Assembly: GCF_036321535.1 (NCBI RefSeq)
Contig: NC_087451.1
Coordinates: 27,838,001 to 27,902,000 of the forward strand
Direction of reading: 5' to 3'
Source: Camelus dromedarius
Lineage: Eukaryota
Length of the DNA: 64,000 bases
Part shown: positions 1-64,000 of the stretch, piece by piece
Layout of the letters: each line of letters starts with the position of its first letter
Numbering within the stretch: the stretch's first letter is position 1
Program-made: the position numbers and the translations under genes
The notes under the pieces: generated by a model
Seen by the model: the letters and a program-made list of their open reading frames with translations, nothing else
The model's database searches: none
What the model was told of the DNA's origin: nothing

Positions 1-330
1 TACGGACCTGTTTGCATTCCTGTCGGGCTGAAGCCGAGGGGAGGAATCCCAGGGCGCATGGTGCCGCCATGTGTCGTCGTTCGGTGAACTGCCAGGCCAG
101 GGATCCTTTATCGCCCGCCCCTGCCCCCGGCACACCCGGTCAAGGGCCCTAATGGCTCCTGCCTGCCACCCACGGCTTCCGCCCCACCCCGGGGCCCGGC
201 CCAGCTCCCGCCCGCCGCGGGGCTTGGCCGGCTTCTCTGCCGGGTCTCTCCGGCCTTTCTTTGGTCTCAGAGCCAGGCGGGCTCCGGGACCTCCTTTCTG
301 CGCTGGCCCTGTGGTGCGCGTACAGCGAAT
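1..330. promoter_or_regulatory. CpG-rich segment at the window edge, possible promoter of an unidentified transcript
   Basis: High CpG density and a YY1-like GCCGCCATGT at 63-72. No recognisable coding product. Confidence 0.3.
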
Positions 331-1129
331 TAGGAGTTCAGACCTGGAGGCTTCAGGAGGGCAAGGCCTCTGTTTCAAAGCACATAATAGAGGCTCCACT
401 CCTTCGGTGGCAGAAGAAGCTCTCTGAGCAGGAGAGGACCCAGAGCTGTGTTAATTTCCGTGTGGGGTTGCAGTGGCCTGAGCCTGGCCTTGGCTGCAGA
501 GCACTCTCCAGTCTCTCCCTTTGCTGGTAACACTACCTTGGTTTTCCGTTGGGGATTCTCTGCCCACTCAGTCTAGGAGGCTGGGAACCCAGGCGTGGCC
601 AGCCAGCCTGTCCTTGGCAGTGAGACTGATTCAGAAAGGCAGATGGCTCGGGTGAGGGCAGTGAGAGACCACCCAGGGCTTTGCTCTCCCCTGCTCCACG
701 GTGAACCCAAGCTGGCGGAGTGTGGCTGGGATTTGAGGAGAGGCTGCCTGGGGGTGAAGCCACGGGGAAAGTGGGACTGAGGAAAAGAGACAGGGATGAA
801 GCATCTGGATGGAGCTGTGCCTGGAGCCCAGACGAGCCGATACGTCCCCTCACGCACCAGTCAGTCTGAACTGGGCTTCTGCACCGAGTGATCAAAAGAC
901 TCCTGCTAACGCGGCCCAGGAGAGCCCTGCACTCTCAGCCTGTTTTCTTCTCAGGGTTTTTCTTGGTGCAGTGATTTGTAAGAGCAGTTGGTGTGTCGGC
1001 CATTTCTTAACCATATACTTTGCAGCCGTTTACTCTGGTCTGTTGTGCGTGTGTTTATAGAACTTTTGCCAGAAGTAATTCCCAAAACTGCGATATGATG
1101 TGTGTCTCTCCTACAATGTATGGGTTTTA

Positions 1130-1790
1130 ATTTTACTGTGTCTTTTTAAGGAGATGCCCTGTATCAGATCAAGAAATCGTTCTACTCCTAGTTTGCTAGA
1201 TTTTGTTTTAATCAAAAATGATTATTAATAGTGGGGGGAGAAGGAGTAAATTAGGAGTCTGGGATAACATATACACACTACCGTATATAAAATAGATAAA
1301 CCACAAGTTCCTACTGTACAGCACAGGGAACTATATTCATGTCTTTTACTAACCCATAATGGAAAAGAGTCTGAAAAAGGATGTGTGTGTATGTAAAACT
1401 GAATCACTCGGGTACACCTGAAACTAACACAACGTTATAAATTAACTAGGTGCTAATTTAAAAAATGGTTAAAAAAATTTAATGAATATTAAGTTATATC
1501 ATGTGCTCCTTTGCGGCTATTGAAATACTGGATTTTTTTCCCTCCTTTAACCTATAATGGGGAATACGAGAATCAGGTTCCCGACCCTGAAATCCGCGCT
1601 GAGCCGACCGTGTGTGGTGTACAGCTGACAGCTGACTTCAATTTAGTAACAGTTTCTTGAGGCTTCCTGCTCTCTGGTCAGGAATTAGATTGGTTTTGTT
1701 TCTTAATTTTGAGATTGAGATCATGCTAGCCTTCTGCGAAATGTTTAAGGCAGGGATGTCTCTGTTCCACGAACGTTTAGTGACAGTTCC
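1130..1790 (-). mobile_element. Old L1 ORF2 relic, interrupted by a younger L1 3' end
   Basis: Resembles antisense L1 ORF2 (e.g. gatgccctgtatcagatcaagaaatcgttctactcctagtttgct). Family judged from recalled consensus. Confidence 0.55.
1229..1477 (+). mobile_element. 5'-truncated cetartiodactyl-type L1 3' end
   Basis: Diagnostic 3'UTR: atacacactaccgtatataaaatagataaac...gcacagggaactatattca...ctgaatcac...tacacctgaaactaacaca, followed by an A-rich tail. Confidence 0.85.
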
Positions 1791-1853
1791 CCTGCGACAC
1801 CGGCGAGGTCAGGCGTGTCTGTGCCTGTGTGTTCCGGTGATGCCAGCGATACA

Positions 1854-2202
1854 TGTCGAGGCTCTAAAGAAGGCCAGGCACGGAGGACAAGCGGGGCCCA
1901 GTGCCCCAGCAGGGGGGCAGCTCGGTCACCAAGGCAGGCGGGGGGGGGGACAGCCTTATCAGGAAACGGGGGCCCAGCTGCACCCCCAGTGCGGGCTGTG
2001 GGCCTGAGGGCTGGAGCTGCTGCAACCCTATGGCTGGCTGGCAGCCTACTTGGCTTTCTCTGGTTGGTCCTGAGCTGGAAGCGGAGGCAGAAATTAGGGA
2101 AGCTGGCAGTTATTGGCCAAGTCCTGGCCGTTTGGGGTCGGCCGCTGCAGAGGGCGTGTTGGGCGGGCTGGTAGCCGTTGTCTGAGTGTACATGCAGCCT
2201 CT
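1854..2202 (-). mobile_element. ERV1-type solo LTR relic (copy 1)
   Basis: About 280 bp align by eye to 9462-9775 in inverted orientation (gctggaagcggaggcagaa[a/g]ttagggaagctggcagtta). Exact family not assigned. Confidence 0.65.
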
Positions 2203-2280
2203 GTGTTCTCCTGGAATGTTACCCACTCCTTACCTTTCAAATGTACTCGTACCAAGGCGTTTGTAGGATTTGCCAATAGG

Positions 2281-2398
2281 TTTTTGTTGGGGGAGGGTGA
2301 TTAAGTTTATTTATTTATTCTTGGAAGAGGTACTGGGGACTGAACCCAGGACCTTGTGCATGCTAAGCACGCGCTCTACCGCCGAGCTGGGCCCTCCC
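2281..2398 (-). mobile_element. Camelid tRNA-derived SINE (vic-1-like)
   Basis: Reverse complement of GGGAGGG..AGCTC..TAGAGCGC..GCTTAGCATGCAC.AGGTCCTGGGTTCA.TCCCCAGTACCTC, plus the AATAAA-rich/CCTAATCACC tail. Confidence 0.9.
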
Positions 2399-2699
2399 TG
2401 CTGCACCCGGAATGTTTTACTTCCGTTGTTGGTCAGCTCTACATGTTTTACGGTTCCCGTTGTGATTATTTCCTTAGCAGTGGTTACTTAGGAATGTGCT
2501 TTTAGTCTCTAAGAATATGGCATGCTTTAAAAAAAAAACCCTCTTTTTATACTAAAAAGGAAATGTTGGTTCTCGGCGCACTTTTTCCTGATGCAGCACC
2601 CTGGGGCCTGTCTGCATAGACAGTCCCGTGCCCTGCAGACAGGGGCAGTTTGATTTCTCCCTCCCCACGCTCCCCTTTTGTTTCCTTGCCCCCTCGCCG

Positions 2700-3960
2700 T
2701 GGCCGGCGCTCGCGGTGCTTCGCTGGCGAGGAGAGTGAGCGTGGACAGCCTCGCCTCCTTCCGACCCTTACGGGGAGGACGCTCAGTCTTTCCTTAGGAA
2801 GTGTGCGGCTGTAGGTTTACTGCGCCTGCAGCGTGAGATGTTTGTCTGCAGCTGTCTTGTTTTGTGTTATCTTTGGTTATGGCATCTGGGCAACACGAGC
2901 TTCAGAACATGGACCTGGGAGGGTCCACTCGTCGTCTGTTTCCTGGGAGAGGTTGTGCGAACTGTGTCTTTGAACAGCGCTCCGTGGAACCGCCTGGGCT
3001 GGAGGGCTCCCTCCCTGGCAGTTCTAGAGCCGGGAGCTCAGCGTCCGTGGCGGCTGTGGGGCTGCTCCCGGGACCCGTTCAAACGGGGCGGGTTGTGGTA
3101 GTCTGCGCTCTTCCAGGACTTGCTCCGTTTCGTCTGAGCTGTCAAGGTGCCTTTCGCAGTCGTCCGTAGCGTCCCTGCCTGGCCCTTCCGGTGCCTGCAA
3201 GGTCTGTAGTGATGTCCCCGCCGGTCAGTCTTGTCAGTTTGAAGTTTGGCAATTTGATGAATCTTTTGAAAGAAGTGCTTTTTGTTTCGTCGATTTTTCT
3301 CCATTATTTGCTGTTTAAAGCGTACTTGATTTCTGCTGCCTTCACCGTTTCCTTTCCCTCTGCCTGCTTTGGTTTATTTTTGCTCTTTTTCCAGTTCTTA
3401 AGGAGGAATCTTACAGTCTTTTCACTTGAGAACTTCTTTCCTAGCACAAGGATTTAACGCTGCAAGCTTCCCTCTGAGCCCTGTGCTTGTCGTTGCATGC
3501 TGCGCTCTCGTTCTTGTCCACTCCAGTCCGCGGGTCCCCTCGCGGTGGTCTCGTTTGACCTACGAATGACGTCGGGGTGTGCTGTTCAGTCTCCAAGGGT
3601 TTGGATTTTCTCCTTGTCTTTCTGTTGGCGACTTCTAGCCTGGTTCCACTGTGGTCAGAGACGCCATGTGGATGATCTTACATCATTTAAATCTGTTGAG
3701 GCTTGTTTTCCGGCTCAGGACGTGGCCGGCATGGAGTGTGTTCCCTGGGGGTGTGCGGGTGGCTCCTGGTAGCTGGCCCTCCGCGCCGTGGAGAGCGTGT
3801 CCTGCGGGTGTGGGTGGCGCGTGCAGCGGCGGCGGGGGCTCCTGCCGGTCTCTTCTCTCCTGGCTGCTTTCTCGTCTAGTTTTCTATCAACCACTGAGAG
3901 AGGGGTGGGAAGTCTTCAGCTGTAATTACAGGTTTATCTTATTTTTAAAAAATACCTCTT
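2700..3960 (-). mobile_element. Old L1 (L1M-type) ORF2 endonuclease/RT relic, strongly GC-shifted
   Basis: Collinear L1 antisense motifs: gtggacagcctcgcc...cagtctttcc, tctgtagtgatgtcccc, ttccactgtggtcagaga, ttctatcaaccactgagagagg. Confidence 0.75.
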
Positions 3961-3974
3961 CAGGTAACTCCTTT

Positions 3975-4119
3975 ATTTTGTTTTGTGTTTGTTTTGGGGA
4001 GGTGATTAGGTTTATTTATTTATTTATTACCATCTTTTTATTTAGTGCAGGTGCTGGAGATTGAACCCAGGGCCTCATACACACTAAGCATGCGCTCCAC
4101 CCCTGAGCTATGCCCTCCC
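3975..4119 (-). mobile_element. Camelid tRNA-derived SINE (vic-1-like)
   Basis: ggggaggtgattaggtttatttattt...gattgaacccagggcctcatacacactaagcatgcgctccacccctgagctatgccctccc. Confidence 0.9.
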
Positions 4120-4269
4120 TCCTCTTCAGATAACTCTTGAGTGAAAAGAGTAAATTAAAAATTTCAAATGGTAAATAATGAGAGAACACTCTTGCTCTAT
4201 TGTGGAATAGAGCCAGCTCGCCTCAGAGGGAAACCTTGATAGCCTTAAATGCATAACTTAAAAAGCACG

Positions 4270-5440
4270 AATGAGTAGCAACCAGTTGCGCGGTGGAAGG
4301 AACAGTAGGGAATACGGTGAACAGCTCTGTACCATACCTGAGACACGTTCCTTGAAGAAACACAAACTAGCCAACTCGCCAAAGAAGCAGATGACCTGAA
4401 TAGCCCTGTATCTGTTAAAGAAGCCGAACTTAGTCAAAAGCCTTCCCACCAGGAAAACGGAAATAAATAGCTTGGTGGGGTTATGCTTTGTACAGCTCAG
4501 TGATAAGAAAACAGTTTAATTGTAAACAGTGGTCAAAGCATCTGAACAGACCTCACCAAGGAAGATACATGGACGACAAACACGCGTAGCCACCAGGAAA
4601 ACACAGTTAGAACTGCAGTGAGTCCCGCAACACACGATGCAAACCGCTAACGTTAAAAAGACTGAAGGGGGAGGGTGTAGCTCCGTGGTAGGGCGTATGC
4701 GTAGCATGCACAAGGTCCTGGGTTCAGTCCCCTGTCCCTCCGTGCAAGAAGGAAAGGAAAAGATGTGCCGTAGAAGCTAACTCTCCCAGGCTGAGCTTCC
4801 GAGAAGGTGGAGTCGTGTCGGCATCCTGACTGCAGAGGCAAGAGCGGTCGTGGAGTGGGCAAAAAAAAAGACTGGTTGAAGCCAGTGCTGGTGGGACTCG
4901 AAACCTCCTCTGCTACCAAGTGGATGAAAACAGCGCAGACGCTGTGGGGGCAGCTTGTCAGTCTCCTGGTGGTATTTACCAGGAGAAACGGGCGTGTGCA
5001 GATCTTCACAGCTGCTTTGTCTGTAATATCCCCAAGCTGGAGGCAGCCCTCAGGCCGTCCGTGGGCGAGCAGACAGGCACCCTGAGGCTTCTCCAGCCCC
5101 ACGCGGGAAGGTCAGTGCCTAGTGTGAAATGTCGTGAACGACGGGGGTGGATCTCAGACAAGAAGGAAGCGCGTTGCGTGTTTCCATCATAAAAAAGCAC
5201 AAAGTATAAAAATCCACAGTAAAGAACCTGGAGAGACCTGCGGCCACTCGGTGGCCGTCCCAGGATGGGGAGGACCGAGAGGGGCAGGAGGAGATCCCTG
5301 GGGCGACGGGGGTGTTCGGCACCTTGACTGGGCTGATGCTCCCAGACTGAGGTCTGCACAAACTTCTAAAACCGTGCACTGCTGCTGTGTGCAGTCCATC
5401 GTGTGTTATGGTGCTGACACGTCACTGAAACTGTTAAAAC
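4270..5440 (+). mobile_element. Old L1 ORF2/3'UTR relic (sense), interrupted by a SINE
   Basis: L1 motifs gaaacacaaactagccaa, ctgaatagccctgtatctgttaaagaa, gaacagacctcaccaaggaagata, plus a 3'UTR-like end near 5400. Confidence 0.65.
4667..4760 (+). mobile_element. Camelid tRNA-derived SINE (vic-1-like)
   Basis: ggggagggtgtagctccgtggtagggcgtatgcgtagcatgcacaaggtcctgggttcagtcccc followed by an A-rich tail. Confidence 0.88.
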
Positions 5441-8188
5441 CACTCGGGGCCTCTTCCCGTGCACTTGCTCTTGGGGAGGTCCCCCTGGGGCCCGCAGGAC
5501 CAGCCACCGGGAGGCCACTCGTAGGCCCTCTGGTCAGCTGCCAGCCTCCCTTCCGCCCCTTCTATGGGAGCCACGGGCCCCGCTCTGTCACTGCATGCCG
5601 GGGCCAGCAGCTGGAGCACCTCGGCCGGCTGGGACCAGTGTGCCACTGCGGGAGGCCTCTGCCGCTGGCAGCCGGTGTCTGGCCGTGAGCCACTGCCCTG
5701 CTGCACACCCAGCAGCTCCCCATCCGGGAGCACCTGCCCTGGGACTGGCCCCCAGTTAGCGCCCCCCCCCCCCACTGGACGCCACCCTCTCCAGGCAGGT
5801 CCACTGGCTGGCCACTCTGGCTCTAGGCCTGCGGGTGTCGAGGGAGGACAGCTGGGGAGGAGCCAGGGAACTGAACTACTTCCGAGCAGAGGAGTCCCAG
5901 AGACCAGGCAGGACCCAGAAAAGGGGCAGAGGGACCCTGCCAACGGGGCGGGCCAGGAACAGGAAGGAAAGAAGGGAGGTGGCGGGAAAAAGGGGAAAAA
6001 ATGAAAGAAAAAGTCCATAGCCAGCACGGGACACACCAGACACCCAACCCGCGGACAGTTAACCAGAGCAAGAAGCAGAGGGGCTCAGAGAGAAGAGAGG
6101 GGTCTCTGCCTTCAGCCACCGCTCTCAGAGAGGAGGGGGTGCTGCCGCGGGCGGGGAGCGCCCTCCGGCCGAAGGGGCTGGAGGGCTGGGGTGTGACCGC
6201 TGGGCACACTGGACGCACCGGGGAAGGCCGGGCCGTGGTGCGGGGGCAGAGAAAAGGACAGAAATGCCCCTTTAACGGAGGCAGAAAATGTTCTTGAAGA
6301 CACAGCGGAAGCCACGGCGGACGTGGGGAAGCTGACGTTCAGCCTGGGTCCGGGGAGAGCTCTACCAGGCTGCCTCGAGACAGACAGGCCCCCGGCTTTC
6401 CTGAAATTCAGGGCCAAAGAGTCATTTCCGTCTCGATTCAGCAAGAGCCTTCGCCCTGAGCCGGTGGGGAATCGGGTTGGTGTTGACGGTGGTGTGGAAT
6501 CGGGAAGCTTCGGAAGCCAAGCAGTGATCCAGGCCCAAAGGCATCGGCAGACCCCAGACCTCCAACCCCACCCAGCCTTTCTGGAGAAAACTACCCACAA
6601 ATGAAACCCAGGCAGGCAGGCGAGCAGATGTCCAGAGGGTCAGTGTCACTGTCCTCAAAGGGCTGGAGGAAGGGCCTCCACCCCCCTCCTCCTAGGAGTC
6701 AGGACGGGCCCTCTGTCTCGGACCCTGGACGCCCCGCCAGGCCCCCGGGGAGGTGCTGGGGAGACTTGGGTGTCTGGGTGGCAGAATTAACGCCAGAGCT
6801 TAGCTGCTACAGGATGGAGGCAAAACCTCTGTGCCAGGGGCAGACCCCGGCTTGTAGCACCAGCAAGATGGTGACTGGGTCACGAGGACAAGCTGCCCTC
6901 GCCCCTTCCCAGTCGCCGGGCAGTTGGGTGGTCTGGGAAGCCGGCTGTCTAGACTCTGGAGGGGGCGGCATGGGCGCTGAGCCCAGAGCAGCCTTCCAGA
7001 GGCTGCACTGGTCCCCTGGGTACTGTCTGGGTCCCCTTCCACCGCCTTCCAGTCTCCCCGGCTTGGCAGCAGTTAGGTGGGGGCGAGGGTGGGGTGGCGT
7101 CGGGGGAGGGGACAAAACTGCGTGACTCCGCTTCCCTGCTGTTTCCAACGTCTTTTGAGAACTAACATCCCTTATGGAAAATTACTTTCCAATGACCAGA
7201 GTTTCCTCCGCCTCACTTCTGTTTTTCTTTTTTTCTGTTTGACTAATGTGGGAAAAAAACCCAAGTCCTGGTGGCTGCAATTGTGTTTCCAAGAAGGGGT
7301 CAGGGACTGGGTCCAGCTGGAAGGAGGTGCACTGTCCCCAGAAACCCTTGCTGTGTGTGAGAACTTGCATCGAGGTGCATGGGTGACTTAGAACAACTGT
7401 TTGTAAACAGAGGGACTGACCAGGTCCAGGAATGCAGGGGAGAGGCAGGGAAGATGAGGATGGCCCAGCTGTGTCCCAGGCTCGCCTCGGGGAGGCCAGC
7501 TCCCTTCTCAGGCCACCCGCCCTTCCCTTCTGGCCCTCTGTGCTCCTTTGGGCCGATTTCAAGATTTGACCTTTGTCCCCAGCTGCCCCAAATGCTGGCA
7601 GCCTCATTCCAGGGCCCAAAATTCCATGAAGTGCTGGTTCGAAGGGCAGAGCAGGACAGGCACTTGGAAAGAGTGTGCAGCACAGGGAGGTCCTCACACC
7701 CCCATCCCGAGTCCCCAGCCACCGTCACACCGGCGAGGCTCTTACTGTCGGCGCTGGAGGCACCCGCATCCCTCGTTTAATGGGCTCCTTGCATCGATCG
7801 AATTCTCTTTTCAAGGTTAAATGTGCTCGTCTCCCTTCTGGACAAAGTCTGTAGTGAGACCGCGTTTGCCGTGTGTGTGGCCCAGTCAGCAGCCACGCAG
7901 GGCGCGGTCCTGTCTCAGCAGACGGCTTTCCTGCTGTGCTGCTCACGCAGACCCTGGCAGGGCTGTCCGTTCCTCTGCACTGCTCTGCACCGCTTGGGGA
8001 GTTCTGTTTTAACTGAAAAAATGTGGAGCGTTTCGTGAATTTGCACTTCACTCCTGCACGGGGTCGCGCCAGTCTCTGTGTCGTTCTGAGTTTAGTATAC
8101 GCGCTGTCCGGGGGAGCTCCAGACAGCGTCACTGAGACATGGTTCACTGTCAGACAAACACGGCCGGATGCCAAAGTGCAAAGGACAA

Positions 8189-8322
8189 GGCGAGAGGGTC
8201 CAGCTCAGAGGCAGAGCACATGCTTAGCAGGCACGAGGTCCTGGGGTCAATCCCCAGCGCCTCCATCAAATAAACCAGTAAGCTTGATCACCTCCCCCTA
8301 TAAAAAAAAACAAAGAAACAAA
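8189..8322 (+). mobile_element. Camelid tRNA-derived SINE (vic-1-like)
   Basis: cagctcagaggcagagcacatgcttagcaggcacgaggtcctggggtcaatccccagcgcctcca...gatcacctcccccta followed by poly(A). Confidence 0.88.
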
Positions 8323-8337
8323 GTACGAAGGAGCTGT

Positions 8338-8606
8338 TTTTATTTTTTTAATTGAAGTAGAGTTGATTTACAATGTCGCGTTAGTCTCTGGTGTCCAGCG
8401 GTGATTCAGTTATACATTTATATATACACGCATTCTTTTTCATTATAGGTTATTACAAGGTATTGAACACAGTTCCCCGTGCTGTACAGTGGGACCTTGT
8501 TACTTATCTATTTTATATATAACAGTTAGTATCTGCAAATCCTAAATCCCCAATTTAACCCTCCCCCGCCCCCTCCCCTTAGGTAAGCATAGATTGTTTT
8601 CTATGA
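8338..8606 (-). mobile_element. 5'-truncated cetartiodactyl-type L1 3' end
   Basis: Reverse complement of the same L1 3'UTR seen at 1229-1477 (ttgaagtagagttgatttacaatgt...gttccccgtgctgtacagt). Confidence 0.85.
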
Positions 8607-9149
8607 AGGACAGGTTCTAGTCTGCAACATACTTTCAGTGGGGACAGTTCCAGTGTGAACTGAGCTCAGGTGTGGTTTGGGCAGCAGTGACCGGCGTTTT
8701 ACCGCGAGCGGGGGGACGGGGAGGGCTGAGACTCCGGGGAGTCAGGAGGTGGGCACTTTCACAGCAGGCAGGGGCTGGGCCACCATGCAACCCTGTCTGG
8801 TTTATCACCAGCACTCGTCCAAGGTAAGCCTTGTGTTCCCACAGGGGCCCGAGACGCCCGCCCCTTGGTGGCTGCTGGAGTTTCGGGGGGGACTGGGGTC
8901 ACCCTGGGGATGGGCCTGAGCTGTCAGAAACCGAGTCTTTCTAGGGCTGCTGGAGACTCGGGCTCAGAGGAGCCTGGCTAGAGTCTGGTCGGGGAGGGAC
9001 ACTGGGCAGTCCCTCCATGGAGAGCGCACGAGTGGGCGGGTGTTTGTAGTTCAGGGAGCTAGCTGTGCGGCCATCACAAGCGAGCATGTGTTCTGGAACG
9101 CGGCCCTGACTTGCCTTCAGCAGCCACTCCCCTGCCCCGCCCCAGCCCC

Positions 9150-9460
9150 CACCCCACTGAGCAGCCCTGTGTCTCCGGATCTGCCTGTTCTGCACGCTTC
9201 ATGCAGACGGAGTCACGTAATGACACGGGATTCTGCGACCGGCTTCTCCCTCCCAGGGGACACTTCTTCAGGGCTCATCTGGGGCTGTAGTGGAGGTCAG
9301 CACCTCGCTCTTTCCGGCCAGATGGCCCCGCGCTGCGCACGTCCGCGACAGCTTACCCATGTCCTCGGCAGGTGGTGGGCGTTTGGTGGTTTCCACCTTT
9401 GCGTTGTTGTGAGTGACACTTGCTGAAGATTCGTGTGAGTTTGTGTGTGGATGTGTTTCG
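9150..9460 (-). mobile_element. Old L1 (L1MB-like) 3'UTR relic
   Basis: ctgtgtctccggatctgcctgttctgcac...ggtttccacctttgcgttgttgtgagt matches the recalled antisense L1MB 3'UTR pattern. Confidence 0.6.
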
Positions 9461-9461
9461 A

Positions 9462-9775
9462 AGCCCCTATAGCAATCAGCCCAAAGTTGGCCAGTAACTG
9501 CCAGCTTCCCTAACTTCTGCCTCCGCTTCCAGCGCAGGACCCGGCAGAGAAAGACAAGCAGGCTCCCAGACGACCATAGGGCTGCGGCACCTCCGCTGGG
9601 CAGCCCGCGGCTTCCCCAGGCCCACAGCCCCCGCGCGTGCGCACTTGGGCCCCCTTTTCCCGCTGAAGCTGTTCCCTCCTCTGCCTGCCTTGGGGGCGGT
9701 GCTGCCCGCCCGCCGGGGCTCTGGGCGCGCGGCCCCTGCTTGCCCTCTCATGCGTGGTCTTTGTCCATTTCTACA
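9462..9775 (+). mobile_element. ERV1-type LTR relic (copy 2, 5'-truncated)
   Basis: Inverted homolog of 1854-2202. Ends in ...catttctaca, an LTR-like CA terminus. Confidence 0.65.
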
Positions 9776-9780
9776 AGTTT

Positions 9781-9845
9781 TACATTTGTTCTGATGGAGG
9801 TACCGGGGATTGAACCCAGGACCTCATGCACACTAAGCACCTGCC
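9781..9845 (-). mobile_element. Camelid tRNA-derived SINE (partial)
   Basis: atggaggtaccggggattgaacccaggacctcatgcacactaagcac. Confidence 0.85.
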
Positions 9846-11944
9846 CCCCAAGTTCTACTACCAGCGTTAGCTTCGGCTCTGTGATCCCTTCCAAGGAAGG
9901 GTCCTGCGCCTGCGTGGGGAGGGTCCCAGCTCACTCTCCCGCACACGGACGTCCACACGTCCCGCACCATTTATCCAAAAGACCGTCCTCTCCCCGCTGA
10001 CAGGCCTCGCTGCCCTGGCTGAAGCTTCTCGACAACCAATACTCATTGCGTAACTTTTTATATAAACTCTCATCTTTCGGGAAGGAAGGCGGAGTCTGGG
10101 TCAGGAAATAGAGCTTCCCCTCCCGCCCACATGCCTAATCCGTGGGCTGCATTCGCAGCGGGTCGGGGGCCTGAGGTGGGGCCGGTCCTGTGCTCACACT
10201 AGCGGAGAACCCCCGGGGAGGGCCTCGCCCTCCGACCCACCCGCATCTTCCTGCTGCCCTGGACCCGCCTCCTCCTTCCCTCTGGGCCCCATCCAGGGAG
10301 CCACAGCTCCTGCAGGGCAGGTGGGTAGGCCCCTGGTCCACCCTCTGCACCCCGTCCCGCAGTCCCTCCCCACCCCTGCCGAGCCAGACGGGGGCCCTTT
10401 CTCCCTGACATGGGTCCAGGGAGGCACCGCGTAGACTGGACAGGCTGGGAGGAGGCTGGTGAGATGCCAGCTTCCCAGGTTGTCAGGGGCACTTTTGCAG
10501 GCAGGGTAAGAGGACTCTGGAGCTCCAAATCAAAGCAGCTTTAAGGACAGAGGAGGTGCCCTGAGTGGCCGTTTCTGGAATTTCCTGCCTTTTTAACTGG
10601 GGCCCCCGGGAGAGAAGCGGCAGCTTGTCCCACAGGTGTCATCGCACCCTCCCCTCCCGCTGGACCATGTGGGCTGTGGCTTCCCACCTGGGTGCTGGGG
10701 CAGATTCGGGCCTGCATTTGCTCGTCCCTGGGATGTCAGACCCCCAGCGAGATGCCCCCTGCCCACCCTGGGGCCCAGAAGTCTGGGCTCCATCCTCTGC
10801 GCGTTTCCAAGGCAATGGCTGCTTCGCCCTGACCTCCCAACCGGCCAGACCCCGCGCCCCGGGTGCTGCAGCACACCCAGTACTGTCACCCAGAAACAGG
10901 ACCCTAATCCAGATCTACCTGCTGGTTTTAGAAAATTCATAGGTGGAGGAAGGGGCCAAGTCTGATAGGAGAGGCGACCGGATCAAGGACTTGACTTACT
11001 CTGAAAGGGTGGTGAAGGGTCGCTGGCAGCGGAGACTGAACAGGAGCCCTCAGCTGGGCTAGTTCAGACAGAACCAACCTCACGACAGGCACGTGGGCCC
11101 CGGGCGTTCTGATGACAGTAAGTCAACCAGGTGGACCGTCACGTTTCTTATGTAGAGTGAGTTACTGCTGCAGTTAGAGTTTTTTCAAAGACCATTTTTA
11201 GGGACATGTGCTCGCATTTATCTATAAATGACAGGACTTCTGGGGTCGGCTTCTAAATAACCCAGTCACGGTGGGGAAGGGTCCGCGGGGGTGAGAAGGC
11301 AGATGGCCTGGTGAGAGCTCGCCACTGGGGCTGGGCAGGCATGTGGGTGCAGTTCCCTGTTTTCTGAAGTTAACAGCTTTGTTGAAACACAGCTGTTCCC
11401 AGGACATTCAGAGCTGCGTGACCACCATAACCTGAAGCCCCATTTTCCATACGCTCCCAAGGTTGCGCGGCACTCTGGGGGTCAGAGGTCCTGACGACTG
11501 GATGAGCAGCCCAGGGCACCTGTCTGTCCCGGGATATCAAAAGGCTGCATGGTGGTGCTCACACCGACCCTGCCCCTCTGTCCCAGGGCCTGCAGTCCAC
11601 AGAACCAGGGGCTCCCAGCCCCTTCTCGGCTGGCTGGACAACTGACCAGCATTTGAAAGCCCAGGGCACGTCCAGCCCCTCTGGGAACTCTGAAAACACA
11701 GGCACCTGCTGGGAAGGGGCAGCCCTGGGGGGGTCCACGGTGACCTGATGCAGGGCCTCCACACCTCCAGTCCTCAGCCCCCAGCGACCCAGTGCATCTG
11801 GCCAGGGGTGCAGCTTCTCCCCTGCCTGTCCACGAACCCAGAAGCCCTCCCTGGAGGGTGCAGAGGGGGTCTTGAGCACCCAAAAGCACGGCAACCTGCA
11901 GACCAGTTAGTGCCCTGGATGCAGAAACCAGACTCTTCACCACC

Positions 11945-11950
11945 TTTATT
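11945..11950 (-). terminator. Poly(A) signal AATAAA of SLC25A10
   Basis: First tttatt on the + strand past the SLC25A10 stop, about 950 nt of 3'UTR. Confidence 0.75.
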
Positions 11951-12897
11951 AATGTCGCGCAGGGCGACGCTGGCCCGCTGGCCACTTGCTGGGGGGTGGG
12001 GAGAGCACAGTGCCTGGGGGACAGGGGAGGCGGACGCAGCTCCCAGTCCCCCTGCAGGCTGCTTTGGCAGAGGAACCTAGGTTGTGGCATCAGGCTGATC
12101 AGCTGCTGGGGGCCTTGCAGGTGACCACCATCCCCAGACAGGAGACCCCCAAGCCACCCCAACCCTGCCCAGGGAGCCAGGAGGGGACACTGCACACCCC
12201 CTGAAGACAGCAGAGAGCCTGCTGGCACTGAGAGTTCTGGCAAAACTAGCAGTTAAAGCAACGGCGGGGGCGGGGGGGGTGCGGGTGGCACCCAGACCCT
12301 CTCCCCGGGGGTCCCTCTGCACCGGCCTGGGAGCTGTGGGGGCACAGATGCCTTGGGAACGTCATAAAAGCATGGTCCCTCTCTGAGGATGAACGCGCAG
12401 GTACATGTGTCATCTGGGGAGTGGTGCTGAGGCCTCCCCCGCTCTGCCACCCAGGTCCCTCAGCGGGCGCGGTGGGAGACGGTGCTGCGGGCCCGGGGCG
12501 CGGTGGAAGGAGCCTTCAGGGGCTAGAGACCCGAGCCCAGAGAGCCGGGACAGCACGCCCTCCCAACTCCAGCGTTAACTGCCTACTCGGGGAGAGGAGA
12601 GAAAACCAAACCTGGGGCCTGGACACCCCCTCTGAGGGGTGGGCAGAGCAGGCCGCTGGAAGCCCAGGCAGGGAGAGCCCGGGGTGGGGGTGAAGGTGAA
12701 GCTGGTAGCTCGCGAGGGGTCGAAGGGCTGACCAGGTGGGCTGGGGCGGGGGTCCTGGGCCAGGGAGGAGGGGCCGGAGCACTGCGGGCAGGTGCTGGGC
12801 TCAGGGCAGTGCTCAGCTGCTGACCCTCCCACACTCTGGAAGAAACTGTTGCGGGGAGAAGGGGCCCAGGCCTGACCCAGCTGTTGCCACGGCCACA

Positions 12898-15800
12898 TCA
12901 CGATGGCACTTTGATGCCAAAGTGTTTGCGAAGCTGTTCCAGAAACACAAAGGTGAGCACGGTGTGGGGCACGAGGCGGATGCCCGCAGGCACGAGGCCC
13001 TGAGGGAGGAAGGAAGGGTGTGAAGGGCCCCGACAGGCCCAGGGGCCCCCACCCGGCCCAGGGGCCCCCGCCCCACGCCGCCCGCACGGACCTTGTAGAA
13101 GGCCAGCGGCCCGAGCTTTGCTGTCTCCATGGCGCAGTGCAGGACACCCTGCAGAAAACGCAGAACCGGAATACAGCGGCTGCTTCTGGAGAGGCGTGAA
13201 CCCCCCCTCACTCTGGTCACACTGAGGGTGGGTGTGAGCCTCGCAGAGCAGCCTGGAGGTTCAACAGTAAAAGCAGGAGGTGGGGCTGGGGGCCACAAAG
13301 GTCAAGGGCTGCCTGCTCAAAACTAGACCCCAGGAGCACACCCCAGGGTGCTGTGGTGCCGAAACCCACAGAAGACGCAGTGTGTGCTGGTGGGGCTGGG
13401 GGGTGGGACCTGCCCCCTTCATAAAGGCACCATGTGAAGTTTCACTGACTGCAGTGACCGGCTTGCTCTGTTAAACACACACGGGGCCCTGGGAGGGACG
13501 CAGTCATGGGTGGAGGGGGACAGCCGTGTCCACACCCGCGACAAGGAAGCAGACCTGCAGGGCGGGGCCCCACTCACCCGATATTCGCCCTTGGCGTTCA
13601 TCAGGCGGGTCTTCAGCACGTCCAGGGGCTGGCACAGGACAGTGGCGCATCCGCCCTGGGGTGCAGGGTCATCACCAACGGGCCTGCCAGGCAGGGCAGG
13701 TGGGCACCCTCATCCTACCCCACAGACCTGTCCTGGACCCCCAGGTGTCCCTAGGGCCATGGGGACACCAGGAACAGCCCTGGCCCGTGGGCTCCTCCCC
13801 AGGACCCTAGCGCCCACCTATTCAGTCTAACTCGTCAAAGCCTCCTGCCACTGAGCCCCTCCCTCATCCCAGGGCCCCCAGGGAAGCCCCACCCCGCCAC
13901 TCACCGCGATGAAGCTGGCGATAAAGTGAGTGAAGATGCTGTCGGACAAGTACCCGGTGCTGAGGACCAGCTGCTTGGCTTGGTCATAGCAGGACAGCTG
14001 TAGGGTGGCAGGGACAGTCAGGGCCCAAAGGACAGAGCCCACCTCGGGGGAAGCCAAAAGGGGCCCACAATGACACCAGCTGGACTGACCAGGTACCCAC
14101 TCTGTTGGGTCATCTACGGTCACCACACCCATCACAGACGCGCCCCAGCCCCACCCGTGTTCCATGCCCACTGCCTTCCTCTGGGATTTCTCACAGGGCC
14201 CCAGAGCCGCACCCCAAGCAGAAACCCTACCTGACCCACGGTGACCAACATCCCTCGACTGGACGCCATGGTTGCGCCTGAGAACAGCTTCTTCAGACCC
14301 TCTGCCGGGGGAGGGGAGAGGTCGGGTGCCCAGCCCAAACCCCTCCCCACCCAGGCCCCACTCCTGGGTCCCAGCCCAGCCCTCCCACCTCTCACCTTCT
14401 CGGGCCACACGGCACAGGCCATCCAGGGCGTGGGCATAGCTGTCGGGGACAGAGTGGGCCCACATGAGCTTCTCCCTGACCACTGGCTCCCATGGGGGGA
14501 GGGTACCCCCCATGGGAGCCACGGCCCCATCCCAGGCCAGGAGGTGCTGAGTGTCAAAAGGGCCAGAGGACAATGGCTTCCTGTCTCCCTGCTCACAGGA
14601 GTTCAGGGCTTGAAGAGGGAGGGAAACGCCCTCTGGGGGCTGCCAGCTCCAAGGCAGGTCCTGTCTGCAGGCCATTACAGAGGGCAGGAGGATGGGACGC
14701 CCTGCAGGGCCCCCTCTCCCCTGGTTCACTCGTCCACCTTCCCTGGGGCTGACGCTCCAGCCAGAGCCACACGCCCCCTGAGCTGACTGGGCCGACGCCC
14801 AGAGCCTAGCTCGACGTGGGTCCCCAGCCAGAACCTTAGACTCCCTAGCACCCTACGTTTCACGCAACATGGTGCTTTCATCACAGGAAGAAAAACTAAC
14901 CCCTGCACCCAAAGCCTTTCGAAGTCCACACTCACTCCCACTTCCAAACCACCCTCCCCGTGGGTGTGCGCAGGTACACGCGGGAGAAGCGGTGACCAGC
15001 CCCGGGCCCAGCCAGAGGTGTGCACTATGCCTGTTTCCAGAAGCCGTCAGCCGGCTCCATGGGATCCCACAGGCGAGTCCCGACTGCGTCCTGGCAGAGC
15101 CACTCTGGGGGCTCCTCCGCCCCGACCCCCCGGCCCCACCCTGCAGGCAGAGCGCGCTACTCACTTTCGGCGCTGGCTCTGGGGCAGCTTCATGTCATTC
15201 TGCATCCTGAAACAAGCAGGGGCTCAGCAGGGCGGCAGGGCCAGACACCACCCCCACACACGCCAGAGGGCGACAGTGAGCGGCCGGCCCACCGGGGGCT
15301 GCCCTGCCACAGGCTCAGCGCCACCCCCAGTGTCCAGGACCCCAAGGTCCGAGTGGCCTGTTCCAGGCTGAACACCCACAACCCCAGTGAATGAGGTTGG
15401 CCCTCAGGGGACAGCGAGACCCTGGCCTCGGGGGCCACACTGACCTGACGTTGACCATGTCCGCGGGGGTCCCCACGAAGCCACCGATGCAACCTGGTAC
15501 AACAAGCCACCCCGTGACCCCTGGCACTGCCCACCACCCTCGCCCGCCCCGCTCGCCCTCGGCCACTCACCGCTGAGGGAGCCCAGCAAGACCTTCTGGT
15601 GGAAGGGCAGGGGGCCCTGGCTGCCTTTGGTCACCTGGTCCCGCACGGTCTCGTAGATGGCGAACCGAGTCAGGGAATAGGTCATCTGGGGAGAAGGGGC
15701 CCCACTCAGAGGCTGCGGGCGGATGGCGCTGGGCACACTTCACAGACCTGGTCCTCCAGTGCAATGGTCTCCATGTGGACCACGGGGCACCAAGGGACAC

Positions 15801-18397
15801 GCCCGAGGCCACACGGCCAGCAAGCAGCTGAGCCAACTCACAAACCTGGGGCTGAGTCCAGGCCTCACACCCTTCTCTCTCCTCCCTGGGCTCAGTTTCC
15901 CACCTGGAGGTGGAGGTCTCGGGCCGCTGTGACAGTGGCTGACCCTGTGCAAGGCAGAAGCACCTCCCACCCGCCACCCTGGGCGCTGCTGGCTCCCCTG
16001 CCTGAGGTTCCTCCCGTGTAAGCAGCCACAACTAGCCTGGGGGCCAGGGGGCTGCGACCCTCCTGCCTGCTGGGACTGAGTGCGGGCTCTGGGACCAGGA
16101 CCTCAGCGACCCGCCACCCGGGGGTGGGGAGCCCCCAGATGCACCTGTCTGCACAGGGAGGCACTCAGCCCATTGTAGAGCGCCAACACGCCGTCGGAGC
16201 GCACCACCTGCAGCGCCATGCCGGTCATGCGCAGCTTCACCTCCTGCTGCGTCTGCAGGTGCACCTGCGGGGAAGCGGCCACACCAGCTCACAGCAGTAC
16301 TCTACCTGGGGCCCATCCAGGCCAGCTCTGCCCTGAGCCCTTTTCCACAACCTTCCACCTTTACAGCCTCACACTAACCTTGTGGGCCAAGTGCTACCAG
16401 CACCCCCTTTTGCAGGGCACCAGCCGAGGAGTGGGGCTAGGACTCCGTGTCCACACCCGGAGCCAACCTCCACTGGATACCACCAGCCGAAACGTGAGCC
16501 TACCAGGCCCATGAGAAACATCCCACCTGCCGTGGGGCAGTCATCAACCCCACACTTTAGGTGAAGACACTGGGCAAGTCCAGAGCCCCACCTTGTAGCC
16601 ACACCTGACTTCCGAGAGGGACAGAGTTACGGGGACTCAGATGACCTGAAGAAACATGGGAGACTCGGAAGACAGGGGTGGGAATCTGGGGGTACACAGG
16701 GAAAGGGTGCCTTGGAGTCCATCCTGTGGACCCCACTCTGTCCAGCCCAGCCACATCCTGGGGGGACCCGCTGGGGAAGGCTATTGACTCTGCTGCCTCA
16801 GTTTCTCTCAGTGTGCAGTGAGCCGGGAACAGAGGGCCTGGGCCTGGGGGCAGGGTGGCCACACCGGCAGCAGCCCTCGTCCAGGTGAGAAGCCACTGAC
16901 AGAGTTGAGCCAAGACATAAGGCAAAGGGAGAGACCAAGTTACTTTAGAATACTTCTTCCAAAGACTGGACAGAGAGATAAAAATCCTGGCCAGGGCCTC
17001 CCTCCGAGGTCTCCACAGCTGCTGGCACCTCCCGCTGCACCCCAGCAGATGGCCACGTGCTTCCTGGGCCAGAGAGAGACTAGGCTCCTGTGGCCGCAGG
17101 CCTCCCTGCCCCCGCCCCCAGTGCTCTGCAGCAAAACAGCACCTGGGGGGTGGGGCAAGGGGCAGTGACGCCCAAAGGAGCCTTGGCCCACAGACCATGA
17201 CTCTAGGCTGGCCTGGTGCCATGGAGGGCTCCAAAAGCTCCTGGAGGCTGTGCCCACAGCTGGGCAGAGACAGTGAGCCTGATCCTCCAGGGTGCGTGGT
17301 CGGGGGTGGGGGATGGGGGAGCACAGGGACCTGCGGGGGCATCCAGAAAGTAAAACAGAACAGGCACGAGAAGGGAAAACGCACCTTCCTACCTGGCCCT
17401 GGGGGTTACCAGGGCCTGTGCTGGCCTCTCCCAGGATGAGCTAGGTCTCAGAAACGCTCCCGGCTTCAGCCCCACCCCCAACTTTTGCTAATCCTGCCTT
17501 TACTGGTGACCACTCTGAGGCTTGAGGGATGGCTGGGTCAGCCAGGGACACAGGTGCCAATCCCTCCCAGGGGTCCAGCGTGGGACCCAGGCTGCTCTGG
17601 GTGGCCAGGTGGCTGCCCTTGCCCACAGGACCCACAGGACCACAGCCCAGGTTCCCTGGCGCAGGGCCGACGGCCAGAACATGCTTTGTACCTCTGACCC
17701 TTTGTTGTTTGTGGTGAGAGCACCAGAAAACCAACCTCCCTCGGCTGGCCTGCCCTGAGACAAGGGAAGCTCTGTCTTATTCTGCCCCATAAGCATTCTT
17801 AAAAAAGAAAAAAAACCCAAAAAGTGTGATTACTTCTCGCTCTGGGAAACAATCACCCTCACTGGACAGGACCTGCATGCAGGCAGAGCTCAAGGCTTCC
17901 AGGTGTCCCCCCACCTTTCAGGAGGAAGCAGCCCCAAAGAGGGGCGACTGACCACATCCCTCCTCTGTCTCCCTCAGTGTGTGCCGGGCACCCGCTCGGC
18001 AGAGGGGGCGCGTGGTCCGTGCCGGTGTGTGCTGAAGTCCGGACGCGTTTTCAAGTGCCAACAGCTGTGCTCCCAGAGAACCAAGCCCTCAACGTGTCAC
18101 CCAGCAGAACGTGTGTCCGCAAAAGTGCGAAGGGCGGGTCGGGAAACAGGCTCAGAGAGGCCAAGGGGCGAGCCCAAGGTCACACAGGTAGCAGCAGAGT
18201 GGGATGGGGGCCCGAGGGGCACCTCCACCGCCTCCTGCCCGCAGGGCTCCCGACGGGGGCGGGAGCGAGGGCCCGGCCCGAGGCCCTCCGCGCGCCGCGC
18301 TCACCTTGAGCAGGTCCAGCGGGTGCGTGCAGCAGGCGGCCCCGCACGACGCCAGCCCGCCGAAGTACCAGCGCGACACGCGCGCCTCGGCCGCCAT
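12898..18397 (-). CDS. SLC25A10: Mitochondrial dicarboxylate carrier, 287 aa, 11 coding exons
   Basis: Exons 18305-18397, 16145-16264, 15571-15685, 15445-15493, 15165-15206, 14396-14439, 14231-14301, 13905-13997, 13578-13655, 13092-13148, 12898-12999. All GT-AG, total 864 nt. MAAEARVSRWYFGGLASCGAACCTHPLDLLK...HFGIKVPS*, with three PxDxxK/R-type carrier motifs. Confidence 0.98.
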
Positions 18398-18399
18398 GG

Positions 18400-18800
18400 C
18401 CCAGACGCGGCCGCCGACGCCGAGGAGCGCAGGTACCCGGCCCGACCCCGGCCCCCGAAGCCTGGACACCTCCCCGTCCCCAGCCAGACTCGATCCGGCC
18501 CGACCCGGCCAAACCCGGCCCGATCCACGCCGCCGCCCGCCGCCAGCTCAAAGTGCCGCTGGCCGCCCGCGCCCGGCACAGCCAATGCGCCCGCGCGGCC
18601 CGGGGGCGGGGCCTGGTGGGCGGGGCCAGCTAGACCCCGCCCCGAGACCGGGGGCGGGCCCCGCTCCTTAAAGCGGCCGCAGCCGGGCGGGCGCCACCGA
18701 GCCCCCTCGGGGACCCCCGGGGCCCAGGCCGCGCGGACCGCGGGGAACCTGCCGGGTGAGCCCTCCCCACTCCCCCTCGGAACCTGCGTCCGCCCCCTTC
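18400..18800 (-). promoter_or_regulatory. SLC25A10 CpG-island promoter/5'UTR
   Basis: CCAAT at 18582-18586, GGGCGGGG boxes at about 18603-18660, dense CpG immediately upstream of the ATG. Confidence 0.75.
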
Positions 18801-21800
18801 CTACGCTGGCCCGGCCGCCGGCCACTCCGGCGCCTAGGGCACGTCTGCGAAGGTCACGGCCCGAGTGGCCTGGGCGCTCTGCCCCCGACCCCTCCTGGAG
18901 GCCGGCCTCCCGCAAACGCCCCGCCCCTGCGCGGCCTGAACTTGTACCCAATGTCCCACCCCAGCCGCGCAGGACCCGGGGGTTCGTCCTGGGATACGTC
19001 CCGCTGCAGGAGGGGCCAACCTGCGGGTTACAAGAAAACTAGGGGCAAAGCCAATTCGGAGACTAGCCGCCCCGCCTACCCACCCCTCCCAGAAACTCCT
19101 AGCCGAGTCCAGCCTCAGGTCTGCTCTGACCACACAGCCCCAGGCAGCCACCCTGGGGCGGCCCAAGAGGGAGTTTCTGGGCGTGCGGCTCAGGCTCCTG
19201 GGAGGCGGCAGTCAACAAACTGCCTGCCCCAGCCTGGCCCCAGCGGGAGACGCCCACCTCCCTGCTGACCGGAAGTGCAGGTGTGCTGCTAGCCCAAAGG
19301 CGCACCTGCCGAGCAGTGAAATCTGAGTCCCCAGGGCCGCTCTGGGACAGGGCCACATGGATCTCAGAGGAGGCGGAGAAATGTGGAGGAGCCCAGGGTG
19401 GGGTGGGGGGTAGTATTACCCATGCTGGGAGCCTGCGTTATTTGAAAGGGAGAGTAGGATTAAGAAAAATGGCCCAGGGGCTTCTGGAGATCAGAGAGGG
19501 TGGGAGACACATACCGAAGATCCACAAGGAAAGGCAAAAACGTGTCGCTGAGCAGCTACACACAAGACTCCCAGAGACAGCAGTTTGTTCAGAAAGCCGG
19601 AGCTAACAGACCTGACTGTTAGTGTGCAGGAGCAAGCCGCTTCTTCGTCCATGGTCCTCCAAGCCCACTCCCGGCACAGACCCTGCTGCCCTGGCACCTG
19701 GATCTCATTTGGACTCAGCCAAGATGCCCGAATCTGCCATCAGCCCCAGGGCACTGTCAGGGCTCCTGACTACATCGCAAACACAGCAGTGAAGCAGAGA
19801 TGACAGAAGCCTCTGGAGTCCCTGGGTCTCCATGACAGCCCAGAAGCGGGGACCCAGGCCCTGGCGGGGGGAGCTGTCCCCTTACTAGGGTCATTGGCAG
19901 AACAGGGCCCTGAACCTGGTGCTGGCAGGGAGACCCCAGGGTTTGCTCCTCACAGAACACAGACCGTCCCCAAATTGGGAAGGGCAGGGCCCAGAGACTT
20001 AGGATTGGGAACTGAAGAGACATCGTAAAACGTAAAAATATCAAGGGCGGCAGGGTGCCGAGATGCCTGAATTCCCGTGACCTGAGATGGTGTGAAAAGG
20101 CAGTCAGACGTGGGAGGAACCCTGGAACACGGGAAATGCCTCAAGGCTGGAACACCCTCTTAAGAAAGGGGTGGATTTTGCAAACTATAGGCCAAGGAAC
20201 TAAAAAAGATCCCAGCCAAATTCTCAAATGGACTGTGGAGACTCACGCAGAAGCCCGAGAGGGCGAAGGGGAGGGCGGGCGCAGTCCTGAGAACAGGGCT
20301 GCCCGGGCAGGCCTCTGGGTGGGGGCTGGTGTGTGCTCTGTGGCCCTTACACATCTCCTCTTGGTGCCTGGGCAGGGAGGACCGTGCTTCATGGGTGGCC
20401 TGGCAGACATCTGGGGTCCCTGGAATAGGGGGGAGGTCTGTGGAGGTGAGGCACCTGCGGGGGCTCTGGATTTGCCTCCGCTGTGTCCTGTGACCGCGAG
20501 CCTGGACAAAGGCGCAACGCCAGCTCCTATCAGGATCTATAAGGACTTGTGTGGGTGCCAAGAGAGCAACTCGTGACACGCAGCAAGCCTGCCTCCCACT
20601 GCCAAGCGTGAGGGCCAAGGCCAAGTGGGCTTCAAGGACCCGGGGCAATCCCCAGAGGCACACCGCACCTATCTCCAGGTCTGAGACACTTAAGAGCAGC
20701 CTGCAGTCCGGGGCAAGTCAGGGGTAGCTGGAGGGGCCAGGACCCCCATCAGGAGGCTGAGCCAGGATGCTGCCTAGGAAGACAAGGCCCAGGGTCTTCA
20801 GGTATGACTTTTGAGCTCAGGCAGGAGCACCGCCCTAGTCTGCCATAAGCGAGTCAGGATACGTTGGCCTGGTGGCCCTCAAGGTGCAGGGCCACCCTCA
20901 CCTTTGATCAGCCACCCCTAGCAAGACCAGCAGAGAACAGAAAGCCCCATCCTTGCGGGAGCCCGTCTTCACCCCAGATGCCTTGGGAAAATGGGGAGGG
21001 GGCCTAGAGCACAAGCAGCCTCCCCAGGTTACTGGCAGAGGGGCCTGTGACCATGCAGATCTGGGCTGGGGAGTGTCCCTGAGCCCTGGGAGAGGGCAGC
21101 AGGCCCAGCAGGCCACACCCAGCCCCAGGTAGCCGCAGTCCCCTCTGCTGAGTGAAGGCACGCCCAGTGATCTGCTGATGGTGAATCATTAACCCCCTGG
21201 GGATGGTGCCAGGGGCCACAGGCTTGGCCAGTGGGGCTCTGGTCAGGGAGTGGCCTCATCTGCTCCTTGGACCCTTCCTGCGAGGCCCAGCAGGGAGCAA
21301 GACCTCAGAGAGGACACTGAGCTGGTGGGGGGTGGGGGCGGCTGTGCATGCACACCAGGGAGCCTGGCAGCTCCCACCCAGACATGGCACTCCCAGACAC
21401 AGTGTCCCTTTCTGGTCCCCCAGCTGACCTTGCAGCTCATTCTTCCAACAGGGCCAAGGGAGGGGGCCAGGGAGTAGGCAGCCTGGAGACTCAGGCCAGA
21501 GGGTGTGGGCCTCCAAGGGTCACAGGAACAATGCCTCTCCAGAGTGGCCACTCAGAACGTCTTGCAGCCCCCTCCACCCAAGCCCCAGGGGTCTCCCACC
21601 TGGGCCTGCAAGGAAGGAATCCACTGCCCCTTCCAGGCAGGGCTGAGGTGGGGCCTGACTCAAGAGAAGGAAGCCATAGGTCCTTGGGGCAGGCAGGCAC
21701 TGAGCAGGGCACATAGGCTTGGGCAGCCACTGCCATCTGTAAATGCCACACTCTGGCAACAGGCCACCTCCTTCACTTCCCTTCTGGCTCCAAGACCCAG

Positions 21801-22222
21801 CTCCCCGAGGCCCAGCCCCCAAGGCTCCTCTAAGCACCTGTGGGAGCAAATGACACCCTCAAGGGCTGCAGAGCACATCCTCCAGCCTGTCAGGCTGTCT
21901 CTTGCGGGGCTGCTGTGCCCACCCAGGGTATAGGCCTTATTCCCACTGCCCAGGGCAGGGGCTGCATTTCCTGTTAAGGACCACCAATGTTTAAAGACAG
22001 GGAGTTCCACAGGTGCCCTACACCAGCCCCTGGGGGAAGATCTGGTACCAGCCGTGCAGCAGCTGCTGCCCCTGCAAGCAGGATGCGCACTGCCCAGTCC
22101 CACCACACTGCTGTCGGCACCTGCCTGACATGGGTCTGGGAGGACAGACCCCTGCACCCACAGCCCACCCCAACACAGGACTCAGCACACACGGAGCCTG
22201 AACAATGCATTTTTCTCAACAG

Positions 22223-22236
22223 CCACCAGGGGGCGC
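22223..22236 (+). promoter_or_regulatory. CTCF consensus motif in the MRPL12 3'UTR
   Basis: CCACCAGGGGGCGC is an exact match to the CTCF core consensus CCASYAGRKGGCRS. Confidence 0.65.
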
Positions 22237-22470
22237 GTGAACTCGCAGTAGGTTCTCGAGTCCTCCTCCCTGGGGCTTGCACCGGCAGTGACTGCCACTC
22301 CCTCCCCATCTCAGTAGGTCCATCGTCTGTCCCAGAAGGAAACTGGCCACATGGTGCGGGTACCCGGTTCTGCTCCAGCGCAAGTGGGTCCGCTGAGCCT
22401 GGGTGCGGGGCGAGGAGCAGGTGGAGCCCTGCCCAGCGCCTGGGACCCGGTCCACAGTCGTCTGGACGGC

Positions 22471-25655
<3,185 letters not shown>

Positions 25656-25697
25656 CGCTCCGCGGGCGGGAAGGTCACACGCGGATCCCAGGAGGAG

Positions 25698-25843
25698 GGA
25701 CGCTCTAGCCGCCCGAGCCACGGGGCATGCGAGCTGCGGACGACACTCTAGCCGCCAGAGCCGCCGAGCATATGAGCTGGGGAGGACTCTCTAGCCGCCC
25801 GAGTCGCGGGGCCTAAGAGCTGGGCGCGGACGCTCTAGCCGCG
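25698..25843. repeat. Degenerate tandem repeat, about 43-44 bp x 4 (last unit partial), upstream of the MRPL12 ATG
   Basis: Core ctctagccgc starts at 25703, 25746, 25789 and 25833. The first three units also carry gagctg. Confidence 0.85.
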
Positions 25844-26150
25844 CCTGGACTTGCCTTCTCTCGCTCCTCGAGATTACCCACAAGGCAGCGGGCCGCGCAG
25901 GCGCAGAGCCGCGTTGGCGGCCTCGGCCGGCTTCAGCCCGTGGCGCGCTGGGCGAACGAAGGCCGGAGAAGGCTGAGGCTTGGCGCCGGGTTCCGACGGG
26001 CCGGGACCTGGCCTTGTTGGACAGCGCAGCGACGCCTGCCCCCCGAGCCCGGGCTCGTGACGTTTGCGCTGCCTCAGGGCGGGCCGGAGGGTCCCCAGTG
26101 CCCTTCCTCGGCAGGTCTGTTCCAGGGACCCGGCTTGTGGTCACCTAGCG
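25844..26150 (-). promoter_or_regulatory. MRPL12 CpG-island promoter
   Basis: CpG-dense. ZNF143/Staf-like TTACCCACAAGGCAGCGG at 25874-25891. Confidence 0.6.
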
Positions 26151-27081
26151 GGAGGAGCGCCCTGCCCTCTGCGCCGCCTTCTCTTCGATTTCCTCTTGTA
26201 CCTAAAGCGACTGCTTTTCCAGGCAGCACGGGGGCACGTTTTGTCCTGTCGGGGCCGCCCTGGGAGCGAGGCCGCCGCCCTCCGGGGGACCAGCCCGCAG
26301 CGGGCTCGGGAATCGGCTAAGGGTTGTGACTGAGCTGAGCCTGGATGGGGTCCTTGGCGGAAGGGCCAGCCTTTCACCTGGGAAAAGAGGATTTGTAAGC
26401 TTGGGCTCTGCCTCCAGCTCTGAATCCTTTGCAGTCCTGCCCCCCTCTCCGTCCAGCTCCCGAACGTCTGGACGTGGGTGTCCCCAGCTCCTTGAGTCCT
26501 CTGCTTTTGCTCTTGAATGCAAGCGGCAGCCCCCCTCGCTGCTGTCCCAGATTTAAGAGCCCAGGGGGAACAGACCCCCACTTTAGGTCGAGTGGAGAAG
26601 GCAGGGCTGCCCTCTGCCCAGCGTTCCGATGATCCTGGCCCTGCCTGTGACCTGAGCTCAAGTAGCTTATCTGTGCCTATTTAGAAGGGCTGATGTGGAG
26701 GTCACCTAAGAGGTTTGGGCACTTAAGGTGTGCAAAATGTCAGGATTGTCTTAAACACTTTTCCTAGGCTACAACTAACCAGCATTGTAGAATCGGACTG
26801 AAGCCCTGGGCCCTGCCAGTCTCTCCCAGGAGTCAGGGCAGTGCAGGGCTGGGTGGGCAGGATGGTTGCTCAGCTCCTGTAGGGACAGCTCCTTGGTGCT
26901 CGGTCTCAGGGAGCAAGAGCAGATCTGCAGCTGAGGCCAGAGCAACATCCACTAGTGGAGACTGTGGAACTGGGCCTGGGGCAAGGGACAGGCTGGCCTT
27001 TGGGGGCACCCCATCTAGAGTTGGACTGGCTGCCCGCCACCTGCCTTCTGAGCAGACACTTGAATACTTGTTGAAAGATGT

Positions 27082-27087
27082 TTTATT
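27082..27087 (-). terminator. Poly(A) signal AATAAA of HGS
   Basis: tttatt on the + strand, about 570 nt past the HGS stop. Confidence 0.8.
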
Positions 27088-27652
27088 ATCACTGTTCCAT
27101 TCCGTCTACTGAGCAGGGCACTGGATGAGATGACAGCTCAGAAGAAGAGAAGCTGGAGACAGGCCCCCAGCCTTCCTGTGAGGGCCAGGAGCACCCCTGC
27201 TGACAGCGTGGGGGGCCACACTGGAGGGCTCTGGGGAGCACTCACACGAGTCACAGGCCCCACGGTCTCATGGGTGGGGGTGGGAGGGCGAGAGCTGTGA
27301 GGCAGAGAGACCCCACTCCCGCCAGCCATCGCAGGACCTGACACAGGGGGCTGGGGGCTTCCTCTCAGAGAAGGTCCTTCCCTTCCACCCTCCTACCCAA
27401 GGCCCAGCCCTAGGGAAAGAAGTCAGACGGACTCAGGGAGACAGGGACAGGGATGAGGCCTGGGGGGAGGAGGAGCCAGCAGGCGAGAACAAAGGAGGAG
27501 GCCTGGGATGAAGGGCCACCCCAGCTCACATGAAGCAGGGACACTACACGCAAGAGAGGAGAGAGCAAGGTGGGCGGACGACGCTAGTTAAGAGACGGAG
27601 GCAGCGGTTTGAACCGTAGTGTTACTCTGGATGGCGAGCTCCCCGGCTAGGG

Positions 27653-30600
27653 TCAGTCAAACGAGATGAGCTGGGCTTCGCTGCCCTGCACCGGTGGCCC
27701 CTGTGCAGGTGGCTGCTGGGCCACTGGGGGCTGCTGCTGGGGAGGGCCGCTGGAGGGCGCCATCTGGGGGGACACATGGGGGCTGTTGGTCTGTCCTCCC
27801 TCCCTCTTCCCTCCCTAGGCCCCCGCCTCCCCAGCCTCTAATGGCTCTTCTAGAACACTTGTGTCCCAACCTTGCCCCAGGTCTGCAGGCCCCCAACTAG
27901 GCCCAGCCTGGGCTGCGCCAGCGGTGGTCTCTTGACTCCCTCTTTCCACTTGTCACGGGCTCCCGGTCCTCCTGTCCCCAGCAGAGCACAGACCCCAGGA
28001 AATTCTGATTAACGTCTATGGAGTTGAGCTGATGTGGCCTGGGGCTCTTAAGTAAACGCACAGTTTCGACATCCCCAGGTGTGACTGTGTTTAAGTCCGG
28101 GTTCTGCCTGCAAAGCAGCAGTCCTCGCCAGCACTGGCCGCCTTCCCAGGGCAGCCCCGCGGCCGTTGGGGGCTCAGAGCGAAGCCTGTGCCCCCCTGAG
28201 CTGGCTTCCAGCACGGCCCTCCCTGGGGTCATGAGCTGTGATGGCGGCCCTGGGAGAGGCTCACCTGCTGGTACATGGGCTGCTGCCCCGAGATGTAGGA
28301 CTGCTGCGGGGGTGGCAGAGATGCATCCTGGCTGGGGAGGGTGGTCATGAGGTTCTGTGGAGAATAAAATGAACCTGAAAAGGGAGCTCTGAAACCAGAT
28401 AAACAGCATTTCTGACTTGGAAAATCAAATGCCAACCAGCAAAGAGAGCCCAGTGGAGGGGACATGGTGGGGAGAAGGGCGGAGCCCGACAGTGCACCCC
28501 CAGCCTCTTGCCAAGGGTCCCCAGCCTGCCCCTGGCCGCCGACCCCACAGCCACGGCCTCTCACCTGCATGCTGTAAGGCTGGTAGCCCATGGACACGGA
28601 CTGGCTCCCCATGTAACCCATGGTGCCTGACTGTGGGGGCTGGGAGATGGCCGGGAGGCTCTGCGGGGCCTGGGAGGCCACGTTCTGTGGAGGGAAGGGG
28701 GAACGGGAGAGAGCTGGGCCCAAGTGCCTCACAGTGCGGCTTTGTGGGGAGAGACGTGGCCCACCCGCCTACCTGGTACCCCTGCGTAGGGGTGGGCTGG
28801 TAGGACGAGTAGGCTGGGCTGGCGGTGGGCCCTGGGGGGCCCTGGGGGGCTGCCTGGGTGCCAGCGGCCCCCGCTGGGTACATGTAGGCGCTCACCATGC
28901 TGGGATCTGCAGGGGAAAGGAGGCATGAGCCCCCACCCTGAGGGTGGGGGGGGTGCGGGGGGGCCTTCCTCTAAGTTGTCCTTTTCATTGTGACTTTGGA
29001 ACCAAGTTCATGTTTCACGTTCTCACAAGAGGGTGATAAATGAAACCGAGGAGGACGGGAGAGACCCCTGCAACGTGTGCCGTCAGGAGACCCGACACCC
29101 AAACTGACGGGTGGTCTGCAAGATGGTGGGGCCGGTGCTCTTGGGAAGTCTGTCACAGAACCCTAAGGCAGACTGAGGAATGTTCTAGATTAAAGGAGAT
29201 GAATGAGGCAGAACAGCTGAACACAACACATGACAGGTTTCCTGTTGGCACAAAGGGTGTCTGGGGCCATGCATGAGAGCCGAGCTGGGGTGGACACAGT
29301 CACACCATGGCCTGAGAAGCCCCTGGCCTGGCGTCTGTGCCCAGGCTACACGGGAGCATCCTGGTTGAGGAAACACACTGAAGCCTCTACCAATAGAGGA
29401 CGCCCCGCTTGCCACTCACCCTAACCTGGGCCAGAAGCGAGTGCGCATGGGAAGAGGCAGGGTGGGGCATGGGCACACCCGGGGAACCTGAGCACCTCTC
29501 TGAACCGCTCTTCTATTAAGTCTGACATCACACCGAGGGAAAACAGAACAGGGTAGTGATCTGGGCTCGTCTTGACTGCTCCGCGGCTCCCCCACCGCCC
29601 GCCAGCCCGTTACCTGCTGTGGCCCCGGGCATGCTGGCGTAGGGGCTGCCGGCGGCCGGGGCCGCCTGGCTCATGTACATGGCGTGCATGGGGGAGCCCT
29701 CAACTGAGCCCGCGGGGCTGAAGGTCCCTGCGAAGCTTGCGGGGCCTGAGGGCTGGTACAGCACGCCCCCTGCCGCGGGCATGGCCTGGAGCTGAGGACA
29801 GAGACAGGCTGTCAGAGCAGTTCTCGGTCCCCAGCGTCCCCCGAGGGCGCGGGGCAAGGCTGGGCACGTGCCTGGGCATAGGGCAGGGAGAAGGCGGGCA
29901 TCTGGGCCCGCATCTGGATGGTCTGCTTCTGCTGCTCCAGGCGCATCTGCCGCTCCTTCTCCTGCTCCTGCAGGCGCTGGATGGCCAGCTGCCGCTGCAC
30001 CTCCAGGTACTCCTGCTTCTTCTGCCGCATGATTTCCAGCTTCTGGGCCAGCTGGATCTGGCGCTGGCGCTCCGCCTCCTCGGCCGCACGGCGCAGCTTC
30101 TCCCGGTGCTCCTCCCGCAGAGCGCTGAGGGCCCCCCGGGCATCCCGGATCTGCGCCAGCTTGTCCTGCAGCCCCTCGTAGTACACTGCGGGGGAGGGCA
30201 GAGCGGGGGGGCCCTGGCATTGGCCGGAAGCACGGGCTGCTCAGCGGTGGGCACCTGCTCCGGGAACTGCCTGGGCCTCCCTCGGCCCCGCCGAGTGCTT
30301 GTCAGCAGGGCAGCGGGCAGCTGGGCTCCAGGAAGGGCGTACGCGCGCACGCACACACGCGCGCACACTCTCTCCCCTGGGCTGGCTGGCCTGCGCTTAG
30401 GGGGTATTTCCTGCCACGGGGGCGGCCTGCTATGGAGCCCGAGGCCCACGCCTCTCCCGGCCTGACTACGCCTGGCCCAGAAGGCACCCCCAGCCCTGAG
30501 TGGGTGCAGTGGTCCCTGACCGGAGCCCCGTGGCACCTACGCCTGCGCTCGTCCAGCTGGTTGAGCAGCTCGAGCAGCTGGGGGTGCATGCCATTGATGG

Positions 30601-33600
30601 ACTGGAAGAGCGACAGCACGGCCGAATCGTTGGTGATGCTGCGGCCTCGCACGTGGTTGCTCTTCATGCGGTTGACAAAGGTGGTAACAGCGTTCTGCAG
30701 GGCCTTCAGGAACTGTGCGTGGCTCTCCTCCGACTCCCCGTTCTGGTACTGCGGGGGCACGGTGCGGTCTGGTGAGCGCCTCCCGCGTCCCCAGGCCCGA
30801 GCAGGGACCCTCCGTCCGGATCTGCCAGGCACTGAGCTCCGAGCCTGCTGCCCACCTGACCGGGTGCTCCTGGCAGCGCTGAGAGGCACCCTCAGCACAC
30901 GGCTCACAAGTGAGGAAACAGGACCATAGCACAGCGTGGCCGAGACGAAGCTGCCCGGCCCTGGTCTCTTATTCCAATGGGCAACAAAATGCACAGCCCC
31001 AGGAAGGCCCCAGACTTGTCCCGGTGGTTCTGGGCTGCCCTAGAGTACTCTGATCGTTCAGGGTAGGCTACGAGTGTCCGAGCTCTGGCCCACAGCCAGC
31101 CCAGACAGAGCTGATGGAGGGTTCTGAGCCGGAGAAGCCCAGCTCCAGGAGGCCACTGCAGGCACCACTCGGCCCTCCTGACAATCTGTGCTCCCAGACA
31201 CCCAGATTTCCCCTAACCCAAGGAGGGAGCCGCAGCTTACCTCACTGAAGGAGCCACCGGCGGGAGTTACAGGCTGAGGGTCCATCTCCGGGAGGGGAGT
31301 CTGGAAGAGACCGGAGGGTGAGTGGGGTTCCACCTTCGGCCTGTCCCTGTGCCGCCGTCCCAAGGACTGCGGGCAGCAGCCCGAGAGCAGCCCCTCACCT
31401 CCACGCTCGCAGGGCCTGAGAGGCCCTCGGTGGGCTGGACAGTGGGCTCTGTCAGGGGCACTGGCGCGGATGGCGTGGGGCTCCTCCGAGCCTCCTCCTG
31501 CTTCTTCTCCCAGTAGTTGCGGTTGAGGTACCGGGCGAGCTGCACGGGCAAAAGGGGGTCACTCTCGAGGGCCAGGAGGCAGTGAGGGGAAATTGCCACC
31601 TGCAGGGCGTCCTCACCTCGGGGTCGATGTCCTCAGCCAGAGGCGCCGACGAGTTCTGGGGAGACGTGGGGGGTGTGAGGGGCCGTGGGCCAGAGAAGCA
31701 GCAACCCTGGCCGTCGCTCAGGAAGCCTGGATGGCGCAGTGCTGACAGTGGACCCCAGAGGCTGGCCAGAGCCAGTCCAGTCCCCAAGGGGCTGTACACA
31801 AGGTGCAGGGTGGTGCCGCGCCAGCCCTCCCAAGAACCCTCCAACACCCAAGGGGCAGGGGCAGGGCCACTCTCGGCCCCACCCCTGGAGCCCTGCACAA
31901 CTTGCAAATAACTTTCTGAACCTTCTGTCCCACCTGCTACCCACCCACTTTCTACAGACGGGACTGGGGCCAGAGAGAGGTTGGGCCAACCCCCAGAAAG
32001 CAGGCCTGTGAGGGCTGCAAGGGAGGCTAGAAAAAGGCAGGGCCCTTGTGACCCCAGGCTCCCCACCTTCTCCTACCTTTGCATCGTCCTCTGCCCGACA
32101 GGGGCCCCAGCCAGGGAGCAGAGGCCTGTGAGAGCCAAGCTGCACCATGACCACTGCCGGCGAGACGCTGTGTCCTTGCCCCAGCGCCTGCCCCCCACAC
32201 CCTCCCACCCACCCCGGGAAGGCGTCTAAGGCGAGGCTGGGGCGGCTCACCACGGGTGAAGAGTACAGGCTGCTGGCAGGGGGCGCTGACGAGGCCACGG
32301 GCGCGGGCTCCGCCTTAGGGTACGCGGTGTAGGCCGACTTCTGTCTCTGCAGGAGAACCAGGAAGAGGGTGTCGCCAGGTGCTCCTCTCGGCCACCCTCA
32401 CTGCCCTCCACCCGCCTCTGCCCCCATCCCCAGCTCACCATCCTCTCCTTCTCCTCGGCCTCTGACTGCGATAGGGCCAGTGCCAGCTGCAGCTCCTCCT
32501 CCTCCTGCAGGGCCGTCTCATCCCTCTTGGGGGGCAGCTGGGAAGGCAGGGCAGGTGGGCGGGGTGCCCGGGGCCCAGGAGCGAGGCGCAGCCTGGGGCC
32601 CGGGAGGTACCTGGGACTGCTGGGACAGGGGACTGGTCAGGTACTCCGGGGGCAGCTCCGTTGATGAGGCAGCCTTTCCCTCCGCTTTCCTGGAGAAGAC
32701 AGGACACCGTGGGTAACCAGGCACCAGACGCCGGGCCCCCAAGTTCTCGAGGACACTGCCTCGGCTTCCCTCCCACGTCCCCACAGAAGGATGACAGAGG
32801 TTCCACCGGCCACTCCGGAGAGTAGCTGGACCCTCAAAGCAGCTGTCACCTCCGGGCTGTAGGGCTCCGGGCGGGTCACCAGCCTGTGCTGCAGCCTCTC
32901 TCCTGGAAGCGAGGCTCTGACACCCACCTGGCCAGGCCACGGCCCACGGAAAGGCCTCCCCGTAGAACGGCCCGCGGACACCACCTCTCTGGGGGTCAGG
33001 ACCCACACCGGGCGCTGGGACAGGCGGACAGCAGGGCCTCCAGACCAACCGCACAGAGCCCGACCCTAATCACGAGGAAACCTCGGACCCACACCCAGAG
33101 ACACTACGACAGCCTGAACCCGGGCAATGTCCTGTCACGGAAGATGAGGGGGCTGAGGCACAGCCGGGTTAGGCAGCTGAGGTGACCAATCCTGACAGAA
33201 CAGAACTGCCAGGGAACACTCCTGGGACTCGGGAAGCCCGAACAGTAGGTGTCGGCACCTACTGACGCCAGACGCCCCAACTCCACGACTGTGAGGAGAA
33301 CATGCCCCTTGGGAGGCCACGTGGGAGGTCGAGGGGTGGGGGTCCGGGGCCTGCTGCCCACCCTCAACCGGTTCAGGACACAAGGCGCGTGCACAGGGAC
33401 ACAAGCAAGCGGGGCAGGTACATAAGTCAACGGGGCCACCAGGGGACTGGGGGGAGGGGGCGTCCACGTGGGGTCTTCTAACCACTCCCGCCACCTCTTC
33501 TTTAAGTTTTATTTCCAAACCAGAAACTTAGAAAGACAAACTCAAGCACCTGGCCGGCTGGTTTCAGACCCCGGGTGCCCGTCTGGCTCTGCCCCGAGTC

Positions 33601-36600
33601 TGGCAGGGCCGTGGGAGCAGGGCCCGGGTGGGCCCCCCAGACAGTGGAGACAGAAGGCCGGCCCGGCTCCAGAGCCCATGGGGGACTCACTTGTTGAGCT
33701 GCTCATAGCAGGGCTCGCACACCCGCACTTCCTTCTCGATGCCAAACTTGGGGATGGTTGAGTACTTGGAGGAGCACTTGCCACAGAAGATCTGGCCACA
33801 CGCCCGGCAGTGGTGCTGCAACACAGGGCAGGGCAGGGCGGCCGGTCCGTCCCCCTTCGTGCCCACTCTGCCCAGCACCACCCACTGCAGACACCGTAGG
33901 CTGGGCCTCCCAGGCCGGGGTGGGCAGAAGGGCCTGGGAGGCCAGAGGCCCTGGGGGAGTAGGGCACACTTCCAAGCCCCCGACTACAGCCTCCATTTGG
34001 GGGAAGTAAGTATATATTGAAAAGAAGAAAGTTTACAAAAAACGTGAACTGCCCTGACAAACAAGAGTTTTGGTGGGCGGTGGGTGTGGTGAGTCTGCTC
34101 AGACGCCCGGGCCCAGCCCTCGCCACGGCCAGCCTGGACTTGGGTGGGAAGAGACGGTGGCCCGAGGGTCCAAGCCGGACAGGCTGAGTCAGCCGAGAAG
34201 ACTCGGCTAACGGGCTGTTGGTTGAGGGAACGCAGACCCAGAGTGTTTCCGGGGGCGTGTAGCCTGGCCCGAACTTTACCCAAGGGCACCGACCATCAGA
34301 CACAGGACCCCAAGATGACTATGCTCACCACACAGCTGGGGGCTCAATGTGCTCCCCCCTACCATGTCCCCACCAAGAGGAGAAGGACCATGCGTGGGTG
34401 CAGTGGCCTCATGGCAGCAATGGGTGGCCTGGGGACCCTCCCCCGGGGCAGGCGCACTCACCTTGCGGGTCACGACCCCGAACTGTACCCGGCAGCGGTG
34501 GCATTCCTCAGCATCCACCCAGTCTGGGGCCTGGGGACGGGCAGAGTCAGGGTCACCCAGCCCCGGCCCTCCCTGCCAAGATTCCCACTTCCCACAGGTG
34601 GGAGAAGACCCTGGTGTGGGCAGGGGACTGGAGCCAAGTCACTGCAGACAAAGGAAGAACTCGAGAAAGGCGCCCCCTCCAAAGACATTTCCTTTCTAAA
34701 GACACGACAGCTAGACTTCCCCCAGCTCTGGAGACGTGTCATTATGTTTTAACTTTGTGAGCCCGCGAGCTGCAGCCCTAGGGCACCGTGAACCGGGTTC
34801 CCGTCTCCGCCTGCAGAGACGAACGTTCCACTCGGCAAGGTCAGCGTTCTCCTTCTCAAGACCAGCAGCAGCTCCCCTGCTCCCAAAAAGCCCGGGTCCC
34901 AGGGCCCCTTCTGCTTCCTCAGAGCCACCCAGTCCCTGGACCCCAGCACCCTGCGGACTCACTCTCTCTGCCGCAAACATGGCGTCACTCTCCTTGAACT
35001 CGGGGAAGACGTGTCCTGGAGAGAGGAGGCCACTGTCATGGCCAAGGGCCACCCTGCACGCGAGGCTCTCAGCCTCTCCGGTCCTCGCCCACCTGCCCTG
35101 AGGCTTTCAGGAGCTGTGTCCTGGCTCTCGGTATCTGCCTCCCCAACGCCTCCCCTCTGGGCTGGCGCCTGCTGTGCCCTCAACAGCCAGTCAGCTCCAC
35201 ACTGGCCGAACCTGAGGCCCCAGTGGGACGCAGGCCGCGGCCTCCTCCTGCTGGTTCGTCCTCACACTCAGGTCTGGTACTCTTGCCACCTGCTCTCCAG
35301 GCCTCCCCCGACCATGCGTCCTAGCCACCCCCATCCTCCTCTGGGGAGCCAGGTCCCCCTCTCGGAACCCAGCTCCTCCGTCAACTCACCACTGCACTGC
35401 CCGACCCCTGCCCTGATGGGGCATGAGGCCCAGAAAGCAGGGGCTCAGGTGCCCAGAGCTGCACTGAGGCCACCGCTGCTCCCAAGGAGAGGAGCAGCCC
35501 CCAGCCTGGGTGGGGTGGACACAGCCTCCCTTGGGCCCGCCTGGTGCAGGGTGCATCCTGAGCCTGGGACTGGACCCTTCTGCCCAGCCTCCCCGCTCAC
35601 CTTCCACCTTCATGATTTGGTACGTGTCCTGGACCACCTTGTACTTGGGTTCATTCCGGAAGGCGTGTGCCCAGGCCTGGATCAAGTACAGGATCTTGTT
35701 TCGGACATTTACTTCTACCTGCCTCTGCAGAGAGAGGAGAGAGAAGGGGGGGAAGGGGGGCCTTGGAGGATGCAGGTACCAGAGACATCTCAGTACGGGG
35801 AGGCGGCTGGAAGACCCCACTACTCTGACATACGGGGCTGGCAGAGGTGAGCACTGGGGCCATGGACTGACCATCCTCCCTAGACACAGGCCTTCTCAAG
35901 GGCACCCTGTCTCTAAGGACAGATCCACTGTACCTGTCTGTCCGCGCAGGGCCTGAACTTGTCTCTAACTGCTGGCAGAAGCCAGGGGTCCCGGAAGAGA
36001 CGGCTTTCCAACCTAATTCCTGCTGTACTAGAACTACCTGCTCTCTCAACCCCGCCCAGGACTCCATCCAACCACCTCGGGAGCCCTTCAGCCTAAAACC
36101 CACTCTGGTGCCACTAATGGCCACCTCGAACAGGCAGAGCCAGCCAGGCTGAGGGAGCGAACGCCCAGCTGGCCAGCCCTGCCCTCCAGGCACAGCCACC
36201 CCAGGCACGTGGTGGGGGCGGCAGCTCCAAAAAGTTCCCCACGTACAAAGCCATCACCTCAGCAGGTTAAAGCACAGCTAATCACATTTCTAAGCCTCTC
36301 TTGGGGACGCCGTCCACACTCGGCGCTCAGGATGGCGGACTGAGAAAGCTGCTTTGTGGAGACACCGACTGCAGCTCACGCACCTGGCTTGCCCCTCTTC
36401 CCTGTAATCCGTGTCAGGTCAGTGGACCCCCTTCCTGCGGCAGCTCTGCTTCTCCAAGGGCCGCAGCCACACGCAGCACGAACAGGGCACAACTGTGCCC
36501 AATGGGGAGGGCAGGTCCCAATTCCTCCACCAAGATCACCAGTCAGGGCCTCGAAGAAGCCCCACTGTCAGCTCAGCCCCAGACAGACTCCTGGCCACGA

Positions 36601-39543
36601 GACCCGAGGGCACCCGATGGCAGCAGAGACAGTTGCCCACCCTGGCAGCCTCATGTCCATGGGGAGCCCTTCACTTCCAAGGATGGCTGCACTGCCCAAC
36701 TCTGCATCACACAACCTCCCAGTGTCAGCACCCACGTCATAATCCCTGCAGGCAGGCAGCGAACTTGACCCCCCTGGGTGAGCCCTTGGGGCCCTGGAGG
36801 ACTTTCTCTCCTTGGCCTGGGCAGGTGTGAAACCCACTGCCCCAGCGTCCCTGCTCTGCTGCACCCCCAACTCTTCCGCCACAAGCACACTGGACTTGTG
36901 TGCCTTCCTGCTCAGGGGCCTTCCCAAACCCTTTGGGGCCCCCAAGGCCTCCACTGGCATCTCCTGTCCGCGGCCACATGCCAAGACTACTTCCCCACCT
37001 TCTCTGCTGCTCAGTGAGCGTCCTCTGCCCTTCAAAACTCAGCTCCTGCCTCCAAGAAACCTTCCTAACCTCGCAGGAGGAGTGGGGTCTCCTCTGCACC
37101 CCTTGGAAGAGCCCCAGCTGGCTTCCCGTAAGGCTTGACCTCATCAGGCAGGTGCCATGGACATTCCTCTTCCACTGTGCCTGGCACTGTGCCTGCCACG
37201 CAACCCCCGAGAAGCCCATGTGCGGGTTGGCACACCCCAGGCCAGGCCTCTCCGGTCCCTGCAGGGTGCTCACCTTCAGCAGCTCCTTCAGCTCCTCCAT
37301 GGTCTGCTTGTTGGCCACCTCGTCGTGGACCGTCTGGCCACAGTTCTTCACCACAGACTCCATGACCTGCAGAACCCAGCGAGAAGGTGGGCCTCGACAG
37401 GGCCTTCAGGCCACCCAGCCGGACGGGAAAGCCCACAGGCAGCCTCCGGGGAAGGCCCAGCCAGGGTACTTGCGGCCCTTCTAACTCCACGTTTTATAAC
37501 CAACGACAGACAATGGAGTCAGCCTCGGGGCCTGCGTGCAGCAGCCTCGCCCTCATCCCGGCGCTCCACCGGGGCTGCCCTCACCCCCCGGTGCCTCCAC
37601 TGCTGGCGGTCCACCCAGCCCTGACATCCCCATGGTTGACGAAAGGAGTCTGGTTACCTCCAGGGCGTACAGGGCCACGTGGGGGTTCTTGTCGTTGACT
37701 TTCTTCTTGATGGAACTCACGGCATATTTGGCTCTGACAGGAAAGAGCCACAGCAAAAGCAGAAACAGAAAGGGAGAGAGAACACAGTCTCTGAGACTCA
37801 GAAAAAGCCCAGCCGCCATCCGGTCCTTGAGACCTCAGGCAGTCGTGCAGGTGACCACACGCTTCCAAGCTGCACAGAAGTCCTTTAATAACCCCAAGAT
37901 CTCAAAGACCCCAGCGTGCAGACCACACAGTCGTCCAGCCCTCGGGAGGTGAGCGGGCACTCACTGTGTGTCCCCCTGGCGGATCAGATCGCAGATCTGG
38001 AGGATGGACTCCCAGTCAGTCTCCAGAAGAAGCTGGCTGGTCGCTTTGTCTAAGGCAAAAACGCACTTGTTATGGGGGCTCATCCTGCTCTGTGACTCCC
38101 TAGGTGGCCCCCCAGCTCAGTGACAGGCAGGAGGGACTGCCTCGTTCCCATGTTAGACATTTAGATCAAATGGAAAACCACTTAAAAATCTTCCTGTCTC
38201 ATGGCAATAACCACAAGGGTGCGATCCTCCCCAAAATGGAAACAGATAACTTGGAAAACAAGAACAGAAAACGCCTACCACATACTTGTCACAAACCAAA
38301 TGCTGTTTCGAACACTTTATGTGAACTCATTTAACCCTTACAGAACCTTACGAATCAGTCGCTATTTCTACTTTCTTACAGACAAAATGACACAGAGAGG
38401 GGAAGATGCTGCCTGAAGTCACACAGCTCGCTGCGGACAGAGTCCAGGTTCAACACTGTACTCAGATGCCTCTTCGCAAAAAGAGCTCTGCTGCCCTATC
38501 CCTCAGAGCCCCTGGTTTTTCCGAGGTTTAGCCTACCTAACTAGCCCACAGCTGGGGCATGGCTGGAGAGAGATGCAGTGTGGACCCGAGCCCTCTGCTT
38601 CAAATGTTTTGTGGGGTGAAGACAGGATGGACCTGCCAAGGAGAGTTCTCCAGCCAACCCCTCTCCTCTGTGTCAGACAGATGTGCTGTGAGGCGCTGCT
38701 GCTCCAGCCCAGCCAGCACCACCTCCCCTCGAGTCCTACAAATGATCGGTATTGATCTGGCAGTAACTTCTGGGTGGACCACCAAAGGGCTGAACCACCC
38801 CATAAGCTGAGTTCCTCAGCCTGCATGTTCCACTGAGGTCTCCTCCAAAACCACATTCAAGGAAAAAGGAGGGTGGGCTCAGGCAGACCAGGGAAGCACC
38901 CACAGCGCCTGTCCCAAATACAGAGCACACACAGTTTCATCGAGGGTGGGGGATTTGCCCATGAACATTCCTTTTCCTTCCTAAAACCTGCGACCTCTCA
39001 GAGCCTCAGAAGGATCAGCTACCCACCCCAACGCAGGGAACGCCTTCCTAAGCCCCAGACGCTTCCTGGAGCCAAACAGGGACCCACGGCGCTAGTCTGG
39101 CTCCCCAGGGAAGCAGCGCCCCAAAAGGCCTGGCAGGCCCCAGAAAGGACACTGCTGGCTCCACCCTTCGGGACCCCATGTCTGGGTCAGAACTCCCAGA
39201 TCCCACGCAACCTAGGCTTTCCTAGAGCGAGAGGGCCTATTGAGGTTTCACTGTTTGCCTGAGTCACCCGGTTCCGTGACTCAGGACGTGAGGCCCGCTC
39301 GGTCGGACGCTGCCGGTCGTTCCCCCGGGGCTCCTCGTCGGTCTCCTGCGCGACCCTCACGCCCTCGGGCCGGCGCCAGGCCCGCGCCCCGGACCGCCGT
39401 GCCCTGCGTCGCCGGCGCGCCCGCCCAGGGCCCGGGGCGCGCGGCGGCCGCCCCGGGGCGCGGGGGCCGGGAGGCTTTCCCACGGGGGTCGCGGGGGCCG
39501 CGTTACCTAGGAGACGCTCGAAGGTGCCGCTGCCGCGCCCCAT
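27653..39543 (-). CDS. HGS: Hepatocyte growth factor-regulated tyrosine kinase substrate (Hrs, ESCRT-0), 776 aa, 21 coding exons
   Basis: Exons 39507-39543, 37965-38049, 37658-37733, 37274-37366, 35601-35724, 34963-35015, 34462-34530, 33691-33815, 32611-32689, 32439-32537, 32251-32346, 31617-31655, 31399-31539, 31241-31300, 30541-30748, 29872-30185, 29614-29791, 28773-28906, 28565-28684, 28265-28354, 27653-27763. Total 2331 nt. VHS, FYVE (HHCRACG), UIM (EEEELQLALALSQSE), PSAP motif, coiled coil, C-terminal LISFD clathrin box. Confidence 0.98.
33130..33215. mobile_element. MIR core fragment
   Basis: cacggaagatgagggggctgaggcacag...gttaggcagctg...ccaatcctgacagaacag resembles the MIR core. Confidence 0.4.
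38290..38470. mobile_element. MIR SINE
   Basis: actcatttaacccttacag...ttacagacaaaatgacacagagagg...gcctgaagtcacacagct is MIR-like. Confidence 0.65.
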
Positions 39544-39824
39544 GGCGACCCGGACCCCGATCCGACGCCGCGGCGGTCCCTGCTGCGAGCCGGCGCGCCC
39601 CCGACTTCCGCTTCCGCCTCCCCCTCGGGCGCGCGCCCGCGTACGTCTCCGGGCGGGTCCGTGTGCTGCTGGGCGCCAGTTGGGCCGCGCCTGCTGAGTT
39701 GATAAGAGCCATGAACCAATGAGAAGGCAGGAGGTGAGACCTATCCAATGAGAGCGGGGCTGAGGGCGGGCCTTGCGTCGTCGCGCCGCCTAGATACGGG
39801 TGTCGGGTGAAGCCGGGAGCGGTG
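39544..39824. promoter_or_regulatory. Bidirectional promoter HGS/ARL16
   Basis: 281 bp between the two ATGs. Tandem ACTTCCGCTTCCG (ETS/GABP) near 39604-39616, CCAAT at 39716-39720 and 39745-39749, GC box near 39764-39770. Confidence 0.85.
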
Positions 39825-41650
39825 ATGTGTCTCCTGCTCGGGGCCACGGGTGTCGGCAAGACGCTGTTGGTGAAACGCCTGCAGACTATCCTTCCGCGCC
39901 AGGCGGGCGGGATAGGGGCTGGGGGACTCCGGGGGTACGGGGGCGCTGGTGGTGAGCGGGGCAGGGGCCTCCCGGGGCTGGAAGCGTCGGGGCCACGGTC
40001 CACCTGGGGCGGGGGACGCCCGGGGCAGGGTCGGGCCAGCGCTCCCTCCTCTGCCCGCCTCGGAGTCCTTGACCGCCTCGCACAGCTGAGCTCCCGGGAT
40101 GGGAAGGGCGACCTGGGCGATCCTCCCCCGACGCGGCCCACGGTAGGTGCCCGCCCTTCTGCAGCTTTGGGAGAAGTGAGTCCCCCTATGCGGTTAGGAA
40201 AGCGCTTTGGGTTCTTTTAAGTGGAAGCTGGAGTCCGGCGGTCGGTGTGTTCAGCACAGCCCTTGGGAGGTGGTGGATGTCACCGCAGGGAGTTTGGCTC
40301 CGACGGGACAGAGTCGCGGGGGATCCGGAGCCGCCCGCCTTTCACCACCGTTCAGACTGCTTTTGCTGCTGGCCGCAGAGGGCGAATCCCGGTCGTGGGG
40401 TCCTGGACTTATGGGAGCATCTTTAGGTCTCCTCTGTCACGGGTTCTGCCCTAGGGCCTGCGCACTCGAGATGGGGGTAACTCGCAGTGTAAAGGCTGGG
40501 CACGTTGCTATCCAGGAGTTCCCCGGGAAAGCGCTTGTGTTGGTCTCTCTGCAGCCTGGTTTCTTCCACAGGTGGGCACCAACCTTACGGACATCGTGGC
40601 CCAGAGCAAGATCACCATCCGGGAGCTGGGGGGTTGCATGGGTCCCATCTGGCCCAGTTACTATGGAAACTGTCGTTCTCTTCTAGTAAGTCGTTCTCTT
40701 TTGAACTTCCTTTGGGGAAGTATGTCCCCATTCCAGTATTTAATCCCCAATTTCTCTATTTTTGGGGTAGAGTTTGGGTTCCTGGGTGACTGTGCTAGTC
40801 AAGGAAACAGGGCCCAGGCTAGAGCTGCTTCCTTCTGGGGCTGCAGCCTGATCCTGCTCCCAAGCCAACATAAAAGCTCCAGGACGGCTTGTTGAGGGCA
40901 GTGTTTATTCTCTGTAGGTACCTGTGATGTCCACTCACTGCCTTGCTGCGCTGATTGTGTTTTTTCATTTTATGTTTGAATTGTATATTCCCCTGGTTCG
41001 TCCCATTCTGGCAAGACCTGTGCCCTAGATTCCAGGAGAAGTAACCTTCCTTGGAGAAGTAACGGCCCCACGAGTGAGAGACTTCCGTGGAGGTGCAAAC
41101 AAACAAGCAACGCCATCCTCCTGCAGGGGTCGCTCCCCTCTGCTCCTGCCTGTCCCCAGCCAGGCCTGTGATTCCAGGAGAGGAGAGCCTGCTGCAGGAG
41201 CCTAATCTCCACTTCCTCTTTCCCAGTTCATGATGGACGCCTCCAACCCCACACAGCTGTCTGCCTCCTGCGTGCAGCTCCTGGGTCTCCTTTCAGCAGA
41301 AGAGCTTGCAGAAGCATCAGTTCTGATACTGTTCAATAAAATGTGCATGTCCATGAGCCGAGAGGGGTGCAGGGTGCCCCAGGGCGGAGCTCCCGTGGGG
41401 CAGCTGGGAGGGTGGCTTGTGGGGGGTTGGGGTGGGCTCCTGGCAGCCCACCCTGACCGGGCGCTTCTCTCACTCCAGTGACCTGCCCTGTTACATGACC
41501 ACGGAGGAGATGAAGTCGTTGATCAGGCTCCCAGACCTCGTTGCTTGTGCCAAGCAGAGTATCACCACGGTGGAAATCAGCGCCCGGAATGGCACTGGCT
41601 TGTCGGAAGTGCTGCGTTGGCTCCAGGACACCCACAGAGCTAACGGTTGA
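39825..41650 (+). CDS. ARL16: ADP-ribosylation factor-like GTPase 16, 173 aa, 5 exons
   Basis: Exons 39825-39885, 40084-40142, 40572-40685, 41227-41342, 41479-41650. Total 522 nt. MCLLLGATGVGKTLLVKRLQKLSSRDGKG...PTVGTN...ILFNKIDLP...EISARNGTG. Intron 1 is U12-type. Confidence 0.95.
39886..40083 (+). other. ARL16: U12-type (minor spliceosome) intron with CT-AC termini
   Basis: 5' end CTATCCTTCC (consensus RTATCCTTT), branch point TCCTTGAC at 40066-40073, terminal AC at 40082-40083. Removing it restores LQKLSS. Confidence 0.85.
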
Positions 41651-42047
41651 CTTCAGGGCGGAGGAGCATGGCTGGCCTGCTCTATGGCAAGAAGGCAGAG
41701 GCGGCACTGCCTGGCTTCTGCGGTCTCTTGCTTCCATAAGGGCAGGATGGCCCAGTGTGAGCCCCAGGAGATGTGCTGAGTGCACGCAGGTCACAGAGCC
41801 TGCTGACTGTCCTCTGGCTCCTGCACTCAGAGAGGAGGACAGGCCTGCCCAGTGGCTTGTGTCCTGCTGCTATCCTGGGGCGGTTCTACTGGGGTCTGTC
41901 CCCCTCTCCCTAGGGGATCTGCTCTGTCTACTGCCGTACAAGTTCCAGCCTGTTGGGTTTCAGATACACCGACAGTGGGATCCCTGCAGACAACAGGAGG
42001 TACACGAATCAAGTGTTATAGCAAGAACTAAGCTTTGAGCTGGAAGC

Positions 42048-42053
42048 AGTAAA
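42048..42053 (+). terminator. Candidate variant poly(A) signal AGTAAA of ARL16
   Basis: About 400 nt past the stop. No canonical hexamer seen earlier in the 3'UTR. Confidence 0.35.
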
Positions 42054-42243
42054 TGTTCATTACCCAGAGGAGCCTGGAGGGCACAGGGTTCCCACAGGTA
42101 GTCCATGGTGGGGAAGCCGTGGTGGAAGGTACCGACCAGCTCGTGGCCAGGCCCTTGGGCCGCAGTTCCCCAGGATTCCACTGTGTCCTTTTGTCTCAGC
42201 CGAGGCCGCTTGCAGCAAAACACCCAGTTATCGATGCATTTGT

Positions 42244-42625
42244 GTCCTAGGCCCTGTAACGGATTAGCACAAACTGTGGCTGTAGCTGCATAAACTTAGG
42301 GTCACAGTGCTGGCCTGAAATGCAGGTATCAGCAGGCTTGGTTCCTGTGGGGGGCTCCGTGAGAGAATCCGTTCCTTGTCTCTTCTGGCTTCAGTGGCTG
42401 CTGGTGATGCTTGGTGTCTTTGGCTGGTGGCTTGCAGGACTTGAATCTTTGCCTCTGTCTTCACATGGTCATCTCTCTTCTTATGAGGATGCCTGTCATT
42501 GGATTTGGGGCCCAGAGTGATCTCATCTCAGGATCCGTAATTATACATGTAAAGACCCTTTTCTCACATTTGAGTCTTCCGGGGGTTATGACTTGGATAT
42601 ACCTTTTCAAGCCATTGTTCAACAT
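42244..42625 (-). mobile_element. MaLR LTR (MLT1C/D-like)
   Basis: gagaatccgttcct...gcctctgtcttcacatggtc...gtcattggatttggggccc...tgatctcatctc...aagacccttttc...ttccgggggttatgacttgga. Confidence 0.8.
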
Positions 42626-44949
42626 GCTGTGATCCTGTAAGATACCCTCTGCTTCTGAGTGTGGTTGTGAGTTGTGTACAACAGCCTCTCCACCTCAGCT
42701 GGCAGGCTGGCTCGGTGGGCTGTGAAGAACTCAGGGCTCTGCTGTCTCACACCCTCTGTGCAGACCCCCAGCCCTGGCCCTCATCCTCCTCATGGCTTCC
42801 AGCTGGCCCCTTTGCAGGGGGAGCTCTGTTCCTGCAGAGGTTGTAAATGGTGCCCAAGCAAGCCCTACACATGCTGCAGGGTGACATGGGCTCAAGTCTC
42901 TTCCTCCCCAGCTGAAGTGGAAGGCCTCCCGGTTGGGAAGGTTCCCGATTGCCTGTTGGCTGTCCACGGCCCATGCCGCCGCCTCAGGCTCACTGTGCAA
43001 ATCGCCCGTCCTGCTCCGCGGTCCCGCGTGCCACCAAGCAGCTGTGGGTGCCAGCGGTCTCCCTCCTGAGATTGATCCATGGAGACTTCGGGGGATGCAC
43101 GGTGACTGGCTGCCAGACATCCCCAATTCCAGGGCTCCAAGCAGAGCCTGGGCAAGACCTTAAAGTGTTCCAAGAACGCCCTCAGCTGTGGCTGAGCCTC
43201 CCAGACACAGTCAACGCCAGCGGGAGCCCGGGACCAGCTCTGGGAGCACCAGCCCCTGACCCGTACCACCATGTTGACCAGTGCCAGGGCCGGGCTCCAG
43301 TTAACCTTCTGTTTCAGTGTGGGTGTGTTTTAAAGCAGGATTCTCTGAAATGAGGCTGGTGCAGGTGGCACTGCTGAGGAGCTAATGCCGAACCCTGGGG
43401 GGCCTCAGGGGGCCTCCGGAAAGCGCGCGTGGCTCTCACCAACCCCACGCGGCCGCAGGGCCCCAGCACCGCAGGTCTCTAGGACCACCCCTGCGGCTGT
43501 GCCGTGGCCTCACCCCCTCCTGACTGCAGGGCGGGATGTCCAGGCCCAGAGGGGACAGACGGGGACACCTCACGCCGTCTGGGCTCCCGTTCCCCTAGTC
43601 ACCGTGAGAGGCAGCCCTCGGTCGCAGTAAACGTCCTCTGAGGGCCTGTCTGGGCGCAGCCATCCTGAAGGACCCAACAAGCGGGTTTCCCACGATCTGG
43701 GGGCGAGGACGGCTGGCTGAGCGGGAGCCCGGGGCGTGGGGCTGCACGGCGAGGCCGGAGTGGTGATCGGAGCCCTGGCGGGGACGCCCCATACCTGGCC
43801 TGGTGGGAGTGCTGGCCGCCGGAATGTCTGTTCCCTGGGCTCTGAGCCCACAGTTCTCACTGTCGTCGTGTTGCAGGGCTGGTCATTCTCCCTGCAGGAC
43901 CTGCCACCTGCACACACCCCACACTCTGCCCCGGTGGCAGGTGACCTTCTGAATGCTGGGGTCCCACTAGGCCTCCACCTCACCTCCCAAGGTTGGCCAC
44001 CAGAGGGGCCCACCCAGACTCAGTGTCCTTGTTCATAGGATCACCTGAACGGCTCGTTACCGCAGGGGCTGGGCAGGCCCGGAACTGCTGGCTCCTGGAC
44101 TCTGGCTGCCCTGAGCCCTCCTTCCTTCTGCCAAGCCTTCTGCAGGCCTTGCTTCCCACCGACTTCCCTCCCAGCCAGCCCACCAGGTTGTCCCCATGCC
44201 CACTCTGTTCAGCAGCAGGTGGCGAGCCCCGGGGCAGCCAGGGCTTTGGTTCCCACCAAGCTTTGCTTCAGACTAACGGGCCACACAGATGACACGCAAA
44301 CCCCACCTCCCACGCCCCGCACCAAGGCTCCTGGGGGCTGTGCCCGGTGCCCAGGAAGCGGCCAAGACAGCTCAGGGGGACACCAAGGATGGGGAGGGGC
44401 GGGCCTGGGAGACAGCTCCAAGGGGCCCCCCCAGTGATGGGAGTGCCCGCAGGACCGCCCCCACCTGCGCCTCAGCATCCCTGGGTTTTCAAGCGGATTC
44501 CAGCAGAGTGACACCTGAGAATGACGCGGTGGTCAGAGCGGTTTCCTACCAAGAAAGAAGGGTGTCTCATCTCGGGGAGAGGGCTGCCTTCCCTCCGGCC
44601 CCGAGGCTGACACACAGGTCAGGCCACCTTGAGAGACAACCTCATATAGGAAGTAGCAGGCTCCCAACTTATTGGCACACCTTGTAGACTGGTGTGTCCA
44701 GTAGGGCGGACGTCCCTGCCCCTGCTGTTGGGGTGCTCTGCTGTTGTTGGGCTTCTGTCTTGGCTCTGGGCCTAGAGAGTGCCAGGATCTAAACAAAGAA
44801 GGAGCAGCAGAGACGTGGCTCCAGGAGGCAGGGGCTCTGTCATCCCCGACGCACACCCCCCCCAAGACACTGGGGCAGGTACTTCCTCCAGTGGGAGGGG
44901 AGCAGCACCTGGGACACTTGCCCACACAGCCCACCCTGGACCCCGAGTT

Positions 44950-47200
44950 CCACGTGGGTGCCACAGGGCCCGTGAGGTCAGCACTCACATCTCCAAGTAC
45001 GGAGTTCCCAGACTGGTTTGGGGGTGCAGTAGGGGCCTCCCAGGTGTCAGCGAAGACTGCCTCCTGCTGGCCCTAGACGCCAAGCAGGCATGGAGCACAG
45101 TTTTCCATAGCAGGGGTGGCCAGAGCAGGAATCCAGACCAGAGGTACACAGCAGAGAACCTGTGTCCAGAGGGCCAGCCAAGGCCGAGAGGAGGGGGCTG
45201 CGCCAGCACCCATGGTGAGACAGACCTCCGGGGAGCAGAGATGACTGTCGAGCCACCACTTCACCCAAGACATGAGGTTGGTTACAGGCAGTCCAGCACA
45301 TTCTTAAGTGGAGGGTCAGGCTTTGTGCCTCTGCTCTGCCATCTCCTGATGGAAACTGAACTGGGTGCAGGTGCCGGTGGGCAGCCCTTCTCTGTGGCCT
45401 GCCTGAGGCCCTGGATGCCACCGGGTGTGGCTTCACTTAGAGATGCCCAGATGCTTAAAAGTATACGAAACATAAATGCTTATGACGTGTAGATAGGTCC
45501 TCTTATTTATATAAAACGTTTACATAAAATCTGTATATATTACTCACATAAAATAGAAGTATGTAACAGTATGTTAAAGATAATTCACTTGGTTGTTAAA
45601 AATGAGTGAAAGAAAAATCGAGTTTTAGCGGGGAGGGTGTAGCTCAAGTGGTAGAGCACATGCCTAGAATGTCTGAGGCCCTGGGTTCAATCCCCAGTAC
45701 TGCCACTGCAAAATCAAATAAGTAAACCTAATTACCTCCCCCCTGCAAAAAAAAAAAATCGAGTTTTTAAATATCAGTGATTTGAGACAGTTTAATGAAC
45801 TGTCTACAGGGCCCTGTCCAAGTGACAGCAGAACCCAGCATCACCTCGTGCAGATCCAGGCAGCCCCGGGCGAAGAGGCTCCGCCTGCAGTCCCTGGCCG
45901 GCGTGGGCTGCTGTAAACCACGTCCACTGCCATCTGTGCATGGGACAGCTCTGAGCACCGCTGTCCCCGTTAGAGCGTTTCTCTGACACCGTCCCAGACA
46001 CTGTAGCCTTCTCGGCGTTGAAGATCGTTTCACAGCCTTCAGCCATCGGGGCGGCGTTAACTTGGGTCAGGGAGCAAGGCAGCAGACACCCCCCGAGTGG
46101 AAGCTCCCTCATCCAAGGTCCCAGCAGCCCTCGTGGCAGGTGCTCACGGGCTCTTGCCATGAGCCCCAGTCCAGACTCCGCCCAGGGCCAGCACCCCAGC
46201 TCCTACTGAGCCAGCCTCACTGGTCCCCACTTAGCATGTCCTGAAGGGCAGAGCTACACGCCCTGTTTTACAAGACCAGGTGTGGGAACGTCCCCCAGCC
46301 AGTCAGGTACAAGCTTCACCTTGGTTGATTGACTTAACTGTCACCCCAAGCGGCTGCTGGTTGGGTTTCTCAGTGCAGTCTCTGCCTTCTGGCCTTTAAA
46401 TTTCTCCAAAATGGGGTAAACGGAGTGGACTTGTTTGGGGCCCTTTAATGTTGGGGGCCAGCAGAAGGCCCCTTTGGCTGCCCAGCCTAGGCAGCACTCT
46501 ATAAGAAGCTTCGCTTTAACCCTGTCAATGTCTGTTGTATTCATCACGTTTCTTAACAACCGCCCAAACATTTCCACCCTGCCCCGAGTCCCGTGCCCTC
46601 CCGCCCCCTCTCCGTGCTTTGTCCGTCTCATGTCTCAACAGCCCTGTAAAGTTTTCCACTGTGTTGAGACAAGTCCCTGGACTCTCCCCTGGGCCTCTCC
46701 ATCCTCCTGTTCATTAATGCCCTGTTTTTATTAGCATCTGTGAGACCCAGGAGGGGAAGCTGAGACAGCAAATTCCTTAAGGCTTCCCAAACTGTTCTTC
46801 CATTTTGCAACAAAAAGGGGCTGACCATGTGAAAGGAGCCCCTTAAACACAGCATTGACACTGTGACCCAGGTAACAGGCATGTCTGGTGGCTGAATATC
46901 CTGGGCATCACAAAGCCAGTCCCCTGGGCGGCACACAAGTCTGCCAACAGCTCCACCTGGGCCGTGGCAGGTGGCGCCCACAGGGGAGTGATGTTTGGAT
47001 ATGAAACACAAACATGTATGTCATTGTTTCTACTGATTTTTCTTTTATGGCCACTGACCTCCCCCCCATTAAAATCAGTTTTCCTAGGCCAAATGTTATA
47101 GGCTTTAAAAATTTCAAGAACATTTAATTTTTTGTTTTGTTGGCTCTTGAGGGTTTTATTTTCATTTCATTTTTTGTATTTCTTTTTTGGTTCTCAGGCA
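44950..47200 (-). mobile_element. Class III (ERVL-like) internal relic: gag-, pol- and integrase-like fragments
   Basis: gag-like VEMFGRLLRNVMNTTDIDRVKAKLL near 46500-46580. RT/RNaseH connection-like GLLGPWMRELP...SEKRSNGDSGAQS..HRWQW at 45820-46170. Integrase-like GHRFSAVYLWSGFLLWP near 45110-45170. Motif recognition is from memory. Confidence 0.5.
45630..45758 (+). mobile_element. Full-length camelid SINE (vic-1-like) with target-site duplication
   Basis: Intact A and B boxes, CCTAATTACCTCCCCCC tail, poly(A). TSD aaaaatcgagtttt at 45613-45626 and 45754-45767. Confidence 0.93.
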
Positions 47201-47209
47201 AGATTTTGT

Positions 47210-47953
47210 ACTTTCCAGGATTCCCCACAGGACAGGATGCCCCCCGTGGCCTGGGGTTGGCTGTTTCTGGCGGCACCCCGCCCCCCTGCGTTGGGTAAAT
47301 GCTGACAGCATGTAACGTCGCTGATGACCCATGAGAAGTCGGGGACAGCTTTCATCGTCAGGGAGACCTGTTCCGCCCAGTGCCCCATGGGGTCAGGTGT
47401 TACCTGTGCTGAAAAACCAGCCACAAATCAGCTTCCCCCGACCCCTCCTCAGGTCAAATGTACTTGCTAGAGCAGCCCACAGAACTCAGGGAGGCGTGTT
47501 CCTTACTAGATCCCTGGTTTATTACAGAGCACGACTCAGCCAGGTGGAAGGATACACAGGGCAACACACAGCAACAGGGCAGAGCCCCAGGCCCTCTCCA
47601 GTGCACTCCTCTCCCCAGACCTCCATGTCCGCCAACCCGGAGCTCTCCAAACCCTGTCCTTTAGGGTCTTACGATTGAGTAAACCACTAATCCGACCTCC
47701 AGGCCCTCTCCCCTCCCTGGAGGCTGGGTGGTGGGGAGAAGCTGGGACTGGAAAGTTCAGACCCTCTAATCACCTGGTTGGTCCTCCTGGCAGCCAGCCC
47801 CCATCCTTAGGTGGAGTCCAAAAGCAACCCATTCACCCAGCAAGAGACACCTTTGTTGCTCCCATCACAGAAAATTCCAGGGGTTTTAGGAGCTCTAGGC
47901 CAGAAATGGGGATGAAAACCAAATATATACCTACTATACATCACAATATCACA
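47210..47953 (-). mobile_element. MER21C-like LTR
   Basis: cacagaactcaggga...ggaagctctcc-like...ccctctaatcacctggttggt...aattccaggggttttaggagctct...accaaatatat...cacaatatcaca. The minus strand starts TGTGATATTGTG. Confidence 0.8.
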
Positions 47954-49718
47954 GGCCAACTCGACTGTTTTTCAGAATTCTGGTCTCCCAGTGGATGTGG
48001 AACCCACCGGGGCAGCCTTCAACTCCACGTTCATTAACAAGGATCAGAACAGAACGGAAAACTAGGCGCACTCCAGACTTAGCTATTCTGGCACACCAAT
48101 TAGCCTGCACTCCAGATGATTCCAAGAAAATACCCAGCTTCCCCAGAGTCCCCTCAGCAGTTCTCCCAGCCTGTCACTGCTGTACGAGGCCAGCACACTG
48201 GGAGAAAGACTGCTAGAACCCAGGACGCTGCAGGCACCTTCAGTCACCCAATGTCCTCCCACCTCCCAGGGCCGGGACTCCAAGGAATGAGGAGCTTTTC
48301 CAAGCTCCCCTCTTCATTGGCGCTGAGAAACAACCCTCCAGACTGGGGATGAATTTCTCTCCGTCTCTGTAGGTCCTGATGCCACTCTCGGGGCTCAGCC
48401 CCACTACTATACAACGGCCCTGCCTCGGGGCACAGAGACGATGCCAGCAGCTGGATCTCCAACCAAGCTCGGCAAGCCACGGACAAAGAGCCTGGATCGG
48501 CGATGCTCGGTGCCCTTCCCACAGGGCGAACAGGCCACGCCCTCCTGCCCAGACTGCGGGGGACATGAGGGGCAGGTGGACACGCTGCTGCTGTGAATTT
48601 CAGCACCAGTGTGCAGACGTCCGTGCTGCTTTCCCAAGTAATGGATTCTCAGCAGATGACATCAGATAAACATTATGCAGCATTGTTGGATCCAGGGTTG
48701 GTGTCATGTTTCCAAAATACAATCCAGAAAAACAGTCCACACTGCTCCCTCCCAGGCACTCCAAATTGCCCGGTGGGCCATTTGAGGTTTGGCAAGTGGG
48801 TTTCACAGAGCTGCCCACCATCCCGTGGGTATAAGCATGTCTTGGCAATGGTTGGCGTGTTTTCTCACTGAACGCTTTTCCATCTGAAGCTTTTCCAGAG
48901 ACAGGCCACTGCCGCCTCCGTGGCTAAGATCCCACGGGAAAGGAACACTCCCTGAGCTTCAGAGCTGTCAGGAAACGCACTGTATCGGTCAAGTGTTTCA
49001 AGTCTATGTCGTTTGGCCAGTTCTCATCAAAACCCAGCTGGCCTTTCCCGCTTGGGTCAGAGTAAGCGCCAATGAGCACATCAGAAATCTCCCCCTAGCG
49101 TCAGGGAGCCGGCTGGCTCTGCAGCCAACAACCTGCACCGACTCACTGGCTGACGCAGTTTCAGACACCCACGCAGCCCGACTTCCTGCCTGCCGAACAA
49201 GGGGGCATTTGCGCGATCGCAAACACCACCCGGACAAACACCTTTGGAGAAGCAGAAACCCAGTTACACAAGATGACTCTCCCTGGTCCCGTGATTCGTC
49301 CAGCTGGCTACCTTCAGGTCCAGCGCCACGGTTTGGAACCATCACACAAATTGGGTGTCCTATTACTTTTCATTCTGCTTTGCCCAGTTATTTTAAAATT
49401 TGTACCTGTTGCTTCTCAACCCCCTGCAGAAAGGACACGCTGAAGAGAGTGCCGGCTCGATGCCCTCAGATGGCTGCTGATGCCTGGACCTTCACAAGGC
49501 AGGACTTTCAGAGTGAAAGTTGCTGAAAGCCCCCTTTCTGCCTTCCTTGTTACTCAAACGTGGCTTCATGTGGCTTCCAATCACCATGCGCTTCCCTCTG
49601 ACGTGGGACATGCCATCCAGGAAAGGTCCTTCCTGGCTGGCGCTGAGGGACGAAACTCAATTCTACTAAAACTGATCAGGGATGCTCTCCAAGAAATATC
49701 TTGATCCAAGGGGAGCAA
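47954..49718 (+). mobile_element. Class I (ERV1, MER4/HEPSI-like) internal relic with gag NC, integrase and env TM remnants
   Basis: CX2CX4HX4C knuckle CHCCTRPAHWEKDC at 48172-48213. Integrase GPFEVWQVGFTELP / PPSRGYKHVLAMVGVFSH at 48775-48870 (frameshifted). Env TM AEQGGICAIANTT..TNTFGEAETQLHK at about 49190-49270. Confidence 0.8.
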
Positions 49719-50028
49719 TGTGGAAATGAACAAAGGAAAGTTAAATCAGAATGGGGTCGGGAAGCCTCGAAGGGAGGGCTCTGGCACCCCTCGCCACAGC
49801 TCACAGACCCAGCAGCAAAAAAGATTTCCTTCAAGCCAGCAACAAGCTGCCCGCTGACTGTAGCTGATGGAAAACCGCCACAGCCCTCCAACTTCCTCCA
49901 AAAACCTAATAAAGGCTGACCCTCCCTTTGTCTTCAACTTGCCAGTTTGCTTGTTCCAAACTGCAATTTCTCTCATTCCAAACAGACTCATTTTCGCTGA
50001 AGAGCTCATTTAATTTTTAAGGTCAACA
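49719..50028 (+). mobile_element. 3' LTR of the ERV1 relic
   Basis: Purine-rich PPT-like caaggggagcaa directly before TG at 49719. Ends in ttttaaggtcaaCA at 50028. Confidence 0.65.
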
Positions 50029-51639
50029 CCGTTAATCTGGGCTGGGCGTCGTGAATGGTTGATCCCACCTGGGCTCTGTCTCGGAGTAACCCTAGTCTGG
50101 GCTCCATTTCTGAGCGGTGACATCCAGCCTGGGGTCCAGCTCTGAAGGGTGACCCTGGCCTGGTGACGTCTCCAATGGAAAAGCCAGCCTGGGCTGAGCT
50201 GGCCAGTTTTAGGGACACTCTCGCAGGGGCCTGAGGTGACATAATTCCCCTATTTCACGTAATCAGAGGCAAACTTCCCTCACCAAAACCTGCTTCCTCA
50301 CCCCCACAACCACAGCACACCTGCAACGCGTCCAGGAAGCAGAGGCGTTTCTCAGCGACCCCCCTCACCCCTTGCTCTGGCTGCCCTGCCCACCTTGGAG
50401 CCCTAAAAAGGATGCCAGCACCAAGCAAGAGGCGTGCTGCCCACCCCAGCTGCCACGTGACGGGGGCGAGTCCTGGGCACTGCATGGTAGCCAGCGCCTG
50501 GCCACCCCAGGCAGGGGCCAGGACCACCTGCCACCAGGAAATACACCCCTGAGAGGGCGACGGTCCTGATTCTAGGCACCGCTTCACAATTAAATCTTTG
50601 AATTAGAAAATAAACTCCACTGCATAGAACGCAAACTCGGGGAAGGGTAAGAGCCCACAGAGCTCCACACTCATCACGCAGGGCTGCCCCGGCCAGCACC
50701 GTGGCCTGGCCCTGACCCAGCTGTCTGCGCCCCTCTGCCAGCCGGAGGAGCCCGAGCTGTTGCGAGCGGGGAGGGAGCCCGGGGGCTGTTCTTCTCCAGC
50801 GGGGTTAAGCACAGCCCAACTCCATCCCTCGATGCTGGACTGCCTGAAAGCCTCACCTCTGCTCTCTTGCCGGCACCCACATCTGGGCAGGATGATGAGC
50901 CCAGGCGCGCCCTCCTCTGGCATCAGGGGGAGAAGCACACCTCAGCAGGCCTTGCCCTTGGCAGGGCCTCACGTGGCCCTCCAACCACAGGGAGTCCCAG
51001 GCCGGGTTCCCGTCCTCGCGGACGGGCCCGCCACCCTCCCCAGACCTCGGTGTGGCTGGCGTCAGTCTCCACACGGAACAGAAGCTGGTGTGGCTCCAGC
51101 TGCCTCCGCAGGGGCTGTGACGGCAGCGCCTGTGAGCAGGTGGAGGCGGGGCAGGTGCTGCCCCAGCCCCGTGCGTGCACGCTGCCTGCCTGGCCCGGCC
51201 CGGCCCTAGGCCAGCTGCTCTGCCAAGTCCAGCAGAGCCTCAGCTGCTGATTTAGTCAGCCTGCGTCAGCAGTGCCTACAGCTAACTGGCGTTTAAGGGA
51301 CAGGACTGTGGGACTAGCGCTCCCTAAAGCGGCCCTGGGTTGTCTCAGCCTGGACCTGTGTGTTCAGAACAAAGCTGTGAGCGACGCTAGGCTCAGGGGA
51401 ACGATGCTGGCTACATCCCGCCTCGGCACCGTCCCCACCTACAGGGGCTCAGGGGACAGACAACACCCGATGTGAGACATGGGCCTGACAGATGGCCACT
51501 CACGAAATAGGAATCTTTACGGAGAAAAAAACAGGAGCCCTCTCCCCAGCTTGAGGGCCAGGATGTGTTCCAGGGAACGGACACTCGACCACAGGCACCT
51601 GCCCGTCTCGCCCTACCCAGGGGCAGCAGCTCTGGCCCC

Positions 51640-54600
51640 TCACCACCGCAGGCGTGCCTCTGGCGTCTTCCTGGAAGCGGGCCAGGGCGACCCCGATGGC
51701 TGAGGCCCCTGCTGCTGCCGCTGCAGCCGCTTTAGCGCCCTGTAGGCCTGCACGGCCCGCTCTCGCTCCTGCACGACGATCCGCTGCCGGGCTGGCGAGG
51801 TGCTCTGGGGCTGGGACGCGGTGCCAGGGCTCAGGGACTTCTCCAGCATCAGCACTCTCCCGCCAGGCTGAGAAGCAGAGCCAGGGAGGTGGAGGCACAG
51901 CTGCAGGAGGGAGGGGAGACAGCAAAGACCCTGAGCCCAGGGACAATGCGGCCCAGGTCCTGTGCCCTGGGCCACGCAGCACTGGGGGGCAAACAGGCCA
52001 GCACCCCGCCCCTGCTTACCTGGCCCCTGCTCATGCTCATCCTGGGTTTGGCAGTCAGCTCTGGGGGCTGCAGCACGACCTCACCAAACTTCACCATATC
52101 TGGAGGGGCAGAGACAACCACTGCAGTCCTGGCACCCGGCGCCACTGTCTGCCCAGCCACCAACCCCGGGGAGACACAGGCACCTGCGCCCCACCCCGGC
52201 CCCCAGAACCAGGGCTGACTATTGCCTCGGGAAGAGCACCTTGGAGAAGCTCCTGCTCCAGCCTCTCTGCGGCCTTTTCCTCCCTCCTCTGCCGGGCCTT
52301 CTCCAGCCGCCGCTTCTGGAACCTGGGAAGAGAGCAGGGCTGTTCACACTCCTCTCATCTCACTGGACTCAGGAGGAGGCAGAGATCACCCCTGCCCACA
52401 AGGGACGCCCCACAGCAGAGCCCAGGTGGCTGCCTCCAAAGCCCATCCCACTACCACCCCACAACCCACAGAGAGGGCACTGAACCCAGCAGGACCCTCC
52501 AAGGTTCCAAGTCAGGAATCCTCAGTGGGGACAACTATGTCCCCAGGGCCCATCTGATAATGTCTGGAGACATTTTGGGGTGTCACAAAGCAGGGGGTTG
52601 GAGAGGGACTCCTGGCCCCCCACAGGTGGAGGCCAGGAATGCTGCCCAGTGCATAAGATGGCCCCTGCTCCAGTGTCACCTGTGTTGCTGCGTCTAAAGG
52701 GCCCCCGCACGTGGCACATGTGATATGGCCCCTTAATGTGACTGGAATCAACGTTCAATGACAGTTTTGGAGATCACTGTGGCTTTGGGTGGTACCCGGC
52801 ATGCGTCTGCTGTGCTGGAGTTTTCATTGGCTAATGTGACTACACGTATGATTCAGACACAGGGAGAATCCACAAAGCTGAAAACAATCCAATGTTCACA
52901 AGTTTTACAGAAATTTCTGGTGAAAGCTTGGTCTGGTTCATGTCAAAAGTTGCAGTGAGTGGGGGGCGGGTAACAACTCAGTGGCAGAGCACACGTGTAA
53001 CATGCAGGCAATCCTGGGCTCAATCCCGGGTACCTCCATCACAAAAAAAGAGGAAAAAATGTTGCAGAAAAGATAAAAATGCATCTCCAAAAGCACTTGT
53101 TTGCTGAGACCACCACCCCAGCCACCACCCGCAGGCTCAGGGAGGTGGAGACTGGGTTGAGGGCAGAGGTGGGCCGGGGAGCTGCAGCTCGCGGAGGGCT
53201 TCCTCCTGGTTCCGACCTCCCGTGAGCCCCCAGGTGCAGGTGCCAGTGTCTCCACTTCTCCCACCAGCCGAGTCTGAGAGGTCACAGAACGTGTGCACAT
53301 GACACAGCTATAGGCTTTCAACGCTCTTTAAGGTGAAACGTGAACCCTGGAAACCGACATCCCCCCGCGGCCAGCAGGCCCTCCCGGGAGGGCACCAAGC
53401 CCCACCTGCTACTGGTTCCCTGTACCCGGCCTGCGTGGACAGCAGCCCTCGGCCTCTCTCAGCTCGTAGACCCCTGATGCTTTCCAGAGAAAGGCACAGA
53501 CAAAACCAGGCCTTTGGAGTTCCGTGGGTTCAGAGCCTTGCTGGAGCTGAGGTTAAGCAGGTCCCGTGCAGAGAGAAACGCTGCTGACTGCCAGGTCTGT
53601 GCTTTCCCTGAATCACGTGGTGGAGAAGGGTGCCCACCCACAACAAGATGCTGTCACTGCAGGAGACAGTCGTGCACGCGGCTGGACCCCCAACCTCTCC
53701 AGCCCCACTCACGCCTTCTTCCGCTCTGACTTCTCCTTCCGGGGAGCCGCCCGCGCCTCGGGCTGCCGGCTGGCCTGGTTCTTGCTGAGGAACAGCACGT
53801 GCTGGGCCTCCTGCTCCATGCGCCGCACGTAGGCGCCGTCGGACTCCCACTTCCTCTGCGTGAACTTCGGGACGGCGATGTCCGGCTCCTCTCCCTTTGC
53901 TTCCTTCTCCAACGTCTTCCTAAAGGCCACCTGGGCTGAGGACACAGGGAGACTTCAGAAGGGCGGGTCGTAGGGGAGGAGGGAGCAGGTGGTGCCAGGC
54001 TGGCTGCCCAGGCTCACCTCCCCTCCCGGGGCGACAGGAAGGGCAGACTAGGCTCAAGAGGGAGCTAAAAAGCATCCGAGCCGCCAGCCCGGGGCCCCCG
54101 ACAGGCCATAGGTGTCCCCCGCAGCTCGGCTGGAAAAGGAAGCAAGAAACAACCTAAGTGTTCATCAATAGGTGGCTGAATGAGTGAATTCCCGTGTTCA
54201 CCCAGAGACGTCACCGCTCCGCTGCCAAGGAGCAGGGCAGAGCTGGGGAAGGGATGTGGAGGGATCTACAAAATCCACTGGAAGCGAAAACCCAGGACAC
54301 CAAACAACGCACAGAACTAAGGTGCAGCTTTTACACAGTGAATGTGTGAAAATACACACACTGTTTCCTCTGGGACGGCTCGCAAGAAGACAGACGGGGA
54401 GGGAGCAAGACTCGGAGACAGGGCCGGAGGCTACCCCTCACCTCATACCGCTCAGAACTGTTTAATTTTACCAAGTGTGTAAGCCTTTATCTTTTAAGTA
54501 ACTTAACCAGGAAAAGGGCTGATTCAGTAGAGTGCGATTCAGAATGTCCCCCTCCCACCTGGGCCAGCGACCTCCTCTATCCCTTCCCGTCCTCAACTCT

Positions 54601-55937
54601 TCATTTCACTATCCCTTTGGCAGCCATCTAACCCTCAACGGAAAGCCTAAGGTTTACAGAGACATTACAAAACCCCACTGTTGCAAAATCAGCCCTACAT
54701 TTGGGAAAACAAACACCTATACATGTACACAAAACGCAAACACGCTGGACTCCATTCCGCAGCAGCCAGGGTGTTACCCCTGGCAGAGGCCGACAGGTGG
54801 GCACCCTGCCTGGCCTTGGGGGAAGGGGGCACTTCTCAGGGCGTCTGCTCAATTCCCTCCATAACCTCTGGAAACCATCCACTTCTCTCCACCATCGTTT
54901 CTGCCCTCTGGTCCATGGGACCACCATTTCTCACTTGCAAGAGCCTCATCGACCTGCAGTGTCCAACCTCACTCCCTCACTTGTTACACAGCGATTTTTT
55001 TTTTTTTTTCTACTAAGTCTGAATCTACCATCCCCTCTGATGGCTCTCCAGCACTCCTGGGAAGGAGAGGGGAGGGGAGTCAACACTCCCACCTCTGCCC
55101 ATGAGGCCAGGGGCTCCTTTTGGAGCCTGACCTGAAACCACACTGCCACCTGCCGCCAGCCCTGACACCAGCCTTCCCTCAGTCCTCCGCAGGCTCCTCG
55201 GATTGCTGGGGCCTGGCCGACTTCCTCTGCCTGAAATGCCGTTGAACACTTGGGCAATTAAATGGATTCGAACACATAAGGCTTTATTACCCCCGGCACG
55301 GGCCTGAACATTACCCTCTTTCTTCCTCTTCTTGTTACTGATGGGGTTTTTCATCTCCTGGCGGATCCTCATAATCTCCCGGAGCCGGAAAGGGATTTCC
55401 TGTTCGTCCTGGTTCTTGGGTTTGCAATCCACTTTCTTCTTCTCTTCGCTGGGAAGGAGAACACGAGGGTGAGACACATCCCAAGTCAAGCAAAAGCAGA
55501 ACCAGAGAAGCTGAAGCTGGGCCTAGACAAAGAAACTTCACAGGCCACCCTGGCCGCTGTGGTGCGTGCGGGTCAAAGGAGCACGACCTCTGCTCTCGTC
55601 CTCACCAGCCCGGAGGCTGTCCCTGAACTGGTTCCTCGCAGGACCCTGGGCGAGGCGCTCCCGGACCTCGTCCAGGACGGCACTGACGGCACCTGGAAGG
55701 TGGCAAGCGCCACCCCGTAGACTCCCTCGCACCTCCGCTCACCCGGCTGCCGCCGGCCGCGGGAAAGGCCCCGGGGAGTCTTCAGTGCGCTGAGACCTGC
55801 ACCCACCTGCGCGGCCCCGGCCGCGGCGCCGAGCGTCGCTTCCCCAGCTGCTGCTGCAGCCGGCCCTGCCGTCGCCCCCGGGTCCCATGCCCCGCCGTCC
55901 CGGCGGGCGCCGCCGCTTCGCGCCGGGCTCGCGCCAT
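51640..55937 (-). CDS. CCDC137: Coiled-coil domain-containing protein 137, about 292 aa, 6 exons
   Basis: Exons 55807-55937 (an in-frame ATG also at 55943), 55315-55448, 53713-53935, 52240-52322, 52020-52099, 51640-51867. All GT-AG, total 879 nt. Contains KPKNQDEQEIPFRLREIM, VKFGEVVLQPPEL and ERERAVQAYRALK. Confidence 0.95.
52520..52778 (+). mobile_element. MER20 (hAT-Charlie) DNA transposon relic
   Basis: aatgtctggagacattttggggtgtcacaa...gtggaggccaggaatgctgc matches the recalled MER20 core. Confidence 0.75.
52961..53060 (+). mobile_element. Camelid tRNA-derived SINE (vic-1-like, diverged)
   Basis: actcagtggcagagcacacg...catgca...cctgggctcaatcccgggtacctcca followed by an A-rich tail. Confidence 0.82.
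54140..54500 (+). mobile_element. L1ME-like 3'UTR relic
   Basis: aaacaacctaagtgttcatcaatagg...gaatgagtgaatt motif. Confidence 0.55.
54850..55240. mobile_element. L2 relic
   Basis: aaccatccacttctctccacc...ccaccatttctcacttg and ccttgg...tgaaatgcc are L2-like motifs. Confidence 0.5.
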
Positions 55938-55943
55938 TTCCAT

Positions 55944-56149
55944 GCCCGACACCCCGCGGCGAAGCCACTTCCGCACTCCCGCACAGTCCCGCCCGGCCCC
56001 CGTCACTTCCGCTTCCTGCGCTCCGCCTCGCGCCCTTTGAGGGGGGCGGTGCAGATCCCGGAGGGTCAGGATTGGCCAAGGCGGCCACCGTTGACGGCTT
56101 GGGCGGGGCCGACTGGGGCGCGCACGCGCTATGGGCCGCGCCTCAGGCG
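55944..56149. promoter_or_regulatory. Bidirectional promoter CCDC137/OXLD1
   Basis: About 200 bp between the ATGs. ACTTCCG at 55967-55973 and 56005-56011 (ETS/GABP), ATTGG at 56071-56075, GC box at 56101. Confidence 0.85.
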
Positions 56150-57466
56150 ATGCTGCTACGGAGCTTGGCCCTGGGAGGCCGGGCGGCGGTCGCTGCTGCG
56201 CGGGGCCCGGCAAGTACCAGCAGGAGCAGGGCAGGGGCCGGGGTTGCGTTCGGGAGGCCGGGCCCCACAGGGACCGAGTAGTCCCGGCCGCCTGCAGGGA
56301 CCGCCCCCTGCCCTTTGTGTCCGCGCCTGGGGTGCAGGAGGGGCGCTCGGCCGCTGGGCAGAGCCAGGGTGGTACCGGCGGGTTCTGAGCTCGTTCTCTC
56401 GTGCGGCAGTACCTGTTGAGCGCCTGCTGTGCGCGAGCCCTTTGGGGGAGCCGCAGTGAACAAGGAGCTGACGCTCCTCACAGGAGGAGTTAGAGAAATA
56501 AGTGTGGGCTGTGTCAACTAGTGTTCAGTTCCCTGGAGACAGTGCCGGGAAGGGGGCCGGGGCTGGAGCGGTGAGAGGGCTGCCCACGGGACCTTCATGG
56601 GTAGACTGGGAAGGGCTGCCCACGGGGCCCTTGAGGATGACCTGGGGGCCTGGGCTCCTCGTGTTACAGAGGGAAACAGGGATGAAGGGGTGATGTGATT
56701 AGTCAGGACGGTTAGCGAGCAGGGGTGCGACCATAGTGGCTGGCCAGAGAGGCGGCTGTGAGAGCTGGATCTCCTAGGCTTCCACCACCACGCAACTGCA
56801 GGAGTGCACCCCCAGTGCCAGGCCCCGAACCCAGAGCTCCCCATGAATCCTACATCACCTTGTACCAACAGGCACTTCCATTTTACAGATGAGAACCTGA
56901 GTCTCGAGGTGAAGTAACTAGTCTAAGGTCGCACAGGAACCGAGGGAGCAGAAAAGGCCATGGAGCCCCCTGCCAGTGTCAGGAGGCTGAAACTTCCCCA
57001 GAGCTGGAGACAGGCCGGGCCTCCCCAGCTTCCTGGAGACTCATGTGCTTATCTGCATCCTTAGGGGCCACCCTCCAGCTGGGACTGGTGCCAAAGGCTG
57101 CTTAGGGGCGGCAGCATTCTTCACAGGATTGGAGTACATGAAGGCCCCAGAGAGTTCGGGAAGGACTGTACGGAGGTGGGCTCCCAAGCAGGTGCAGCAG
57201 ACACTGGGCAGCCGAAGTCCTCCCTGCCTGGCGGGGGCCCCTCTGAGCCCCGGTACCCACCGCCGCCTGAGCTCCAGCCCCCCACAAACTGCTGCATGAG
57301 CGGCTGCCCCAACTGTGTGTGGGTAGAGTACGCAGACGCGCTGCTGCAGCACTACCAGGACGGCGGGAAGCGGGCCCTGGCTGCCCTGGAGGAGCACGTG
57401 GCTGACGAGAACCTCAAGGCCTTCATCCGGATGGAAATCCAGCTCCGCGTGAGGAGTGGAGGCTGA
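56150..57466 (+). CDS. OXLD1: Oxidoreductase-like domain-containing protein 1, 153 aa, 2 exons
   Basis: Exons 56150-56209 and 57065-57466, joined by a GC-AG intron. [20 protein letters not shown]...[24 protein letters not shown]...[12 protein letters not shown]. Confidence 0.93.
56868..56950. mobile_element. MIR core fragment
   Basis: ccattttacagatgagaacctgag...gtgaagtaactagtctaaggtcgcacag. Confidence 0.75.
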
Positions 57467-58699
57467 GCCCTTACCCGGACAGCCTCCTCCCAGGGACGCA
57501 GCACGGCCTCCTTTTTCCGCGGCCCCTTTGTGAGGGAACGGGAAGAAGTGTTTGTGGACTTTCCGTGGGAGTAATTAAGTTCTCTGAGGTGGTTAGACAG
57601 GAGGCTTCCGTGTCGTCCTCTGTAGGGCTTGTGTCACCTCATTGGGGAAGGCAGGCACACTGTCATTGTCAGCCCACCGGGCACCTGTGAGGGTGAAGCT
57701 GGACCCATTTCCTTGACTATTCATGTGACAGTTACCCCAGGGGCCCCTTCCATGGCCCAGCATCCCAGCAGTCCTGCCCAAAGGCCAGCTCTGGTTACTC
57801 TCAGTGGTGCAGCAGAGGGAGGACCATCTGGCCCGGTGAAGTTGCCGTTGGCGAAACCCTTGGCAGACAGCCTGGGAAGCGCCCCATTCATCCAGCTGCA
57901 GGCAGTCCCTCCCCACCCACCGGCCCTTCCAACCCACTTAGCAGCTCCCAAGGCAGTTGGCCGGGGCCAAGGGACCGGGAGGCCTCAGGCGTTAGCCCTG
58001 GAACCAGCCTTCTAGCACCAGACTGGTCTGGTCCTTGACTGCTGACTGGGCCACTTAGACCATTGGTTGGAGTAGGACTTTTTCTTAGGGCCCTCACTGC
58101 CCAACCCCATCTCCTGCTCACCCTCAGCCATGGAAATTTTCCCACTTCATCTGCCTCCACCACCCCGGCACCCAACAATTCCAAGCTCTGATACTGGTGG
58201 CCTGGACAGGTAGGGGTTAAAGGAATTTATGCCTGTTTTATTTCCTCCCATTTAAGGGAAATGACTTCACAAGGGATTTGAGCTGATAAACAGGCCTTCC
58301 CAGGTAGAGACCTTCAATATACAGCCAGCGTTTCCCACGGAGGCAGATCTGTGGACAAGGGAACGAAACCACACGGCCACGAGATGTGCCACCGTGCTAA
58401 TGCCTGAGGACAGACACACCCAGCAGCACAGGCTGTCACCTTGGCTAGTTAGTGGGTATCACCCAGAAGGAGAGTTTTGATTGGTTCTGAAAAATGTGAT
58501 TCTGGTGACAAGTTGATTAGACCCGAATTCAGAGCGTCTGCTATCCTCCAACAGATTTGAAAATGACCCAGGAAGGGAAAGGTTTTCCCCACAGACAAAA
58601 GCACAGCCAAGCTTGGTGCACTTAGGGCCCCAGAAAGGATCTGCAACATAGAGGTGGTTTATCTCAGAGCTGGGCAGATTTCTGAAGTCCCAGGAGAAG

Positions 58700-58870
58700 G
58701 GAGCTAGGGGAAAGGGGAGAGGTGTACAAAATGTAGCATGTGGGAGCAGCAGGTGCAAAGGCCCTGGGGTGGAAGGGGCTTGCTGGAGCACAGCAAGAGG
58801 GAGGGATGAGAAGTGAGGCCAGAGAAGTGGATTGGACGAGGCCATGCAGGGCTTTGGGGGCCACAAAGGC
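58700..58870. mobile_element. L2 relic
   Basis: gcagcaggtgcaaaggccctgggg...gaagtgaggccagagaagt...catgcagggcttt. Confidence 0.6.
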
Positions 58871-59119
58871 AAGTCGCTCAGCAGTCAGGACTGAAAGGGG
58901 GGAGGTCCAGCACAGCGGCCAGTGCTGTTTTGTCTTCACTCAGAGATGAGAGCTCTTCCTTTCATCCGTCCATGATCCCGTGTCCCTTGCCTGCCCTGGC
59001 CGTGTCCCTGGCTCGTCCTTCCTTCAGGCCCTTGACCTCACTCGAGCCCCTCCCCCTGTCTCAGGGAGTCCTCTGTGGGGGTGCCCACCCCACAGTCTCA
59101 TTAGTGTGGTGTCAGGGCA

Positions 59120-59185
59120 CAGCCCTAATCAGCTTACCCAGCAGCAAGATAAATGCCCTGCCGGCAGCTTGCCGAGGGAAGCCTG
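59120..59185 (+). promoter_or_regulatory. PDE6G photoreceptor promoter
   Basis: TAATCAGCTTA (paired CRX/OTX-type site) at 59126-59136 and TATA-like GATAAAT at 59148-59154, about 30-35 nt before exon 1. Confidence 0.65.
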
Positions 59186-59224
59186 TCACACACCTGTGGC
59201 CCCCGAGACCTGCCTCAGTACCTG
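59185..59224 (+). other. PDE6G: PDE6G non-coding exon 1 (start approximate)
   Basis: cacac...ggcccccgagacctgcc...acctg|GTGAGT resembles the recalled human 5'UTR. The next acceptor is cgcag|60598. Confidence 0.6.
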
Positions 59225-60657
59225 GTGAGTAGTGCCTTTCCCAGGTTGTCCTGACGGCCACTTACCCAAGGGCCTCTGCCCAGTGGGTGGGAAGCTGGCG
59301 GGCTTTTTTCCGTCATTCTGAGGTCAGGCTCTGTGGGAGTCCAGCTACTGCCCTGTTCAGAGACGATGCCCAGCCTGTCACCTCCTCTGTTCCCCATGTT
59401 GAACAGTGCTGCTGCAGGCTGTCCCCCAGACCAGCAGTGGTCTTGGAGCCTCGGGCCACACACGCTCAAGCAACTTGAGTGGGCTGAGACCTGGGCCAGG
59501 GTAGGTCAGGCAGCGGTTTCCATGGGGATGGGTTTCCATGGGGACAGCATCTAATAGTTGGAGCTTCATCAGGGCCCAGAACTGTCCATACCAGGCCCAT
59601 AGCCTGGGGCTGGGGAAGGGGTCCAGCTGGGCCTGCACTGTCTGGGTTACAAGGAGTGGGTGTCATGGGTTTTGAGCCGCCAGAACCACCAGGCCTGCTG
59701 CCGTCCCCCTTGGACACCTGTGCAGATCCAGCTCCCCACCCCTGGTTCCTCCCCGGCTTCTGTTGGTCCTGGCACAGAGGCTGAACCTTAGTGGGGGAAG
59801 GACCGTGGGGGCCTCCTGGTTGGTCTCAGCCCTGATGCTCCAGCGGGCAGCTGGCTGTGGCCCAAGGCTGGAGTCAGGCATTGCAGCCCACAAACCACAG
59901 GCAAGAAAGGGGACCCAAGGGGTGGAGCCTGGGGCATCCAGTGCTGGGGCGGCAGCTCGTGTCCGTGTCACGTAAGTAGCCCTAGAACCTGCTGGGCTCC
60001 CAGTGGCCCCTGAGGGATTAGTCTCCCTCTGCTGCTAATAGGCTTAGAGGAGTCTGAGCTGTCCCTGCAAGGGTCACTGGGGCTTAGGGCATCCGGGCAG
60101 AGGCGCTAGGGGAGCGGGGCGGGGGTCACCCTGTGTGGCAGGTGCAAGGACAGTAGCAGGTGACTCTGGCACCCAGAGCTAGCTCTGAGCACAGTGAGCG
60201 GCAGGGGGTGGGAATCTACCAGCAGAGGGAAGACACTGCTCCTGCAGCCTCGGCTGTGAGCCTCATCCTGACACAGGCCCCTCCCCTGCCCAGGCTCCCC
60301 ACCCTCCTGTCTCTCAAGTCACTCTTACTGTTACCACTGGGTGAGACCTAGTGTCCCACCCCAGGGATGGGGTGGGGGGTGCAGAAGGGGAGACTGTGGG
60401 GAGGGGTGCACCTGAGGGCCACCCAGCATTCTCTCCTGTGCCTGGCTCCAAGTGGAGCCCCACGTGGAGAAGGCAGGGGCTCCCCAGGGCTGGGGTCTTA
60501 CGGGGGTTCAGGGGGGTCTCATGTTTCAGGGCTTCCTCTGCTCTGGTGGGTCGGAAGCAGGAGGGCTGACTGGGACCCCGGCCTGGTCTGCACGCAGCCC
60601 ACAGCGTGAGGGAGTCCAGAAGCCAAAGGTCACTGCGGCGTCTCTGCCAACCTGGCC

Positions 60658-61769
60658 ATGAACCTGGAGCCACCCAAGGCCGAGATCCGGTCGGCCACCA
60701 GGGTGATTGGGGGGCCCGTCACTCCCAGGAAAGGGCCTCCCAAATTTAAGCAGCGGCAAACCAGGCAGTTCAAGAGCAAGCCCCCCAAGAAAGGCGTCCA
60801 AGGGTAAGCAGGGCTGTGGGCGGGGCGCCTGGGGGTGCACCGCAGGGAGCGCGGCTGGCTGCGGGTAGGGACCGGGCTGGGCTCAGCCATCCTCTCCTGG
60901 CTGAAGGTGGTCTCCTCCTCCTGAGTGGGGGTCGGTTCCTAGGGGCCTGAGCCGGGCCTGTCTCCGGGCGGGGGTCGTGGGAGAGGAGGCCCTTTGCTGT
61001 TCCTGCCAACAGGTCTAGAAAGCACACCTACCCACTGCCACCCGGAGACTCAGCCGCGGCCCCGCTGACCGCCTTGCGTCCCGCACTCACAGGCACAGGC
61101 CCCCGTGGACACACCCAGGGCACACTCAGACACTCCACATTGTCGGGAGCCTGCACTCAAGTGCCTGCAAGGCCCCGCTCGGCTCCCTTCCCAGCCACTG
61201 TCCCTGACTGCTCTGTCCTTGCAGGTTTGGGGACGACATCCCGGGAATGGAAGGCCTGGGAACAGGTATGATGGCCACGGGGGTCCGCCTAGGTCCCCCC
61301 CCCCTCCACCCGCTGCCCTGCTCTCTCCAGCAGAGGCTCATATAGGGTCCTGCCCTCAGCCTCTCTTTCCTTTTCTTCCCCGTCAAGCTCAGACACCACA
61401 GAAGTGGGTGGTTCCTACGCAGCGGGTCCACCACGTGCTTGGGGGCTGGGAAGGAGCAAAGCTCTTGCTGTGCCCCCACCCCAGCAGCAGGAGCCCCCTT
61501 CCTTCCCCCGCGCCCGGCCTGCTGCACCCACTCTCTTCCTGGGCAGGGCACCCCCCAACACCCCCCCAGCTGGTGTGTCCTGGTGGAGGGGCTCTGCACT
61601 GGGACTTGTACTCTCACCGCTGGGTCGGCAGGCCCCGAGGGGATGGTAGACCAGGGGACACCCCGGGACCCACTGGCCCCCTCACCCTGCAGACATCACG
61701 GTCATCTGCCCGTGGGAAGCCTTCAATCACCTGGAGCTGCACGAGCTGGCCCAGTATGGGATCATCTAG
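60658..61769 (+). CDS. PDE6G: Rod cGMP phosphodiesterase 6 gamma subunit, 87 aa, 3 coding exons
   Basis: Exons 60658-60803, 61225-61265, 61693-61769. Total 264 nt. [87 protein letters not shown]. Confidence 0.99.
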
Positions 61770-62237
61770 CCCTGGATCCTAACCTGGGCCCCTACCCTCC
61801 GCCGCCGCCCGCTGTGACCGACCCCTGCTTCCTGCAAAGAGGCCTGCCCCCCAGTGTCCAGATGACCCTGTGTCTGGAGACCCTTGCAGGGCGGTGGCTT
61901 TAGGCCCCAGGAGCCCACCCCCTCCACACAGGACGCCCTCTCGGGGTGGCCAGGCCCTGCTTAGCTCCGCGGACCCTCTCCCCCCATGGAAAGGGAAAGT
62001 GAGGACAGGGCCTCCCAGGAGTGTCTCCCACACCCTGGCCCCTGTCCTGCCTGTCTGGGGGTGAGGACAAGCTGCCCCCACTGACCCTGTCGGCTGAGGC
62101 CCTTGGGCCAGCTTGGCGGGAGGTGGGTGGCAGGAGTCCTGTGGGCATCAATGGGAGAGCGAGGCCCCTCCAGACGCATCACACCAGCAGGAAGCTTGAC
62201 CTTTCCAGCTCAGCCCGTGCTTGCTGTCCTTGTTTCA

Positions 62238-62243
62238 AATAAA
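62238..62243 (+). terminator. Poly(A) signal AATAAA of PDE6G
   Basis: About 470 nt past the stop. Confidence 0.8.
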
Positions 62244-62759
62244 ATTAGTGTCCTACTTCCCCACGGACTCGTCTGGGGCCTGTTGTCTGGCGGGGCAGGG
62301 CCCGAGGGTGGGGTCTCTTCAGCAGGAGTGGCCAGGTGAAGGCGCGGATTGGCAGGGGCTGCGGGGCCTGGCCGGCTGAGAGGGGAGGAAACCATGGGGC
62401 GCTGAGCCTGGGCCGGTGACGGCTGGACCCAGGCAAGGCGGGCAGCACTGCACACACACCTGTGTGAAACTGTCCCCAGCAGCAGTCATCTTCTGGGAGC
62501 TTCCCAAGAGCACGTCCACCTGGACGTAGGGGTCTGTTCACACAGCAGTGACCAGAGTGATTCTTGGGACGGGGCCTCTGGGATCTTGTTTATGTGAAGG
62601 CCAGAAAAAGCCGTAGTAGCCAAAGGCAATGAAGGCCGAGCAGCAGTGGCCGAGGGAGGGGTCAAAGGACCTGCTGGGGCCGGATCTAGACCTGGTGGCG
62701 GGTCCGCAGGCGTGCAGATAGGTGAGAACGCCTCGTGCTGCTGCTCCGGGTTGGTGCAA

Positions 62760-62765
62760 TTTATT
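62760..62765 (-). terminator. Poly(A) signal AATAAA of TSPAN10
   Basis: tttatt on the + strand, about 500 nt past the stop. Converges on the PDE6G 3' end. Confidence 0.75.
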
Positions 62766-63266
62766 GTATGAGTAACACGTCTCAGTAAACCTCACTCCCC
62801 CCAACACACACACACAAACACTAGAAGGAGAAGCCTGGGCCTCGCCCCGGACCACCACCGTGGACAGGAGAGGGGAGCTGCCCCGGGCGAAGGCAGGTGC
62901 CAGGCTGTGGTGAGGACATGGGGCCTCAGAGGCTGGGCTTGTGAGTGGGACTCCGAGGTGGCTGGAAGTGATCAGGGGTGAGGGTGGGAAGCGAGGATTG
63001 CGGTGGGGGTCAGGTGGCAGCATCTCACCCAGTCCCCCTCGCCCCCAGCTCTCCTTGCTGGCCAGGTGGCTTTGCCGGGCACCCTGTGTGGAAGGCAAAC
63101 ACTGACCAGGAAGTCGTCAGGTGGGGGCTTACACTCGGACAACAGACCCCAGCAGCGCTTGCAAGTGAGCAGGCAGTGCAGGGGAAAGGGGACCCTGGGG
63201 AGCTGGGGCCGGCAGGTGGAGGAGGCCTGGGGGTCCAAGGTGGGCATCCCCAAGTGCCCAGGCAGG

Positions 63267-63729
63267 TTACTCTGACACCTTCCCCGAGAGGGGCAAGGAG
63301 GCCTGCAGCCCCAGACTCCGTTCCAGTGTCCTGGTCTTTCGTCCCATCCACCAGTCAACTGGGGGCCCATTTGGCAGAGGGTGGGGTACCGGGCCTGGGG
63401 GTCTAGAGGGCAGGCCCGCCCTCCCAGCTGCCCCCTTGTGGACAGCCAGGGCCCGCACCAGCTGGATGGCCAGCAGGAGCTCTGCCCCCTGGACCACCAC
63501 GACCACGATGGCATATTTGCCCGCGGTCCAGACGTGGCTGCGCAGCCACTGGCGGAGTGGGGGGCCACAGCCCTGCAGGTGCACCACTCTCTGGGCTGCG
63601 TCCTCGTCCAGGCCCAGCGCCCTGAAGCCACACTGGTCGTTGACAGAGGCTCCATCTTTCCAGGGGTCGATGCAGCAGGAGGCAGGAAGGCTGCAGGCCT
63701 GGACTCCAGGGGAGCTGCAGTTAAAGTGC
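63267..63729 (-). CDS. TSPAN10: Tetraspanin-10 (oculospanin), last coding exon only; the rest lies beyond the window
   Basis: Acceptor tag|G at 63729. HFNCSSPGVQACSLPASCCIDP...NDQCGF...LQGCGPPLRQWL...QGAELLLA covers the LEL cysteines and TM4. Stop TAA at 63267-63269. Confidence 0.92.
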
Positions 63730-63830
63730 CTACCAGGGCCCAGGGGGCGTCAGTCCAGAGGGCAGGGCTGCGGGCCTGGGACCCCAGTGCCGTGCCGAAC
63801 GTCTCCCACCCGCCTTCAGACCTCCCAGGG

Positions 63831-63970
63831 CACACATGCTGTCTGTGCACACGCTCACACGCACGCGTGCACGCACATGTGACGCACACAGCATGACTCC
63901 ACACCGGCACGCAGGCACCCACGCACACGTGCACACACCTGTGCACACACATACACACACATACGCACGC
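63831..63970. repeat. Degenerate (CA/CG)n purine-pyrimidine alternating tract
   Basis: cacacgctcacacgcacgcgtgcacgcacatgtgacgcacac...gcacacacatacacacacatacgcacgc. Confidence 0.8.
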
Positions 63971-64000
63971 CTCTGGGCTAGAAGGGGTGTACTGCGTGGG

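Follow-up and report, generated by a model that had tools for sequence, protein, structure and literature searches.

A probable U12-type intron with CT-AC termini in ARL16 of the camel and other Laurasiatherian mammals

In the camel ARL16 gene, the first intron has the motifs of a U12-type intron but begins with C, where the U12 consensus RTATCCTT has a purine. This raises the question whether the C is the true base, whether an intron with CT-AC termini is really excised here and, if so, how this state arose and which spliceosome removes it. A reading of the sequence alone (here the sequence-only reading) had proposed a U12-type CT-AC intron in an otherwise intact ARL16 gene. We followed this up in the window, which is the complete stretch of 64,000 nucleotides analysed, as well as in orthologous loci and in sequencing runs. 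The proposal was borne out: C is the true base, RNA shows the junction in use and the coding sequence is intact.

Gene structure and splice signals of intron 1

Joining the five exons listed in Table 1 yields a complete ARL16 protein of 173 amino acids, with identities of 169/173 to Vicugna pacos ARL16 and 155/173 to Papio ARL16, showing similarity over the full length. ARL16 orthologues carry the Arf domain PF00025 and are Arf-like small GTPases. In six of the nine related loci HGS is located head-to-head upstream of ARL16.

Table 1. Features of the camel ARL16 locus; positions are those of the window.
Feature	Position	Strand	Description	Support
Exon 1, coding part	39825-39885	+	ATG (ATG TGT CTC ...) to last exon base A	
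Intron 1	39886-40083	+	198 nt, phase 1, termini CT..AC, U12-type by motifs	
5´ splice site of intron 1	39886-39895	+	CTATCCTTCC; U12 consensus RTATCCTT with C at +1	
Branch-point sequence of intron 1	40066-40073	+	TCCTTGAC; presumed branch A 40072	
3´ terminal dinucleotide of intron 1	40082-40083	+	AC	
Exon 2	40084-40142	+	59 nt, starts AGCTGAGC	61-nt unitigs 40084-40144; joint to 40572
Intron 2	40143-40571	+	429 nt, GT-AG, U2-type by termini	
Exon 3	40572-40685	+		RNA contigs, CDS
Intron 3	40686-41226	+	GT-AG	
Exon 4	41227-41342	+		RNA contigs, CDS
Intron 4	41343-41478	+	GT-AG	
Exon 5, coding part	41479-41650	+	stop codon 41648-41650	RNA contigs, CDS

Direct reading places the end of exon 1 (...CTGCAGA) at 39885, followed from 39886 by C-T-A-T-C-C-T-T. 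The U12 motif TATCCTT thus covers 39887-39893, i.e. intron positions +2 to +8, and the purine of U12-type introns at +1 is replaced by C, in the window as well as in the DNA or untyped runs and in the contigs of the RNA runs. The presumed branch A precedes the last base of the intron by 11 nt, which lies within the 10-15 nt expected for a TCCTTRAC element, and the short interval from the branch site to the end of the intron leaves no space for a polypyrimidine tract. The positions that the sequence-only reading had given for the intron, for TATCCTT, for the branch A and for the terminal AC were exact.

Exon 1 encodes MCLLLGATGVGKTLLVKRLQ and the first base of a Lys codon, and RNA contigs end or are joined at its last base. 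A cut after 40083 gives the product MCLLLGATGVGKTLLVKRLQ-K-LSSRDGKGDLGDPPPTRPT (...VKRLQ-K-LSSRDGKGDLGDPPPTRPT), while 3´ cuts one base earlier or later lead to a wrong frame or a stop. The claim that only this excision restores LQKLSS therefore holds among the three 3´ cuts tried with the exon 1 end at 39885.

By count, the two motifs are unremarkable: on both strands of the window TATCCTT occurs twice and TCCTTRAC five times, with shuffle expectations of 1.9 and 3.7, respectively. It is their joint placement that is remarkable, since one motif sits at the very codon in which exon 1 has to end, and its partner 11 nt before the frame-restoring 3´ cut. By our own estimate the chance of such a joint placement is about 1e-8, and both motif positions are held across mammals. 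The second TATCCTT of the window (GTATCCTT, 47547-47554, minus strand) precedes an AATAAA by about 40 nt and has the appearance of 3´ UTR sequence matching by chance, not of a second U12 donor.

The first intron base in other mammals

The orthologous intron is known as a minor intron in human and mouse. The MIDB supplement lists human ARL16 with AGG/ATATCCTTC (the slash marks the splice site) and the branch sequence GGGTCCTTGACC, and mouse ARL16 with AGA/ATATCCTTC (PMC6717393). In the work on CENATAC, the human intron is classified as U12, AT-AC, with the 5´ string CGGCTGCAGG/ATATCCTTCCGCGCG and the 3´ string ...GGGTCCTTGACCGCTTCGCAC/AGGTGA, and its retention rises from about 0.09 to 0.42 upon CENATAC depletion (PMC8280824). 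Retention of an ARL16 intron has been reported upon loss of ZCRB1 too (PMC13216214). The published human strings match the camel splice sites, showing that the camel intron is orthologous to an intron that depends on minor-spliceosome components. Camel, human and mouse introns share the position and phase, the 5´ splice site from +2 to +10 (TATCCTTCC), a branch site of the TCCTTGAC type placed 10-11 nt before the 3´ end, and the terminal AC, and they are short and GC-rich. They differ at +1, with A in human and mouse and C in the camel, and in length, with 198 nt in the camel compared to 98 nt in human and 122 nt in mouse.

The ARL16 loci of nine other mammals were obtained via annotated proteins and intron 1 was located in each of them; the length of the mouse intron found in this way, 122 nt, equals the MIDB entry. 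Of the 12 orthologue loci looked up, those of Bos (P0035), Rousettus (P0006) and Erinaceus (P0015) had no gene record, and the latter two were read instead via public protein isoforms that translate into intron 1. The seven Laurasiatherian lineages read as DNA (camel, i.e. the window, warthog, banteng, harbour porpoise, bear, pangolin and flying fox) all contain CTATCCTT...AC and thus C at +1, whereas mouse, manatee and brushtail possum contain ATATCCTT...AC. The published human strings likewise give ATATCCTT. Three more Laurasiatherians were read through proteins: in Rousettus, Erinaceus and Cervus a Thr codon (A + CN) follows VKRLQ, which gives C at +1. In the read-through proteins of Thomomys, Ctenodactylus, Myodes, Dugong, Saguinus and Pseudonaja it is an Asn or Asp codon (A/G + AT), which gives A. 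None of the ten species read as DNA has lost TATCCTT or the branch motif with its spacing of 10-12 nt, and the manatee 5´ splice site, with A at +1, is also identical from +2 to +10.

The C is thus neither a camelid oddity nor a possible base error, both of which had been considered in the sequence-only reading. It is old, fixed and common to the Laurasiatherian lineages sampled. By parsimony, this distribution would be explained if A changed to C once, on the Laurasiatherian stem, and the C has been kept since then, whereby Eulipotyphla are represented by a read-through protein only and Perissodactyla and Xenarthra lie outside the sample. It is likely that the +1 pyrimidine was fixed once in the Laurasiatherian ancestor, with the other splice signals remaining unchanged through the whole radiation of the superorder. 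On the accepted mammalian time-scale, this radiation is estimated to cover about 80-90 million years.

The last base of exon 1 is more variable. In the warthog it is C and not A (cagc/CTATCC; L002 Phacochoerus, 561-563), so that the junction codon encodes Gln and not Lys, and in primates it is G, resulting in Glu. The -1 exon base (A, C or G) thus differs between species, showing that it is free to vary while the intron stays fixed from +2 to +10.

Intron 1 of the camel is stop-free in frame over its complete length of 66 codons, and contigs containing it are present in two of the three RNA runs. A conserved coding potential of the retained intron was rejected, since the intron length modulo 3 varies between species and read-through hits a stop codon in 7/9 other species.

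Use of the junction in RNA and alternative explanations

Contigs of three RNA runs (X39, X14 and X1) were aligned to 39600-41900. They are assembled and hence strandless, and the label of the runs is organism A or "reproductive system metagenome", not organism B, the source of the DNA; all contigs are in the 99%+ likeness class. The joint from 39885 to 40084 (CT..AC, skipping 198 nt), which had been proposed as a check of the sequence-only reading, is present in contigs of all three runs. It is reported with "both = 0", thus the position of the cut is unambiguous. All four ARL16 introns are seen spliced and the remaining joints of the gene are all GT..AG. The junction is also used in the camelid protein models that read LQKLSS, namely P0022 of Camelus ferus and P0023 and P0027 of Vicugna.

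In X39 the spliced joint has a depth of 29.2, on a par with the exon 3-5 contig at 29.5, and contigs of intron 1 are absent. The corresponding depths are 23.5 for the joint and 12 for the intron 1 contig in X14, and 10.7 and 16.5 in X1. Contigs of the U2-type introns 2 and 3 occur likewise in these libraries, so that intron 1 is not demonstrably spliced worse than its neighbours; contig depth is, moreover, a poor gauge of splicing. The single-cell run X19, the only one with raw reads, contributed five reads, all at the 3´ end of ARL16.

Two further observations concern the downstream part of the gene. One joint in X14 leads from 40685 to 41016, into an alternative exon within intron 3 (41016-41092); the additional segment found in isoform X3 of Camelus ferus and in isoform X1 of Vicugna corresponds to this exon. 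In addition, the contigs of X14 and X1 contain one extra A after 41075 compared to the window.

We consider it very likely that ARL16 intron 1 is a U12-type intron that belongs to the AT-AC subclass and whose first base, originally A, became C on the Laurasiatherian stem, as parsimony suggests, and has remained C since. The motifs, the orthology and the conservation suggest that the camel intron is removed by the minor spliceosome; this dependence has been demonstrated for the human intron alone, the camel intron being known by its sequence and its junction.

It might be argued that after loss of the +1 purine the intron came to be removed by the major (U2-type) spliceosome or by a mixed machinery. 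Evolutionary conversions from U12 to U2 are known (PMC2831892), while none of the present data support such a conversion directly. The junction, however, has neither a GT or GC donor nor an AG acceptor, and only about 10 nt separate the branch motif from the 3´ end. The sequence-only reading saw no obvious U2 rescue from the nearby donors at 39935 and 39952, and this holds: both are out of frame with the CAG acceptor, the RNA contigs contain no joints from either of them, and no other joint between exon 1 and exon 2, U2-type rescue included, is present in the contigs of the three runs. In addition, the 5´ splice site from +2 to +10 and TCCTTGAC have remained intact throughout the Laurasiatheria sampled, the signature of a U12-type constraint that has persisted. 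Removal by the U2-type machinery is thus improbable.

Slightly less probable still is that the junction stems from an antisense transcript, for instance one from an upstream start of the head-to-head gene HGS, which would be spliced by the major spliceosome as a GT-AG intron on the minus strand, with the sense ARL16 mRNA made otherwise. CT-AC introns in annotations are often such antisense GT-AG artefacts, for example in fungi (PMC10639083, PMC7072748); they share the four plus-strand letters with the ARL16 intron, the contigs carry no strand, and the minus strand cagct/GTGCGAGG ... GGAAGGATAG/tctgcag has formal GT-AG termini. However, a purine-rich stretch (GGCGCGGAAGGATAG) precedes the minus-strand acceptor and the donor GTGCGA is weak. 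Antisense artefacts are flanked by reverse-complemented U2-type signals, whereas the ARL16 junction has U12 motifs on the coding strand, both conserved there in ten species. It is the only one of the junctions tried that restores the conserved ARL16 reading frame, and ARL16 proteins throughout the mammals imply it. None of the runs contains a different joint between exons 1 and 2, and in X39 the joint is as deep as the downstream ARL16 exons. The warning that aligners can assign CT-AC junctions to the wrong strand is fair (PMC10639083, PMC7072748), and STAR gives CT-AC its own motif class (PMC13149111); that such introns would be missed systematically does not apply to the camelid models named above, in which the junction is used.

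If the cut lay two bases further on, the result would be an AT-AG intron (ATCCTT...CACAG) and the product LQTLSS. A mouse protein derived from Celera (P0096, L007 Mus) reads LQNLSS and needs such an AT-AG junction. The camel contigs, however, read ...CAGA/AGCTG at the unambiguous joint, no joint from 39887 to 40086 is listed, and the sequence in proteins of camelids, bovines, bear and pig is LQ(K/Q)LSS. The shifted cut is very improbable and is refuted for the main product. In mouse itself, the AT-AC junction listed in MIDB gives LQKLSS, compared to LQNLSS in P0096.

A sequencing or assembly error, with A as the true base at 39886, would turn the intron into an ordinary AT-AC U12 intron, the state found in human, mouse, manatee and possum. 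The probability of this is close to nil. The sequence-only reading had proposed to check this base, and no A was found: every sampled 31-mer of 39780-40200 (100%) is present in each of 15 runs that are either DNA or untyped and come from several samples and studies, with organism B as the source of 14 and organism C of one, and the intron-containing RNA contigs show no letter other than C at this position. An unspliced contig of 258 nt (39856-40113), present in two RNA runs, differs from the window only at 39970. The same C is present in six other Laurasiatherian assemblies. Since the 31-mers are complete in 15 runs and the intron-keeping contigs show no other letter, the C at 39886 is the true base and a base error is excluded. 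Single-base differences between the RNA contigs and the window were found at 39970, 40411, 40463, 40610, 40643 and 41653, none of them in splice signals, and would fit a different individual or a sister species.

That the joined form is DNA of a processed ARL16 pseudogene contaminating the RNA libraries can be dismissed with similar confidence: the libraries also hold intronic sequence, and DNA can be present in them, but all contigs fall into the 99%+ class, the joint from 40685 to 41016 matches annotated camelid isoforms, and a joint depth of 29 without any intron 1 contig in X39 is unlike DNA contamination.

Precedents, recognition and annotation of the intron

The sequence-only reading regarded a natural CT-AC case as unexpected and took a 5´ C to be strongly deleterious according to mutational work. 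Both expectations have to be revised. Natural CT-AC U12 introns were first reported in 2010, for mouse and rat Trappc9 (Lin, Mount, Jarmolowski, Makalowski; PMC2831892). Like the ARL16 intron they occur naturally, have C at +1 and -1, a conserved U12 5´ splice site and branch site, and canonical termini in other vertebrate orthologues. They are located in a different gene and have been reported for two rodents only, whereas the ARL16 C is present in all Laurasiatherian orders sampled, which implies that it was fixed much earlier than in the Trappc9 case. Table S1 of Larue & Roy (2023) lists 24 CT-AC introns among about 73,700 conserved animal minor introns (0.033%), with the genes unnamed (PMC10639083). 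Rare minor introns with a non-purine at +1 are therefore accepted in published surveys (PMC10639083, PMC2831892).

The mutational work is that of Dietrich, Fuller and Padgett (2005) on a P120 U12 minigene, in which, as summarised in PMC2831892, the CU-AC mutant was spliced correctly with reduced efficiency. This mutant has the same terminal nucleotides as the ARL16 intron, and the correct sites were used in it. In that account it is an engineered state with reduced efficiency, whereas the ARL16 state is natural and fixed.

ARL16 intron 1 has all features of the natural CT-AC subclass, with C at +1 and -1, the U12 motifs, the junction in RNA and AT-AC orthologues elsewhere. It is an additional case of a very rare class that has already been reported. 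The new part is its fixation throughout the Laurasiatheria sampled; our literature search found no description of a CT-AC intron in ARL16 or of its Laurasiatherian distribution.

How such an intron might be recognised can be proposed from what is known about U11, which does not base-pair with intron positions +1 to +3 (review PMC3584512). With these positions unpaired, a C at +1 would leave recognition of the intron intact. The U11/U12 di-snRNP would recognise the unchanged 5´ splice site positions +4 to +9 and the TCCTTGAC branch site, and cleavage would take place between A39885 and C39886 and after C40083. The role of the +1 base falls to a later step, through U6atac and through the interaction between the first and the last intron base, a pair that was A-C in the ancestor and is C-C in the camel.

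Two classes of minor introns are distinguished, A-type (AT-AN) and G-type (GT-AG). Depletion of CENATAC affects almost all A-type introns, and the role of the 5´ adenosine itself was left undecided by the authors (PMC8280824). ARL16 intron 1, which is a CENATAC-sensitive A-type intron in human and has C at +1 with otherwise unchanged signals across the Laurasiatheria, amounts to a point mutant made by evolution. What the +1 base contributes to recognition, to catalysis and to CENATAC dependence could thus be examined with Laurasiatherian ARL16, and bovine, porcine and canine cells are easily cultured. If our interpretation is correct, the minor spliceosome copes in vivo with a C at +1 to an extent that lets a ciliary GTPase gene function, and cells from cow, pig, dog and bat compared to those from human and mouse would provide a natural allele series for the contribution of this base.

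There are also consequences for annotation. Pipelines that take CT-AC as minus-strand GT-AG, or that allow only AT, GT or GC donors, will break or mis-model ARL16. In many public models of ARL16 the translation runs into intron 1 or right through it, or junctions are invented (LQTILPRRLSS, LQTILPRWALSS), and several of them are labelled LOW QUALITY PROTEIN. Mis-modelled cases were seen in Phocoena (L001), Cervus (P0013), Rousettus (P0006), Erinaceus (P0015, P0017), Trichechus and Dugong (P0008, P0010) and Thomomys (P0012), thus the mis-annotation of intron 1 occurs in AT-AC and CT-AC species alike.
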